Origin: Alphaproteobacteria bacterium UBA828
GTDB lineage: Bacteria; Pseudomonadota; Alphaproteobacteria; UBA828
Reading direction: 5' to 3'
Assembly (NCBI GenBank): GCA_002296185.1
Contig: DBHM01000013.1
Location: 5,273-69,272, forward strand
Length of the DNA: 64,000 nucleotides
The notes beneath the pieces were generated by a model. That model saw only the letters and a list, made by a program, of their open reading frames with translations, was not told where the DNA came from and ran no database searches. This document shows positions 1-64,000 of this stretch, in pieces. Both the position numbers and the translations under genes were made by a program. Numbering within the stretch: the first letter of the stretch is position 1; each line of letters opens with the position of its first letter.

Positions 1-1
1 T

Positions 2-781
2 GACCGGTCTATCTTCAGGCTAGAAGATCATTTAGATCGTTTTGAAAACTCTTGCAAAGTTATGCAAATTACTCCTCCTTACACACGAAGTGAAATATCA
101 ACTATAGTTGCAAATTGTATTGATAGAACAGGTCTTGACGATACCTGCACTACCATTATGGGCACTCGCGGTCCCTATAAAGATATTTCCAGTAGGGATC
201 CAAGAAATTGTTCTAACGGACTTATTGTACTTTCAGTCCCTTACTATTATGTTATCCCAAAAGAAAGAGCTAAAAATGGAATAAATCTTAGCATAGTCGA
301 AAATAAGAGAGTTCCAGCAGAATCAGTAGACGCACGCGTTAAAAACTTCAACTGGATGGATCTAACACGAGGACTATTAGAATCTTACGATAAAGGTGGT
401 GATAGTGCTCTCCTGTGCACACCAGATGGTAAATTATCAGAAGGACCAGGCTTCAACGTATGGCTTGCAAAAAATGGAACTCTCAAAACACCCAAAGGGA
501 ATCTCCTAGAAGGAATTACACGGCGGACAGTTTTTGAGCTTGCAGCAGAGATTGGTATTAAGACTATAGAAACAGATATATACCCTGATGAACTTAGAGA
601 AGCTGATGAAGCCTTCACAACTACCACAGCTGGGGCACTTGCGTCTGTAGTTGAAATTGACAGTAAACCTCTTGGAAATGGAGCTCCAGGATTATTAACA
701 TCTCAACTCAGTGAATTATATTGGAAAAAAAGGAAAGATGGATGGTATGGAACTCATGTTGATGATTTATTAGAACAGTAA
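2..781 (+). CDS. Fold-type IV PLP aminotransferase (branched-chain/D-amino-acid aminotransferase family), 5' end cut by window edge
   Basis: The frame is open from base 2: DRSIFRLEDHLDRFENSCKV precedes the listed Met at 62, so that Met is probably internal. The LSEGPGFNVW...LLEGITRRTV block is typical of class IV aminotransferases. Confidence 0.8.
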   Translation, partial: DRSIFRLEDHLDRFENSCKVMQITPPYTRSEISTIVANCIDRTGLDDTCTTIMGTRGPYKDISSRDPRNCSNGLIVLSVPYYYVIPKERAKNGINLSIVENKRVPAESVDARVKNFNWMDLTRGLLESYDKGGDSALLCTPDGKLSEGPGFNVWLAKNGTLKTPKGNLLEGITRRTVFELAAEIGIKTIETDIYPDELREADEAFTTTTAGALASVVEIDSKPLGNGAPGLLTSQLSELYWKKRKDGWYGTHVDDLLEQ

Positions 782-785
782 AATA

Positions 786-1307
786 TTATATTTTACCAGT
801 CCCTCTAATAGGGTAATCGTTATCAATTATCCATTTTAGACTATTAGGTAGGTCTGTAAGGTCAGTGCGTGCCACAGGTGAGTTAGATATATCTATAATC
901 TGAATTAGTCCATCAGGCCTAATAACAAATAAAGCAGGCTCAGGAAACTTCGTATCTGTTTCTTCAGGTGACCTAGGATCTGAAATATAAAGTCCTAAAA
1001 TATCCATTTCATGGGGTTTTAGGTTATAGCCTACATCAAAGCCCCATGAAAATTCCCTCATATCTGCATCTGCCTTTTCTTCACTATCAGAGGATATGGC
1101 TATTATCTTAATACCTAATTTATCAAAATCATGACGTAAATCTTCAACCTTGTTGAGGTATAACTTGCATAATGGACAATGCCTACCTCTATATACAACT
1201 ATAAGCTGCCATTTACCTTCACCACCAATCTTTAAGCTACCCCCACCTACTCTTGGTAAAGTAATTTCAGGGAATGACGATCCAGATATTAGCTTTTGGT
1301 TTATCAA
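786..1307 (-). CDS. Peroxiredoxin-like / redoxin (thioredoxin-fold) protein
   Basis: 173-aa ORF with VVYRGRHCPLCKLYL, a Cys-containing motif after a beta-strand as in the AhpC/TSA-redoxin fold. It converges on the aminotransferase with a 4-nt gap. Confidence 0.65.
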   Translation of the reverse strand: MINQKLISGSSFPEITLPRVGGGSLKIGGEGKWQLIVVYRGRHCPLCKLYLNKVEDLRHDFDKLGIKIIAISSDSEEKADADMREFSWGFDVGYNLKPHEMDILGLYISDPRSPEETDTKFPEPALFVIRPDGLIQIIDISNSPVARTDLTDLPNSLKWIIDNDYPIRGTGKI

Positions 1308-1421
1308 TTTATTTTATCCATAAATTCACTATCTCCAAATTCACACTTATCATAAGATAAAAGAGAAGGTTTATAACCAGATATAAATAAAAACACAATT
1401 AATGTCTATGAGGTATTAAAA

Positions 1422-1820
1422 ATGTCAAATGAAATATTTGAAAAAGGTTTGAAAATCCGCACTGAAGTTCTTGGTAAAGAGTATGTTGATAAAGCAATTA
1501 ATTCAGCTAATGATTTTAATAGAGATTTCCAAGAATTTATGACTGAATATTGCTGGGGGGCTGTATGGGGGCGTGAAGGTTTAAGTAGAAAACAACGTAG
1601 TCTTAACAACTTATGCATGCTTGCTGCCCTTAATAGATCAGCGGAATTTGAAATGCACTTTAGAGGCGCATTAAGAAATGGATGCTCTATAGAAGAAATA
1701 AAAGAAACACTTTTGCAAATTGGAATATATTGTGGTGTCCCAGCAGCAGTAGAAGCATTTAGAATTGGAAAAAGGGTTCTGGATGAAATAGAATATTCAG
1801 AGAAAAATCAGGAGTCATGA
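1422..1820 (+). CDS. Carboxymuconolactone decarboxylase family protein (PcaC-like)
   Basis: 132 aa. The block EFMTEYCWGAVWGREGLSRKQRSLNNLCMLAAL...EEIKETLLQIGIYCGVPAA matches the gamma-carboxymuconolactone decarboxylase pattern. GAGGT RBS lies upstream. Confidence 0.8.
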   Translation: MSNEIFEKGLKIRTEVLGKEYVDKAINSANDFNRDFQEFMTEYCWGAVWGREGLSRKQRSLNNLCMLAALNRSAEFEMHFRGALRNGCSIEEIKETLLQIGIYCGVPAAVEAFRIGKRVLDEIEYSEKNQES

Positions 1821-2695
1821 ATATGACTGAAAAAATAATAGGATTTATTGGTCTTGGGAATATGGGCGCACCAATGGCAAGTAATTTATCTAAAAATTCA
1901 CACTCTCTTATTTGTTATGACACCATAGATACGAATAAGAAATCCCCTTCAAATGCAATAATTGCAGATTCCATTGAGCAAGTTGTAAAATCTGCAAGTA
2001 TAGTTTTTCTATGTCTACCAGATGGTTCGGTAGTACTAGATGTAGTTGATAGAATCCTTAGCGTCCCCGACAGATGTGTTGAGATAGTTGTTGATAACAC
2101 CACTGCTGGTGTCTCAGAAGCAAAAGAGGCATGGGAAAGGCTTAATAAAGAAAATATTAAGTATGCTGATGCACCTGTCTCTGGAGGAGTATCAGGTGCA
2201 AAAGCTGGTACTTTAGCAATGATGGTAGCAGCATCACAGGAACTATATACTGAGATTGAGCCCCTATTACTCTCAATGGCAAAAAATGCAAGAAATGTTG
2301 GAGATCAGCCCGGTCAAGGAATGGCTATGAAACTTTTAAACAATTTTTTATCTGGAATGGCTATGGCTGCAAGTAGTGAAGCTGTTGCATTTGGAGTAGC
2401 ACAAGGATTAAAACCCGAAAAAGTTATTGAAATGGTAAACTTATCTACGGGAAGAAATACAACAACTGAAGATAAATTTCCAAAGAGAATATTAACCGAA
2501 ACTTTTGATTCCGGTTTTGCAACAAATCTTATGGCAAAAGATTTAAAGCTATATGTAAAAAGTGCCAAGGATTCTTCTGCCCCTAGTTTTCTTAGTGAAA
2601 AATTACTTAGTGGTGTATGGTCAAAAATGTTAGATAAATGGCCTGACTCTGATTTTACAAAAATATACCCATTTATAAAAAAATATGGGAAATAG
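1817..2695 (+). CDS. NAD(P)-dependent beta-hydroxyacid dehydrogenase (3-hydroxyisobutyrate/6-phosphogluconate dehydrogenase-like)
   Basis: N-terminal Rossmann motif IGFIGLGNMGAPMASNL. ATGA overlap with the upstream stop (1817-1820) and an AGGAG RBS. Confidence 0.8.
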   Translation: MNMTEKIIGFIGLGNMGAPMASNLSKNSHSLICYDTIDTNKKSPSNAIIADSIEQVVKSASIVFLCLPDGSVVLDVVDRILSVPDRCVEIVVDNTTAGVSEAKEAWERLNKENIKYADAPVSGGVSGAKAGTLAMMVAASQELYTEIEPLLLSMAKNARNVGDQPGQGMAMKLLNNFLSGMAMAASSEAVAFGVAQGLKPEKVIEMVNLSTGRNTTTEDKFPKRILTETFDSGFATNLMAKDLKLYVKSAKDSSAPSFLSEKLLSGVWSKMLDKWPDSDFTKIYPFIKKYGK

Positions 2696-3035
2696 GATAT
2701 TTTTGAAAAAATCTATGTGTGATTTATTTATAGATAATAAAAAAAATACTTCTCCAAGGTATTTTGTAACCCAATCTCATATTGGTGACTATATTAATTG
2801 GAGAGTAGTTAAAGAAGATTATAACTCCAGAGGAATGAAAGTATTTTCTTTTGTCTGTGGTTATCCCACACAACGCGCAGCCGTGTCTATAGCACATAAA
2901 TTGTGCTTCTATCGTAAGTGATCAAAGTATTTCGAGAAGAATTAGATTAGAAGAAATCATCTAAGGTTAAAAAATAATAGGTAATACAATAACTATTAGA
3001 TTGTTAGCTAAAATTTATTAATAATTTTAGTGTAG

Positions 3036-3668
3036 CTACTTATTTAATTTTCTATATTCTTCAAGATAATTTATTACATCATCAGACTTTACTATATCTG
3101 CATATCGCCGCCCAATATCTCTTAAATTATCGTTATGTGGTCGTTCGTCTGCATCACCTACACAATCTTCAGGAACTATAGTTTTATAGCCATTTGAAAA
3201 AGAATCTATTACCGAAGCTCTTATACAGCCACTAGTCATACAACCCATTACAATGACGGTATCACAACCGTTCTTCGTAAACAAAGTAGTAGCTGGAGTA
3301 TTAAAGAAGATGGAAGGCGCACTTTTACAAAAAATAAAATCATAGTTTTTATCAGAAGTTCTCGGTTCCATTTGGGTGCATTCATGTCCATAGTAAAAGT
3401 CATCTCTTACAGGACCAATCTTCCAATAAGGCATATCTTTAAGAGAATGATAAGCAGTATAACAATTAGCTACAGGCACATTAGCTTTTCTTGCCGACTC
3501 AAGAACCCTTGCTGTATTACATATTGCTCTCTCAACTAGAGCAGAAGAGAAAGGACCATTAGGATCTGTAAATCCTATTTGAAAATCAACAACAGCGATA
3601 CCAGGTTTTTCACCAAACCCTATTGTATGTGCATCATATCCAATATTTGAATACAAAGTATCAGTCAT
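3036..3668 (-). CDS. Isochorismatase-family cysteine hydrolase (paralogue 1)
   Basis: 210 aa. IAVVDFQ near the N-terminus and VIVMGCMTSGCIRASVIDS (catalytic Cys region) are typical of isochorismatase-like / N-carbamoylsarcosine amidase-like hydrolases. Confidence 0.8.
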   Translation of the reverse strand: MTDTLYSNIGYDAHTIGFGEKPGIAVVDFQIGFTDPNGPFSSALVERAICNTARVLESARKANVPVANCYTAYHSLKDMPYWKIGPVRDDFYYGHECTQMEPRTSDKNYDFIFCKSAPSIFFNTPATTLFTKNGCDTVIVMGCMTSGCIRASVIDSFSNGYKTIVPEDCVGDADERPHNDNLRDIGRRYADIVKSDDVINYLEEYRKLNK

Positions 3669-3810
3669 AAACCCTCCTATATGAATATAAAATATTATAA
3701 ATAAAATTCTATTATAATAATCATGATCTTAGTTCATTGACGCTATCTTATATTAACCGTAAGTTGTTATAGCAACTTTTGGAAGTATAAATTTTAATAG
3801 GAGCTATTAA

Positions 3811-5010
3811 ATGAGGCCACTTTCAGATCTGATAGTTTTAGACCTGACTCATATGCTCTCAGGTCCATTTGCTGGAATGGTTCTAGCTGACCTTGGCGCA
3901 AGGACAATCAAGATTGAGCCCCCAGAAAAAGGTGAGATGACCCGTGGATTATTAGCAAAAGATACTGCAAATTCTCTAAATGGTATGGGTGCTTATTTTT
4001 TAACACTTAATCGAAATAAAGAAAGCGTTTGTATAGATCTAAAAAACAATGAAGGAAAAAACCTTTTTTATGATCTTGCGCGTAAAGCAGATATTATAAT
4101 ATCTAATTTTTCACCAGGCGTTACTAAAAGGCTAGGAATTCATTTTGATGACCTAAAGTTAATCAATCCAAAGATAATCACATGCACTGTAACTGGTTTT
4201 GGGGAAGACGGACCAGCCTTTAATAGACCTGCATTTGACCAAGTAGCACAAGGTTATGGAGGCGGCATGTCAATTACAGGTCATCCAGACTCACCCCCCA
4301 CAAGAGCAGGAATACCTATAGGAGATCTAGGTGGAGGTATGTTTGCTGCAATAGGAATACTAAGTGCGGTCAATGCACGAGCATTAACAGGTAAAGGCCA
4401 ACATGTTGATATTTCAATGCAAGACTGTCAATTATCACTACTTAACTATATGGCAACTATGTATTTTCTATCTGGTGAAATACCAGGTCCGATAGGAAAT
4501 TCTCATTTTGTTCACGTTCCTTATAATACCTTTCCTACACGAGATCGATGGTTAATTATTGCTGTAATAACTGATGATGCATGGTCTCGTTTTTTAGATG
4601 TAGTAGATATTAATGCCCTACGAAACGATTTATACGAGACTCAACCAGGTAGATTAAAAGCTAAAAAAGATATTGAGAATGAGCTAATTACCAAATTAAA
4701 AACACAAAAATGTGATTATTGGTTAACAAAACTTACAGAAGCTCGTATTCCCTGTGCTCCTGTTAATGATTTTGAACATGCATTAAACGATGAGCAGGCC
4801 CTTTCTAGAAACATGGTGGTAGATGTTGCCCACCCTGTTGAGGGCTCAGTTAAAATGCCAGGAAATCCAATTAAATTAAGTGATACAACTTCTGAAAACT
4901 TTTCTTCACCGCCACTTTTAGGTCAACAAACAAACGAAGTGCTTACAAACTTATTAAATTTAAGCCAGGACCAAATTAAAATCCTCAAAGAAAAAAATAT
5001 TATAAACTAA
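3811..5010 (+). CDS. CaiB/BaiF family (class III) CoA-transferase (paralogue 1)
   Basis: 399 aa. LSDLIVLDLTHMLSGPFAGMVLADLGARTIKIEPP is the canonical N-terminus of family III CoA-transferases. RBS TAGGAG. Confidence 0.85.
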   Translation: MRPLSDLIVLDLTHMLSGPFAGMVLADLGARTIKIEPPEKGEMTRGLLAKDTANSLNGMGAYFLTLNRNKESVCIDLKNNEGKNLFYDLARKADIIISNFSPGVTKRLGIHFDDLKLINPKIITCTVTGFGEDGPAFNRPAFDQVAQGYGGGMSITGHPDSPPTRAGIPIGDLGGGMFAAIGILSAVNARALTGKGQHVDISMQDCQLSLLNYMATMYFLSGEIPGPIGNSHFVHVPYNTFPTRDRWLIIAVITDDAWSRFLDVVDINALRNDLYETQPGRLKAKKDIENELITKLKTQKCDYWLTKLTEARIPCAPVNDFEHALNDEQALSRNMVVDVAHPVEGSVKMPGNPIKLSDTTSENFSSPPLLGQQTNEVLTNLLNLSQDQIKILKEKNIIN

Positions 5011-5032
5011 ATAAACCAACTTGGAGAGATAT

Positions 5033-5935
5033 ATGATGGAAAAAGTTATTGTTCATGAAGTTGGACTAAGAGATGGACTGCAAAATCAATCCAAACACGT
5101 ACATACTGATTCTAAGTTGGAAATTCTTTCAGCCTTAATTGCTTCGGGCATAAAATCTATTGAAGTAACAAGTTTTGTATCTCCTAAAGCTGTACCACAA
5201 ATGTCTGATGCTAAAGAATTATATCAGTCTCTACCAAAAAAACCCGGCCTTCATTTTGAAGCTCTTGTACCAAATTTGAAAGGATATGAACGCGCCACTG
5301 AAAGTGGAGCAAAAACTATTGCTTTAGTTCTCGCCTCTACAGATACAATGAATCGTAAAAACATTAATATGTCTTTAGACGAAGCTCTAAAAGTAAATCT
5401 TGATGTAATACGACGCGCTAATAACGAAGGAATTAGAGCACGTTGTTATATTTCAACCGCCCTTCATTGCCCATTTGAAAATTATGTCAATCCTATAGAG
5501 GTTTTGAAAATTGCTGATAAATTAGATACTGCTGGAGCTGATGAATTAGTTATTGCCGATACTACTGGTGGAGGTAACCCCCAACAGGTTGATGAATTAT
5601 TTAAAGCTCTTGTTATTTCTCATGAACCAAAAAAACTTGCTGGTCATTTTCATGATACACGAGGAATGGGCTTACTATTAGCCTGGGTTGCGCTTCAACA
5701 TGGAGTAAGGAAGTTTGATAGCTCTATAGGTGGATTAGGCGGATGTCCATTTGCTCCTGGCGCTACTGGGAATCTAGCTACAGAAGACCTTGTTTTTATG
5801 CTTAATCAAAGCGGATATGAAACAGGTATAGATATTGTTAAAGTTAGAAACGCAGTCAAAGTCGCACAAGGTTATGTTGATCAAAAACTTGGCGGTAATA
5901 TTGTTGGGTGGTTAGATACTCAAAAAAGTTTATGA
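5033..5935 (+). CDS. Hydroxymethylglutaryl-CoA lyase-like (DRE-TIM metallolyase) protein
   Basis: VIVHEVGLRDGLQN...HFHDTRGMGLL...GGLGGCPFAPGATGN motifs of the HMGL family. I moved the start from the TTG at 5021 to the ATG at 5033, behind a GGAGAG RBS; 5036 is also possible. Confidence 0.8.
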   Translation: MMEKVIVHEVGLRDGLQNQSKHVHTDSKLEILSALIASGIKSIEVTSFVSPKAVPQMSDAKELYQSLPKKPGLHFEALVPNLKGYERATESGAKTIALVLASTDTMNRKNINMSLDEALKVNLDVIRRANNEGIRARCYISTALHCPFENYVNPIEVLKIADKLDTAGADELVIADTTGGGNPQQVDELFKALVISHEPKKLAGHFHDTRGMGLLLAWVALQHGVRKFDSSIGGLGGCPFAPGATGNLATEDLVFMLNQSGYETGIDIVKVRNAVKVAQGYVDQKLGGNIVGWLDTQKSL

Positions 5936-5943
5936 ATAGTTAA

Positions 5944-5961
5944 ATACATATATATATGTAT
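5944..5961. terminator. 18-bp perfect AT-rich palindrome between convergent genes (possible bidirectional terminator)
   Basis: ATACATATATATATGTAT is its own reverse complement. It lies between the stop at 5935 (+) and the stop at 5969 (-). Weak AT-only stem. Confidence 0.3.
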
Positions 5962-5968
5962 AAAAATA

Positions 5969-6676
5969 CTATTTTAAGGCTGCTCGCTCTTCTGCAGTAC
6001 CAATTTCTATCAGGTCAATTGAGAAATTTAACTTAAACAGTCGGCAGATTTCTTCATAACAAACACCCACTCTAATTGTCTTAAAATCACGTAAGTCAAT
6101 TATACTGCTAGAACGACCTTGGACATTATGATATTTTGAAATACCATAGTCTATTTCAATATCAGCAGCTTTTCTGACTGGCTCTTCAATATCTTCGAGT
6201 TTATACTTACTTCCTTGTAATGAAGTATTTGCCGATGAACCAAAAACTGGCGTATTACGTTCTAGACTTTGTTTTGTCATTTCATTGTGAAGATCACCAG
6301 CATTCATTAACATATCTATTGTGCCTGACTTAGATGAGTTTTTTAGGACAAAAGAATCAACTTCTTTAAATATAGGATGCTCATGAAGAAATGGAGCTAC
6401 GCTGGACATGGGGAGATTATTATCAATAGTTATGCACTTAACTATATCTCTTTCTCTTTGACCAACAATCTGTATCTCATTAAAAAGATCCCAGTTACTA
6501 AACATACCACTTGGTTTTTCAAAAGAACGGTTTTTTGCGGAAAAAATTCGTTTTATTGCAGATTCAGAATTACCAATAACAGCGTATGCTACATCAAGCG
6601 GTATTATTCCAACACCACCAGAATTAATAGTATCTAAAACTCGACTAGCATCCTTTACAATATTTAAATCATCCAT
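5969..6676 (-). CDS. YrdC/Sua5/YciO-domain protein
   Basis: 235 aa. GGVGIIPLDVAYAVIGNSESAIKRIFSAKNRSFEKP, FGSSANTS and SSSIIDL line up with the conserved blocks of the YrdC-like fold. It lies 25 nt downstream of the PrpD-like gene. Confidence 0.6.
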   Translation of the reverse strand: MDDLNIVKDASRVLDTINSGGVGIIPLDVAYAVIGNSESAIKRIFSAKNRSFEKPSGMFSNWDLFNEIQIVGQRERDIVKCITIDNNLPMSSVAPFLHEHPIFKEVDSFVLKNSSKSGTIDMLMNAGDLHNEMTKQSLERNTPVFGSSANTSLQGSKYKLEDIEEPVRKAADIEIDYGISKYHNVQGRSSSIIDLRDFKTIRVGVCYEEICRLFKLNFSIDLIEIGTAEERAALK

Positions 6677-6701
6677 TATTTAAACCTTCATCAATAAAAA
6701 A

Positions 6702-8111
6702 TTAATTAATTTCTTCAGTAAAACAATTTGCAAATTCTAGCACTGGACTATGTTGATTGCTAAAGAAATGTTTTAAATAGTGAGATATTTTTTCAGCTGT
6801 CAATTGTGTATCTAATGGAGTTATAAGAGAACCTAGCTTCTGAATAATTGCAGACTCTGGCATTGGATTTGAAGGTGTGCCAAAACTATCCAAAACTTCA
6901 ACCCTTCTTGTACTATTACCAATAGAATCTAACTCAACCCAGCTTCCAAAATGTTCCGGAAAGGCCTCATCTAAAGACTTGTCATTGTAGGCATGAACCT
7001 TGTCAGCAATCTTTAAAATATTATTATTACCCAAGTTACAACTCTCATATGCTGAATATTCTGTAGGACCGTAAATAATGCTAGCTCCCATTGTATAAGG
7101 TAGACTATATTGTGCAGCCATAACAGAATTTGGCCTCCTCATCATATGCTGAGATACCATTATAGAAGGCCCACCAACCCTTATCTCTTTTATTTCTGAG
7201 GGATTAATACTGAAATCATCAGTAACTTCACGGAGTGCATCTATAGTGGAATGAAATAGACGACAGCAAGGATAGGGCTTCATGCTAATTTTATGAATTT
7301 CGAGTTCATCATCAGAATTTTTTGTGAGTGCTTCTAATAACGGTTCAAAACCAAAGATATTGCATAATCCATAACGACCATCAAATGCTTGACTAGGGCC
7401 ATCAATACCTAAACTGGCAAACTCAGCTGCAAGAATTCCATTATGGGCACCATAACCTGCGTGAAGACGCTTTACAGTTGTGCCTAAGGGGTCTTCAGAA
7501 AACTGCATAGACCCACCAGCCATTGAAAGCATCAAACCCCAGGCTCGAGTTAATTTTTCGGCATTTAAATTTAAGAGTAAACCTGCAGTTGATGTTGCTG
7601 CAAAGCCTCCAAATAAAGCAGTTGGATGAAAACCATGTTCTATAATTTTGTCGGCTCTAGTTGCCCTTCCAATACGTCCTATTGTTTCATAACCTAGAGC
7701 TATAGCATTTGCTATACTTCTACTACTAGATCCAGTAGTAGAACCAACGGCAAATGCAACTGATATTACAACAGCTCCAGGATGTGATACTGAGGTATCG
7801 TGAGTATCGTCAAGTTCCATTCCATGGGCTGCTGTGGCATTAATTAAAGCTGCTATAGATGGTACAGTGCTATATCCACCACCAAATACAGGGGAAATTC
7901 CAGATCCTTTTGTCCTGCTCCCCCATTCCTTTAACGATTTACTCCATGGCATGGTACCACCCCTGAGACAAACACCAAGATAGTCAAGTACAAGATGCTC
8001 TACCTGTATTATATCATTTTCAGATAAACCATTTTTGCTAACATTAATTAGATCATTAGCTAAGTGTAGGGTAAGGTCTTTATTATTTTTCTTTATTAAG
8101 TCATTATTCAT
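6702..8111 (-). CDS. MmgE/PrpD family protein (paralogue 1)
   Basis: 469 aa. LDYLGVCLRG...ELDDTHD...HPGAVVI...GFHPTALFG blocks are typical of the 2-methylcitrate dehydratase-like family. Confidence 0.85.
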   Translation of the reverse strand: MNNDLIKKNNKDLTLHLANDLINVSKNGLSENDIIQVEHLVLDYLGVCLRGGTMPWSKSLKEWGSRTKGSGISPVFGGGYSTVPSIAALINATAAHGMELDDTHDTSVSHPGAVVISVAFAVGSTTGSSSRSIANAIALGYETIGRIGRATRADKIIEHGFHPTALFGGFAATSTAGLLLNLNAEKLTRAWGLMLSMAGGSMQFSEDPLGTTVKRLHAGYGAHNGILAAEFASLGIDGPSQAFDGRYGLCNIFGFEPLLEALTKNSDDELEIHKISMKPYPCCRLFHSTIDALREVTDDFSINPSEIKEIRVGGPSIMVSQHMMRRPNSVMAAQYSLPYTMGASIIYGPTEYSAYESCNLGNNNILKIADKVHAYNDKSLDEAFPEHFGSWVELDSIGNSTRRVEVLDSFGTPSNPMPESAIIQKLGSLITPLDTQLTAEKISHYLKHFFSNQHSPVLEFANCFTEEIN

Positions 8112-8222
8112 TATTGCTGACCAGTTAATGTTTATAATTTTTGATACATATTAATATGGCATGGCTCTTGCAGTTATGTATATAGTAATAGTTACTTAGC
8201 GAGTGATTAGAGGAAACAGAAA

Positions 8223-8426
8223 ATGAGCAAAATAAAAACAGATACTGTTAAATCTATAACTAGAGATTTTATTGGAAGAGATTTAGATCCAGGCCGGGAG
8301 CATCAGCTTTCTGAGAATTTATCCTTACTTATTAAATCTATAGATAAAGCTACAGAAAGATTACCGTTCGAATCAGAACCTATTGGTTTTACCTCGATCC
8401 TAGAGAAATATGCAGAGGAAAAATAA
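8223..8426 (+). CDS. Small GatC/AtzG-like protein, putative partner subunit of the downstream amidase
   Basis: 67 aa. The stop lies 2 nt before the amidase ATG. The pattern LDPGREHQLSENLSLLIKSIDKATERLPFESEP resembles the GatC/AtzG helical-hairpin subunits. Judged by eye only. Confidence 0.5.
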   Translation: MSKIKTDTVKSITRDFIGRDLDPGREHQLSENLSLLIKSIDKATERLPFESEPIGFTSILEKYAEEK

Positions 8427-8428
8427 CT

Positions 8429-9832
8429 ATGAATTCGAAAGAAATTCTTAATAGAAATATCATATCACTCGTTGAATCTCTCAAATCAAGAGAAATTAAA
8501 GTTTCAGAGGTTACCGAGGCTTCAATAATAAGATCTGAGGAAATGCAAAAAAAATTAAATTGTTATATCTCCTTTGACTTTGATAAAGCCATGGATAAAG
8601 CAAAATCATTTGATAATGAAAAAAATAAAGAAGGAAAACTTTTTGGAATTCCCATGGCACATAAAGATATGTATTACCGAAAAGGAAGAGTATCAACTTG
8701 TGGATCAAAAATAAGAAAAAACTGGGTTGCTGATAAAACATCTACGGTGCTAAGTCGCTTAGATACGGAAGGAGCTCTAGATATTGGAACCTTAAACATG
8801 GCAGAATTCGCCACAGGCGCTACAGGACATAATGAACACTGGGGAAATTGCCGAAACCCATGGAACAATGAACACATTACAGGCGGATCATCCAGCGGAA
8901 GTGGCTCTTCAGTTGGAGCTAGAGCTGTTTTTGCTTCACTTGGGTCAGATACTGGTGGATCTGTTAGACTTCCAGCTGCAGCATGTGGAGTTGTTGGCCT
9001 AAAACCAACACATGGTTTGATAAGTAGATATGGAATTATGCCACTAAGTTATTCAATGGACACAGTTGGACCACTTACTCGTACAGTAAAAGATAATGCA
9101 CGAATAACTGACGTTATATCTGGATATGATCAAGAAGACACTACGACCTCAAATAGACAACATAAAAACTTTGAAGAATTTTGTGGAAAAGATATATCAA
9201 ATTTAAGAATTGGACTTCCAAATAGTTATTTTTTTGAAATAGCAACTAATGAAATTAAAGAGAAAATTAATGAGGTGATTAAGGTTTTTCAAGGTCTAAA
9301 TGTTGAGATTGTTGAAGTAGACCTACCGGATATGCACTTAATAACAAACCTCTCAAATATAGTTTTTCCGACTGAAGCATGTGCTATACACTCAAAATGG
9401 CTTTCTGAAAGGTCTGACGAATATCAAATCCAAGTAAGAACAAGATATGAGCCAGGACTATATATTCCTGGACATAAATATATTCAGGCACTCGACATGA
9501 GACCATATCTATTAGATCAATTCATACAAAAATCTTTAAAAAATGTAGATGCGATGATCGTACCAGGTATGCCTTTTGCTGTACCCCGTATAGATGAAAC
9601 TGATGTCGCTGCTGGCGAAAAAATGGCTGATACAATAGCATCGATTAGTTGGTGCACTAGACCTACTAACTATTTAGGAATTCCAGCATTATCTGTACCA
9701 TGTGGATTTACAGAAAATGGTTTACCTACTGCCTTTCAGTTAACAGGAAGGCCTTTTTCAGAGGGTCTTTTGTATCAAATTGCACATGCCTATCAAACAG
9801 AAACTGTTTGGCATGAAAAATCACCCAGTTAA
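8429..9832 (+). CDS. Amidase-signature amidase (GatA/AtzE-like), paralogue 1
   Basis: 467 aa. The signature GGSSSGSGSSVGA and the upstream MAHKDMY (Lys of the Ser-cisSer-Lys triad region) are present. Confidence 0.85.
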   Translation: MNSKEILNRNIISLVESLKSREIKVSEVTEASIIRSEEMQKKLNCYISFDFDKAMDKAKSFDNEKNKEGKLFGIPMAHKDMYYRKGRVSTCGSKIRKNWVADKTSTVLSRLDTEGALDIGTLNMAEFATGATGHNEHWGNCRNPWNNEHITGGSSSGSGSSVGARAVFASLGSDTGGSVRLPAAACGVVGLKPTHGLISRYGIMPLSYSMDTVGPLTRTVKDNARITDVISGYDQEDTTTSNRQHKNFEEFCGKDISNLRIGLPNSYFFEIATNEIKEKINEVIKVFQGLNVEIVEVDLPDMHLITNLSNIVFPTEACAIHSKWLSERSDEYQIQVRTRYEPGLYIPGHKYIQALDMRPYLLDQFIQKSLKNVDAMIVPGMPFAVPRIDETDVAAGEKMADTIASISWCTRPTNYLGIPALSVPCGFTENGLPTAFQLTGRPFSEGLLYQIAHAYQTETVWHEKSPS

Positions 9833-9858
9833 AAATACTATATTTTAGGAGCAGGTCT

Positions 9859-10743
9859 ATGGAAGCAACAGAAAAAAGAAGAATTTTGGCAACCCAACTT
9901 AAATCCGGTGAATTTATACTCGGTGCTGGGGTTTACGATATGATTTCAGCAAAAGTTGCTGATAGAATAGGTTTTAAAGCCCTTTATATGACAGGATATG
10001 GTATAGCAGCATCCCATCTAGGATTACCTGACGCAGGCCTTGCATCCTATTCAGATGTTGTAGAAAGGGTTCGAAAAATAGCAAATGGAACTAAAACACC
10101 CCTTATATGCGATGCTGATACAGGATTTGGTGGTCTATTAAACGTCAAACATACTATTGAAGGGTTCGAAGATGCGGGTTGTTGCGCTATACAACTTGAA
10201 GATCAGGAAATACCAAAAAAATGCGGTCATACACCAGGCCGTAAAGTAGTCCCATTAGAAGATATGGTAGATAAGATTAAAGTCGCAGTAGATTCACGTA
10301 AGGATGAAAACTTATTAATAATTGCAAGAACCGACTCTAGAACTGATCTAGGTCTTGATGTTGCTATAAAGAGAGGAAAAGCCTTTCAAGAAGCAGGTGC
10401 TGACGTAGTATTTGTTGAAGCACCCGAATCAGAAGAAGAGATTGCTGAAATTGGTAATTCTTTTCCTGATACACCTCTTCTAGCAAATATGTCAGATTTT
10501 GGTAAAACACCAATTTTAGACAGTAAACATTTAGAGAGATTAGGATTTAATATATCAATTTTCCCTGGCTTAAGTTTTCTTACTGCAGCCGGAGCATTAG
10601 ACTCAGCCTATAGGACTTTATTTAATGAAGGAACCTCAGACAATGTGTCAGTACCGAGGTTAACTCTACCTAATATGCATAAGTTAATGGGATTTGAAGA
10701 TGTATGGGAATTTGAAAAAAAATACCAGAGAACTTCAAGGTAA
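9859..10743 (+). CDS. Isocitrate lyase/PEP mutase family lyase (2-methylisocitrate lyase / dimethylmalate lyase / oxaloacetate decarboxylase-like)
   Basis: 294 aa. DADTGFGG and QLEDQEIPKKCGHTPGRKVV motifs of the ICL/PEPM superfamily. Confidence 0.8.
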   Translation: MEATEKRRILATQLKSGEFILGAGVYDMISAKVADRIGFKALYMTGYGIAASHLGLPDAGLASYSDVVERVRKIANGTKTPLICDADTGFGGLLNVKHTIEGFEDAGCCAIQLEDQEIPKKCGHTPGRKVVPLEDMVDKIKVAVDSRKDENLLIIARTDSRTDLGLDVAIKRGKAFQEAGADVVFVEAPESEEEIAEIGNSFPDTPLLANMSDFGKTPILDSKHLERLGFNISIFPGLSFLTAAGALDSAYRTLFNEGTSDNVSVPRLTLPNMHKLMGFEDVWEFEKKYQRTSR

Positions 10744-10754
10744 TAATAGAAAAA

Positions 10755-10785
10755 AATAGGCGGATCCTTACAGATACCGCCTATT
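10755..10785. terminator. Bidirectional intrinsic terminator between convergent genes
   Basis: Stem AATAGGCGG / CCGCCTATT, extendable via ATC/GAT with one bulge. An A-run at 10750-10756 gives a U-tract for the minus-strand hyuB transcript, and T-rich sequence follows downstream. Confidence 0.6.
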
Positions 10786-10811
10786 ATCTCAATTTTTGAT
10801 ATCTAGTTTTG

Positions 10812-12734
10812 TTATTCTCCCGCGGCTAGGGCCTTATGAGCTTCTTTACGACCCTTAAGTCTTCTACGTCCGAGTTCATTTAACTCTGGCGCAGTTGGAG
10901 GTTCCCTTCCCGTCTCATCTTTACAACGAGCACGGATTTCCTCTATTTCACCACCGCGATCAAATAGGGGAACCTCAGCTCTTTCAGAACGTAGCTTATC
11001 TCTAAGAGAATTAGTTTCTTGTTCGTTAACTGATAAATCTGAATTTAAGACAACCCCGTACCTCTTAGCACCATCAAATGTTATAAGTCCACGGTCAACT
11101 TCGAGAGCTACAAGCGCTGGGTCACGTTCGAATGGATCGCCCCATCCACCTCCACCCCAAGTGCAGAAATGAAGTATATCGCCTTCTTCAACTTTAACAT
11201 GATCACATTTGGCCGGCATCAATTCAGTTGTACCGTCTACACGTTCAAGGATCTTTGTACTCCTAGCACCAGGCCCACCACCATTGACACCCCAAGGATA
11301 TGTAAGCCATCTATCATCATGGAGGGACATTTCGCCAGGTTCTAATGCTCTATATGAAATTTTTACACCGTTACCTCCTCTATGAAGGCCTGGGCCTCCT
11401 GAGTCTGGTATTGTCTCATACGTTTCAATACGTAGTGGGAAGTATGCTTCTAAAAACTCATTTGGAATATTAGTAAAAGATGGCCATAAAGAGTGACCAT
11501 CAGGACCATCACCAACTGGGCGACCCGGTATACCACCAAATCCAATTTGATAAAGCTGATACCACTCTCCTTTTTTATCATAACCAGAATAAAAGAAGTG
11601 AGGACTATCTGAGAAACCTGCAGCTACCATAAAATCTGGGGCACGTTGCCCAAGTAACCCGCCCAAGACATCAAATGTTCTAGCCAACGCATGTGTGCGA
11701 GACGATAAAGCAGCTGGCTTTAATGGTTTCAACATACATCCGGGTGGTATTCTGACATCAATATATCTATAGAAACCGTCATTAAACATAATTTGGGGAT
11801 CAAATATATTAATCATATAAACACCAACAAACATTTTGAACATTTCCTCATTTAAAAGGAAATTTATAGAGCTAGATGATTGTGGATCAGTACCTTCAAA
11901 ATCAAAGATTAACTTGTCTCCTTCTCGCCACATTGTACAAGCCATAGTGTATGGACCACTACCTACTCCATCGTCACATATGTAGTCTTCAAAGTAGACT
12001 TTTTCATCCTCACCAACTGTTTCTCTAATTAGCTTGAGCATAGCTTTTCTATTTCTATCGAGAAGATGCTCGTATGCAGCCATTACTGTATCAACGCCAA
12101 AACGATCACAAAGCTCTACCACCCTTTTCTCTGCTAGACGAACACCTGCTACCAATGCGAAGAAATCACTTTTATTCCAGTGAGGCATCCTACACTGATG
12201 CAGAATTACTTTAAGAACATCTTCTTGCAATTCATCGTTCTGATAGATCTTAACAACAGGTATGACCACACCCTCTTCATAGATTTGATGAGCATCTGTA
12301 GGAAGGCTACCTGGTGTTTTACCTCCAACGTCAGTCATATGACCAAACATAGAGGCATAACCAACGTGGCGACCCTCGTAAAATATCGGTCTAAGAACCA
12401 ACCAATCATTTGCATGGCTGATTGCTCCGGCACAGCTATATGGATCTGAAGTTAAAAATAGATCTCCTTCTTCAATAGTACCATCGTAATGTCTCTTAAA
12501 GCCGTGCATAAATGAACCAAACTGACCAACTACCATGTCACCTTCAGGGTCGGCGATCATTGGGAATTCATCGTGCTGTTCTCTTATACCTGGAGACATT
12601 GCAGTTCTATATAAAACCGCGTCCATCTCATACCGGGCATTTTTAAGAGCACTCTCAATTATATCTAGTGTAATTGGATCAAGATCCACTTTTTCAAATG
12701 GAGTCTCATCTGACTGAATTATTGTTGCTGGCAT
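10812..12734 (-). CDS. Hydantoinase B/oxoprolinase family protein (HyuB-like, set 1)
   Basis: 640 aa. DPITLDIIESAL at the N-terminus and C-terminal WGGGGWGDPFERDP. It lies 15 nt downstream of HyuA set 1 with an AGGAAGGA RBS. Confidence 0.9.
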   Translation of the reverse strand: MPATIIQSDETPFEKVDLDPITLDIIESALKNARYEMDAVLYRTAMSPGIREQHDEFPMIADPEGDMVVGQFGSFMHGFKRHYDGTIEEGDLFLTSDPYSCAGAISHANDWLVLRPIFYEGRHVGYASMFGHMTDVGGKTPGSLPTDAHQIYEEGVVIPVVKIYQNDELQEDVLKVILHQCRMPHWNKSDFFALVAGVRLAEKRVVELCDRFGVDTVMAAYEHLLDRNRKAMLKLIRETVGEDEKVYFEDYICDDGVGSGPYTMACTMWREGDKLIFDFEGTDPQSSSSINFLLNEEMFKMFVGVYMINIFDPQIMFNDGFYRYIDVRIPPGCMLKPLKPAALSSRTHALARTFDVLGGLLGQRAPDFMVAAGFSDSPHFFYSGYDKKGEWYQLYQIGFGGIPGRPVGDGPDGHSLWPSFTNIPNEFLEAYFPLRIETYETIPDSGGPGLHRGGNGVKISYRALEPGEMSLHDDRWLTYPWGVNGGGPGARSTKILERVDGTTELMPAKCDHVKVEEGDILHFCTWGGGGWGDPFERDPALVALEVDRGLITFDGAKRYGVVLNSDLSVNEQETNSLRDKLRSERAEVPLFDRGGEIEEIRARCKDETGREPPTAPELNELGRRRLKGRKEAHKALAAGE

Positions 12735-12749
12735 AGCGTCATTCCTTCC

Positions 12750-14804
12750 TTATGCACCGGTCGGCCGGATGATGATATTTCCAAATTTATCTACCTTACC
12801 GACATGGTCTGGCAGAATTACTGTAGTTGAATCCATCTCAGTAACAACTGCAGGTCCAGTTATACAGTTTCCTGCCTTTAATTTTGAACGATCATATAAA
12901 CTTGCTTCTTGATCTTTTCCATCGACAAAGACTGTGCTTTTCTTAACTAAGGCCTCTGATGGATCATCGTTACCAACATCTAGAGTTCCTGCTTCAACTA
13001 CAGTTTCAGGGCCCTGCACTATTGCTCTGATGGTAACAATCTCGTGTTCTACCTCTAGAGCAAATGTAAACAGCTGAGTGTGTTCTTCGTCAAATCTTTT
13101 AGCAAGATCTGCAAGACCACCTGAATTGAATTCTTCTTCTGAATATACAATTGGCAGGACAAGTCCTTGACCATGATACCTTAGATCTATTTCATATTGA
13201 ACTGTTTGCTCGGATTCAGATATTCCTGCATCTGCTATTGCTACTCGTGCAGACGAAGCTAGTTCATTCATAACATTCTTAACTTCATTATCATCAGTTT
13301 CAGAATATTTACGGACTAAGCTTCGAGCTGTTTCATTAGTTAGCCTTGTTGTTGCATCACCATAAGCACACAAAACTCCAGGAGAAGGTGGAATGATAAC
13401 AGGCCAAGAACTCATTAACTTTCCAAGTGCATTACCATGTAATGGACCCGCACCACCGAAAGCTATAAGAGCGAAGTCTCGGGGATCAAATCCTTGCTCG
13501 ACAGAGACAAGTCGAAGAGCACCAAACATATTCTCATTTACTATATCTATAATTCCAGCTGCAGCTTCTTTAAGCCCCAGGTCAAGACCATCTGCGATAG
13601 ACTGAACAGAACTTTGAGCAGCATTTACATCCATTTTCATATCCCCACCAACTAATTCATCGGGGAGAAAGCCTAAAACAACATTAGCGTCTGTCACAGT
13701 TGGCTGGTCACCACCTTTGCCATAAGCAGCAGGACCAGGATCTGCACCTGCGCTTTGGGGGCCAACCCTAAGGGCTTTTGTCAATTCTGGCACATGAGCA
13801 ATGGAACCTCCACCAGCACCAACCGTTCGTACGTCGAGAGAGGAGGCACGGACAGTTACGTCGCCTACTGTAGTTTCACGTCTTCGACGAGCTACACCAT
13901 CCTGAATAAGCGCAACATCAGTTGAAGTTCCACCCATATCTAGAGTGAGTAAATTTTCAAATCCTGCGTTCCTTGCAACCCACAGAGCACCAGAAACACC
14001 TCCTGCCGGTCCACTCATAAGAACATTGACAGGGGATGATTGAGCAGCTTCTACAGATGCTAACCCACCGTCTGAACGCAAGATGTGAAGATCCGCTTTG
14101 ATTCCTCTTTTATTTAACTCTGAATCGAGATTAGACATGTATAGAGAAACCTTAGGGGAAATATATGAATTGGCTACAGTTGTAACTGCTCTTTCATACT
14201 CATACATTTCAGGAAGAACTTCAGATGAGATTGAAACAGGAACATTAGGTAGTAATTCCGCAGCAATCTCCCTAACTCTTTCTTCTGTTTTACCACTAAC
14301 GTAAGCATTCATTAAACTTACTGTAAGGGCCTCAATTCCTCTTTCTTTTAAATATTGAATCTTTTCTTTAAGGTCTGCCTCATCTAAAGGCCTGACCACT
14401 TCACCATTAGCACTCATACGTTCTTTTGCTTCAACCGTAAGCTCCAAAGGCGCTAAAGGTTCAGGTTTTGGCCATATAATCCATCCAGCTAAGAGACCAG
14501 GAACAAAAGACCTAGCTATTTGCAACACCTGACGATAACCTTCAGTTGTCACTAAACCAACATTTGCACCCTTTCCTTCTAGGACAGTATTGGTAGCAAC
14601 AGTTGTACCATGCATCACATGTGTTATTGTACTTGGATCAACTCCAGCATCTTTACAAACTCTTTCTATTCCATTTAATACACCAATCGATGAATCAGCA
14701 GGCGTTGACGGCACCTTTGCACGATACGTCTTGCCTGACCCTTCATCTATCAATAAAAGATCTGTAAACGTGCCTCCCACGTCTACACCCAAACGATAAG
14801 CCAT
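12750..14804 (-). CDS. Hydantoinase A/oxoprolinase family protein (HyuA-like, set 1)
   Basis: 684 aa. N-terminal GVDVGGTFTDLLL, internal LDMGGTSTDV and GAGGGSIA blocks of the ASKHA-type hydantoinase A family. Confidence 0.9.
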   Translation of the reverse strand: MAYRLGVDVGGTFTDLLLIDEGSGKTYRAKVPSTPADSSIGVLNGIERVCKDAGVDPSTITHVMHGTTVATNTVLEGKGANVGLVTTEGYRQVLQIARSFVPGLLAGWIIWPKPEPLAPLELTVEAKERMSANGEVVRPLDEADLKEKIQYLKERGIEALTVSLMNAYVSGKTEERVREIAAELLPNVPVSISSEVLPEMYEYERAVTTVANSYISPKVSLYMSNLDSELNKRGIKADLHILRSDGGLASVEAAQSSPVNVLMSGPAGGVSGALWVARNAGFENLLTLDMGGTSTDVALIQDGVARRRRETTVGDVTVRASSLDVRTVGAGGGSIAHVPELTKALRVGPQSAGADPGPAAYGKGGDQPTVTDANVVLGFLPDELVGGDMKMDVNAAQSSVQSIADGLDLGLKEAAAGIIDIVNENMFGALRLVSVEQGFDPRDFALIAFGGAGPLHGNALGKLMSSWPVIIPPSPGVLCAYGDATTRLTNETARSLVRKYSETDDNEVKNVMNELASSARVAIADAGISESEQTVQYEIDLRYHGQGLVLPIVYSEEEFNSGGLADLAKRFDEEHTQLFTFALEVEHEIVTIRAIVQGPETVVEAGTLDVGNDDPSEALVKKSTVFVDGKDQEASLYDRSKLKAGNCITGPAVVTEMDSTTVILPDHVGKVDKFGNIIIRPTGA

Positions 14805-14914
14805 AGCTTTTTACTCCCTTAAGCAATACCTTAATGTTGCTACACTAAATTTATTCAATACTTTTCCTTTGTTGCCAATTTTTAGAAATATTGATGACAC
14901 AAAGGGTAAATCTA

Positions 14915-15760
14915 TTAGCTCTCCTTAATACCTATACTTGCACCTGAACGTCGCTTCTGGATAATAAATAGAGATAAAAAGCTTATCCCAATTACTAACA
15001 GTGAAAAAATTGTAGTCATAGTTCCAATCGCATACAGCGCTGGTGTGGATGCGGTGCCCGTAACAGACACTAGCTCTAAAGGAAGAGTATTATATTCTCC
15101 AGAAACTTGAGATGTCCGTGCATACTCATCGTAACTTAATGTAAAACCAAAGAGTGCAACGCCAACAAGACCAGGCAAAGTTATAGGAATAATAACTGAT
15201 TTTAATGTTTGCCAAGTCGTGGCGCCCAAATCGCGTGCAGCCTCCTCAGTTCTAGGGTCAAACCTACTAAATATTGCGAGCATTATGAGCACCCCGAATG
15301 GTAATGTCCAAGTTAAATGCGCGCCTAATGCTCCCGACCACCATGCACTTTGCATTTCTAGGCTAGTGAACATACGACCTATTCCGAGAGAGATTAAGAT
15401 GGATGGAGCAATTAAACTTGCAACTACAAGATAGAAAAAAAATGTATTTCCCCGAAATCCTTTACGAAAGGCAAGACCAGCAAGAAATGATATAGTCATA
15501 GTTAAAAACATTATTATTAATGCTAAAATAACTGACCGTCCCCAAGGCCAGCGAAAATCACCAATATAACTCGGGTTAAAAACATCAGCAAACCAGTGTA
15601 CTGATGCACCTCGCATAGGAAAAGTTAGCCCCCCTGTCTCACCTTGAAACGAGAGTACACCCATTACAGCTATAGGGCCGTATAAAAATAGTAAAAATGC
15701 ATAAAAAATAACCGTTCTAAAGTAGAACCAATTACTTCTTTTCATACGACCGACACTCAT
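14915..15760 (-). CDS. ABC transporter permease (PotC/PotI-like)
   Basis: 281 aa, multi-TM. EAARDLGATTWQTLKSVIIP is the EAA loop of binding-protein-dependent permeases. 4-nt overlap with the upstream permease. Confidence 0.85.
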   Translation of the reverse strand: MSVGRMKRSNWFYFRTVIFYAFLLFLYGPIAVMGVLSFQGETGGLTFPMRGASVHWFADVFNPSYIGDFRWPWGRSVILALIIMFLTMTISFLAGLAFRKGFRGNTFFFYLVVASLIAPSILISLGIGRMFTSLEMQSAWWSGALGAHLTWTLPFGVLIMLAIFSRFDPRTEEAARDLGATTWQTLKSVIIPITLPGLVGVALFGFTLSYDEYARTSQVSGEYNTLPLELVSVTGTASTPALYAIGTMTTIFSLLVIGISFLSLFIIQKRRSGASIGIKES

Positions 15761-16623
15761 AACTGTTTCCTAACATCAACTAAGCGCATAATACCACCTA
15801 CAATTAATAATAGCACTATGAGTAAAAAGAGTGAGTTTGCTGATGAATACGCAAAGTTGTAACTACCAATTTGGTTCGAAATTGATAGAGCTACTGTACC
15901 TACATTTGCTCCGGACAGGAGTCTTACAGCCGTAAAGTCTGAAAGAGTTAAACTCAATACGAAGATTGTACCTATTGCAATACCTGGTTTACATAGCGGA
16001 ATTATGACATGTAACAAAATTTGCCAACCTTTAGCACCATTATCGCGAGCTGCCTCAATTAACGCCGGGTCAATTCTAGCCATAGTATTGAATAAAGGAG
16101 CTACCATAAATAGAGTGAAAACGTGAACATATGACAGTATCACTGCAAATTCAGAAAAGAGTAAAAACTCCAGTGGCTCGTCTGTAATACCAATGGACAT
16201 AAGGACACGGTTAATTACACCCTCTTTACCAAGAAAAGGTATCCAGGCAATCATTCGGATAACACCAGAAGTCCAAAATGGAACAACACACAAAAGAAAT
16301 AGCAGCATCTTTGCTTTAAGTGATAGGACATCAAATACTAGGTAATAAGCGATTATAAAACCAAGAACTGTTGTAGTTATCCATACTATAGCCGCTATAC
16401 GTATAGTTTCTAAGTAATTATCTAGAGTTAAACCTGATGTAAAAAGCTTAACATAATTACGCACTGTAAAATCTGGTATTGTTAGAAAACCATTAAATTT
16501 CCAAAAGCTTGTTATTAAAATCACTATTATTGGCCCAATAAGAAAAAGCAGTAGAGCAATTCCTAAAGGTGTCATTTGTAAAGCAGTACTATAACGCTGT
16601 ATTTTTTCAAATAAGTGGGCCAT
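15757..16623 (-). CDS. ABC transporter permease (PotB/PotH-like)
   Basis: EAARDNGAKGWQILLHVIIP EAA loop. The listed start at 16635 is TTG, so I prefer the ATG at 16623 (MAHLFEK...). Confidence 0.85.
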   Translation of the reverse strand: MAHLFEKIQRYSTALQMTPLGIALLLFLIGPIIVILITSFWKFNGFLTIPDFTVRNYVKLFTSGLTLDNYLETIRIAAIVWITTTVLGFIIAYYLVFDVLSLKAKMLLFLLCVVPFWTSGVIRMIAWIPFLGKEGVINRVLMSIGITDEPLEFLLFSEFAVILSYVHVFTLFMVAPLFNTMARIDPALIEAARDNGAKGWQILLHVIIPLCKPGIAIGTIFVLSLTLSDFTAVRLLSGANVGTVALSISNQIGSYNFAYSSANSLFLLIVLLLIVGGIMRLVDVRKQL

Positions 16624-16670
16624 TAATAATCTCAAGCATATTATTTTTAATAATATTTATTTAAACGCGA

Positions 16671-16696
16671 ATGTGCGGGGCCTAAACCCCGCACAT
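16671..16696 (-). promoter_or_regulatory. GC-rich intra-operon hairpin between binding-protein and permease genes
   Basis: ATGTGCGGGG-CCTAAA-CCCCGCACAT is a perfect 10-bp stem. It lies between the SBP stop (16715) and the permease start. Confidence 0.5.
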
Positions 16697-16714
16697 AACG
16701 TTTAGTTACTTTTT

Positions 16715-18013
16715 TTAAGAAGCTACAAATTCATTCCACTTCTCTGTAAGGTATTCATTCTCTGCCATAACAGAATTCCAAACAGCTACACGACCCATTC
16801 TGTTCTTGTAGCTTCCTCCGTCACGAATGGCTCCAGCTTTTTCTAAAAGATTGCCAAATGGATCTCTTATTTCTGTAGCCGCAGCTTTACCTTCATACCA
16901 GAAATCCCATTCCTCTGGGGAAAGTTCTTTCTTTGTATTTTCTGGTGTAACTACATAATAACCCTGTTTGGCGAAGAAAGCGCCTGCAGGACCAGATAGA
17001 TACCAATTTAAGTAATCGTAGGTAGCATCTAATTTTTTACCTTCAACGTGCTTTGGAATCATTAGTGCCAATGACCAAGATCTATATCCTTCTTTAAGAT
17101 CCTGATAAACACAAGGAATACCTTTAGCTCGCACTGCAGTAACAGCAGGAGACCACATTGACTGTATTACAACTTCACCAGATAACATTAAGTTAACTGA
17201 TTCATTAAACGTAGTCCAAAGAGCACGGAAATGTCCCTTCTTCTTCCATTCAATCAATTGCTTAAATGTTGCATCAATCTCTGCCTTGGTCATATTCCCT
17301 TTATCGGCATAAGACACTAAACCGAGAGCCTCAAGCGCCATAGCAGCATCCATGCCACCAATTGCAGGGAAACCAACTAATGCAGTTTTTCCATTGAACT
17401 CATCATTCAATAACTCACCCCATGATGAAATAGGACGACCAATTTCGTCGGGCCTAATACCCAATGTATCAGCGTTGTGCAATATTGGCATTGCAGCTAC
17501 TTGGTCAGTTGATCCAGGTGCTTTAAAATCAGAACCAGCACCATCAACATACATAACACTATTTGGTCGTTGACCATCACCAAGCCACGCATCGTCCCAA
17601 CCTTTTCCGGATTCTTTATAAATCCCAGAAACCTTGTCCCACTCAGAAAGACGATTAACGTCTACTGGCTGGAAATTACCTGTAGGCCAAACAAATTTAA
17701 ACTGCATATAAGCTGGCTCAAGCAAATCAAATGACTTTGGTTGGGTGATTCCTCTATTACCAACAGTACCAAGGTCCACAGCTGTTTGCTCAACTGTAAA
17801 ACCTAAAGCGTCAGTAGCCATTTTAGCAAAAGGGTCCATGTTAGAAACAGCTAGACCTAACTGCCGTATTGTTATGTCTTTGAGATCTTGCGCCCAAACA
17901 GTTGGAAAACCTCCAAGTGTAGCAGCCGCACCAACTCCAGCAGCGGCAGCTGTTCCCTTAAGAACAGTTCTACGACTTACTGAATTAGTTTTTTTTCTTT
18001 TTGAAACACTCAT
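16715..18013 (-). CDS. ABC transporter periplasmic substrate-binding protein (PotD/PotF-like) with Tat-type signal peptide
   Basis: Start moved to the ATG at 18013, behind AGGTGAGGAG. N-terminus MSVSKRKKTNSVSRRTVLKGTAAAAGVGAAATLGGFPTVWA-QD carries the twin-arginine motif SRRxVLK. Confidence 0.85.
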   Translation of the reverse strand: MSVSKRKKTNSVSRRTVLKGTAAAAGVGAAATLGGFPTVWAQDLKDITIRQLGLAVSNMDPFAKMATDALGFTVEQTAVDLGTVGNRGITQPKSFDLLEPAYMQFKFVWPTGNFQPVDVNRLSEWDKVSGIYKESGKGWDDAWLGDGQRPNSVMYVDGAGSDFKAPGSTDQVAAMPILHNADTLGIRPDEIGRPISSWGELLNDEFNGKTALVGFPAIGGMDAAMALEALGLVSYADKGNMTKAEIDATFKQLIEWKKKGHFRALWTTFNESVNLMLSGEVVIQSMWSPAVTAVRAKGIPCVYQDLKEGYRSWSLALMIPKHVEGKKLDATYDYLNWYLSGPAGAFFAKQGYYVVTPENTKKELSPEEWDFWYEGKAAATEIRDPFGNLLEKAGAIRDGGSYKNRMGRVAVWNSVMAENEYLTEKWNEFVAS

Positions 18014-18140
18014 ATTTAATCTCCTCACCTATCTATTAAGTCTTGTTGTCATGTTAAACAAACTAAATTGATAATCGAATAACAACTGAGCTAGCTCAGC
18101 ATCCTTAATGCAATAAAAATGCAGTAATCAATAAATTAAT

Positions 18141-19265
18141 TTAAAAAGTCTCCCCAATAAGATTCTGCTCACCTAAAGCTTTTTCCATAAAATGCACATC
18201 TGCCGGTGACCAGGTTGCCGTCACGTCATCACCTACATTAGCAGGATTTGTAAAATACTCCCTATCTTCTATTACTGCGACAATCTGGTCAGCTTCTGGG
18301 CGATCTATAGTTACCTTGACCCAATTACCCTGATATTCAACGGCATTTACTTTTCCACTTAAAGCATTACCCCTGTCTTCTTGTCCCTCGGTCCCAAGTA
18401 AGTGTACTTTATCACGTCTAACACCAAAGCTTAAATCTGAACCTTCTTTCTTACCTTGAGCGGGAACCTGATAAACTTCGCTACCAGGACCCTTTAGTGT
18501 TTCCATATTATTCTTTGAATCCCTTACAGCACCAGAAAAAACATTCCACCCACCCATAAACTCTGCAACATAGGTTGTTTTAGGCAAATCATAAATTTCA
18601 CGTGCTGAGCCTGCTTGTTCAATACGTCCTGTTTCCATAACAACAACTAAGTCTGCTAATGCTAGCGCCTCAGGTTGTGTATGAGTTACATGTATAAAGG
18701 TTATACCTAAATCTAGCTGAAGGCGCTTAACTTCAGCCCTCATCTGTAATCGAAGATATTCGTCTAATGCTGATAACGGCTCATCAAGTAATAATACCTT
18801 AGGATTTGTAATTAGAGATCTTGCTAAAGCAACACGTTGTTGTTGGCCTCCAGATAACTGGGCCGGCATCCTAGTAGCAAGTGGCTCTAATTGAACTTTT
18901 TTAAGAACTTCATATGCCTCTTGTTGCCTTTGCTCACGACCTATGTTTTTCATTTTCAAACTAAAAGCTACATTATCAAGAACGGTTAGATGGGGAAATA
19001 ATGCATAGCTCTGGAACATCATAGAAGTTCCGCGTTTTCCTGTAGGAACACCAATAACAGATTGGCCTCCAATAGTAATGTCACCTTCAGTTGGAACTTC
19101 ATGTCCTGCAATCATTCTAAGTAAAGTAGTTTTTCCGCATCCACTCGGACCAAGCAAACAACAATAAGATCCATCAGGGATTGAAAGATTAATATTTTCT
19201 ACTGCATTATTATCACCAAAAGCTTTGGTAATATTAGTAATAACAACTTCACCAGGTCCTGACAT
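18141..19265 (-). CDS. ABC transporter ATP-binding protein (PotA-like)
   Basis: Walker A GPSGCGKTT, signature LSGGQQQRVALARSL, Walker B LLLDEPLSALD. The C-terminal TOBE-like extension is as in PotA/MalK. Confidence 0.9.
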   Translation of the reverse strand: MSGPGEVVITNITKAFGDNNAVENINLSIPDGSYCCLLGPSGCGKTTLLRMIAGHEVPTEGDITIGGQSVIGVPTGKRGTSMMFQSYALFPHLTVLDNVAFSLKMKNIGREQRQQEAYEVLKKVQLEPLATRMPAQLSGGQQQRVALARSLITNPKVLLLDEPLSALDEYLRLQMRAEVKRLQLDLGITFIHVTHTQPEALALADLVVVMETGRIEQAGSAREIYDLPKTTYVAEFMGGWNVFSGAVRDSKNNMETLKGPGSEVYQVPAQGKKEGSDLSFGVRRDKVHLLGTEGQEDRGNALSGKVNAVEYQGNWVKVTIDRPEADQIVAVIEDREYFTNPANVGDDVTATWSPADVHFMEKALGEQNLIGETF

Positions 19266-19293
19266 TTATCGTCCTATTAAAAAAATAGTTGTC

Positions 19294-19316
19294 TGAGGTA
19301 AAAATTGATTACCTCA
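19294..19316 (-). promoter_or_regulatory. 5'-UTR hairpin upstream of the ABC ATPase gene
   Basis: TGAGGTAA-7 nt-TTACCTCA is a perfect 8-bp stem. On the minus strand it is followed after 8 nt by a T7 run (19279-19285), then an AGGA RBS and the ATG at 19265. Confidence 0.4.
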
Positions 19317-19624
19317 TATTTTAAATTTATATATAGAGAATTAATTCTAGCTGTATCAAGTAAAAACAGACAATTCTTTATATTTTATATATTATAAAAC
19401 TTAATATTGCTAAATTATATTACCTTTTGAATTTACTCTACAAGCTAGAAGTCTCCCGTTTAGCATGGTATTAAGATAGAAATATATCCGCTTTATTAGT
19501 ATTTTTTCATATAAACTACAACTATATAGCTGTTTTTTTTCACCCTGACAATTTTTTGTTGTCTTGGGTAATGAATATTATTTTCAAATACCTAAATATC
19601 AAGATTTCAAGGAAGAAATATAAA

Positions 19625-20797
19625 ATGCCAAAACCTGGACAATCAGAAATTAGCGAACAAGACGAACGTATTATTCTGGAAAATATTGACAGATTTATCG
19701 AGAGAGATGTTAAACCAAACGTACATCAACTTGAGAAAGACGACATATATCCAATTGAAATTGTTGATAAAATGAAGTCTTTAGGTTTATTCGGTGCGAC
19801 TATATCTACTGAATATGGAGGTCTAGGTCTTCCAGTAACAACCTACTCCAAAATTGTGGAAAAAATTTCAGGTGCTTGGATGTCGGTTAGTGGAATCATT
19901 AATTCTCACCTAATTATGGCAGCAGCAATAGAAAGGCACGGTACAGATGAGCAAAAGTCTCATTATTTACCTCGTTTTGCTACAGGAGAAATGAGAGGAG
20001 GCATTGCTCTCACTGAACCTGATTGCGGGACAGATCTTCAATCCATTAGGACAGTGGCTAAAAAGAAGGGAAATAGTGGTTATATTATTAACGGTTCAAA
20101 AATGTGGATTACAAATAGCCAAGAAGGTCATGTCGTAGCCTTACTTGTGAAAACAGACCCAAATGCAGAGCCTCGCCACAAAGGAATGAGCCTATTTCTT
20201 GCTGAAAAAGGAGATGGTTTCAAAGTGAGCCGTAAACTAGAAAAACTCGGCTACAAAGGTATAGATAGTTGTGAATTAGTTTTTGATGATTATTTTGTTG
20301 ATTCAGATAAACTTATTGGTGGTGAAGAAGGAAAAGGTCTCCAACAAGTTTTAGGTGGACTCGAGCTTGGCCGAATTAATGTGGCAGCAAGAGGTGTGGG
20401 GATTGCACAAGCTACCCTTGATGAGGCAGTTAAATATAGTCAAACCCGTAAGACCTTTGGCAAACCAATATGTCAACACCAAGCAATACAATTGAAACTC
20501 GCTGAAATGGCTACACGGCTTGAAGCTGCAAGATTATTAACCGATAGAGCTGCTGAAGCTTTTGCAAGTGGACAAAGAGCAGATATGGAAGCCGGTATGG
20601 CAAAACTATTTGCTACAGAAGCTGCCATGGAAAATGCACTTGATGCAATGAGAATTCATGGAGGCTATGGATACTCAAAAGAATACCCAATAGAGAGAAT
20701 GTTTCGTGACGCTCCATTATTATTAATTGGTGAGGGTACAAACGAGATCCAAAAAATAATTATTGCCCGCCAGTTAATTGAAAGAAATCCTACATAA
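19625..20797 (+). CDS. Acyl-CoA dehydrogenase
   Basis: GIALTEPDCGTDL, WITNS and IGEGTNEIQKIIIARQL (catalytic Glu region) motifs. Start moved from the TTG at 19556 to the ATG at 19625, behind AAGGAAG. Confidence 0.9.
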   Translation: MPKPGQSEISEQDERIILENIDRFIERDVKPNVHQLEKDDIYPIEIVDKMKSLGLFGATISTEYGGLGLPVTTYSKIVEKISGAWMSVSGIINSHLIMAAAIERHGTDEQKSHYLPRFATGEMRGGIALTEPDCGTDLQSIRTVAKKKGNSGYIINGSKMWITNSQEGHVVALLVKTDPNAEPRHKGMSLFLAEKGDGFKVSRKLEKLGYKGIDSCELVFDDYFVDSDKLIGGEEGKGLQQVLGGLELGRINVAARGVGIAQATLDEAVKYSQTRKTFGKPICQHQAIQLKLAEMATRLEAARLLTDRAAEAFASGQRADMEAGMAKLFATEAAMENALDAMRIHGGYGYSKEYPIERMFRDAPLLLIGEGTNEIQKIIIARQLIERNPT

Positions 20798-20825
20798 TTA
20801 ATACATAAACTTAACGGAGTCTCGT

Positions 20826-22037
20826 GTGAATAACGAACACCTTCCTTTAAAAGGTCTAAAGATTATTGCCCTTGAACAATATGGGGCAGCACCTTTCGGC
20901 ACAATGTTTCTAGCAGATCTTGGCGCTGATGTTATTAAAGTAGAGAATCACCTAACAGGGGGAGAGATGGGACGTCATGTCGTGCCATATTCCGAAGACG
21001 GAGACAGTCTTTTTTTTCAAAGTTTTAGTGCCAATAAACGATCGATAGGTCTAAATATCAAAAGTTCAAATGGTAGAAAGATATTAGACAAATTAGTGTC
21101 TTCTTCTGACGCTCTAATTAATAATCTTCGAGGAGATCTTGTTAATAAATTAGGATTAAATTATAAATCCTTTTCTAAACATAAGCCTGAAATTGTGTGT
21201 GTTCATCTTTCTGCCTATGGAAGGAACAATTCAAGAGCCTCTTGGCCTGGACTAGATTATGTAATGCAAGCAGAAGCAGGATATCTTTCTGTTACTGGCG
21301 AGCCCTCGTCACCTCCAACTCGTTTTGGACTTTCTATAGTAGATTATCAAGCAGGACTTACAGCCGCATTGGCACTATTAGCAGGAATACTTGGTGCACA
21401 AAGAACTGGAAGGGGCCAAGATTATGATGCAGCCCTTTTTGATGTTGCAATGACCAACCTAAGTTATCCTGCAACCTGGCATCTAACTGAGGGATATAAA
21501 CCTGAACGTATAGCAAGATCAGGACATCCATCACTTGTTCCGAGTGAATTATATAAAACTAAAAATGGCTGGATATTTATTATGGCAAATAAGGATAGTT
21601 TTTGGCCAAAACTTGTTACAGCTATTGAAAAACCTCAGTGGATAAAAGATCCAAGAATCAGTGATTTCAAGTCTAGATTAAAAAATCGTCAGCTAGTTGT
21701 GGAATTACTGTCAGAAGTTTTTATTAAAGAAAATACAGAATATTGGCTAAGTAAACTTACAGGCCTACTTCCATGCGCCCCAGTAAACAATATAGAATCC
21801 GCATTATCTAATAAGTTTTCCGATGAAAGAATGATAACACAAAAGATATCTCATCCAAAGTGGCAGAACATGAAAGTAGTACGACAACCAATACTTGCTG
21901 ATGAAAATGTTTTACCTCGCAAAAAGGCGCCTTTACTTGGAGAAGATACAATCAATATATTAAAGGAGATCGGCTATGAAGAAGAAGAAATTAATACATT
22001 GTTAAGCGATAAAACAATATTTTCTCAAATAATCTAG
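20826..22037 (+). CDS. CaiB/BaiF family (class III) CoA-transferase (paralogue 2)
   Basis: 403 aa. LKGLKIIALEQYGAAPFGTMFLADLGADVIKVE N-terminus. GTG start behind a GGAG RBS. Confidence 0.85.
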   Translation: MNNEHLPLKGLKIIALEQYGAAPFGTMFLADLGADVIKVENHLTGGEMGRHVVPYSEDGDSLFFQSFSANKRSIGLNIKSSNGRKILDKLVSSSDALINNLRGDLVNKLGLNYKSFSKHKPEIVCVHLSAYGRNNSRASWPGLDYVMQAEAGYLSVTGEPSSPPTRFGLSIVDYQAGLTAALALLAGILGAQRTGRGQDYDAALFDVAMTNLSYPATWHLTEGYKPERIARSGHPSLVPSELYKTKNGWIFIMANKDSFWPKLVTAIEKPQWIKDPRISDFKSRLKNRQLVVELLSEVFIKENTEYWLSKLTGLLPCAPVNNIESALSNKFSDERMITQKISHPKWQNMKVVRQPILADENVLPRKKAPLLGEDTINILKEIGYEEEEINTLLSDKTIFSQII

Positions 22038-22056
22038 AAAATTAAATTAAGATTCT

Positions 22057-22084
22057 ATAAATATATATTCATATATATATTTAT
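22057..22084. terminator. AT-only hairpin between convergent genes
   Basis: ATAAATATATAT-TCAT-ATATATATTTAT is a 12-bp stem. It overlaps the stop codon of the minus-strand PrpD-like gene. Weak because it is all A-T. Confidence 0.35.
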
Positions 22085-23481
22085 AGATGCCCCTCACATT
22101 TAAAATAATCTGTGATAGTACTAAATTTACAAACGTCATCAATATTTAGAACGGCATTTATAGCAGATTCATAATTTCCTTTTGATAAAACTAGGCTAGC
22201 ATTTTCTTTGAATTTACTAATTATCTCTTTGGGCTCTAAAGGAGTAACATCAGCTCCCCTATTGATCTCTTCTCTTTGAATAAAAACTTCATTATTTTTA
22301 GTGGTAACTTCTATTTCTCCGGAAAAGTATTTAGGATATAAAGAGCCCTCCATTGGTTCACAAAAAACTTTATCACAAACACTAATAACCTGAGGCTCTG
22401 TATATGAAGACTTTTCAAGATCAGCAAGTGTAAAACGATCACGAACAATTGCACTAGCTACGAGATAAGGTAAACTAAATTGAGCCTCGTATCCACTACC
22501 CGGTCTCCGTTTTGCAGATAAAGGTTCACCGACAACAGGTAGGCTATCTTCCGCAACTCTCGCAACAACTTTTTTTACGTCTTCTGAAGACAAACTATGC
22601 TCATTAAATAATTTACGTGTAGCATCAATACATGAATGAGTTAAATGACATGCTGGATAAGGCTTAACTCCTACACTTAACATTTCCCATTCTTTACCCA
22701 AACCCTTAGTTACAATCCCAATATCTACTTCTATATCTTCACTAGAGCAGGTATTATATACACCATACCGTCCTTCATAAGGGCTTAACACACCTTCAAA
22801 ACCATGCTTACACATAGACACTGCAGTAAGGCCACAAACCGCAGCCCAACCTGGATGCATTCGTTTTGTCCATGCTCCTTCTTTTAAAAATTCAAGATTT
22901 CCAGAAGCCATACTATAGACAGTGCCTTGTGCTTGAACTAACTCTTTAACACTTAATGAAGCTAAACAACCTGCTGCTATTGTTGAACCAAATGCACCTA
23001 TTAAACCTGTAGGATGAAAACCCTTCTTATGAAAACCCCCTTTAGCAGCCATTCCTATACGGGAACTGCACTCAATGGCTGCAATATAAGCAGATAATGC
23101 TTTTTTTCCATCAACACTATGACGCTTTGCTGCGCTTAAAACAGATGGAAGAGCACTTGCTGTTGAATGAATCACACCTGCAACATGAGTATCATCAAAA
23201 TCTAAAGAATGAATCAGAAAACCGTTCATTAAAGCAGACTCTCGATACGGTAGACCAACGTTCGATCCTATTATGGGGTAATCTCCCTCCCCTCCAATAT
23301 CAAGAATTCCAGAAAGTGTTTTTTTACTATACGTTTGCTTTGTAGACGCAAGAGCTATTCCAAAAGCATCTAATATATGCAATTTAGCACGGTGAATAAC
23401 TGCCTCAGGAATATCTTCATATCTTAACGTTATCGCAAATTCTGCAAGTACTTCAGATATTGATTTGGTAGAATCATTCAT
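22081..23481 (-). CDS. MmgE/PrpD family protein (paralogue 2)
   Basis: 466 aa. LDAFGIALAS...LDFDDTH...GFHPTGLIGAFG blocks of the PrpD fold. Confidence 0.85.
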   Translation of the reverse strand: MNDSTKSISEVLAEFAITLRYEDIPEAVIHRAKLHILDAFGIALASTKQTYSKKTLSGILDIGGEGDYPIIGSNVGLPYRESALMNGFLIHSLDFDDTHVAGVIHSTASALPSVLSAAKRHSVDGKKALSAYIAAIECSSRIGMAAKGGFHKKGFHPTGLIGAFGSTIAAGCLASLSVKELVQAQGTVYSMASGNLEFLKEGAWTKRMHPGWAAVCGLTAVSMCKHGFEGVLSPYEGRYGVYNTCSSEDIEVDIGIVTKGLGKEWEMLSVGVKPYPACHLTHSCIDATRKLFNEHSLSSEDVKKVVARVAEDSLPVVGEPLSAKRRPGSGYEAQFSLPYLVASAIVRDRFTLADLEKSSYTEPQVISVCDKVFCEPMEGSLYPKYFSGEIEVTTKNNEVFIQREEINRGADVTPLEPKEIISKFKENASLVLSKGNYESAINAVLNIDDVCKFSTITDYFKCEGHL

Positions 23482-23577
23482 GGACTCTTAAGGATCCCCT
23501 AAAATGTTAGGATGCAATTTGGAAAATAGCATAATTCAATATTTAAAATTTTTTTTAATTTATGTTCTGTCTCAATT

Positions 23578-24096
23578 TTAATAATTAACCTTATCATCAA
23601 CAGCATGACCCATCTTTGGAATTAACATAGCTCGCTCAAAACTAATAACCTGAGCACCCTCCTGATTACATCCGATACTCCGGATCTTAACTATACCTTG
23701 AGTTGGTCGAGAATTTGATTCTCTCTTCTCCAATATTTTAGATGAAGCATAAATAGTATCACCGGCGAATACAGGTGAAGTTAATTTGATATCAGTCCAC
23801 CCAAGATTAGCTATAGCCTTCTGACTTGTGTCACTTACGGACATTCCAGCAACAATAGATAATGTGAGACAACTATTTACTAAAGGTTTTCCAAATTCAC
23901 TTGCAGCAGCATACACTGAGTCAAAATGTATTGGGTGTTGGTTCATTGTTAATAGAGTAAACCAACTATTGTCCACCTCACTTATGGTTCTACCTGGACG
24001 ATGTTCATAGATATCTCCCACGACAAAGTCCTCAAAATAACGACCATAGCTCTCTCGATAAGTTTTATCAGATACTTTTTTTCCTAAAGCAACCAT
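23578..24096 (-). CDS. MaoC-like (R)-specific enoyl-CoA hydratase/dehydratase (hot-dog fold)
   Basis: 172 aa. FEDFVVGDIYEHRPGRTISEVDNSWFTLLTMNQHPIHFD resembles itaconyl-/mesaconyl-CoA hydratase-type MaoC proteins. Confidence 0.8.
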   Translation of the reverse strand: MVALGKKVSDKTYRESYGRYFEDFVVGDIYEHRPGRTISEVDNSWFTLLTMNQHPIHFDSVYAAASEFGKPLVNSCLTLSIVAGMSVSDTSQKAIANLGWTDIKLTSPVFAGDTIYASSKILEKRESNSRPTQGIVKIRSIGCNQEGAQVISFERAMLIPKMGHAVDDKVNY

Positions 24097-24142
24097 AAAT
24101 TAAACTCCTAAAGATAATTCATATAAAATATATTATGTTGAT

Positions 24143-25231
24143 TTACTCCACTCTACTAGAGGCTATATCATGAGCAAATACAAACATGTCCTCTAAATAT
24201 TCTTCAAAACGACCAAATCGAGGATCCTTTGTGGTACCTCTTTTATATTGTGCATTGATTTGTAAAAATACAACTGCAAGTTTAAACTGTGCTAGAACTC
24301 TATAAAACCTGATATCACTTGTATCTCTACCACTTTTTTCAGAATACATACGAATAACATCTTTTCTTTTAGGAAACGAAAGACACGAAGTTGGCATTTG
24401 CTCAATTATTTGCATTGCCTTTGGATCATCAGGCTCAACCCAATAACTTAATAAAGTACCTAGGTCAAAAAGTGGATCTCCTCTTGATCCCATATCCCAA
24501 TCAACAACGGCAATAGGTGTTAAATCTTTTGGATCTAATAAAATATTATCCAATTTAAAATCATTATGAAGTAAAGTAGGTAATCCATCCTTCACCTGAT
24601 TCTTCTCCAACCAATTCACAACTTCTATAGCTATATTTGGAGGGCTATCATCTGATCCTAGAAAAAGTCTTTTTTTCCATCCCTTAACCGCTCTTTCGAG
24701 AAAACCCTCAGGCTTTCCAAAATCCCCAAGCCCAACAGTCTCAGCATCAACATTATGTAGGTCTACAAGTATATCGATAAGAAGTTCAGTTATTTTAACA
24801 GGAGCATCTTTAATTAAAGCTACTTCTTCAGGAAGATGACCACTAATAGTATTTCCTTTTCTATATTCCATAATTAAAAAATGATTGCCTAAAATACTGT
24901 GATCTGGACAGTAATGAAAACTTTTTGGGGCTAAGGGAAATTCTTTCCACAATTTACTTAGAATATGATGTTCTCTTTTCATATCGTTTGCACCAGGTGG
25001 TATCTTTCCCATCGGTGGTCTTCTTAAAACTGACAAGGATCCATTAACTATTATTTGGTAATTAAGGTTACCAAAACCAGATGAGAACTGTTTTGGTGCA
25101 TTAAGTTCTGGATCAAAACTAAGGCCCTCAGATTGTAGATAGCATTGTAGAGCTTTCCAATCTTGAGCAGTCTCAGAATCCTTATCTAAAAAAACTGGGT
25201 CCGCGCCCCAAACAGAAACCATAAAGATCAC
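24143..25231 (-). CDS. Phosphotransferase enzyme family (APH/choline-kinase-like) kinase
   Basis: 362 aa. LLHNDFKLDNILL (catalytic loop, HxDxxxxN) and VVDWDMGSRGDPLFDLG (DxD metal loop). Confidence 0.75.
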   Translation of the reverse strand: MIFMVSVWGADPVFLDKDSETAQDWKALQCYLQSEGLSFDPELNAPKQFSSGFGNLNYQIIVNGSLSVLRRPPMGKIPPGANDMKREHHILSKLWKEFPLAPKSFHYCPDHSILGNHFLIMEYRKGNTISGHLPEEVALIKDAPVKITELLIDILVDLHNVDAETVGLGDFGKPEGFLERAVKGWKKRLFLGSDDSPPNIAIEVVNWLEKNQVKDGLPTLLHNDFKLDNILLDPKDLTPIAVVDWDMGSRGDPLFDLGTLLSYWVEPDDPKAMQIIEQMPTSCLSFPKRKDVIRMYSEKSGRDTSDIRFYRVLAQFKLAVVFLQINAQYKRGTTKDPRFGRFEEYLEDMFVFAHDIASSRVE

Positions 25232-25316
25232 CTAACGTTATTTTCTCTTATAGGGAAGTCTTAATATTACAAATTCATCGCGTAAGCACCAGAATATCGC
25301 TCAAGAAATTCAAAAA

Positions 25317-26222
25317 TTATCTATTCTTAAGGTTAATGAAGAAAACTCCCATAAATAAAGGCACTAAAGCAATTAGTACCCATATACTCAGCCTTTCTCC
25401 GAAGAAAGCCATCCCCCATAAAATTCCTGTAATAGGAGTTATAAAATTAACGCTTGTAAAAAATACAGGGCCCATAGTCCGAATTAGCTCAAGGAAAAGA
25501 TATATACCTAATGCCTGCAATGGCGCCGACATAATTAGTGCCCAATCTGCATCATCCATTTGACCACTAAACCACCACCAATCACCCGAACCCGCCATAA
25601 AAACAAATAAAAATAATGATGTGGCAAGGAAAAAACCAGCTGAGAATTGGATTGCGTCACTTTTAGGTGGAGGAAGTAATGCAGCAGATAATGCACTTGT
25701 TGCATACCCGAGTGGTGCAAGCAAAACTAAGATAACCCAACCAACAAGATCAGGGCTTGGTAAGCTTGCTTCAGGAATCACTATAAGCAAAACTCCACCT
25801 ACACCAACGATAAAACCAAATGATTTTAATGCTGTTAGTCTGTCTAACCTGAATATTACAGCCCCTAAATAAGTTAAAATTGGTGCTAAGGCTACTAACA
25901 TACTAGTTATACCTGCAGGCACCCCTTCACTTGATGCAATTGTTACAGCAATATAGGGAATACCAAACCCTGATATTCCGGTCATAAAATAACCTCGCAG
26001 ATGAGGAATACTAATACCAGGGTAGGATCTTTTAGGTAGACACATAATCATCATAATTATACCTGCACCTAAACTCATCCAAAATGAAAATGCAAAAGCA
26101 GGTATCCCACCACCTACCCCTACACCGACTAAAGAGTAAGTTAGACCATAGGCAACTCCGGTTATAAAAAGCATAAAGAGAGGAAGAATAATTGGATTTG
26201 GATGGATTCCAAAGAAATTCAT
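25317..26222 (-). CDS. DMT-superfamily (EamA-like) transporter
   Basis: 301 aa, about 10 hydrophobic segments, two-repeat architecture. Family call comes from topology and composition only. Confidence 0.7.
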   Translation of the reverse strand: MNFFGIHPNPIILPLFMLFITGVAYGLTYSLVGVGVGGGIPAFAFSFWMSLGAGIIMMIMCLPKRSYPGISIPHLRGYFMTGISGFGIPYIAVTIASSEGVPAGITSMLVALAPILTYLGAVIFRLDRLTALKSFGFIVGVGGVLLIVIPEASLPSPDLVGWVILVLLAPLGYATSALSAALLPPPKSDAIQFSAGFFLATSLFLFVFMAGSGDWWWFSGQMDDADWALIMSAPLQALGIYLFLELIRTMGPVFFTSVNFITPITGILWGMAFFGERLSIWVLIALVPLFMGVFFINLKNR

Positions 26223-26350
26223 TAACTTAGCCCTTTAGCTTACTTATTAATTCCGATATCAATTATGCCTATAATTTTATAAAAGATTATATGCAATATG
26301 ATGATTTATATTATATCTAGTCAATTAATAAACTAAATTTGGAGATTATA

Positions 26351-26740
26351 ATGAAATTACTTAACAAATCTGAACTGATAGAACTAGTAGAAAATAAATA
26401 CTTTGCAAATGTAGATGGTAAGAATCTTGATGAGACAGTTTCTTGTTTTTCAAAAAATGCAATTCTGACAGTTCAAACCGCACAAACCACTCATAATGGC
26501 CATGATGAAATTGAGAGGATGTTCAATGATTTTATGTCATCGACAAAAGTTATATATCACGGTGACTTTACTCACGTAGTAGACGAAGAAAATCAATGTA
26601 TAGCTTCACAGTTTCTAGCTCGTAATGACTATGATGATAAGCCTACAGTCTCTATGAGAAACTGTAACTTCTTTGTTATTGAAGAAGGTGTCTTTAAAAA
26701 TGTTACGATTTATATGAGTGACGAAAACCCATTAGTATGA
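26351..26740 (+). CDS. NTF2-like / SnoaL-like small protein
   Basis: 129 aa from the ATG behind a TGGAG RBS. The size and the pattern (YFANVDGKNLDE...F..NA......H.G.DEI..F) fit the SnoaL/NTF2 cone fold. Weak call. Confidence 0.5.
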   Translation: MKLLNKSELIELVENKYFANVDGKNLDETVSCFSKNAILTVQTAQTTHNGHDEIERMFNDFMSSTKVIYHGDFTHVVDEENQCIASQFLARNDYDDKPTVSMRNCNFFVIEEGVFKNVTIYMSDENPLV

Positions 26741-26876
26741 TTACTTATGCGGCATAATTTAATTAGAATAAAAATTTATATAGATAATTTATTTAATATT
26801 TTAATACTATAATGATTACATGATCTAATATCTATTCACTTATCATCAACTTATAACAATTTATAAGGGTAATTTT

Positions 26877-27500
26877 ATGTCATCAGATACCGAAATATAT
26901 AAAAAACAAAATTTTGGTAATACAATTGGGATGGGCAAGAAGCCAGCCCTATTAATAGTAGATTTTGTGAATGGTTTTAATGACGAAAATGCTTTTGGTG
27001 GAGGTAATATTCCACAAGCAATTAAAATTACTCAAAGTTTACTGGAATTCGCACGCAACCAGAAGCTTCCGATTGCACATACTCGTGTTGTTTTTGCAGA
27101 CGACGGATCAGATCTTAATTTAATGTACAAAAAAGTTCCAAGTCTTAAAACACTAACGGAAAACTCAAAAGAGAGTCAAATTGTTCCTGAGCTAACACCT
27201 AATAATGGTGAAATCATAGTTCGTAAAAGAGTTCCCTCAGCTTTTTTTGGCACTGATTTAGCCCCACAACTTACTTTACTTGGAGTTGATACAATTATGA
27301 TAACAGGTTGCACAACCAGCGGTTGCGTTAGAGCTAGTGCACTTGATGCAATGTGTTGGGGCTTTATACCCATAGTTATTACAGATGGCTGCGGTGATAG
27401 AGCTATTGGACCTCATGAGGCAAATTTATTTGATCTTGGCCAAAAATATGTTGATCTAATGACAGCTAGTGAAGCTATGGAAAAAATAAGGAATAAATAA
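26877..27500 (+). CDS. Isochorismatase-family cysteine hydrolase (paralogue 2)
   Basis: 207 aa. PALLIVDFVNGF and IMITGCTTSGCVRASALDA motifs. The stop overlaps the next start (TAATG). Confidence 0.8.
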   Translation: MSSDTEIYKKQNFGNTIGMGKKPALLIVDFVNGFNDENAFGGGNIPQAIKITQSLLEFARNQKLPIAHTRVVFADDGSDLNLMYKKVPSLKTLTENSKESQIVPELTPNNGEIIVRKRVPSAFFGTDLAPQLTLLGVDTIMITGCTTSGCVRASALDAMCWGFIPIVITDGCGDRAIGPHEANLFDLGQKYVDLMTASEAMEKIRNK

Positions 27501-28528
27501 TGAAAGCTATTGTTTTACATGAGTTCGGAGGAATTGAAAAACTTTTATATCAGGACATAGAAACACCTAAACCAGGTCCTGGCCAGGTTTTAGTAAAGAT
27601 CCATGCTAGCGGAATAAACCATTTGGACCATGACCTCCGTGAAGGAATTTCTGGGATTGATCTAAACTTTCCCCATGTAATTGGTGTTGAAGGTGCAGGC
27701 GAAGTAGCAGAACTTGGAGATGGGTCGAATAGATTTTCTATTGGAGATCGAGTTGCAATTCATTTTGCACAAGGAGATCCCACAAGTGATATGTGGCTAT
27801 CTGGACTTGATGGAGTTGACTTTACCCATGGAAGGATCGGTGCATCCCGTTGGGGAACTCATGCTGAATTTTGTGTAGTTGAAGAAACCTCACTAATTAC
27901 AATTCCTACTAATATATCATACGAAAAAGCAGCAGCTTCAATTATTGGTTTAGGAACTGCTTGGCATATGACTGTTAATCTGGGTCAAATCCAAGCCGGA
28001 CAAAAAATTCTAATTAATGCAGCAGGCAGTGTTGTTGGATCCAGTGCTATCCAAGTAGCAAAACTCCATGGCGCACACATAATCGCTACCGTTGGAAGCG
28101 AACAAAAAATGTCAAAGGCAAAAGATATAGGTGCAGATGTGGTTTTAAATTACTCCTCTGATAATATATTTGAATCTATACAGGATATTACCAATGGGAA
28201 GGGTGTAGATTTAGTTATTGAAAGCGTAGGTGGAGATATATTTGCACAAAGTGTCAAGTCAGTGTGCCTAAATGGTCGTTTAGTAACATGTGGAGCTCAT
28301 GCTGGAGAAACAGTCCCTATAAATATTATAGAATTATTTCGTAAGCATATGATGATACATGGGAGTCATCTTGCTGGGCGAAAAGAAATACGGCATATTC
28401 TCGGACTTATTGCTGATGACCAATTAACACCAGTTATTGATTCTACTTTTCCACTTAGTAAGATTGTAGAGGCAGCAAAGAAAACTGCAAATCGGGATGT
28501 TTTTGGTAAAATGCTTTTGCTGCCCTAA
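27500..28528 (+). CDS. Zinc-type alcohol dehydrogenase / quinone oxidoreductase (MDR superfamily)
   Basis: 342 aa. GINHLDHDLREG, GVEGAGEVAELG and NAAGSVVGSSAIQVAKLHGA (Rossmann) blocks. Confidence 0.85.
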   Translation: MKAIVLHEFGGIEKLLYQDIETPKPGPGQVLVKIHASGINHLDHDLREGISGIDLNFPHVIGVEGAGEVAELGDGSNRFSIGDRVAIHFAQGDPTSDMWLSGLDGVDFTHGRIGASRWGTHAEFCVVEETSLITIPTNISYEKAAASIIGLGTAWHMTVNLGQIQAGQKILINAAGSVVGSSAIQVAKLHGAHIIATVGSEQKMSKAKDIGADVVLNYSSDNIFESIQDITNGKGVDLVIESVGGDIFAQSVKSVCLNGRLVTCGAHAGETVPINIIELFRKHMMIHGSHLAGRKEIRHILGLIADDQLTPVIDSTFPLSKIVEAAKKTANRDVFGKMLLLP

Positions 28529-28540
28529 TTACAGATATAT

Positions 28541-30328
28541 TTATTTCTTTAAATTATGTTGCCGTACTTTATCCGTAGCATTTATATCAACACTACCATC
28601 GTCATTTAGAATGACGCCATATACGTCTGTTACTGTTTGCTCTGAAATCCATCTATCATTTAGGTCATCCACCACTAAATTAACATCTCTCTCATTAGGG
28701 TCACCATAACCACCACCCCCACAAGAATAAGATACAATTGTATGACCCTGTGGTATAATTGCTTGCTCACATGATTCTAAAGGATGTAAATCGCCATTGG
28801 GATCTCTTCTAAATTGGTTAGCGCAGCCACCTGGCCCACCACCCCGCACTCCTTCTGCTGGTGTTTCGTTACCATCGCTTACATAACCTACTTCCATTTC
28901 ACCATCGGTAGGACCAAACTCACAAAAAACTCCAGCCCCCCCTCTAGTTCTTCCTGCTCCACCAGAATCAGTAACAAAATGTCTTCCTTTAACCAACATC
29001 GGAAAGCGCATTTCATCAAGTTCTATACTATCAAGGTAGGATAAACCTGCATTTCCTATATGACCTAATGTCAACCAGGCATCATTATGAGGCGCTGCTG
29101 CGCCACCACCCCAACCAAGAAATATTTGATTCACATAAGGGCCTCCAGTCATCTCACTAGATCCAGAGATTACGCCAATACTGGGCGGGATTATTGCGGC
29201 AGCAGCAGCCATACCATAACCATCCCCCAACTCAGCAATAGCACGCTGCGTAGCATTACCTACTCTATCAGCGATATTAGTAGTAGCAACTGAACAACTT
29301 GTAGGATGCTTTGGTATACCTACAACACAATTCTCCCTTAATTTAATATCTACTCTACGGAAAGAACCTTGATTAGTTGGAACATCCGCAGGAACAGAAT
29401 TAAAAACGCCTAAAAGAGCAGAGGTTTCTGCACACGCTTGGCTAAGGTTCAGACCGCATGGAAGGCAATCAGGGTTATCTCGCAGGTCTACTTCGATCAT
29501 TGCGGATTCTGTATCTACTTTTACTTCGACTTTAATATCGACACCTTCTTCCATTCCAGGAAATGGGTCATGACGGGTATGAACAACCTTTGTACCACCA
29601 GGCATATTTCTAACTGCCGATATCATAAGTTGCTCACTGTAATCGAACCATTGTAAAGCGAACTGCTCAAGAGTTTCCCAGCCCACTTCAGAACCTAATG
29701 CTAGTATTTCTCTTTCACCTATTCGAGCAGCACCAAGAGCAGCTAAATAATCGCCCCACCACTGATCAGGAACTCTGATACGCATTTTACACATTCGAAT
29801 AATATCATCTATATCCTTATAATTTTCTTGGATACGAATAGCAGGAAAGATTAGAGCTCCTTCCTGATAAACATCTTTAGCTCCACCGTGATATGTTGTG
29901 GGAATTGAATTACCACAATCAGCCTGATGTGCTTTTGCAACCATTGTAAAACGATGAATTCCATCATCATCAATTACAGGTACTAGAGTAGTATGATCAG
30001 CAGCATGTGACCCACCGTGGTATGGAGAATTATGCATAAAAGCATCACCCCTCCGAAGCTCAGGGTGAAATTCTTTCATTGATGCTGCCATCATATCAGC
30101 ACCACGGAGTACATGAATTGGTAGACTTTCATTAACAGATAATAATGAGTTGTCTCCAGTAACTAAGCAGCAAGAAAAATCTCTTGCACTATTTAGCACT
30201 CCAGACCTTCCAGTCCTAAGTAGCGTATTAGACATTTTGCGGCATATAGCTTCCATTCGCTTATTCAAGACCGCCATTTGCACACCATCTAACTTACGTT
30301 CTTTTTTTGCCTTTAATTCAATAGACAT
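28541..30328 (-). CDS. Hydantoinase B/oxoprolinase family protein (HyuB-like, set 2)
   Basis: 595 aa. C-terminal CGGGGYGDPNERDV. It lies 20 nt downstream of HyuA set 2. Confidence 0.9.
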   Translation of the reverse strand: MSIELKAKKERKLDGVQMAVLNKRMEAICRKMSNTLLRTGRSGVLNSARDFSCCLVTGDNSLLSVNESLPIHVLRGADMMAASMKEFHPELRRGDAFMHNSPYHGGSHAADHTTLVPVIDDDGIHRFTMVAKAHQADCGNSIPTTYHGGAKDVYQEGALIFPAIRIQENYKDIDDIIRMCKMRIRVPDQWWGDYLAALGAARIGEREILALGSEVGWETLEQFALQWFDYSEQLMISAVRNMPGGTKVVHTRHDPFPGMEEGVDIKVEVKVDTESAMIEVDLRDNPDCLPCGLNLSQACAETSALLGVFNSVPADVPTNQGSFRRVDIKLRENCVVGIPKHPTSCSVATTNIADRVGNATQRAIAELGDGYGMAAAAAIIPPSIGVISGSSEMTGGPYVNQIFLGWGGGAAAPHNDAWLTLGHIGNAGLSYLDSIELDEMRFPMLVKGRHFVTDSGGAGRTRGGAGVFCEFGPTDGEMEVGYVSDGNETPAEGVRGGGPGGCANQFRRDPNGDLHPLESCEQAIIPQGHTIVSYSCGGGGYGDPNERDVNLVVDDLNDRWISEQTVTDVYGVILNDDGSVDINATDKVRQHNLKK

Positions 30329-30348
30329 TTTGCGTTCCTATAAAATTT

Positions 30349-32418
30349 CTAAGGAGCCGGTTCTATGACCAGGCTGCCACTCTTCATTTTCGAAGCTTTT
30401 GCTTCCGGATCAATGACCACAGTTGTAAAAGAGGATTCTATTATCGCTGGGCCTGTAATAAAAAGTTCACTATCCATTGATTCAAATTTATGGACCGGAG
30501 TATCGATAAAACCAACACCATCAAAATAAGCTTGTCTAAATTCCTGATTAGACTCAACTTCACAATCTTCAACTAGCTGAAATGCATGCTTATCCCTTAG
30601 TCTACAACTAATATTTGCTCTCCATCCGACAAATTCTATATCCGATTGCTTATCAGAAATAGCAAATAAATCTTCATGAGTAGAATGAAAATCAGAATGT
30701 AATTTAGCTAGGTCATCTTCATTAGATATCAAACCGCCTCTTAAAGGTACCTCGATTTCCCAAATTTGACTTGGATAACGAGCTTCTGCGGTAAATTCAA
30801 TAGTATGATCAATACATCCTTCACCGGGTCCACTTAAGAATAACTTACATTGACTTAAAAGATTATCAAGGAGGCCATTAACACCTTTAAAATCAAAGTT
30901 TGAGGTATCTGTAAATAAAGTTGCGCTATACTCTCCTCTTAGATCAGACATTAAGGCACCAGCTGCAGAAAGTGTTGCAGACGTATCTGGAATAATTACT
31001 TGCTTACATCCTAATCTTTGCCCTATCGCGACCATATTTAAACCCGCCGCTCCTCCTCCACCAATTAATACAGCATCTCTAGGATCTATTCCTTGATTAA
31101 CTGTAATATCCTCAATAGCATGAACCATATTCTCGGTAGCGACTTTTAGAACTGCATAAGCAGCTTCTTTTGTTTCTAGTCCAAGTTTATCAGCAATACC
31201 TGAATTAATTGCTTTCAATGCGGCTTTATGATCAAGGTGCATTGCACCACCTAGAAAGTAATTAGGGTCAATCCATCCTAAAACGACTGAGGCATCTGTT
31301 ACAGTCGCCTCTGTACCGCCCTTTCCATAGCAAACAGGTCCCGGAACAGCTCCAGCACTTTGAGGGCCTACATGAAGCAACCCTCCTTCATCAACCCATG
31401 CTATACTTCCACCTCCAGCACCTATACTTTTAACATCAACTGCGGGAAATCCTGTCATATGGCCACGATAAGGTTGACCAATCCAAGTTTCTCTAGTCCA
31501 TGGAATTCTGCCGCCTCTAACTAGACTAACATCGAATGTAGTGCCCCCTGTATCTGCAATAATTGCAGTATCTACCCCCGTATCATGGCTAGAATAATAA
31601 CGACCTGCTACAGGAGCCATAGCTGGCCCTGAATTAATAGAATGAATGGGAGATTTAGCCATATCAGCTGCATCCATTGCACCACCCTGAGTCGTTACAA
31701 CCAAAACACGGCCATCGAAACCAGCATCTTTTAAACGCTCTTTAAGCCCACCAAGATAACTACCCATAAGGGGTTTTAGTGAAGAATCGATAACAGTTGA
31801 TGATGCTCGCCTATATTCTCTTAGAGAAGGATTAATTTTATGGGAAAGGGTATAAGGAATACCAGGTAAATGCTCTTCAATCAGTTTCCCAATTTTATTT
31901 TCGTGAATCGGATTAACAATTGACCATAATAAACATACACCAATTGCTTCTACTTTTTCTTGCCTTATACTTTCTAATGTTTCTATTAAATGATTCTCAT
32001 CGAGAGGCTCAATTATTCGACCGTCATAAGCAACACGCTCTTGAATTTCATAAGTTAAGGATCGCGGAACATATGGCTTAGGAAAATCAGCAGTAAAATC
32101 AAAAGGCTCAGCTCTCCCGCCCTCTCTAAAAACTAATACATCCGGATGTCCCATTGTTGTCAAAAAAGCTGTCTTTGCAGTGTTATTGGTTACAATAGCG
32201 TTAATAGCACGCGTAGTGCCGTGAATAAGCATATCTCCCTTTAATAAAAAATCTCTATCAGACAAACCAAAATCGTTTGCAGCTAAATGAAGTGTATCGA
32301 GAACACCTTTTATAGGGTCATCAGGTGTTGTAGAGGATTTATAAAGACGAACATCACCATTAACATCTTCTACAACTAGATCTGTAAAAGTACCACCTGT
32401 ATCAACTGCAAATCTCAT
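30349..32418 (-). CDS. Hydantoinase A/oxoprolinase family protein (HyuA-like, set 2)
   Basis: 689 aa. MRFAVDTGGTFTDLVV, ADTGGTTFDVS and GAGGGSIAWV. Confidence 0.9.
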   Translation of the reverse strand: MRFAVDTGGTFTDLVVEDVNGDVRLYKSSTTPDDPIKGVLDTLHLAANDFGLSDRDFLLKGDMLIHGTTRAINAIVTNNTAKTAFLTTMGHPDVLVFREGGRAEPFDFTADFPKPYVPRSLTYEIQERVAYDGRIIEPLDENHLIETLESIRQEKVEAIGVCLLWSIVNPIHENKIGKLIEEHLPGIPYTLSHKINPSLREYRRASSTVIDSSLKPLMGSYLGGLKERLKDAGFDGRVLVVTTQGGAMDAADMAKSPIHSINSGPAMAPVAGRYYSSHDTGVDTAIIADTGGTTFDVSLVRGGRIPWTRETWIGQPYRGHMTGFPAVDVKSIGAGGGSIAWVDEGGLLHVGPQSAGAVPGPVCYGKGGTEATVTDASVVLGWIDPNYFLGGAMHLDHKAALKAINSGIADKLGLETKEAAYAVLKVATENMVHAIEDITVNQGIDPRDAVLIGGGGAAGLNMVAIGQRLGCKQVIIPDTSATLSAAGALMSDLRGEYSATLFTDTSNFDFKGVNGLLDNLLSQCKLFLSGPGEGCIDHTIEFTAEARYPSQIWEIEVPLRGGLISNEDDLAKLHSDFHSTHEDLFAISDKQSDIEFVGWRANISCRLRDKHAFQLVEDCEVESNQEFRQAYFDGVGFIDTPVHKFESMDSELFITGPAIIESSFTTVVIDPEAKASKMKSGSLVIEPAP

Positions 32419-32473
32419 ACTATTCTCACAATTTTTATTTAAATAAATTAATGGCTACATAGACTAGAAAAAA

Positions 32474-32839
32474 TCAATCAATTATTTCAGTATCTGCTCC
32501 TCTAAAAAAACAACTACGGTAATTTAGATGGCACGCATCTCCTTTTTGATCCACCAAAAGTAGTAAAGTATCTCCATCACAGTCAATTCTAATATCTTTT
32601 AATTTTTGAACATTACCCGAAGTCTCCCCTTTCCTCCAAAGATTTTTTCTTGAGCGAGACCAATAACAAGCGTAACCTTCCTTAAATGTTGTATGAATAG
32701 ACTCTTCGTTCATCCAAGCCATCATTAAAACTTCTTTAGTATCATATTGCTGAACAATAGCTGGAACGAGTCCTGAAGAATTAAACGCAACATTAGAGAC
32801 AAATGTATCAGAAATTTCCTGGGAAAATTTTTTCTCCAT
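32474..32839 (-). CDS. hisI: Phosphoribosyl-AMP cyclohydrolase
   Basis: 121 aa. LVPAIVQQYDTKEVLMMAWMNEES...YWSRSRKNLWRKGETSGNVQKL..IRIDCDGDTLLLLVDQKG.ACH is the canonical monofunctional HisI sequence. Confidence 0.85.
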   Translation of the reverse strand: MEKKFSQEISDTFVSNVAFNSSGLVPAIVQQYDTKEVLMMAWMNEESIHTTFKEGYACYWSRSRKNLWRKGETSGNVQKLKDIRIDCDGDTLLLLVDQKGDACHLNYRSCFFRGADTEIID

Positions 32840-33050
32840 TTAAAATAACCCTTAAAATAATATCCTCAAATGATTAATAAAGGAAAATTATGACCTTATA
32901 ATAAATTATCTCGTTTAAAAACCCTTGTGCTACTCTCTGTCTAAAGAATAATTCACATTATATTACAAAATCTGCAAAAAAACTTATATCATATATTTTT
33001 GAACTATATACAGATGATATATATCATATTTCTAAATAAGCAGAGCTATA

Positions 33051-33824
33051 ATGGATAGTTTTATAAAAGAAGAAGCATATGAAGGTATTACAGTTTTAAC
33101 TCTGTCAAGAGTAGAAAAACGTAATGCACTTAATTATCGTATGGCAAACGAGATAATTGATACACTTGAGAAATTAACAAAATCTGATGATTGTAAAGCT
33201 GTAGTTATTACAGGATCAGGTTCTAAAGCATTTTGCTCAGGTATGGATCTCAATAATTTAGCAAAATTTGATGAGATTGAAGCTACTAATTGGGTTACAA
33301 ACCTTCAAAAGCTATACACTACTATAAGGATGTTCGATAAACCACTCATTGCTGCTATTAACGGTATCGCCGCTGGTGCAGGTTATCAAATTGCACTTTT
33401 AGCAGATATAAGGATAGGTTGCCCGAATACCAAGATGAGCCAACCAGAAATAAATGTTGGATTACCTAGCTTACTCGGTGCTCATTTGATGCTACCATTT
33501 TTAGGGTTATCAAAAACAACGGAGCTTACTTATACAGGACGTACTATGGATTCTGATGAAGTTTTACAACTTGGTTTAATAAGCAAGATTGTTTCTTCTG
33601 AAAAACTTCTAGAAGAGTCAATTGATTATGCTGAAGATTTGGCAAGTAAGTCACCTTTAGCTTTTAGAAAAACTAAGGAACAATTACGCAAAATTACTCA
33701 GCCAGGACTTGATAAATTATTTACAGAGGCAAAAAGAATACAAAGTGAGGCTTTCTCAACGGGTGAGCCTCAAAAAATTATTCTAGAGAAAATAAAAGAA
33801 TTTAAAAATCCTATGAAACAATAA
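33051..33824 (+). CDS. Enoyl-CoA hydratase/isomerase (crotonase) family protein (paralogue 1)
   Basis: 257 aa. VVITGSGSKAFCSGMDL and AAINGIAAGAGYQIALLADIRI oxyanion-hole blocks. Confidence 0.85.
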   Translation: MDSFIKEEAYEGITVLTLSRVEKRNALNYRMANEIIDTLEKLTKSDDCKAVVITGSGSKAFCSGMDLNNLAKFDEIEATNWVTNLQKLYTTIRMFDKPLIAAINGIAAGAGYQIALLADIRIGCPNTKMSQPEINVGLPSLLGAHLMLPFLGLSKTTELTYTGRTMDSDEVLQLGLISKIVSSEKLLEESIDYAEDLASKSPLAFRKTKEQLRKITQPGLDKLFTEAKRIQSEAFSTGEPQKIILEKIKEFKNPMKQ

Positions 33825-35955
33825 CTACAGAATCGACCGCAACACATTTATCAAGACCTATCTTAATTGGGTTTATATCAACTTCTATTATTTCAGGTAA
33901 GCACAAAGATAATTCTCCTAATATCCTAACAATTTCAACAAACTGCAATATTGATTCAGAAGATACTTTATCTGAGTCATTTAAAGTCGATTCAATTCGT
34001 AAAGTATTTAATGCTTTAATTACTTGATTGTTATTAAAGGGAGGAACAAGCAAATCATAATCAGATAAAAGCTCGACCATAGAGCCTCCAGTCCCAACTG
34101 TCACAACAGGCCCAAATACTGGATCTCTTTTCATGCCTACTATTAATTCAATTGAATCTGGGATCATTTCCTCTATTAAAAAACCATCAACTTTCGCAAG
34201 AGGATGAAGTTCCTTAACTCTCTCTAAAATTTCATTCGCGCCTAAAGTTACATCATTGCTTGATCTTAAATTTAAAAGTACTCCACCAGATTGAGCTTTA
34301 TGAATAATATCTGAAGATGAGATTTTGAGAGCAACAGGATAGCCTATCGATTCTGCTGCAGCTACTGCTGTTTTTATATCCTTTGAATGTTTGTATTTTG
34401 CCATAGGAATTCCACAATGACTTAAAACGGTTCGAGAATCATATTCAGATAAAGATCCTCTTTTTTTTCCAATAAGCTCATGAAGTTCATTTGATTTTAA
34501 GTTTATTACTGGAACATTATATTTTTCATATTTAAAAAATGCCTCGTGCTCAAAAGTTTGATTTAACAATGATTGTTCACAAAGTATATTAGCCATATGA
34601 GCTAGTTGTTTTGGCGTACGATATACCGGAACTCCTAACTTACGAAGAGTTTTAGGCCCCTCCGGATCACCACCAAACCAACCAGCAATCATAGGCTTAG
34701 ATATTAGCTTATTTGCATCGCCTATTTGTTCAGTTATTTTGTCTGTATGCTGTCTAATTACACCAGGAAAAGGGATCACAATATCAATATTCTGATCTTC
34801 AGCAACAACTTGAAGCTGTTTTGATATAACACTAGGATTCGTCAACCATTTTAATGTTACATCAGCTGGATTTTTTGGACTACCAAAACTAGGTAAGGTT
34901 TTTGATAAATTTTTCTCTGTTTCTGCCGAAAAGTTGGGAAGAGATAAACCAACTGACCCCAAAGCATCCGCACATAAAACTCCTATTCCTCCCGAATTGG
35001 TTAAAAGTCCTATATTTTTTCCTTCTGTGGGTATATTACATAGAGATAGTAATTCGAGGGCATCGATAAGAGTTTCGATATCTTCAACAACAACAGCACC
35101 CCATTGCCGTAATGCAGCGCAATGTGTATTCCAGTTTCCAGCCAAAGCAGCTGTATGTGATGCAGCAGCACGAAGACCTACCTCATCACGACCCCCTTTT
35201 AATAATACAACATAAACACCCTGTGAACGTGCAAAAATTATACTTTCTCTAAGTTTTTCTGCTTGATTAACGCATTCAATATAAGCACCTATAACTTTGA
35301 TTTTTTTTCTGGTAGCGCCATAATTTATAATATCAGCAATTGAGACATCTATTTCATTACCAAGACTTACCAGAAAGCCCATACCTATGCCCCGGTCTAT
35401 ACATTCATTAGCTACAATTCCGCCCATAACACCACTATGTCCAGCAAACCCTATTGGGCCAGTTTGATCTAATCCAGGCTTAAGTTCCGAACTAAAATAT
35501 GCAACCATAGATTGGTGGAAATTTGCTATACCTTGGCTATTTGGTCCACATACTAAAGTTTCACCATTAAAAATTATGTCTCTTAGTTTAATTTCGATCT
35601 TACTACCTAAGGGTCCAATCTCAGAAAACCCACTAGAATAAACTACAGCTGCATCCACACCTGCAATCTGACAATTTTTTAGAGAATTACAGACTAATTC
35701 TGCTGGTAAAGATATTATAGCTAGATCAATTTTCTCATTTATATCTCTAATATCTTTATGGCATTTCAATCCTGCAATATACTCCCTACCTGGATTTATA
35801 GGTATAATTTTTCCTTTAAATCCAAAAGATTGAAGATATCTAACAGCTCGGCCACCAGGTTTAGCAAGATTTTCACTAGCCCCAACTACAGCAATTGTCT
35901 TCGGTTCTAATAACCCCGAAAGGTCTCTTACTAATTTTTCTTCTCTATTTATCAT
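33811..35955 (-). CDS. ADP-forming acyl-CoA synthetase (fused CoA-binding/ligase + ATP-grasp domains)
   Basis: 714 aa. N-terminal IAVVGASENLAKPGG (CoA-binding), a central succinyl-CoA-ligase-like region and a C-terminal ATP-grasp (GYPVALKISS...). The 3' end overlaps the convergent crotonase by 14 nt. Confidence 0.8.
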   Translation of the reverse strand: MINREEKLVRDLSGLLEPKTIAVVGASENLAKPGGRAVRYLQSFGFKGKIIPINPGREYIAGLKCHKDIRDINEKIDLAIISLPAELVCNSLKNCQIAGVDAAVVYSSGFSEIGPLGSKIEIKLRDIIFNGETLVCGPNSQGIANFHQSMVAYFSSELKPGLDQTGPIGFAGHSGVMGGIVANECIDRGIGMGFLVSLGNEIDVSIADIINYGATRKKIKVIGAYIECVNQAEKLRESIIFARSQGVYVVLLKGGRDEVGLRAAASHTAALAGNWNTHCAALRQWGAVVVEDIETLIDALELLSLCNIPTEGKNIGLLTNSGGIGVLCADALGSVGLSLPNFSAETEKNLSKTLPSFGSPKNPADVTLKWLTNPSVISKQLQVVAEDQNIDIVIPFPGVIRQHTDKITEQIGDANKLISKPMIAGWFGGDPEGPKTLRKLGVPVYRTPKQLAHMANILCEQSLLNQTFEHEAFFKYEKYNVPVINLKSNELHELIGKKRGSLSEYDSRTVLSHCGIPMAKYKHSKDIKTAVAAAESIGYPVALKISSSDIIHKAQSGGVLLNLRSSNDVTLGANEILERVKELHPLAKVDGFLIEEMIPDSIELIVGMKRDPVFGPVVTVGTGGSMVELLSDYDLLVPPFNNNQVIKALNTLRIESTLNDSDKVSSESILQFVEIVRILGELSLCLPEIIEVDINPIKIGLDKCVAVDSVVIVS

Positions 35956-35964
35956 AGAAGAAAC

Positions 35965-36342
35965 TTAAATAGGCTTCCATGCTATTGCCTCTACTTCAAC
36001 TTTTGCGTCAACCATAAGCTTTGCTTCAACAGTAGCTCTCGCTGGAGGATCTTTAGGAAAATATTGAGAGTAAACTTCATTGAAATCCTGAAAGTCTTTG
36101 GTGCTTTCAAGCCAGCAAGTACATTTAATAACATCACTTATCTCACATTCAGCTTCTCGTAATAATGAAACTATTCTATCCATTACGATTCTAGTTTGAG
36201 CTGCAACATCTCCATCTACTATTTTACCATCATCTCCAACAGGAATTTGACCAGATACAAAAACATAATCACCAGCTCTTACTGCTCCTGAAAGGGGCAA
36301 TCCTGGAATATTACCATATACTTTTTTTGTTTTATCATTCAT
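35965..36342 (-). CDS. RidA/YjgF/TdcF family (enamine/imine deaminase-like)
   Basis: 125 aa. GDYVFVSGQIP...AQTRIVMDRI...PARATVEAKL...VEVEAIA. It lies 9 nt upstream of the acyl-CoA synthetase. Confidence 0.8.
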   Translation of the reverse strand: MNDKTKKVYGNIPGLPLSGAVRAGDYVFVSGQIPVGDDGKIVDGDVAAQTRIVMDRIVSLLREAECEISDVIKCTCWLESTKDFQDFNEVYSQYFPKDPPARATVEAKLMVDAKVEVEAIAWKPI

Positions 36343-36423
36343 TTTTTTACCCTTATTGTTAATTTATTTCACGCTGCGGTATCACCGTTATATAATTTGG
36401 TCAATATATAGGGAGTAAGTATA

Positions 36424-37173
36424 GTGAGAAGATTAGAAGGACACATAGCAGTAATAACTGGTGGCGCCGGAGGAATAGGCAAAGAAATAGCCAAAAGGTT
36501 CTCCTATGAAGGAGCCGCAATAGCTCTATTAGATATAGATAAAGAGGCAGTTGAGAAAGTAGCGTCTGAAATATCTAAAGATGGGGGAAATATTATATCC
36601 TCTATCATTGATGTTACAAATGAAGAATCTATTTTAAATGCATATAGTAATGTTACTTCCAATATTGGAGACCCTGACATATTAGTAAATTCAGCAGCGA
36701 TAGCTGGAGGCTCAGAACTTGAAGATATAAGCACTTCAGACTGGGATCAAATAATGAATATTAACCTTCGAGGAACTTTTCTTTGTTGTAGAGAAATCAT
36801 ACCAATAATGAAAAGGATTGGTTGGGGCCGAATAATTAATATTGCTTCTGAAGTTGCAGATAGGGGACACCCCGGGCTTAGTCACTATGCAGCATCTAAG
36901 GCAGCAGTAATAGCAATGACAAAATGCCTAGCACTGGAAGTGGTGAATGACAACATAAGAGCAAATGTTTTATCTCCTGGACCAACTAAAACACAAATGC
37001 TCGATGGTCTTGATGAAATAACACTATCGAATCTACTCTCAGACCTTATGCCAATAGGAAGATTAGGAAAACCTGAGGAGATAGCAGCAGCAGCAGTATA
37101 TCTAGCCTCAGACGAAGCAGACTTTTGTGTGGGAACAACATTAAATATAAATGGAGGCACATATAGATCATAG
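36424..37173 (+). CDS. Short-chain dehydrogenase/reductase (FabG-like)
   Basis: VITGGAGGIGK cofactor motif and the YAASKAAV catalytic YxxxK. GTG start behind GGGAG. Confidence 0.85.
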   Translation: MRRLEGHIAVITGGAGGIGKEIAKRFSYEGAAIALLDIDKEAVEKVASEISKDGGNIISSIIDVTNEESILNAYSNVTSNIGDPDILVNSAAIAGGSELEDISTSDWDQIMNINLRGTFLCCREIIPIMKRIGWGRIINIASEVADRGHPGLSHYAASKAAVIAMTKCLALEVVNDNIRANVLSPGPTKTQMLDGLDEITLSNLLSDLMPIGRLGKPEEIAAAAVYLASDEADFCVGTTLNINGGTYRS

Positions 37174-37195
37174 TTTTTGAAGATTAAGAGAGGAT

Positions 37196-37876
37196 TTATT
37201 TAAGTACTCTTAACACTTCATCTGAAGACATGACATCTCCAAATTGCTGTATGAATGTTTCCAAGGTTACTAAATGCTCTTCGTCAGAAAGAGCCGCAAG
37301 GCAATCTGATACCATAACAGTTTTAAAATCTAGCATCATAGCATCTCTTCCAGTTGCATCACAGCAAACATTAGTTTTAGTACCTGCAATCAAGAGAGTA
37401 TCTAGATTATTACTTCTAAGGTAACGTTCTAGGTTGGAAGATCCTGAGATTAAAGCGCTATATCTATTTTTAGTTAGCTTAATATCAGAAGATAAAATAT
37501 CCAGCTCATGCCAAAAGTCTTGGCCCTCTTCACCCGCTCGTAATCCCTTAATAGTTTTATCCTTCATATCATCTGAAACAAAGTAATCAAAAAAATTCGA
37601 CCAATCTGTTGAGTCACCGAAATCTTGATTTGCGTGAGCTATCCAAATAATTGTACCACCCTTAGAACGAATATTTTCTGCGAGTTTATTTATATTTGAA
37701 ACTATATTACGACCCATAGGAACTTCAACAGCTCCCCCTGGTTTCAGAAAAGTATTCTGCATATCAATGACTACAAGAGCGAGATGTTGAGGGGATAAGT
37801 GGTCGAACAAATGAAACTTACCACGCCTGGAAACAACTCGATCGATAATATTTTTTCTGATAGCAACCTGATGCAT
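37196..37876 (-). CDS. Isochorismatase-family cysteine hydrolase (paralogue 3)
   Basis: 226 aa. LALVVIDMQNTF and LLIAGTKTNVCCDATGRDA motifs. Last gene of the HyuAB set 3 operon (7-nt gap). Confidence 0.75.
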   Translation of the reverse strand: MHQVAIRKNIIDRVVSRRGKFHLFDHLSPQHLALVVIDMQNTFLKPGGAVEVPMGRNIVSNINKLAENIRSKGGTIIWIAHANQDFGDSTDWSNFFDYFVSDDMKDKTIKGLRAGEEGQDFWHELDILSSDIKLTKNRYSALISGSSNLERYLRSNNLDTLLIAGTKTNVCCDATGRDAMMLDFKTVMVSDCLAALSDEEHLVTLETFIQQFGDVMSSDEVLRVLK

Positions 37877-37883
37877 AACTACC

Positions 37884-38156
37884 TCATTTTATAATTTTAT
37901 CATATAAAAATGGATCATCATGAATGGCTGTTTCGGTATCAAGTAATGCATAACAACCTGGACAAAAAAATCGGCGTAATAGTAGCCCCTGGGAAACAGT
38001 ATAATTATCTCCACATAGATCTTGCATAGATTCTTCAGAGATAATAACTGACTTCTTCCAATGAAGATCTTGATCACATATTTTATATTCACAGCAACTA
38101 CATACTATAGAGCCCCTGCCATTAAAGCTGAGAGTTTCTGAAAGCCTTGACTTCAT
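37884..38156 (-). CDS. Small Cys-rich protein resembling the C-terminal part of acetone carboxylase gamma subunit
   Basis: 90 aa. IVCSCCEYKICDQDLHWKK and LLRRFFCPGCYALLDTE recall, from memory, the CxC...C...NWK and REYFCPxCGT...VE blocks of AcxC-type subunits. The start overlaps the hyuB stop (TAATG). Confidence 0.55.
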   Translation of the reverse strand: MKSRLSETLSFNGRGSIVCSCCEYKICDQDLHWKKSVIISEESMQDLCGDNYTVSQGLLLRRFFCPGCYALLDTETAIHDDPFLYDKIIK

Positions 38157-39979
38157 TATGAGCCGCCCCCTCTAACTCTATTATTTAATATATTTTTTCT
38201 TAATATTACACTTTGTTCTAAGTCGACCTGACCATTTATAATTATTGCACCATAAATTTCTTTAGCCGCATTTTCACTGACAAGTCCTTCATTAACATCT
38301 TTTTCTAAAGACTTAAGGTCTCTTTTTAATGGGTCACCGTAACCGCCACCCCCGTTCCAACGAACATGCAAGTAGTCATTGCCAAATAATGGGAAGACTC
38401 CCCAAGATATATTTTCTTTATCTCCCTCATAAGAATTAGATCCAACTAATAAATCATCTGACAAACACCTATCACTATTCTTTTTTTGATTTTTTATCCA
38501 GGTATACCTTGATGGAGCGCCAGGGTAACCTCCAGCTAAACCCTCACTCATTGGATAACTAGTCCCTTTCCCGGAAACTACGTAATTTATACCACCATCT
38601 GGTGCATCATGAGGTGTAATGGCAAATTCTGCACCAGCACCACCTCTATAAGTTCCTGGACCACCAGAATCCTTGAGACGCCTTCGAAATAAATATCTAA
38701 CCGGAAAAGTCCACTCCATTGTTTCCACATTAGCCATTCTAGAAATAGGATTAGGAATTTCTCCCCCCACATCTACACCATCTCCAATAGAGCGAGCCCC
38801 GGCTGCACCTCCAAATGTTTCTGTTAATATACCTATGGAATCAGAACTTCTTTGGTTTTTACCGAACATAAAAATTGCAAAATGACTTCCATGCCAAACG
38901 GCTGTTGCTTCATTTTTATATTTGTCGCTTGCTGAAAGCATTTTTGAAATACATGTACAAGCAGCATTGTTAACCGCCTGAATTGCACCAACAGTAGCAA
39001 TAGAAACTGGAGCCGGGCGAGTAGCATTAACAACTGTACCCTCTGGTGCTTTCATCTCTATAGGTTTAATTACACCTTCATTCCAAGTAATATCGTAGCA
39101 GAGTAAAGGAAATAATGGCGCAAAGAGTCCACCCCAAGAAGCCCATTTTGAACAATTAATTCCATACTTTGATTGTGGGCTAGAGCCACTAAAATCAAAA
39201 GACAGTGTATCTTTTGATTTAGTCATTTTTAAAATGACCTTATACGTTTCATCTTTAACATTAAAATATTGACGAGATTCCCAACTACCATCAGGTAGTT
39301 CTAGTAAACGTTCACGTAGAAGATCTTCAGACTGATCAATTAAATTACTACATGCCTCATCAACTATGGATATACCATATTTTTTTACAAGACCTTGCAT
39401 CCTGTCACGTGCAACATTATTACAGGCGATCATCGATGATATATCTAGAGCAACCATTTCAGGAGAACGAACCATATTTAAGAGTGTATCCATAACATCT
39501 TTTCGTATCTCTCCTCTATCAACAATTTTAAGTCCAGGTGAGGAAAAACCTTCAGTAAAGATGTCTAGCGATTCTGGACTAAAACCCCCTGGGTTCATGG
39601 CTCCAATATCATAAACGTGTACAAAACATGCACTCCATGCGACCAACTTACCTTCGGAATGAATAGGAGCTACTAAATAGACGTCGGAAGTATGCAAAGC
39701 AGCAGTGTAAGGACAGTTTAATAAAAAAACATCATTCTCATTAATATCTGAATTAAATTTATTGATTATAGACTTACATGCCTCAGCTGCACTAGTTAGG
39801 TGATGAAGAAACCCCACACCTCCCATTAATAAAGAACCATCTGCTCTATACAATGAAACCATAAGATCATGGCCTTCATTTGTTATTGCGCTTCCAGATA
39901 CATGTTTGAGTGTTATTACTGCTTCATCAACTATCCGAAACAACCTATGGCGTATGATTGAGAAAGTAATAGGGTCCAT
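38156..39979 (-). CDS. Hydantoinase B/oxoprolinase family protein (HyuB-like, set 3)
   Basis: 607 aa. MDPITFSIIRHRL N-terminus and NGGGGYGDPLKRDL near the C-terminus. Confidence 0.9.
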   Translation of the reverse strand: MDPITFSIIRHRLFRIVDEAVITLKHVSGSAITNEGHDLMVSLYRADGSLLMGGVGFLHHLTSAAEACKSIINKFNSDINENDVFLLNCPYTAALHTSDVYLVAPIHSEGKLVAWSACFVHVYDIGAMNPGGFSPESLDIFTEGFSSPGLKIVDRGEIRKDVMDTLLNMVRSPEMVALDISSMIACNNVARDRMQGLVKKYGISIVDEACSNLIDQSEDLLRERLLELPDGSWESRQYFNVKDETYKVILKMTKSKDTLSFDFSGSSPQSKYGINCSKWASWGGLFAPLFPLLCYDITWNEGVIKPIEMKAPEGTVVNATRPAPVSIATVGAIQAVNNAACTCISKMLSASDKYKNEATAVWHGSHFAIFMFGKNQRSSDSIGILTETFGGAAGARSIGDGVDVGGEIPNPISRMANVETMEWTFPVRYLFRRRLKDSGGPGTYRGGAGAEFAITPHDAPDGGINYVVSGKGTSYPMSEGLAGGYPGAPSRYTWIKNQKKNSDRCLSDDLLVGSNSYEGDKENISWGVFPLFGNDYLHVRWNGGGGYGDPLKRDLKSLEKDVNEGLVSENAAKEIYGAIIINGQVDLEQSVILRKNILNNRVRGGGS

Positions 39980-39986
39980 TGTTACC

Positions 39987-42107
39987 TCAAATTGATTTAA
40001 TTAAAATATTTCGCAAATCGTCCATTTTACCAACCTGATCTAGTTGGATAACAATCGTTGTTATTGGAGTATGTATAACAGCAGGACCCGTTATCTCATT
40101 CCCTGAACTTAATTTATCAAAATCATAAATGGGCGCTTCTACCATACCATCTTTTGCATCAACAAATATATTTCTTGTACCTATTTGAGCGCCCTTACTA
40201 TCAATTCCACTATATTGAGATTTTTCAACGTTAGGCCTCTCAACCAAACCTCTAGCTGTAAGACGAAACATAGTCATTTCTATACCCGCTTCCTTATAAG
40301 CAGACCCCTTTCCATATCTACGCTCATACAAGGTCTCGAAATCTGATATTAATTGACTCATATTTTCATCATCTAGAGGGACGCTCACCTTTATAGGAGT
40401 TGTTACTTCATGGACTTGTCTTCCGTACCTAAAATCTATTGCCCATTCGAGGGATATTTTTTTATCAGTGAAACCCTCAGATAATAACTGAGAATGACCC
40501 TTGAGAACCATCGGTTTGAAAATATTATTAATATGTTCTGCAGAGCACGGGAGTGAACATGTTTCTGTATGTGTATATTCATGCACTATATCTGCTGAAG
40601 CTAATCCAAAAGCACAATTTACGGATGCAGCATAAGGTACAACTATGTTTTTAACATTTAATTCAGCGCCAAACATAGAACATAACAATGGACAGCTGCC
40701 TCCAAATGCGTGCAAAACAAAGTCCCTCGGGTCCAAGCCCTGCTCAACAGTAATTTCATGTATTAAATCAGTGACCTGTGCTGCAGCTATTCTATATATT
40801 CCAAAAGCTGCAGTTTCAATATCCAAGCCGAGAGGTTGTGCAATTTTCTTATTAAAGACTCTCCGAGTATTTTCTACATCAAGTTTAATGGAGCCACCTA
40901 AAAATCTATCTGGATCTATATAACCAATCAATAGCATTACATCCGTGAGTGTTGGTTCATCACCTCCCTGTCCGTAGCATACCGGGCCAGGGACAGCTCC
41001 TGCACTAATAGGACCAATACGAGGGATATTTGTTCGAGGGTCAAGCGAAATTATACTTCCTCCACCTGATCCAATTGATACAACCTCTATCTTTGGCGCA
41101 ACATAGTGAAAACGGTCAACCATAGGCTCTCTAGAGTGACTAAGCTCTCCATCCTGAATAACCCCGACTTTAAAAGTAGTGCCACCCATATCTGCTGCAA
41201 TAATATTTTCTTCACCCATCAAACTTCCAAGATAACGGCTACCTATAACTCCTGCCGCTGGACCGCATTCAAGCATACCTACAGCACGATCTGCTGCTTC
41301 ACGAGCAGATAATAATCCACCGTAACCTTGCATAACTAAAATTTCACCATTATAGCCTTCTGCCTCTAATTGAGACTCAAGACTTGTAAGATAGTTTTTT
41401 GTTATACTACCAGCATAAGCATTGATAACTGTTGTTGAAGTTCGTTCATATTCTCCTGGAACGGGGGCAATTTCGTTTGACAATGAGACATAAACTCCAG
41501 GAGATACTTTGTTTATTATCTCTTTTATTTTTTTTTCGTGTTGTGGATTAAAAAATGACCAAAGGAGACTGACAGCAATAGCATCAACTTTTCCCACTTC
41601 TATTAGACTTCGTATAGAAATCTCAGCGGCAGCTTCATCAAGTTGAAGGAGAATCTCTCCTTTATAATCAACCCTTTCACTTACACCCTCTATTCTATCA
41701 GTCGGGACTAAAGGTTCTGGCCTATCAGTTGCTACAGGATGTTTTATTTTATCTTCAGTCAAACCACCCCAACGGCCATATGCACCTCTTGTCATTAGAA
41801 GTGTATCCTCAAAACCTTTAGTAGTAATTAGACCCGTACGATCACCTGTGCGTGTAAGAAGGGCGTTATCAACAACTGTTGAACCATGAACAAAGAGACG
41901 ACATGATGAAAATAGTTCGGCTAAACTAAGACCTATTTCCTCAGCTGCAGAATATACAGAATTAATTATACCATCTGCAAAATTTGGAGGAGTGGATAGT
42001 GCCTTCCCGAGTTTCAACCCTTCCCCAGCAGCAAAAATAACTGTATCAGTACACGTGCCCCCAACATCTGTAGCAATGATGTACTTTCCGCCCTTAAGCC
42101 TTTCCAA
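39987..42107 (-). CDS. Hydantoinase A/oxoprolinase family protein (HyuA-like, set 3)
   Basis: 706 aa. TTG start 8 nt behind a GGGAG RBS. IIATDVGGTCTDTVIF, ADMGGTTFKVG and GSGGGSII. Confidence 0.9.
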   Translation of the reverse strand: MERLKGGKYIIATDVGGTCTDTVIFAAGEGLKLGKALSTPPNFADGIINSVYSAAEEIGLSLAELFSSCRLFVHGSTVVDNALLTRTGDRTGLITTKGFEDTLLMTRGAYGRWGGLTEDKIKHPVATDRPEPLVPTDRIEGVSERVDYKGEILLQLDEAAAEISIRSLIEVGKVDAIAVSLLWSFFNPQHEKKIKEIINKVSPGVYVSLSNEIAPVPGEYERTSTTVINAYAGSITKNYLTSLESQLEAEGYNGEILVMQGYGGLLSAREAADRAVGMLECGPAAGVIGSRYLGSLMGEENIIAADMGGTTFKVGVIQDGELSHSREPMVDRFHYVAPKIEVVSIGSGGGSIISLDPRTNIPRIGPISAGAVPGPVCYGQGGDEPTLTDVMLLIGYIDPDRFLGGSIKLDVENTRRVFNKKIAQPLGLDIETAAFGIYRIAAAQVTDLIHEITVEQGLDPRDFVLHAFGGSCPLLCSMFGAELNVKNIVVPYAASVNCAFGLASADIVHEYTHTETCSLPCSAEHINNIFKPMVLKGHSQLLSEGFTDKKISLEWAIDFRYGRQVHEVTTPIKVSVPLDDENMSQLISDFETLYERRYGKGSAYKEAGIEMTMFRLTARGLVERPNVEKSQYSGIDSKGAQIGTRNIFVDAKDGMVEAPIYDFDKLSSGNEITGPAVIHTPITTIVIQLDQVGKMDDLRNILIKSI

Positions 42108-42139
42108 ACCAATACTCCCTATTGATCTTTATAGATAAA

Positions 42140-43306
42140 TTAGATCAATACGCTTCTAAGAAGTAAAATCAAGTCCTTCTTACCTTCAAATCCAATACCT
42201 GGGTTATCGTGTAGATAAATACCCTCTGGACTTAATGAATATCCATCAAAAAAACCACCAAAAGGTTCAAAAACCCCTGGATATGCTTCATTACCTCCCA
42301 ATCCAAGACCTGCAGCAATATTTAAAGCCATCAAATGACCACCATGTGGAATACACGATCTTCGAGACCAGGCATGTTTTTCAAGCATTTTAATAGTTCG
42401 CATAAATTCAACAAGCCCATAACTGAGTGCTGGATCAAACTGAAGAATATCTGTTTCGCTTCTTAATCCACCATAAAGTATCAAATTTTTTGAATCTTGA
42501 GATGAAAACAAATTTTCACCAGTGGCGATTGGTCCTTTATAATTATCAGCAATAATATGACTCAACTCATAATCTAATGGATCTCCAGGTTCTTCATACC
42601 AACGTAATTTATACGGCGAGATCATGTTACCAAAGTCTAGAGCCTGCTGAGTATTAAACCTTCCATTTGCATCTACAGCAAGATTACTAGGATCAGCAAC
42701 AATTTTTAACACAGCCTCTATTCTTTTTTTATCATGATTAATATCTGCTCCACCTACTTTAATTTTAACTACTTCAAAACCTTGATCTAAATAACTACGA
42801 ACTTCATCCCGCAAAAGATCCAAATCCTTTTCAGGCTGATAATAACCACCTGCAGCGTATACGAAAACTTTTTCATCATATTTACCTGAGTTAAAATTAT
42901 CGGATAGATATTTCCATAATGGTATATTAGCTATTTTAGCAACAGCATCCCAGATCGCCATATCGAGAGTTCCAACGCCAACTGCTCGCTCACCATGACC
43001 ACCTGGCTTTTCATTTACCATCATAGCATTCCAGAGTTTAAAGGGGTCTAAATTATCACCCATTACATTAGATTGCTCTTTTTCTGATAAGTTCATTATA
43101 CGGGGTATCAAACGCTCACGCATCAAAGCCCCCTGACCATATCGTCCATTAGAATTAAAGCCGAATCCTACAACCTGCTCTCCATCGATAAATTGGTCAG
43201 TAATAATAGCAACCACACTTGCTGTCATTTGTGAAAAATCTATATATGCATTCCTTATAGAACTCTGTAATGACACTGTTTTTTCTTTTATATCAAGGAT
43301 CTTCAT
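42140..43306 (-). CDS. Enolase-superfamily enzyme (mandelate racemase/muconate-lactonizing enzyme family, MR-type KxK)
   Basis: 388 aa. FEVVKIKVGG (KxK), AVDANGRF, WYEEP and ATGENLF metal/acid-base blocks. Substrate cannot be read from the sequence. Confidence 0.8.
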   Translation of the reverse strand: MKILDIKEKTVSLQSSIRNAYIDFSQMTASVVAIITDQFIDGEQVVGFGFNSNGRYGQGALMRERLIPRIMNLSEKEQSNVMGDNLDPFKLWNAMMVNEKPGGHGERAVGVGTLDMAIWDAVAKIANIPLWKYLSDNFNSGKYDEKVFVYAAGGYYQPEKDLDLLRDEVRSYLDQGFEVVKIKVGGADINHDKKRIEAVLKIVADPSNLAVDANGRFNTQQALDFGNMISPYKLRWYEEPGDPLDYELSHIIADNYKGPIATGENLFSSQDSKNLILYGGLRSETDILQFDPALSYGLVEFMRTIKMLEKHAWSRRSCIPHGGHLMALNIAAGLGLGGNEAYPGVFEPFGGFFDGYSLSPEGIYLHDNPGIGFEGKKDLILLLRSVLI

Positions 43307-43475
43307 TCTATAAATTCCAATTGTTTTATTAAATTATAAACTATGGCTTGTTTGTTAAAAGTTTTTCCTGTGTAGTTATGCTAACATCACTAAGTAAATT
43401 ATAAATAAATTAAAGTTATAGATTTTAATTTATTATACTTTATCAGATGTATGATCTGTTTAAATAATAGTATGA

Positions 43476-45680
43476 ATGGCAAAAAAACTAAGGATTATTA
43501 AATTGGTAAAATTAACCGCTATAAACACCGACACCCCTTGGCATAGAGTAGAATCTGAAGAGAGTGATTGGAAAGAAGTTGACCATAAGCTTTTAACACA
43601 AATGTTGGAGCAACTTTTTATTATTAGATCCTTTGAAGAAAAATCCCTAGATCTATTTAAGGCTGGATGCATTCATGGGCCCGCTCACGCTAGCATAGGC
43701 CAGGAAGGTGGTGCCATAGCAGCTATGTCAGTCTTAAATTCAAAAGATAAAATTAATGCAACACATAGGGCTCACCATCAATTTTTATCTAAATTCTTGT
43801 TTCACAAATCACCAGTAAATTATGACCCAAGAGAGAGTAATCTTCCAGAAGAACTAGATGATGTTATATATCGTTCTCTCTCTGAAATTATGGGACTAAA
43901 GGATGGATACTGTGGCGGGCGCGGAGGATCCATGCATATGAGGTGGGATGAAGCTGGTGTACTTGGTACAAATGCTATTGTTGGAGGAAATCCCCCACAA
44001 GCCGTGGGCTATGCATTAGCAGAAAAATTGCGAAATAGTAACCAATTAACAGTTACCTTTTTTGGTGATGGGTCAATGCAAAATGGTGCGGCATACGAAG
44101 CACTTAACCTTGGTGCCCTTTATGATCTACCAATAATCTTTTTCAATGAAAACAATCTATATGGTGTCTCTACTCATGTCTCTGAAACTACAAGAGAAAC
44201 AAGGCTAACCGCAAGAGGGCTAGGTCTTGGTATACCATCACTTGAAGTTGATGGTATGGACATTATAGCTGTAAGGAAAGCTATGTTATGGGCTAAAGAC
44301 TATATTGCTAAAAATAAGGGGCCAGTCCTTATTGAATCTCAAACTTACAGATATTTTCATCAACATGGTCCAATGCGTGGTAGCGCATTTGGCTATAGAA
44401 ATAAATCTGAAGAAGAAAAATGGGTTAAAAAAGACCCTTTCGTTACTTTTCCAAAAAAGTTAATAGATCTTAAAATAATTACTTCAGATTCAGTAGAAGA
44501 AATTAAATCTAGATCATTCAATACTGTAAAAAATGCTGCTTCTCGTCTCACTGAAACATCTCCAGACGGAAGTAACCAACTGCAAGTTAGGTCAGAAATG
44601 TGGCCACAAGTAGATACAGTCGAACATGGTATTAAGGGTGACCTCTCCGAACTTGGGAATCAGAGGTTTATAGAAATTGAAGATATAGATCCAAAAAATA
44701 CAAAGGAAATGAAGTTCATTGAAGCTATAGCTGCTGTACAGCTTCGAGCAATGGAACGAGATGAGCGTGTTTTTATAATGGGAGAAGATGTGCAACATTT
44801 AAAAGGGGGAACTGTTGGTGCTACAAAAGGTATTCTAGAACGCTTTCCTGAACGTCTCATAGGAACACCAATTGCAGAAAATGGATTCTGCGGAATGGGC
44901 CTTGGAGCTGCTGTCAACGGAATGAAGCCAATTGTTGAAATAATGTATTCAGATTTTATTTTAGTTGCCGCTGATCAACTGTTCAACCAAATAGGTAAAG
45001 TGAGGCATATGTTTGGTGGCAACCATTCAACCCCACTTATTTTACGAACAAGGGCAGCTGGTGGAGGTGGTTATGGATCCCAACATTCTATGGATCCAAG
45101 TGGAATATTTGCCGCATACCCTGGCTGGAGAGTTATCGCACCCTCGAATGCGTTTGACTATATTGGCCTGTTTAACTCAGCAATATTATGTGACGATCCA
45201 GTTGCAATAATAGAATGCCAATCATTATATCAAGATATATCAAATGTTCCCGAAGGTGACCTTGATTATTGCATACCTTTTGGTAAAGCTAAAATAGTAA
45301 GCTCAGGTCGTGAATGCACGATAATATCATGTGCAAATATGGTTGCTAGTTCTATTAAAGCTGCAGCTGAACTAGATATTGATGCGGATATAATTGACCT
45401 CAGAACCGTTGATACATTAAGTCTAGACTGGGAAACCATTGGAACTAGTATAAAGAAAACAAACAAAGTTATGGTTGTTGAACAAACTGCTCGTGGACAT
45501 GGACTAGGGGCTCGTATAGTTCAAGAAATTCAAGAAAGATTCTTTGATTGGCTTGATCATGAAGTTATTAGAATAAGTGGCACACATAGCGCTCCAGTAG
45601 TATCAAAACCACTAGAGGCGGCAGCACTAGCTGGTATGGATGATATAAAACAAGGAATATTATCGCTTTGTAAAAATTAA
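43476..45680 (+). CDS. Fused E1 alpha-beta thiamine-diphosphate-dependent 2-oxoacid dehydrogenase/acetoin-cleaving-type component
   Basis: 734 aa. The N-half carries IIRSFEEKSLDLFKAGCIHGPAHASIGQEG and FFGDGSMQNGAAYEALN (TPP motif GDG...N). The C-half carries the transketolase-like pyrimidine-binding and C-terminal domains (MGEDV..., TPIAENGF...). Confidence 0.8.
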   Translation: MAKKLRIIKLVKLTAINTDTPWHRVESEESDWKEVDHKLLTQMLEQLFIIRSFEEKSLDLFKAGCIHGPAHASIGQEGGAIAAMSVLNSKDKINATHRAHHQFLSKFLFHKSPVNYDPRESNLPEELDDVIYRSLSEIMGLKDGYCGGRGGSMHMRWDEAGVLGTNAIVGGNPPQAVGYALAEKLRNSNQLTVTFFGDGSMQNGAAYEALNLGALYDLPIIFFNENNLYGVSTHVSETTRETRLTARGLGLGIPSLEVDGMDIIAVRKAMLWAKDYIAKNKGPVLIESQTYRYFHQHGPMRGSAFGYRNKSEEEKWVKKDPFVTFPKKLIDLKIITSDSVEEIKSRSFNTVKNAASRLTETSPDGSNQLQVRSEMWPQVDTVEHGIKGDLSELGNQRFIEIEDIDPKNTKEMKFIEAIAAVQLRAMERDERVFIMGEDVQHLKGGTVGATKGILERFPERLIGTPIAENGFCGMGLGAAVNGMKPIVEIMYSDFILVAADQLFNQIGKVRHMFGGNHSTPLILRTRAAGGGGYGSQHSMDPSGIFAAYPGWRVIAPSNAFDYIGLFNSAILCDDPVAIIECQSLYQDISNVPEGDLDYCIPFGKAKIVSSGRECTIISCANMVASSIKAAAELDIDADIIDLRTVDTLSLDWETIGTSIKKTNKVMVVEQTARGHGLGARIVQEIQERFFDWLDHEVIRISGTHSAPVVSKPLEAAALAGMDDIKQGILSLCKN

Positions 45681-45715
45681 TTTATAATTAGGTTAATCAT
45701 TTAAAGGAGTAAATC

Positions 45716-46177
45716 ATGTCAAAAAATAAAGGTATTCTAGATGATCTAATTATAAAATCTCATCATACCGCCGTAAGTGTTAAGGATTTTGATTCTGCCC
45801 TTAAGTTCTATATAGAAATGCTTGGATTCGAGAGTATAGGCGAAATAAGAGATCGCTGTGAACCAGGTTTTGCAGAAGCAACTGGCGTACCAAATGGAAA
45901 AGCTCACTGGGCGATGCTAAAAAATGATAACTATCACATAGAACTATTCCAGTGGGTTAATCCTATAGGTGAACTAGCTGCAAATCGACAATGCGACCTT
46001 GGATATACGCATATAGCCCTACAAGTAAAGAATATTGATGCTGCTTATGAAAAGGTTATTGCTTCAGGATTTAAAACACTAAGTCCACCATTAACTCTTA
46101 GGGGCGGAGCTGCTAAAGCAATTTATATTCAAGCGCCAGAAGACAACATAACAGAGTTAGTTGAATATCGGGATTAA
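45716..46177 (+). CDS. VOC (glyoxalase/bleomycin-resistance/dioxygenase) family protein, methylmalonyl-CoA epimerase-like size
   Basis: 153 aa. HHTAVSVKDFDSALKFYIEMLGF...HIALQVKNID. AAGGAG RBS. Confidence 0.75.
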   Translation: MSKNKGILDDLIIKSHHTAVSVKDFDSALKFYIEMLGFESIGEIRDRCEPGFAEATGVPNGKAHWAMLKNDNYHIELFQWVNPIGELAANRQCDLGYTHIALQVKNIDAAYEKVIASGFKTLSPPLTLRGGAAKAIYIQAPEDNITELVEYRD

Positions 46178-46293
46178 TAATAAAAAATTCTGGCACTATT
46201 TTGTAAAAGTTCAAACCTTATTAATTAAATATATAAAAATGTTTGGTTATAAGCAGCTGAATAACTTTGATAAAAATAAGATGTGAACATTAA

Positions 46294-48330
46294 TTATGAT
46301 ATATGGAGATATCCAAGAGAGTCTACATTCAGTATTTGTTTGGGGTGAATAATTGTTGTTGCCGATTTCTCCTCTACCAGCAAAGGCCCTTCCATGGTAA
46401 AACCTGGATTTAAACACTCCCTATCAAGCACATGGCATTCATGTACACCATCCTCACCAAAAGAAACCTTTCTTTTTCCCTTAAAAGATTGGCTTTCATC
46501 AAATCCACCCTTTATTGAGTTTGATGAAGGGCGTGGAACAGGAGCAGTTGCAATTAAATGATAATTTACAATTTCTATAAGAGTAGATTTTAGACTGAAA
46601 GTGAAAGCTCTCTCATGCGCAATATGAAAATTCTTTTTAATAGAATCTAAAGAATCTCTGCTGTAATCAACTGAAATACCAACCCAGTGTTCTTGTCCTT
46701 GATATCTAAGATCAATAGATGTTTCAAATTTAACATCACCAATATTTATATCTTTATCATCTGAAAAATAATCTTTTGCTGAGTCTTCAAGATCAGAAAA
46801 AATTTCCTTGATTTCATTAACGCTTATATTATCTATTTGGCGTAAGCGAGTAAGAACAAAATCTTTTCTTGGTTCCGTTGCAAGCATGCCCCATGCTGAG
46901 AAATAGCCAGGATACCTTGGAACAATTATTTCTTTAACCCCAAGTTCCCTACCAAGTGTTGCTGCATGCATTGCTCCACCACCACCACCAACTACTAAAA
47001 CAAAATCTCGTGGGTCATGACCTCTCTGTATAGAGACTAGTTTTAGGGCATTAATCATATCCGCATCTGCAAGTCTAATGATTGATTCTGCCGCCGATAG
47101 AATATCGACACCTAAACCTTTTGCAATTTTATTCATCGCTTGTTCAGCTTTATTCAGGTCTAACTTTATACGACCTCCAGCAAAATAGTTTGGATCAAGG
47201 ACACCCGCAATCAACTTAGCATCCGTTACAGTAGGTTCTATACCTCCCATCCCATAGCATGCAGGGCCTGGATCAGCTCCTGCGCTTAAAGGTCCCACCT
47301 TAAGTGAACCAACCTTATCGAACCATGCAATAGAACCTCCACCTGTTCCTATTTCAACAATATCTACAACAGGTATTTTTACTGGATAACCTGGATTCAG
47401 TCGTGACCATTCAAGCTTGTAATCTGTTGTTACGGTTACCTTGCCCCCTTGAATAACTGAACATTTGGCAGTTGTGCCGCCAATATCTAAATATATTACA
47501 TTGCTTTCTTCGCACAGTTTTCCGACAAGAGCTGCGCCGTTTACCCCTGCTGATGGACCAGATTCCACAAGAGTGATTGGATGAGAACGAGCCCACTCAA
47601 AACTCGTTGAACCACCATTAGATTGCATGGCATGCATCGGACAATTAAAGCCTTTGCTATTCAAGGAAGTTTCTAAAGCATTAAAATAGTCTTGCACAAT
47701 TGGCTGAACATACGCATTAAGTACAGCTGTATTAGCTCTTTCATATTCCCTCCACTCCCTTGTGATTTCATGGCTTGCAGTGACAGCAACATCTGGTAAA
47801 TGCTCAATAATATATTTAGAGCATTGCTCTTCATGATATGGAGAAGAATAACTATGAAGGAATACTATTGCTATTGCTTCAATTTTTTCTTGTTTACATT
47901 GAGATATAACCAAATCTAGGTCAGACATACAGAGAGGCTCTATAATTTTTCCGTTTGAATCTATCCGTTCACTTACCTCAAATCTTAATTTACGAGGAAC
48001 AAAAGGTGTTGGCTTTCTAAAACGAAGATTATAGAGGTCCGGCCTATTTCCTCTAGCAATTTCCAGTATATCTCGAAAGCCCTTAGTTGTGACAAGTGCT
48101 GTCTTTACACCCTTCCTTTCAGTAATTGCATTAATAACTGTTGTACCGCCATGAACAAAGAATGTGATAGACTGAGGGGTAATTCCAGCAAGATTGATTG
48201 CATCTTTAACACCATCAGTTAAATCTTTTGGTGTAGTAAGTGATTTTTCAGTAATTAGCTCTCCTGAAATTTCATCAAAAGCCACTACGTCTGTAAAAGT
48301 ACCACCAATATCAGCTGCCATGCGGCCCAT
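46294..48330 (-). CDS. Hydantoinase A/oxoprolinase family protein (HyuA-like, set 4)
   Basis: 678 aa. MAADIGGTFTDVVAF, LDIGGTTAKCS and GTGGGSIAWF. It lies 1 nt downstream of HyuB set 4. Confidence 0.9.
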   Translation of the reverse strand: MGRMAADIGGTFTDVVAFDEISGELITEKSLTTPKDLTDGVKDAINLAGITPQSITFFVHGGTTVINAITERKGVKTALVTTKGFRDILEIARGNRPDLYNLRFRKPTPFVPRKLRFEVSERIDSNGKIIEPLCMSDLDLVISQCKQEKIEAIAIVFLHSYSSPYHEEQCSKYIIEHLPDVAVTASHEITREWREYERANTAVLNAYVQPIVQDYFNALETSLNSKGFNCPMHAMQSNGGSTSFEWARSHPITLVESGPSAGVNGAALVGKLCEESNVIYLDIGGTTAKCSVIQGGKVTVTTDYKLEWSRLNPGYPVKIPVVDIVEIGTGGGSIAWFDKVGSLKVGPLSAGADPGPACYGMGGIEPTVTDAKLIAGVLDPNYFAGGRIKLDLNKAEQAMNKIAKGLGVDILSAAESIIRLADADMINALKLVSIQRGHDPRDFVLVVGGGGGAMHAATLGRELGVKEIIVPRYPGYFSAWGMLATEPRKDFVLTRLRQIDNISVNEIKEIFSDLEDSAKDYFSDDKDINIGDVKFETSIDLRYQGQEHWVGISVDYSRDSLDSIKKNFHIAHERAFTFSLKSTLIEIVNYHLIATAPVPRPSSNSIKGGFDESQSFKGKRKVSFGEDGVHECHVLDRECLNPGFTMEGPLLVEEKSATTIIHPKQILNVDSLGYLHIS

Positions 48331-48331
48331 A

Positions 48332-50050
48332 TTATTGACCCTCTCGTAAACGTGTAGTTTCTATATCGTCCACTTTTCCATTTTCATCTATTACAACTCC
48401 AAAATCTGATTTAGCAACCTCATTTGAGATATATCCATTAAGGAAATCTTCATGGACTAGACTTATAGGTCTTTCTAGAGGTGAACCAAAACCACCGCCA
48501 CCACCAGTAACAACTCTTAATTTATCACCTTTACTTAATTCTTGATGAGAGATTCTTGAAACTCTTTTTAGTATTCCACTCCTTATAATCTCCATATAAT
48601 TATTAGTACCCTCTTTTCCCCCCTTGAGTCCCCAAGGTTTTTCTATACTACGTCCAAAGCTACAATATGTATGAGCATCGTTTATTAATATTTCAAATTC
48701 ACGTATCGCCCCAAAGCCACCACGCCAATACCCGGCACCCACACCATCATTAACGTTAAGAGAATATTCAGTTATTCTTAAAGGAAATTTTGCCTCAAAA
48801 AGCTCAACAGAATAATTATATGTATCCCCATCAGTTGTAGCAATAAGAGCACCCGTGCCATCACTGTCTGATTGGGCGCCCCAACCTCCGACTGCTGGTT
48901 CAATGTGGACAAACATTTCATCTGTATCGGGGTCTTTCCCAAAAATATACGCTGCACAAAGGCTCATATAACTACCTGCGCTTAATTGATCTGGAGCAAG
49001 TTCTGCAAGAGCTCTCCATACCAACTCTGATGCTTGTGCAGAGCCTTCATAATACCATCCTGTTGGAGCAGGTTTTTTTGCAGTAAAAATTGTACCTTCT
49101 GGGCAAATTATAGTTATTGGCCTAAACCATCCTTCATTTGAGGGACCTTGAGGGTCCACAAGAGCTTTAAAAACTGTCTTGACTGCTGCGCTTAATGCCC
49201 CAAATGCACAATTTATTGGACCATTACGTTGAGGGCTTGAGCCAGTAAAATCGAAGGCTATCTCATCACCTTTAATCCTAACCTCAACACAAACAGGAAA
49301 CTGATCATTAGACACACCGTCCCCATCAATAAAATCTTTGGCACTATAAATTCCATCAGGAAGATCACGTATTGCTTGACGTGACAATTTATCACTTGAT
49401 TCAAGTATATAATTGAATGTCTTTCGGACCGTTTCCTTACCATACTTAGTAAATATCTCAGTAACACGAGTCTCAGCAATACGTACAGCTGCTAGTTCTG
49501 CATTAAAATCACCTATACACATAGTAGGTAAACGAGTATTTTCTCTAATTAATTCTATTATATCTGGTTGAACTTCGTCATTCCTGCAAACACGGATACC
49601 CGGAAAACGAATACCTTCTTGATATATTTCTGTGGCACTCGGAGAAATACTACCAGCTACAGCACCACCTACTTCACTCCAGTGAGCAACTGCAATTGCA
49701 AAGCTTTCTAGTTTACTATCAATAAAAATTGGTTTTATAAGTGCAATATCACAAGTATGAGTGCCCCCATCAAACGGATCATTGGTCATAAATACATCTC
49801 CAGGGCTTATATCATCCCCAAACCGACGTATTATACTCTGCACCTGTAAAGCAAAAGTGCCTGTAAAAAGTGTAATTCCATTTGTCTGGACAATTAATTG
49901 TCCTTTTGGATCACATACTCCACATGCAAAATCTAAAACTTCATAGATAACGGGACTCATAGAGCAACGAGAAATTACGATACCCATTTCATCAGCAGTT
50001 GCTAAAAGCTTACCTCTAATAATTTCCTGTGTTATTGAGTCTGCAATCAA
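48332..50050 (-). CDS. Hydantoinase B/oxoprolinase family protein (HyuB-like, set 4)
   Basis: 572 aa. TTG start. ITQEIIRGKL N-terminus. The C-terminal motif is the variant TGGGGGFGSPLERP. Confidence 0.9.
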   Translation of the reverse strand: MIADSITQEIIRGKLLATADEMGIVISRCSMSPVIYEVLDFACGVCDPKGQLIVQTNGITLFTGTFALQVQSIIRRFGDDISPGDVFMTNDPFDGGTHTCDIALIKPIFIDSKLESFAIAVAHWSEVGGAVAGSISPSATEIYQEGIRFPGIRVCRNDEVQPDIIELIRENTRLPTMCIGDFNAELAAVRIAETRVTEIFTKYGKETVRKTFNYILESSDKLSRQAIRDLPDGIYSAKDFIDGDGVSNDQFPVCVEVRIKGDEIAFDFTGSSPQRNGPINCAFGALSAAVKTVFKALVDPQGPSNEGWFRPITIICPEGTIFTAKKPAPTGWYYEGSAQASELVWRALAELAPDQLSAGSYMSLCAAYIFGKDPDTDEMFVHIEPAVGGWGAQSDSDGTGALIATTDGDTYNYSVELFEAKFPLRITEYSLNVNDGVGAGYWRGGFGAIREFEILINDAHTYCSFGRSIEKPWGLKGGKEGTNNYMEIIRSGILKRVSRISHQELSKGDKLRVVTGGGGGFGSPLERPISLVHEDFLNGYISNEVAKSDFGVVIDENGKVDDIETTRLREGQ

Positions 50051-50071
50051 ACTATTAACCCCGCATGTTAA

Positions 50072-50087
50072 ATAATAACGTTATTAT
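50072..50087. promoter_or_regulatory. 16-bp perfect palindrome upstream of hyuB set 4
   Basis: ATAATAACGTTATTAT is its own reverse complement. It lies 22 nt upstream of the TTG start at 50050 and 37 nt downstream of the SDR stop. Confidence 0.3.
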
Positions 50088-50124
50088 AAAATAATAAACT
50101 ATAAGACTTAAATAAATTTAAAAA

Positions 50125-50844
50125 TCAAAAATCTACTCTTCCAACACTAGTGCCTCCACATACATGTAAGGTTTGACCAGTTATAAAAGATGCTGAAGTA
50201 TCTAAAAAAAACATTACAGCCCGGGCAATATCTGAAGGTTCACCCATACGCCCTAGGGGAATATTTGATAGAGAAGCTATAGTTCTTGGACTATCAGGAG
50301 GATTAGCTTTATTGTAAAGTTCTGTGCGAATAGGACCAGGACACACAACATTTGCTGTGATTCCTGAGTCTGCTAACTCTAAAGCCCATGTACGTGCCAG
50401 AGAAACCAATGCCCCCTTGCTTGCTGAATAGTTTGTACGAAGAGCTTTACCTAAAACAGTCCGACTTGAAATATTAACGATTCTTCCAAACCCCGCTTCT
50501 CTCATTCCAGGAAGAAGGGTTTTAGAAGAAAGAATAGCTGCACGAACATTAACAGACATTACAGAATAATATTCTTCTAATGTAGAGTCTTCTAGTAATG
50601 CAGGCTTAACAACACCTACATTATTAACCAGACGAGTTATTGCTCCACTTTGAAGAGCTTCTTGAAGAGAGGCAATAGTCCTAACTTCATCCTCAAAATC
50701 TACCTCTATAAAGTTACAAGCACCTTCAAAATCTGGAGCAACCTTGTCAAGGATTGTTACTTCTATTCCAGCTTCAAGAAGTGACTGGGATATAGCGCGG
50801 CCTATGCCACGCGCTCCACCTGTTACCAAAGCGCGTTCAACCAT
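50125..50844 (-). CDS. Short-chain dehydrogenase/reductase
   Basis: VTGGARGIGRA and YSASKGAL (YxxxK). Confidence 0.85.
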   Translation of the reverse strand: MVERALVTGGARGIGRAISQSLLEAGIEVTILDKVAPDFEGACNFIEVDFEDEVRTIASLQEALQSGAITRLVNNVGVVKPALLEDSTLEEYYSVMSVNVRAAILSSKTLLPGMREAGFGRIVNISSRTVLGKALRTNYSASKGALVSLARTWALELADSGITANVVCPGPIRTELYNKANPPDSPRTIASLSNIPLGRMGEPSDIARAVMFFLDTSASFITGQTLHVCGGTSVGRVDF

Positions 50845-50875
50845 ATCCCAAACCGTCTATGTTAATCCAACACCA

Positions 50876-51979
50876 TTACTCTGCAGCAGATTGTGCACCT
50901 ATTAGACTATTTAGCTTGGGCATAACTTCTTTTGCTAATAGATCCATAGATCTTTTCATGTCATCTGGCTTTACCCAATCCTGAGCTGTGTGAAGGAGGG
51001 TACCAAAATGACCTACATCATCACGAAACTCCAACAGTTTTTCTACAACTGTGTCTGGACTTCCAGCAATCACATAGTTGTCACGAAGAGATTCGTAGGT
51101 TAATGCATCAGCATCATCACCCTGGTTTACGACAAAGGGCCCTTTCATTTGGGCTCTATCAAATATTTTATAAAGATACTCATAATAAAAATCAGAAGAT
51201 TCACCCACTGTTTTTAAATGCTTCTCTGCTTCTTCATCCGTTTCAGCTACAAAAATATTTCTAGCAACTCTCCAACGCTCTCTATCAGCAACCCTTCCCT
51301 GTTTTTCAGTTTCTTCTGCATATACTTGCCACTGACTTTTTACAGACCAATTGCCAATGAAATTTGCGCTTATTGGGTCAAAATCCTGTTGCGCAGCATA
51401 CTTGTGGGAAGATGAGAATGGACTCATAGCTGAGATTGCAAAAGTGGGATGAGGGTCTTGCAGGGGCTTGCACATGTGACCAAGGCCTATATCTTCATGC
51501 ACCCAGTCTTTGATAGTAACATTCCAATATTTGCCTTTGATATCATAGGGTGGCTCCCCTGCCCATATTTCCCTAATTATATCGATTGACTCTTTCATCA
51601 TGTCGTTTCGATCAACATCCATTGTACCGAAAAGTTCAAAGTCTGATGGTAATCCACCTGGTCCAACGCCCATTATAAAACGTCCACCTGATAGATGGTC
51701 GAACATTGCTGCCTGACCTGCAACTACTGCTGGATGGTATTGTGGTAGGCATATAACGCCTGTACCAAATCTTATTTTCTTTGTAGCTCTTATTAGGCTT
51801 GAAAAGAATATTAAAGGATTAGTAATTTGCTCACCAGCTGAGCTGTAGTGCTCACCACACCAGGCCTCATCATAACCAACTGAATCAGCATGTATAACAG
51901 CTTCGCAATCTTCTTCTAAAGCTTCCGCATAAGGTTTCTTAGGCGGATGTATTGGCATCATAAAGAGTCCAAGCTTCAT
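50876..51979 (-). CDS. LLM-class (luciferase-like) flavin-dependent monooxygenase/oxidoreductase
   Basis: 367 aa. MKLGLFMMPIH...GYDEAWCGEHY...RFGTGVICLPQYHP...GGRFIMGVGPGG is typical of luciferase-like monooxygenases. Confidence 0.8.
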   Translation of the reverse strand: MKLGLFMMPIHPPKKPYAEALEEDCEAVIHADSVGYDEAWCGEHYSSAGEQITNPLIFFSSLIRATKKIRFGTGVICLPQYHPAVVAGQAAMFDHLSGGRFIMGVGPGGLPSDFELFGTMDVDRNDMMKESIDIIREIWAGEPPYDIKGKYWNVTIKDWVHEDIGLGHMCKPLQDPHPTFAISAMSPFSSSHKYAAQQDFDPISANFIGNWSVKSQWQVYAEETEKQGRVADRERWRVARNIFVAETDEEAEKHLKTVGESSDFYYEYLYKIFDRAQMKGPFVVNQGDDADALTYESLRDNYVIAGSPDTVVEKLLEFRDDVGHFGTLLHTAQDWVKPDDMKRSMDLLAKEVMPKLNSLIGAQSAAE

Positions 51980-52176
51980 GATTTTGCCCCTCCTCGTTTA
52001 ATATAAATTGTATAATAGCATTTTAGACTCGTATCTTTGTAAGCCCAGGATTAAATTTAAGCCATATAATTGTTTTTAGAAAGGTATAATCTTAAATTAT
52101 TTTGAGACCTATAAACTTGTTCTTATGAAGCTTAAGATAGTTTATACTATGCATAATTAAGGTAGTTAGTCCAAAA

Positions 52177-52983
52177 ATGATGAATATGGCCACAGAATCA
52201 GACATAAATGTTGATAAATTCATTATTTTAGCCAATGAAATGGCTAATGCTGCCGGAGAAGTGATTGCTCCCTTATTTCGTTCAAATATCGAATTTTCTG
52301 ATAAAGGGGATAAAGATGGACGACTATCGCTCGTAACAGAAGCTGATAAAAATGCTGAGAAAGTAATGAGGGATTTAATCTCCAACCGTTTCCCTGAGCA
52401 TGGAATAGTGGGGGAAGAGTTTGGAAGTGTCCGCAAAGATGCTGAATTTGTTTGGTTTCTTGACCCGATTGATGGAACAAATTCTTTCTTGGCAGGGCTT
52501 CCAACGTGGGGGACTCTTATTGGCCTTCAAAAAAATGGTAGGCCCATACTTGGTATAATGAACCAACCAATATTTGAAGAACGATTCATCGGCAGTCAAT
52601 ACGGTTCTTTCCTTGGAGAAAAACTAATAAAGACACGTGAATGCAAAAAATTAGAAAATGCAAATCTATCAATTACCTCATTGAAAATGATGGCTACAAA
52701 TAATCAACTTTCTGCATTCAATAAAATTGAACAAAGAGTATACAATACACGAGTGGGTGGTGACTGCTATAATTACGCTTTGTTAGCCGCTGGCTGTATT
52801 GACCTCGTAATTGAAGGAGAATTATCACCATGGGACATTCAAGCACACATTCCAATTATTAGATCAGCCGGTGGAATTATTACTGATTGGAAAGGTAATG
52901 AGAATTTTTCAGAAGGATTAGTTGTAGCCGCTGGTGATAAAAGAATACATCAGGAAGCATTAAATTATCTTAGCAAAGTTTAG
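52177..52983 (+). CDS. hisN: Inositol-monophosphatase-family phosphatase, HisN-type histidinol-phosphatase-like
   Basis: 268 aa. VTEADKNAEKVMRDLI...GIVGEEFG, LDPIDGTNSF and WDIQAHIPIIRSAGG. The GEEFG form is what I associate with HisN rather than SuhB. The exact Met (52177/52180/52186) is uncertain. Confidence 0.6.
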   Translation: MMNMATESDINVDKFIILANEMANAAGEVIAPLFRSNIEFSDKGDKDGRLSLVTEADKNAEKVMRDLISNRFPEHGIVGEEFGSVRKDAEFVWFLDPIDGTNSFLAGLPTWGTLIGLQKNGRPILGIMNQPIFEERFIGSQYGSFLGEKLIKTRECKKLENANLSITSLKMMATNNQLSAFNKIEQRVYNTRVGGDCYNYALLAAGCIDLVIEGELSPWDIQAHIPIIRSAGGIITDWKGNENFSEGLVVAAGDKRIHQEALNYLSKV

Positions 52984-53037
52984 GCAGCGAAACATGACTT
53001 CTGAAAGATTTGATCAAAAACATAAAGATTAATTGAT

Positions 53038-53844
53038 ATGTCATACAACCTTGATACAAGCACAGAAAAACTTAAAGCCTCTATTGACGGCCCTATAGCT
53101 TTAATTACATTTAATAAACCCTCGAAACATAATGCAATTTGTACAGAAATGTGGAGGTCTTTGAGTAGAACAATTGAGATCTTTGAGAATAATCACGAAG
53201 TAAGAGTCATAATATTAAAAGGCGCAGGGAACAGATCCTTTGTTTCAGGCGCAGATATATCTGAATTTGAAAATACTCGTACCGGACCTGAGGCTGTTGC
53301 TTCTTACGATCAGTTATCTGAAGGCGCTACTGATCAGGTATATGAATGTAACAAACCCACTATCGCGATGATTAACGGATACTGTATGGGAGGGGGGTTA
53401 GGTATAGCCGTAGCATGCGATTTAAGAATTGCTTCAAATAAATCCTTATTTAGTATACCTGCAGCAAAACTAGGGCTTGGTTACCGAGCTAAGAGTTTAA
53501 GTAGACTTATAAATCTAGTTGGTCCATCATTTGCGAGAGAGATTATGATTACGGCCAATAAATTTGATGGAAATAATGCTCTTCAAATGGGATTAATTAA
53601 TAGACTCTTACCTGAAGAAGAACTTATGTCTTACACTTTAGATTGCGCTAAAAATATAAGTATTAACGCGCCCTTAACTATTTTTGCAGCACGACAAGCA
53701 ATTAAATCCTTTGTTGACCAAAATTCGCCGAAGAACTTAAGCTACCTTGATGAACTAGTAAATAATTGCTTTTCTAGTAATGATTATAATGAAGGAAGAG
53801 ATGCCTTCAGAAATAAAAAAGAACCTAAATTCCAAGGTAAATAG
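53038..53844 (+). CDS. Enoyl-CoA hydratase/isomerase (crotonase) family protein (paralogue 2)
   Basis: 268 aa. VIILKGAGNRSFVSGADI and AMINGYCMGGGLGIAVACDLRI. Confidence 0.85.
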   Translation: MSYNLDTSTEKLKASIDGPIALITFNKPSKHNAICTEMWRSLSRTIEIFENNHEVRVIILKGAGNRSFVSGADISEFENTRTGPEAVASYDQLSEGATDQVYECNKPTIAMINGYCMGGGLGIAVACDLRIASNKSLFSIPAAKLGLGYRAKSLSRLINLVGPSFAREIMITANKFDGNNALQMGLINRLLPEEELMSYTLDCAKNISINAPLTIFAARQAIKSFVDQNSPKNLSYLDELVNNCFSSNDYNEGRDAFRNKKEPKFQGK

Positions 53845-53876
53845 AAATAGATCTAGATAAAACTTTAGGAAAAAAA

Positions 53877-54668
53877 ATGATTGTAAAACAATTATGGATT
53901 GGTAATAACTTAAGAAATTTTAACTATCTTTTAGTCTGCCCCAATTCGGGAGAGACCGCAGCTATTGACCCCTTAGATCATTTAAGGTGCCTTCAAACAG
54001 CAAAAGAAAATGGCTGGGATATCACTAAAGTAATTAATACTCATGAGCACCAAGATCATATTGCAGGAAATAAAAAAGTTATAGACTCAACTGGAGCAAC
54101 TTTGTTTGCCCCTCATGGGGCAAAGAATAGCATACCAAATATAGATGTTGGGCTCAAGGCGGGTGATACTATTAAGATTGGAACAAGTGTAGAGCTTGAA
54201 GTTCTTAATACTCCAGGACATACCATGAGTCACATCAGTATGCTTTCACATACAGATCAACCAGCATTAATCTGTGGTGATACATTATTCAATGCCGGAG
54301 CAGGAAATTGTATAAATGGAGGGCACCCAGCTGAACTTTTTAAAACGTTTGTCGAACAGTTGTATAAACTACCGGATAATACCCAGGTTTTTCCTGGTCA
54401 TGAATATATAATAAGTAATCTTGAATTTACATTGGATAGAGAACCGCACAATGAAGAGGCACGTGATCTTCTCAATGAACTCCAAGGACAAGATCTGAAT
54501 AATGCAAAAGTCACAACTCTTGGTCTTGAAAAAAAGATAAATACTTTTTTTCGCCTACAAAATCCAGAGTTACTAGAAAAACTAAAAACTGAATTTCCTG
54601 AACTAGGCAAAAACCCAAACCTAAAGGAAGTATTTATAAAATTACGCGAGCTACGTAATACTTGGTAA
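53877..54668 (+). CDS. gloB: Hydroxyacylglutathione hydrolase-like metallo-beta-lactamase-fold protein
   Basis: 263 aa. NYLLVCP...INTHEHQDHIAGN (HxHxDH), TPGHT, CGDTLF, and a C-terminal FFRL...LR tail as in glyoxalase II. Confidence 0.75.
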   Translation: MIVKQLWIGNNLRNFNYLLVCPNSGETAAIDPLDHLRCLQTAKENGWDITKVINTHEHQDHIAGNKKVIDSTGATLFAPHGAKNSIPNIDVGLKAGDTIKIGTSVELEVLNTPGHTMSHISMLSHTDQPALICGDTLFNAGAGNCINGGHPAELFKTFVEQLYKLPDNTQVFPGHEYIISNLEFTLDREPHNEEARDLLNELQGQDLNNAKVTTLGLEKKINTFFRLQNPELLEKLKTEFPELGKNPNLKEVFIKLRELRNTW

Positions 54669-54678
54669 TCATAAATTA

Positions 54679-55350
54679 CTAAAAGCCTAAAAACCTAGTA
54701 AATTCGTTTACTTTCTGCCTGCCAGGTCTAAATGTGTTAGCAACTTCATTTTTATCTTCATAACCAATCGCTAAACCACAAATAAGAATTTCTGATTCAG
54801 GTATGGGTAAAACCTTCCTTACTAATTCATGGTGATAAACCCACGCGGCTTGAGGACAAGTCTCAAGTCCAAAACCTCTTGAAGAAATCATGATATTTTG
54901 AATAAACATGCCACAATCTAACCAACTACCTAGCTCAAGATCATTATCCATTGTAAAAAACAAGCCTACTGGTGCTCCAAACAAGTCATAATTTTTTAGT
55001 TGTTGCTTGAAGGCTTTATCTCTTTCACCCTTACTTATGCCTAATGTTGAATAAAGCCCCCATCCTGTTTCACGACGTCTAGTTAAATATGGCTCGCGCC
55101 ACTTAACTGGATAGTACTGATATTGTGGAGTTTCATCATTTGGGTTTTTTTCTAAGCCTGAAGTTACTTCATCACACAAACGATCTCTATATAATCCAGA
55201 TACAGCATATACTTTCCAGGGCTGTATATTACTCCCTGATGGAGCCCATGATGAGTCCTCAATTATTTTTTCAATAATTTCCTTAGATACAGGATCTGAT
55301 AAAAACCCCCGGACAGATCTTCGGCCCTTAATAGCATCATTAATATTCAT
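54679..55350 (-). CDS. Nitroreductase family flavoprotein
   Basis: 223 aa. IKGRRSVRGF...APSGSNIQPW is the canonical nitroreductase N-terminus. Confidence 0.8.
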   Translation of the reverse strand: MNINDAIKGRRSVRGFLSDPVSKEIIEKIIEDSSWAPSGSNIQPWKVYAVSGLYRDRLCDEVTSGLEKNPNDETPQYQYYPVKWREPYLTRRRETGWGLYSTLGISKGERDKAFKQQLKNYDLFGAPVGLFFTMDNDLELGSWLDCGMFIQNIMISSRGFGLETCPQAAWVYHHELVRKVLPIPESEILICGLAIGYEDKNEVANTFRPGRQKVNEFTRFLGF

Positions 55351-55417
55351 TTTTTTACCTTTAATTGATATCGATAAATATTTTTAAAGAGTAATATTTT
55401 TTTATAAAGAAAGTGAA

Positions 55418-56353
55418 CTAGGAAGTTAAAAGCATTATTATTATAGAAAGTGTAAACACAGAAAACCCTGTAGTCACTACTACTGCAGCAGACGATTCCT
55501 CAACGCTCACTTTGTAACGTTCTGATATCACAAATGCTGTAGCGCCAAGTGGAGTAGCTGCCATTAAAACAGCCATTGATCCCCACACTAAATCAAGTGG
55601 GAAAACCCATGTTACCAAAAACCAGACAATTACAGGAAAAAATAGCAGCTTTACTATACTCAACAAGGCTAAGCGTAATAACAAACGACTAATAGCAGCC
55701 TGAGAAACAAATAAACCAATAGCAAATAAAGCACAAGGCCCAGCTGCACCACCTAATATGTCAAGGAATTCTTCTATAAAAGATGGAATACTCACCTCTG
55801 ATAATGATAATAAAAATCCAATTAAAACAGATAATACAATTGGGTTGACTAAGAGAGTCTTGAGGGTACGAAAAGTAATACTTGCAAATCCTCGACCACT
55901 ATTTCTTGCAACTTCAATAAAAATTGCAGCCATTGGTATGATCAAAAATGCATTTATAGCAACACTAATACTTGCAGGAACAATTGCTATTTCTCCAAAT
56001 ATTGCTATGCCAAGGGGTATTCCTAAATAACCTGTATTTCCATATGTAGAATTTACGGCCCTTATTGTACCGATTTCAATATTATCCCGAAAAATAATCA
56101 CTGATACTATTGCCGAAATACCCCATACAATTACCATCCCTAAACTATATGCAGCAAAAAAATTTCCATTTAATATTTCAGTTATAGGAGAATTTCCAAT
56201 AGATAAAATTAGAAGCCCAGGTAATGCAAACATGTAAACAAAGCCGCTTAAAGCCTTAGTGCTTTCAGGTCCTAAAAATTTAAGTTTCCCCGCTAAAAAG
56301 CCACAACCTATTAAAGCAAAAATAGGAATAACTGTAGTAAATAGAATATCCAT
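55418..56353 (-). CDS. AEC (auxin efflux carrier) family transporter
   Basis: 311 aa, about 10 TM. The N-terminus MDILFTTVIPIFALIGCGFLAGK is typical of AEC permeases. Confidence 0.75.
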   Translation of the reverse strand: MDILFTTVIPIFALIGCGFLAGKLKFLGPESTKALSGFVYMFALPGLLILSIGNSPITEILNGNFFAAYSLGMVIVWGISAIVSVIIFRDNIEIGTIRAVNSTYGNTGYLGIPLGIAIFGEIAIVPASISVAINAFLIIPMAAIFIEVARNSGRGFASITFRTLKTLLVNPIVLSVLIGFLLSLSEVSIPSFIEEFLDILGGAAGPCALFAIGLFVSQAAISRLLLRLALLSIVKLLFFPVIVWFLVTWVFPLDLVWGSMAVLMAATPLGATAFVISERYKVSVEESSAAVVVTTGFSVFTLSIIIMLLTS

Positions 56354-56510
56354 AGTTAGCAGACCTTAAAAAGCTTAAATATAAAGACAAATAGATCTAT
56401 ATTATATGTGAAGTTATCGTGTTAAAACTAGTTGATATAAATTTGCTTCTTAAGAAGATATATCAGAATATTTTAATACCAAATAATAAAACTTGTTCTT
56501 AGGGTAAATA

Positions 56511-57908
56511 ATGATAGATGAATTAATTCAGCTAGACGCATGCACTGTGGCAGATGAACTCAAAGCAGGAAACCTAAGTCCCAAAGAGTTAGTTGATGCG
56601 TCTGAAAGAAGAATTAATCAAACAGATCATATAATAAACGCGATCCCGACAAAGTGTTTTGACCGAGCGCGGTCCTCACTTAAAAGTTTAGATAAATATA
56701 ATAACCCCCTGAATGGAATTCCAATTGTAATTAAAGACCTAATGCCTGTAAGTAATGTTCTCACTACTTACGGGTCAAAGATTTTTTCTGATAATATTCC
56801 GGATAAATCAGATTCATTAGTTAATAGAATTGAAAAATCTGGTGGAGTAATTATGGGAAAATCTAATACTCCAGAATTTGGTGCTGGAGCAAATACATTT
56901 AATGAAGTTTTCGGCGCTACATTAAATCCATGGGATATATCCAAAACATGCGGGGGATCCTCTGGTGGCTCCGCTGTCTCTATTGCAACCGGGCAAGTTT
57001 GGTTAGCTCATGGATCAGACCTTGGAGGTAGCCTAAGGACACCAGCTTCTTTCTGTGGAATTACTGGATTACGACCTAGCCCAGGTCGAGTACCTACTTC
57101 ATCATCTAATTTACCATTTTCATCATTATTTGTTGATGGTCCAATGGGGAGGAATGCAAAAGATGTTGCCTTATTCCTTGATGCAATGTGTGGATTTGAC
57201 ACTCATGATCCCCTTTCCTACCCAAAGCCTGAACACTCTTATCGTCAAGCCGCAGAAAGAGAAGAACTACCAAAACGTATTGCTTACAGCCCTAACCTCG
57301 GCTTTGCACCAGTAGATAAGGAAGTTTCAGATATATGCGAAAAAACCCTTAAGGTTTTGTCTAGCGGTGGCGCTAAAGTAGAACTTGCATCGCCAAATCT
57401 TCAAAAAGCGCGTGAATCTTTTCACACTTTGCGAGCAGCATATTTCGCAGCAGATAAATACAGCTTATTGGACCAATATCCTGATATTTTAAAACCTGAA
57501 TTAGTATGGAATATAAAAAAAGGACTTGAACTGACAGCAAAAGAAATTGGCAAGGCTGAAATTATACGTGCAAATATCTTCAGAAATTTTGTAGAATTTT
57601 TTGATACATATGATCTTCTTGTTTGTCCTACAGCGATAGTACCACCTTTTGATGTCAATATTCGTTACATAGAAAATGTAGGTGATGTATATTTCGACAA
57701 TTATGTTGACTGGATTGCAATTACTTTTGTTTTAAGCCTTAGTGCCTGCCCTATCGTTGCCACACCAGCAGGAATAACCAAAAATGGATTACCTGTAGGA
57801 TTGCAGATACTGGCACCACCTAAACGCGAGGATATTGCTTTGTCTGCTGCAGCATGGCTAGAATCTCAACTTCAATTAAATAAACTATTACCAATAGACC
57901 CAACATAA
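56511..57908 (+). CDS. Amidase-signature amidase, paralogue 2
   Basis: 465 aa. GIPIVIKDL and GGSSGGSAVSIATG signature. Confidence 0.85.
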   Translation: MIDELIQLDACTVADELKAGNLSPKELVDASERRINQTDHIINAIPTKCFDRARSSLKSLDKYNNPLNGIPIVIKDLMPVSNVLTTYGSKIFSDNIPDKSDSLVNRIEKSGGVIMGKSNTPEFGAGANTFNEVFGATLNPWDISKTCGGSSGGSAVSIATGQVWLAHGSDLGGSLRTPASFCGITGLRPSPGRVPTSSSNLPFSSLFVDGPMGRNAKDVALFLDAMCGFDTHDPLSYPKPEHSYRQAAEREELPKRIAYSPNLGFAPVDKEVSDICEKTLKVLSSGGAKVELASPNLQKARESFHTLRAAYFAADKYSLLDQYPDILKPELVWNIKKGLELTAKEIGKAEIIRANIFRNFVEFFDTYDLLVCPTAIVPPFDVNIRYIENVGDVYFDNYVDWIAITFVLSLSACPIVATPAGITKNGLPVGLQILAPPKREDIALSAAAWLESQLQLNKLLPIDPT

Positions 57909-57922
57909 AACAGGAAAAAGCA

Positions 57923-58684
57923 TTACCAAGATGACCAACCGCCATCAATTGTAATAGTAGCTCCATGAACAGAATTGGACTCTTCAGAAGCAAGGTATAC
58001 AGCGGCCCCTGTTAATTCATTTGGATCTATATGGCCAACTCCACTGGGAGTTTTAGAAGCTTGCATAATATCATAATCTGGGTCAGCCCTTAAACTAGCA
58101 TTCATTTCAGTTTTGATATTACCTGGGGCTATAGCGTTAACATTTATTCCAAATTGCGCCAGCTCCAGACACATAGCTTTAGTCATATTGCCCTGCCCAC
58201 CTTTCGATGCGCAGTATGCAGAAGAATTTTGGAAACCAAGATCTGCGGCAATAGACGTAATATTTATTATTTTTCCATAGCCTTTTTTCTTCATAGTAGG
58301 AACAACAGACTTTGACATAAAAAAACTTCCCTTTAAATTTACATCAATCTGCAAATTCCATTCATCTTCACTAGTTTCCTCAATAATTTTTGGAATAAAA
58401 ACTCCTGCATTGTTTACCAATATATCAACTTCACCTAATTGAAGATTAACCTTTTCTACAAGTTTTTTACATTCAATAGGATTACGAATATCTACCTTAA
58501 AAGGTGAAGCATTAAAACCATCAATCTCCAATTCTGAAGCGAGAGATTCTGCACGCTGAAAATTATTTAATCCCAGAATTCCTACTGCAGCACCTTCTTT
58601 TGCAAACGTTCTAGCTATAGACTCTCCTATACCACGTGAACTACCAGTTATAATAGCAACCCTTCCCTCCAATCGCATATCCAC
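57923..58684 (-). CDS. Short-chain dehydrogenase/reductase
   Basis: ITGSSRGIGES and YCASKGGQ (YxxxK). It lies 27 nt downstream of the CoxE-like gene. Confidence 0.85.
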   Translation of the reverse strand: MDMRLEGRVAIITGSSRGIGESIARTFAKEGAAVGILGLNNFQRAESLASELEIDGFNASPFKVDIRNPIECKKLVEKVNLQLGEVDILVNNAGVFIPKIIEETSEDEWNLQIDVNLKGSFFMSKSVVPTMKKKGYGKIINITSIAADLGFQNSSAYCASKGGQGNMTKAMCLELAQFGINVNAIAPGNIKTEMNASLRADPDYDIMQASKTPSGVGHIDPNELTGAAVYLASEESNSVHGATITIDGGWSSW

Positions 58685-58711
58685 CTCACAGTTTCTTTTA
58701 AAAAAAATTAA

Positions 58712-59932
58712 TTATTGGTTAATACCTCTACCTACAATCGAAACTTTCCCGCTTAAAACATTGCTGATATCAATGAGACTTTGCAAATTATGTGCAGGAC
58801 GGAAATCATCTACAAAAGGTAATATTGTCCTAATACCTCCTGCCTCAGGTTTAAAATCTTCATATCTTAATAGCGGGTTAAGCCAAATAAGTTTTTTACA
58901 TGACCTTTGTAATCTAGCAATCTCTTCTTTAAGAATATTTAGATCATCTCGATCAAGTCCGTCAGTAACTAACAATACAACTGCTCCTTGAGCCAAGACT
59001 CTTCTAGACCAGGTAAAGTTAAAAATTCTTAGACATTCACCTATTCTCGTTCCACCAGACCAATCATTTGCCGCTTCAGAGGTTAGGTCCAAAGCAACAT
59101 CAACATCGCGATAGTGTAAAAAACGAGTTATATTAGTAAGACGAGTTCCAAAAATAAAGCTAGAGACTCTATCCATATCATTTGTTATGGCATGAACAAA
59201 ATGCAAAAACATCCTTGAGTACTGATTCATAGAACCTGAAACATCACAAAGGACTACAATTGGTGGCGGCTTTTTAATATGTTTCTTTTTCTTCAGTGGT
59301 AAAAGTTCGCCACCAGGACGTAAATTTCCTCTCAAGGTTGCCCTAAAATCAACCATATGACCACTTTGATCTCCCCTATAACGTCTTGTAAATCTATGAC
59401 TTATAGGCATTTTTAAAGAAGTAATAGCTTTTTTAGCTAGATATATCTCTTCAGAACTCATGCTTTCAAAATCCATAGTCTTAATTGCCTCGTCAGGAGA
59501 ATATGACATAACGATTTTAGTATCATTAGGCACACCTTCTTTAGACTCCTGTTCTGAATCTAATTCCAAAGCATCTACAATTCTTTGAGAAAGGGAAGTT
59601 TCTTCGCTATTATTGTCAGGATTATTAATTAGTCCGTGCTCTGGAATATCTGCGATTAATTGCTCGATTAACTTAGGTTTTTGCCAGAATAAAGTGAACG
59701 CCTCATGGAAAATTTCATGTTGGTCTCTTTTATTTACAAAAACGCTATAGAGAGCCCAATAAAAATCTGTGTATCGTCTTGGACTAATGCTCATCACTGC
59801 AGAAATTGCATCTAGTATGACTGAAGGACCAATCTCAAGCCCCGATGAGCGTAAAGCCCTTCCAAAATGTAGTATATTATTTGCCATGCAACCCTCTAGC
59901 TTCAGGTCTGAATATTGGTGAGCTAAAATCAT
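58712..59932 (-). CDS. VWA-domain CoxE-like protein
   Basis: ILHFGRALRSSGL...FWQKP N-terminal region and VVLCDVSGSM (MIDAS DxSxS) of the CoxE family. The start is either 59932 (ATGA overlap with the upstream gene) or the ATG at 59887, behind AGAGGG. Confidence 0.75.
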   Translation of the reverse strand: MILAHQYSDLKLEGCMANNILHFGRALRSSGLEIGPSVILDAISAVMSISPRRYTDFYWALYSVFVNKRDQHEIFHEAFTLFWQKPKLIEQLIADIPEHGLINNPDNNSEETSLSQRIVDALELDSEQESKEGVPNDTKIVMSYSPDEAIKTMDFESMSSEEIYLAKKAITSLKMPISHRFTRRYRGDQSGHMVDFRATLRGNLRPGGELLPLKKKKHIKKPPPIVVLCDVSGSMNQYSRMFLHFVHAITNDMDRVSSFIFGTRLTNITRFLHYRDVDVALDLTSEAANDWSGGTRIGECLRIFNFTWSRRVLAQGAVVLLVTDGLDRDDLNILKEEIARLQRSCKKLIWLNPLLRYEDFKPEAGGIRTILPFVDDFRPAHNLQSLIDISNVLSGKVSIVGRGINQ

Positions 59933-60864
59933 CTAGTTAAATCCTCTAATTCGAGCTGAGCTCGCCTAAGAATTTCAGGAACTTGACTTTTTTCCGCTAT
60001 AGATAGTTCTTTTTTATAACGAAAGTATGCTTTAAAGGCATTACTAATTTTTTTTGGTTCGAGCTCAAAATTGTCAAGCTCTACGATTATTGATGCCCAC
60101 TTTTGCTCTTCTAAAGGTGGCATTTCTCCACCATCAAATTCTTTACGTAAACTGTGTATAAATTTTTTAATTCCATCTGATATAAGTTTATTTGCTTCGG
60201 GAATTCTATTAGAGAGAATTTCTTTTTCGTCATTTATTGATGGCCAATCAACATAATGATATACACACCTACGACGTAAAGCTGAATGCACTTCTCTAGT
60301 GTTATTAGATGTAACAATAACTAACGGTGGCTCAAGAGATTTAACAATACCATATTCAGGTATTGTAAATTGATATTCAGACAAAATTTCAAGAAGAATT
60401 GCCTCAAAGGCTGAGTCCGCTCTGTCGATTTCGTCAATCAAAAGTATTGGGGAGTTACCATTGCTACCCATTAAAGATTCTAAAAGAGGTCTCTTAATAA
60501 GGAATTTATCTGAAAACAAGTTATCTTCTAATAAATTAGAGTCTTTATGCGAAAATTCAGATAATTTTACCGCTAGTAGTTGGGCCGGATAATTCCAATC
60601 ATATATTGCTTCGTTAACCCCCAAACCCTCATAACATTGCAATTTTAATAAGTCACGTCCTAGCTGTTTTGAAAGACTTTTGGCAAGTTCTGTTTTCCCC
60701 ACACCAGATTTGCCCTCTAAAAGTAATGGCCTTTTAAGTTTCATTGAGAGAAGTAAAGAAGTTGCTAAACCCTTATTAGCAACATAACCTTCTTTACTAA
60801 GAAGATTGAGAACATCATCAACTGTTTCAGGAAAGTTACTATTTTTTTTTATAATTTTCTCCAA
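59929..60864 (-). CDS. MoxR-family AAA+ ATPase (CoxD-like)
   Basis: 311 aa. Walker A GKSGVGKTELAKSL, Walker B LLIDEIDRA, and the single AAA+ module size typical of MoxR. Confidence 0.8.
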   Translation of the reverse strand: MEKIIKKNSNFPETVDDVLNLLSKEGYVANKGLATSLLLSMKLKRPLLLEGKSGVGKTELAKSLSKQLGRDLLKLQCYEGLGVNEAIYDWNYPAQLLAVKLSEFSHKDSNLLEDNLFSDKFLIKRPLLESLMGSNGNSPILLIDEIDRADSAFEAILLEILSEYQFTIPEYGIVKSLEPPLVIVTSNNTREVHSALRRRCVYHYVDWPSINDEKEILSNRIPEANKLISDGIKKFIHSLRKEFDGGEMPPLEEQKWASIIVELDNFELEPKKISNAFKAYFRYKKELSIAEKSQVPEILRRAQLELEDLTR

Positions 60865-61055
60865 AAAACCTAATCTCCCGATATCCTAATAATATAAAGT
60901 TTCTTAATGGTGTCTATTTATCTTACTATAAAGTCAAAGAATTTTTCCTAAAGTATTTCGTACATATTTATATAATTAATTTAAAATATAAATTGATCAG
61001 GCTTTAGAGATAAAAACATATACTTAGAATATTTGTGAAAGGTATAAAAAGTAAC

Positions 61056-61607
61056 ATGAAACGGAATACTATAAAAATATATAAACACGAGGAACTCAAC
61101 TCACAACAGAATTCTATTTACAATACTATATTAAAAGGAAAACGTGGAGAAGTCCCTGATCTTTTTATGGCTCTAATGCATAACCCGAGTCTTGCAGAAA
61201 AAACTCAATCTCTTGGAACTGAACTAAGATACGAAACAAGCCTAGATCCCAGGTTAACAGAATTATCCATTTTACTTATAGCAGATTTTTTAAACTGCCC
61301 ATATGAATGGCACTACCATGAACCTGAAGCGCTTAAAGCTGGTGTTAAACAAAAAGATATAGAGTCAATTAAGCAAAAAAGTAGGCCTGACTTTGTTAAT
61401 AAAGAAGAAAAAACTATTTACAGTTTTACAAATGAAGCAATACAAAATAGATCTATTTGCGATGAAACATATAATCAAGCAGTCGAAATATTTGGTGAGC
61501 GCGGCGTAGTAGAACTAACATCCTTGATTGGTTACTATAGCATGCTTGCTCTCATACTAAATGAGCATAGGGTTCCGGTCCCTCAAAATGATGAAAATAA
61601 AAAATAA
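61056..61607 (+). CDS. Carboxymuconolactone decarboxylase (AhpD-like) family protein
   Basis: RLTELSILLIADFLNCPYEWHYHEPEALKAGV is typical of the CMD family. I prefer the ATG at 61056 over the GTG at 61035. Confidence 0.7.
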   Translation: MKRNTIKIYKHEELNSQQNSIYNTILKGKRGEVPDLFMALMHNPSLAEKTQSLGTELRYETSLDPRLTELSILLIADFLNCPYEWHYHEPEALKAGVKQKDIESIKQKSRPDFVNKEEKTIYSFTNEAIQNRSICDETYNQAVEIFGERGVVELTSLIGYYSMLALILNEHRVPVPQNDENKK

Positions 61608-61657
61608 AATAACCTTAATTTAAATAGTCTTAATATCTTTATACTCAGCACAAAAAA

Positions 61658-61684
61658 TGGGGCCTATCAAAGTGATAGACCCCA
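61658..61684 (-). terminator. Intrinsic terminator of the minus-strand binding-protein gene
   Basis: TGGGGCCTATCA-AAG-TGATAGACCCCA is a 12-bp stem with one mismatch. The A6 run at 61652-61657 gives the U-tract on the minus strand. Confidence 0.65.
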
Positions 61685-61707
61685 CAGTTCGATATATAAA
61701 TATATTT

Positions 61708-62922
61708 TTATTTAGCTACGTAATCATATTCTTTACCAAACAGAACCTTTAGTGGAACTGGCTCAGTAATTGTCCAACTACCTACGACAGCTGGTTTACC
61801 ATTTGTAGTTTCCACAATTAGATAAGGTGCACGATTTTGATGGTGCAACTCACTTGTGAAGGTCCTTGTTCCAACCAATACAGGCTCATCACGGAATGTC
61901 TCAAGGGCAGCTACAACTGCGTCCCCATCAAACGTTCCAGCTTTTTCAACTGCTTTAGCCCACATTTCAATAAGCACATATCCTGGATATACGTATTGGC
62001 TATCTGGAGCTTTACCAGTCAAAGCCTCAAACTTCTTATTGAAGTCTAATACTGCTTGTCTTGGATCGTCCCCATAAATAGAAGCCTGCTCTGGAACATA
62101 ATGACCAGAAAGATTAGGTACAGTTCCTAGCCAGTAATCACCAGTCATAGATGATCCACCGCCAATAGCACTATTGATTCCAGCAGCACGAATTTGCTTA
62201 ATTGCCATTGCACCACCAGGATTGTATGAGCAAATTTCGATTACATCTGGCTCCTTTGATAGAGCTTTGATGCGATCAACCTGAGTTTGAATACTTGGAT
62301 CTTCATTGAGGAACACATCGTGTCCTAGTATTTCGTATCCTAACCTTTTTGCCATCCAGTCAAATCCGTAACAAATACCTTTGTTATATTCAATGACTTC
62401 ATCAAGAAGGATATAAGCAGTTCTCCAACCCTTTTCTTTGTAACCCCACTCAGCAATAGCAGCACCTTGCACAGCAGCTAATACAGAACTTGAGAAAGAA
62501 TGCTTACCTACGCCTTGAATTCCAGCTAACACTGACTCAGCACAAAGGAAAATAGAAATCTTTCCTTCACGTTCAGCAGCAAGAGCTGCTGGTGCACCAA
62601 AATCATAGTCACAATCAACAGCTAAAGCTATTGCACCCTGACCAAGTAACTGAGCGCCGGATTTAGCACTTTCAGCACGGTCAGTTTTCGTATCAGAAAA
62701 TATAGGTACAATTTTCTTACCTAATAGACCGCCTTTAGAATTTATATCTTCAATGGCGATTAATGCCGCACTAGTTGATGGGCCACTATAGGCTTGCAAC
62801 CAACCAGTTTCTGCAGCAGCAAAACCAAATTTAACCTCATGATCGTCAGCTTTTACTGACTGTGTAGCGACTGCACCAAGAGCAATAATGCCAGCTGCAG
62901 CCATAGCTATATACTTCTTCAT
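61708..62922 (-). CDS. ABC transporter substrate-binding protein (type I PBP, branched-chain amino acid/amide/urea LivJ-like family)
   Basis: Start moved to the ATG at 62922, behind GGGAGG. Sec signal MKKYIAMAAAGIIALGAVATQSVKA-DD. KFGFAA...SGP...AALIAIEDIN is typical of Leu/Ile/Val-binding-protein-family receptors. Confidence 0.85.
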   Translation of the reverse strand: MKKYIAMAAAGIIALGAVATQSVKADDHEVKFGFAAAETGWLQAYSGPSTSAALIAIEDINSKGGLLGKKIVPIFSDTKTDRAESAKSGAQLLGQGAIALAVDCDYDFGAPAALAAEREGKISIFLCAESVLAGIQGVGKHSFSSSVLAAVQGAAIAEWGYKEKGWRTAYILLDEVIEYNKGICYGFDWMAKRLGYEILGHDVFLNEDPSIQTQVDRIKALSKEPDVIEICSYNPGGAMAIKQIRAAGINSAIGGGSSMTGDYWLGTVPNLSGHYVPEQASIYGDDPRQAVLDFNKKFEALTGKAPDSQYVYPGYVLIEMWAKAVEKAGTFDGDAVVAALETFRDEPVLVGTRTFTSELHHQNRAPYLIVETTNGKPAVVGSWTITEPVPLKVLFGKEYDYVAK

Positions 62923-63083
62923 TAATAAACCTCCCAAATGTATTAGGCTTTTTGACCTAAAATACACAAAAAAAGAATAATAGCGCCCTTAAAAGCGCCA
63001 ACAATTAAATTATGAACTCATATTTAAGCAGTGCTGTCTATGAAAAACTAGACTTATTAACAATAAATATGACAACTTTCACA

Positions 63084-63141
63084 TTAATTCACAAATTTAT
63101 AAGTTATTTTGATTTTAATTCACAAATTTATAGGCTATTTT
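63084..63141. repeat. Tandem direct repeat, 2 x 27 nt with 31-nt period, in divergent intergenic region
   Basis: TTAATTCACAAATTTATAAGTTATTTT (63084-63110) and TTAATTCACAAATTTATAGGCTATTTT (63115-63141). They differ at 2 positions. Confidence 0.8.
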
Positions 63142-63234
63142 AAACAATTTATTCCACAATTGCCGCATCCTTCTTGAAAGAAAATATTGTTCATTTTGTT
63201 AATCCAATACATAATTAAGATTATAAAGAAATAC

Positions 63235-63265
63235 GGTATCTCAAAAATGTAGAGATACCTTTTTT
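63235..63265 (+). terminator. Canonical intrinsic-terminator-like hairpin + T6 immediately upstream of the livG-like RBS (candidate attenuator or sRNA 3' end)
   Basis: GGTATCTC-9 nt-GAGATACC is followed directly by TTTTTT, then GGGAGGGG and the GTG at 63281. Confidence 0.5.
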
Positions 63266-63280
63266 GGGAGGGGACCCAGA

Positions 63281-64000
63281 GTGATAAAAACTTCTGCCAC
63301 AGAAAATAATATAACGCTTGAGGCAAAAGAAGTTACTATACAGTTCGAAGGCCTAACAGCTGTAGAAACTGTAAATGAAAAACTTCATACTGGTGAAATC
63401 CTGGGACTTATTGGACCTAATGGTGCAGGAAAAACAACTCTTGTAAATGCACTTACAGGTTTTCAAATACCAACATCAGGGAAAGTTTTTTTAGGAAAAA
63501 AAGAAGTTTCAAACCTAACACCACATTGGTTCCGCAGGCATGGTGTCGCCAGAACATTTCAAGCTGGTAGATTATTCAGAGAAATGCCAATAAGTGAAAA
63601 CATTGAAGTAGCGGCAATAAGTATGGGCCTAGGCAGACGAAAAGCCCACGCGCATGCAATGGAACTTTTAGAATGGCTTGGATTAGCGGATAGAGCTAAG
63701 CTTCCCGCAGGTGTACTTCCATATACAGATGAAAGAAGAGTTGGTATAGGAAGGGCACTAGCAATGAAACCTAGTTTTGTTCTACTGGATGAACCCGCTG
63801 CTGGAATGTCAGACTTAGAATGTGATGAGATAATGAAGATTGTGAGTGAAATACCATCGCGTTTTGGGTGTGGAGTTTTATTAATTGAACATAATATGCG
63901 TGTAATTATGGGCGTTTGTGAACGTATCCATGTTTTGGATAGTGGAAAAACAATATCTCGTGGCACACCTCAAGAAGTACAAAAAGATCCCGCAGTAATT
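63281..64000 (+). CDS. ABC transporter ATP-binding protein (LivG-like), 3' end cut by window edge
   Basis: This ORF is not in the supplied track because it runs off the window. It has a GTG start behind GGGAGGGG. Walker A GLIGPNGAGKTT, Walker B VLLDEPAAGM, and H-loop LLIEHNM. Confidence 0.85.
   Translation, partial: MIKTSATENNITLEAKEVTIQFEGLTAVETVNEKLHTGEILGLIGPNGAGKTTLVNALTGFQIPTSGKVFLGKKEVSNLTPHWFRRHGVARTFQAGRLFREMPISENIEVAAISMGLGRRKAHAHAMELLEWLGLADRAKLPAGVLPYTDERRVGIGRALAMKPSFVLLDEPAAGMSDLECDEIMKIVSEIPSRFGCGVLLIEHNMRVIMGVCERIHVLDSGKTISRGTPQEVQKDPAVI

Follow-up and report, generated by a model that had tools for sequence, protein, structure and literature searches.

The 90-amino-acid open reading frame (ORF) that lies directly after hyuB on the minus strand of the 64-kb window (the window being the whole stretch of DNA that was analyzed) very likely encodes the native short-form gamma subunit of a HyuA-HyuB-gamma enzyme, and it is predicted to carry a structural zinc ion and to sit on HyuB. 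With lower confidence, we posit that this enzyme opens the ring of an N-heterocycle. The initial annotation of the ORF, made from the DNA letters, had described a truncated acetone carboxylase gamma subunit coupled to hyuB; the membership in the gamma-subunit family (PF08882) and the coupling stand, but the truncation does not, since about 90 residues is the native length. On the sequence evidence, gamma is a widely conserved small protein that is predicted to be a partner subunit and to bind zinc. The features discussed below are collected in Table 1.

Table 1. Coordinates in the window of the gamma gene, its neighbors, and its predicted functional motifs
Feature	Coordinates	Strand	Basis
Isochorismatase-fold cysteine hydrolase	37196..37876	-	Pfam E=4.5e-37; D38/K136/C171 triad motif
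Gamma gene (PF08882 short form, 90 aa; predicted beta-tent/Yippee-like Zn-binding fold)	37884..38156	-	ORF, Pfam, profile, AF2, Foldseek, synteny
Second predicted zinc knuckle, C65-P-G-C68	37953..37964	-	Ortholog conservation; alignment with AcxC/ApcB
W33-K34 motif, outside the predicted zinc site	38055..38060	-	In 79/79 orthologs
First predicted zinc knuckle, C19-S-C-C22 (conserved ligands C19, C22)	38091..38102	-	Ortholog conservation; alignment with AcxC/ApcB
Translational-coupling junction hyuB/gamma	38156..38172	-	TAA and ATG share 38156; GAGGGGG 38166-38172 within hyuB 3' end
hyuB (607 aa, Hydantoinase_B; predicted gamma partner)	38156..39979	-	Pfam E=6.4e-119
hyuA (706 aa, Hydantoinase_A plus N- and C-terminal domains; ATP-binding subunit)	39987..42107	-	Pfam, profile scores

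A small gene of the gamma-subunit family

The junction between hyuB and gamma on the minus strand (...TCA TAATG AAG...; in full, TCATAATGAAG) has the overlap that had been noticed at the outset: the hyuB TAA ends with the A that begins the gamma ATG, and the two genes share exactly this 1 base. The GAGGGGG run, which is Shine-Dalgarno-like, lies 9 nt 5' of the gamma ATG. The ORF contains seven Cys residues, at positions 19, 21, 22, 27, 48, 65, and 68, which give the pattern C-x-C-C-x4-C ... C-P-G-C reported by the initial annotation. A 67-aa ORF nested in an alternative frame (37889-38092) had been set aside as not credible, rightly so by our searches, in which no conserved counterpart was found and the best tblastn match had an E value of 0.28. 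Rfam and tRNA scans of the window returned no matches.

Against the Pfam Acetone_carb_G model (PF08882), the comparison that the initial annotation had proposed as a check, the ORF gave a positive result (E=9.1e-7, 29.5 bits), with residues 18-86 matching profile positions 26-100 of 113 and a score above the curated gathering score of 21 bits. A single-sequence phmmer search against the PDB was marginal (E=0.14-1.4; AcxC at 0.14 and ApcB at 1.4). A profile built from an alignment of 57 relatives of the 90-aa protein (A1) matched AcxC at 3.7e-13 and ApcB at 2.7e-12, and everything else, namely Yippee, Mis18, and assorted zinc fingers, fell at E>0.05. We consider the homology to AcxC and ApcB settled because the profile search succeeded where the pairwise phmmer search was marginal. 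A word-indexed homolog search with the 90-aa protein returned a single near-identical ENA protein, and the family was recovered by exhaustive HMMER search (107 cluster representatives).

The AlphaFold2 (AF2) model built on A1 is confident (pLDDT 94.1, pTM 0.84), and Foldseek places it closest to ApcB (5l9w_C; E=9e-6, TM 0.82), followed by the AcxC chains 5m45_C, 5svb, and 5svc (TM 0.76-0.78). The top five matches are ApcB and AcxC chains only (TM 0.76-0.82, rmsd 2.4-2.9 A), and the next match has E>=0.5. By profile score, then, the ORF is a bona fide member of the acetone/acetophenone carboxylase gamma-subunit family, and its modeled fold matches that of the crystallized gamma subunits.

A conserved four-gene module

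How general is this arrangement? Scanning one genome per species with HyuB gave 80 loci at 67-79% identity, and a gamma homolog lies directly after hyuB in 78 of them (78/79 testable); the exceptions are one locus that ends at a contig edge (L072) and one lone hyuB paralog without hyuA (L076). The metagenome set comprises 80 further loci from marine, freshwater, and soil samples; its scan was seeded with an 11-sequence subset, the 57-sequence A1 alignment being too divergent, and it reached the same orthogroup only. There, hyuB is immediately 5' of gamma in 69 of the 71 testable loci. The hyuA-hyuB-gamma arrangement is widespread, occurring in Proteobacteria and Actinomycetota and in marine, soil, and freshwater samples. 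The initial annotation had expected a minimal gamma in a hydrolase-like context to be unusual; in sequence space it is common, and the expectation retains its force only against the published rule that Hyd-type clusters are gamma-less (PMC5214803).

The isochorismatase-fold hydrolase starts 7 nt past the gamma stop. A homolog of it is present in 71 of the 80 genome loci and within 1.2 kb on the 3' side in 34 of 39 testable metagenome loci. It is the fourth gene of a conserved module, hyuA-hyuB-gamma-cysteine hydrolase. The nearest characterized relatives of the hydrolase are RutB, biuret hydrolase, and N-carbamoylsarcosine amidase, which act on ureido and carbamoyl groups. Other neighboring genes in the window encode RidA, an SDR, an ADP-forming acyl-CoA synthetase, an enoyl-CoA hydratase, and an enolase-superfamily protein. 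Of the 80 loci, only 3-4 share the CoA ligase and the enoyl-CoA hydratase that lie close to the window copy. The neighbors that recur across loci are HTH_3-cupin regulators, often between gamma and the hydrolase, Bmp/PnrA-type ABC transporters, TRAP transporters, aminotransferases, xanthine-dehydrogenase-type Mo enzymes (Mo-hydroxylases), and deaminases. No acetoacetate-utilization function occurs among the 25 most frequent neighbor families, CoA-transferase, thiolase, and beta-keto-acid genes show no conservation among the neighbors of the module, and neither a second HyuA-like (alpha') gene nor an epsilon gene adjoins it.

The window also provides an internal control. It holds three HyuA/HyuB pairs (28541-32418, 38156-42107, and 46294-50050, the last in B-A order), and gamma accompanies the middle one only: searched against all six-frame ORFs of the window, the A1 profile finds the 90-aa ORF alone (E=1.8e-31; runner-up E=0.35). 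The gamma-linked HyuB shares only 19% and 28% identity with its two counterparts in the window.

A ring-opening hydrolase or a carboxylase?

What kind of enzyme would carry this subunit? HyuB scores 181 bits against ApcD, 180 against CapB, and 178 against N-methylhydantoinase; its score against the AcxB-type alpha subunit (5m45_A) is 126, and HyuA follows a similar pattern, with its lowest score against the Acx subunit. By these scores, the HyuA/HyuB core is not acetone-carboxylase-like, and the large subunits are not AcxA/AcxB orthologs; the AcxC partner subunit has 776 aa, in contrast to 607 aa for the distantly related HyuB. The closest NCBIfam profiles to HyuA and HyuB are those of CapA and CapB (511 and 232 bits; cut-off 1000; CapAB structure, 6YRA), whereas ApcC and ApcD give 408 and 180 bits (cut-off 1500), and none of these cut-offs is reached. 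HyuB aligns with ApcD over its full length (2-602 versus 30-644), and its predicted metal ligands D38, H96, D99, and H121 align with D65, H123, D126, and H148 of ApcD (PMC5214803), the same D-H-D-H set that is conserved in the two-subunit lactamases and hydantoinases.

Apc consists of five subunits, including alpha' and epsilon, both of which are absent here, and the apcB gene is flanked by apcA (alpha') and apcC (alpha), whereas gamma here follows a HyuB-type gene. Judged by gene set and equivalog scores, the module is not a five-subunit ApcABCDE. CapAB, N-methylhydantoinase, and HyuAB of Pseudomonas sp. NS671 have been described as alpha-beta only and gamma-less (PMC5214803, PMC8453981). The module falls outside the published gamma-less definition of the Hyd type as well (PMC5214803), in that it has a conserved hyuB-coupled gamma gene.

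We favor, by analogy and with lower confidence, an ATP-dependent enzyme that would open a hydantoin- or lactam-like N-heterocycle, the product of which would then be decarbamoylated or deamidated. We prefer this reading because the relatives of the conserved cysteine hydrolase cleave ureido and carbamoyl groups, because the recurrent neighbor families point in the same direction, and because hyuB adjoining cshA, the gene for N-carbamoylsarcosine amidase, is documented for creatinine/N-methylhydantoin catabolism (PMC8864220). The module resembles hydantoin catabolic pathways in having a carbamoyl/amide hydrolase gene in its context. An outright assignment to the N-methylhydantoinase plus N-carbamoylsarcosine amidase pathway was considered and rejected as analogy only: the hydrolase is distant from the Arthrobacter N-carbamoylsarcosine amidase (47 bits), and HyuA and HyuB are not close to the N-methylhydantoinase in the PDB.

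Could the same gamma subunit instead mark a carboxylase? Under this alternative, the holoenzyme would be an ATP-dependent Apc- or Acx-like carboxylase of a ketone or another enolizable compound. Gamma has been documented in acetone and acetophenone carboxylases only, Hyd clusters being described as gamma-less, and the order hyuA-hyuB-gamma is that of acxA-acxB-acxC (PMC5214803); gamma matches ApcB best in structure, and the full-length alignment of HyuB with ApcD points the same way. The reading also stays alive because the gamma-linked pair leans, in relative terms, further toward Apc than do the gamma-less pairs of the window: the ApcD/CapB bit scores are 180/232 for the former and 89/244 and 136/290 for the latter, and the ApcC/CapA scores are 408/511 versus 316/566 and 269/492. 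Against it, the Apc and Cap equivalog scores are far under their cut-offs (180 and 408 versus 1500 for Apc), HyuB reaches only 126 bits with the acetone carboxylase alpha subunit, and the alpha' and epsilon genes of Apc are missing. Moreover, the conserved neighbor is a cysteine hydrolase of the amide-/carbamoyl-cleaving kind, the transporters are of the nucleoside/N-heterocycle type, CoA-transferase, thiolase, and beta-keto-acid genes are not conserved, and the CoA ligase and enoyl-CoA hydratase genes are confined to 3-4 of the 80 loci. On balance, we regard a carboxylase as unlikely, although it is an alternative to be taken seriously.

Predicted zinc site and role of gamma

Two segments of the ORF had been likened to the conserved zinc-ligand blocks of AcxC, and the alignment with both AcxC and ApcB bears this out. 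C19 and C22 align with C74 and C76 of AcxC and with C22 and C25 of ApcB; C65 and C68 align with AcxC C124 and C127 and with ApcB C75 and C78. These are the Zn(Cys)4 ligands of AcxC (C74, C76, C124, and C127; PMC5543143) and the ligands of ApcB (C22, C25, C75, and C78; PMC5214803). In the crystallized gamma subunits, the metal bound at these positions is zinc or mercury. C19 is kept in 77 of 79 orthologs and C22, C65, and C68 in 78 each, and all four are invariant throughout the 57-sequence alignment; a fused ortholog (L026) has lost three of the four. The other three of the seven Cys residues originally highlighted did not prove to be conserved beside hyuB: C21 occurs in 1/79 sequences, C27 in 5/79, and C48 in 3/79. 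The predicted zinc ligands are thus C19, C22, C65, and C68 (CxxC...CPxC, as in ApcB), and C21, C27, and C48 are lineage noise. Conservation extends beyond the Cys residues to W33 and K34 (79/79), R61, E75, and D86 (78/79 each), L84 (77/79), and F63 (75/79); the counterparts of W33-K34 are NWK in AcxC and SYK in ApcB. W33-K34, R61, E75, and D86 probably mark the predicted HyuB interface.

In the mechanism that we propose, gamma would bind one structural Zn2+ via C19, C22, C65, and C68 and would dock on the HyuB-type subunit in the manner seen for Apc-gamma and Acx-gamma in crystals, thereby stabilizing the complex while taking no part in the chemistry. HyuA-HyuB-gamma would phosphorylate and open a cyclic amide or ureide, hydantoin- or lactam-like, a step that gene context suggests with lower confidence, and the adjacent cysteine hydrolase would then remove the exposed carbamoyl or amide group, following the same logic as N-methylhydantoinase and N-carbamoylsarcosine amidase. 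In both crystallized enzymes, the gamma chain is bound to the HyuB-type subunit, well away from the ATP and metal sites, and the zinc is considered structural by the authors of both structure papers (PMC5214803, PMC5543143). The HyuB protein ends about 16 residues past the shared GGxGYGDP region, versus about 52 in ApcD, and is missing most of the long C-terminal arm that wraps around gamma in Apc; the details of docking may therefore differ from those in Apc.

It is also conceivable that gamma does more than stabilize. It would then be a beta-tent domain with a ligand-sensing or regulatory function, binding a substrate or effector (cyclic imides and uridine are bound in this way by the cereblon CULT domain) and gating the enzyme. 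The weak structural neighbors that come after ApcB and AcxC (Yippee, Mis18, and cereblon CULT) share the beta-tent fold, a Yippee-like homology was already noted in PMC5543143, the likely substrates are cyclic amides or ureides, and W33, K34, R61, E75, and D86 all lie outside the zinc site. Those beta-tent matches, however, are nonsignificant (Foldseek E>=0.5, TM about 0.3; HMM E>=0.05), the same conserved residues might just as well belong to the HyuB interface, and no ligand is reported in the crystal papers, in which gamma lies well away from the active sites (PMC5214803, PMC5543143). We consider a sensing role improbable and retain a structural zinc subunit as the preferred role.

A native short form

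Is the small size of gamma a sign of decay? AcxC (Xanthobacter autotrophicus, 5SVB/5M45 chain C, 168 aa) is a member of the same Pfam family, has the W-K motif, and is encoded directly after a HyuB-type gene in the order A-B-gamma. Relative to gamma, AcxC is extended by about 55 residues at the N terminus and by a C-terminal helix of about 20 residues, which touches the other large subunit, and its first knuckle is CxC rather than the CxxC found here. The initial annotation had put the missing N-terminal part at about 80 residues; in the alignments, in which residue 16 corresponds to AcxC 71 and residue 86 to AcxC 145, about 55 N-terminal and about 19-22 C-terminal residues are absent. At 90 aa, with a CxxC knuckle and neither the N-terminal extension nor the C-terminal helix, gamma is not AcxC proper. 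ApcB (Aromatoleum aromaticum, 5L9W chain C, 129 aa) is like gamma in its CxxC...CPGC ligand spacing, in lacking the AcxC-type N-terminal extension, and, as predicted for gamma, in having a HyuB-type partner subunit. Its profile match spans nearly the whole gamma protein, with an identity of only about 20%, and it is about 30-40 aa longer, chiefly at the C terminus.

Across the 78 genome loci and most of the 107 cluster representatives, gamma is about 90 aa long, and this length has been kept while identity falls to only 30-52% across distant lineages in the 78 genome and 80 metagenome loci. The predicted gamma starts that were checked are identical to RefSeq protein records in 6 of 6 cases. 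Gamma is a separate gene in 64 of the 78 loci and is fused in frame to the HyuB C terminus in 14; the protein library likewise contains HyuB-gamma fusions (P0031, 686 aa, and P0076). Among the separate genes, the junction with hyuB is a 4-nt ATGA overlap in 49, the 1-nt overlap seen in the window in 6, and a gap of <=2 nt in 5. These start/stop overlaps and the 14 C-terminal fusions fit a HyuB partner that would be stoichiometric and assembled cotranslationally. An HMM match and conservation of the ORF and its Cys ligands in syntenic loci were both found, where the initial annotation had named the lack of both as the outcome that would speak against its claim.

Because length, ligand Cys, and the invariant residues are conserved, we read the gamma of about 90 aa as the native short form of its clade and not as a decayed acxC. 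A degraded, nonfunctional acxC fragment that has lost its N terminus would account for an ORF 78 aa shorter than AcxC and for a pairwise similarity as weak as E=0.14. It does not account for a length, a start, and four ligand Cys kept in 78 genome and 80 metagenome loci, for the near-invariance of W33, K34, R61, E75, and D86, for independent in-frame fusions to HyuB, or for a complete and confidently predicted fold, and ApcB, too, lacks the AcxC N-terminal extension (PMC5214803); such a pseudogene is thus highly improbable and effectively refuted by conservation. A chance ORF with a fortuitous zinc-ribbon-like Cys pattern, which small size and the commonness of CxxC...CxxC, a pattern that draws weak matches to many zinc fingers, might bring to mind, is already refuted by a Pfam score above the curated threshold, a profile match unique in the window, synteny kept in >150 loci, and exact RefSeq protein records for orthologs.

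Database names and what they imply

The gamma family is known, and its orthologs already have names; as far as can be judged from sequence, the zinc subunit also occurs outside the two characterized carboxylase types. RefSeq calls the orthologs in Microbaculum, Salinihabitans, Mesorhizobium, and Variovorax "acetone carboxylase subunit gamma" and those in Pandoraea and Vineibacter "hypothetical protein." Two of the records, WP_093120352.1 (Salinihabitans flavidus) and WP_436641882.1 (Microbaculum sp.), represent proteins of 90-96 aa in the same hyuA-hyuB-gamma-hydrolase order. The RefSeq-named orthologs are about 31-38% identical to the window protein by tblastn, and the names are automatic. 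Among plasmids, tblastn with gamma returned two distant haloarchaeal matches only; a Haloterrigena plasmid encodes a 99-aa protein that PGAP names "acetone carboxylase subunit gamma" beside hydantoinase A/B, in a different, CoA-centered context. No characterization of the gamma-bearing clade was found in the literature on PF08882, on hydantoinase plus isochorismatase clusters, or on gamma after 2018.

A 90-aa PF08882 match beside HyuA/HyuB makes pipelines print "acetone carboxylase subunit gamma." To infer acetone carboxylation from such matches would be wrong because the large subunits are not Acx-like and because the conserved neighbor is a cysteine hydrolase of the carbamoyl/amide-cleaving kind. 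Marine bacterial acetone carboxylation is currently under survey (bioRxiv 10.64898/2026.08.16.745133). The present observations also qualify the rule published in 2017 that Hyd-type clusters have no gamma (PMC5214803), and the repeated HyuB C-terminal fusions support a structural role of gamma on HyuB.

The module hyuA-hyuB-gamma-cysteine hydrolase, frequent among bacteria of marine, freshwater, and soil habitats, would make a sensible, if unsurprising, target for enzyme discovery. We speculate, leaning slightly against it ourselves, that a large and widespread clade of ring-opening, ATP-dependent enzymes of the Hyd type in fact has an alpha-beta-gamma composition, including a predicted structural zinc subunit. 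It is a further stretch that the beta-tent fold of gamma might serve as a site for binding a cyclic amide or for gating. If the alpha-beta-gamma reading of Hyd-type enzymes were true, gamma would not be a hallmark of carboxylation, contrary to the 2017 classification, and automatic "acetone carboxylase" calls based on gamma, for example, in surveys of marine MAGs, would be systematically misleading.

Variation around the gamma gene

Among the 80 orthologous loci that we collected with HyuB (one genome per species; L-numbers), many carry a regulator gene with HTH_3 and Cupin_2 domains between the gene for gamma, the small PF08882 protein, and that for the cysteine hydrolase. Beside L017 and L057, where this regulator was located, about 40 further loci have a gap of ~600 bp between gamma and hydrolase. 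The window has no such gene at gamma, and there the hydrolase start lies 7 nt past gamma. We propose that the regulator is likely the substrate sensor of the pathway.

Coordinates of features in the window and in orthologous loci
Feature	Sequence	Positions	Strand	Remark
HyuA/HyuB pair 1	window	28541-32418	minus	
Phosphoribosyl-AMP cyclohydrolase gene (HisI-like)	window	32474-32839	minus	PF01502, 121 aa
HyuA/HyuB pair 2	window	38156-42107	minus	gamma-linked
HyuA/HyuB pair 3	window	46294-50050	minus	order reversed (hyuB-hyuA)
Gamma with diverging reading frame	L004	7878-8099		
HTH_3 + Cupin_2 regulator gene	L017	8104-8673		
Gamma domain of in-frame HyuB-gamma fusion	L026	7831-8028		
HTH_3 + Cupin_2 regulator gene	L057	7901-8695		
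Long palindrome of repeated AATTGGGGTC-like units	L076	7824-8000		directly after lone hyuB paralogue

Two gamma sequences are aberrant. In L026, only one of the four zinc-ligand cysteines is left in the gamma domain fused to HyuB; despite this loss, the domain matches the family profile at E=3e-17, which suggests that zinc may become unnecessary after covalent attachment to HyuB. In L004, the frame departs past the second knuckle (...GRPGCGVPCRRTAAPAG...), in what looks like a frameshift, from either an assembly error or a pseudogene; the module is otherwise intact, but the hydrolase match is absent too. At L076, a hyuB paralogue stands alone, with neither hyuA nor gamma, and the palindrome that follows it may be a REP- or MITE-like element that cut the operon short.

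Two weak matches from the exhaustive HMMER search with gamma were rejected as gamma subunits: P0054 (668 aa) has roughly ten tandem zinc-ribbon-like repeats of about 60 aa each, and P0028 (231 aa) repeats a Cys-rich stretch of ~60 aa in near-perfect tandem. In both cases the CxxC pattern probably led to a false positive.

HyuA/HyuB pairs of the window

The HisI-like gene, flanked by a HyuA gene on one side and an enoyl-CoA hydratase gene on the other, is isolated: no other histidine biosynthesis genes were seen near it in the stretches examined. Within 22 kb, the window holds three divergent HyuA/HyuB pairs, and only the middle one has a gamma subunit; its HyuB shares 19% and 28% identity with the other two. 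ATP-dependent amide or ring-opening chemistry looks to be a speciality of this genome.
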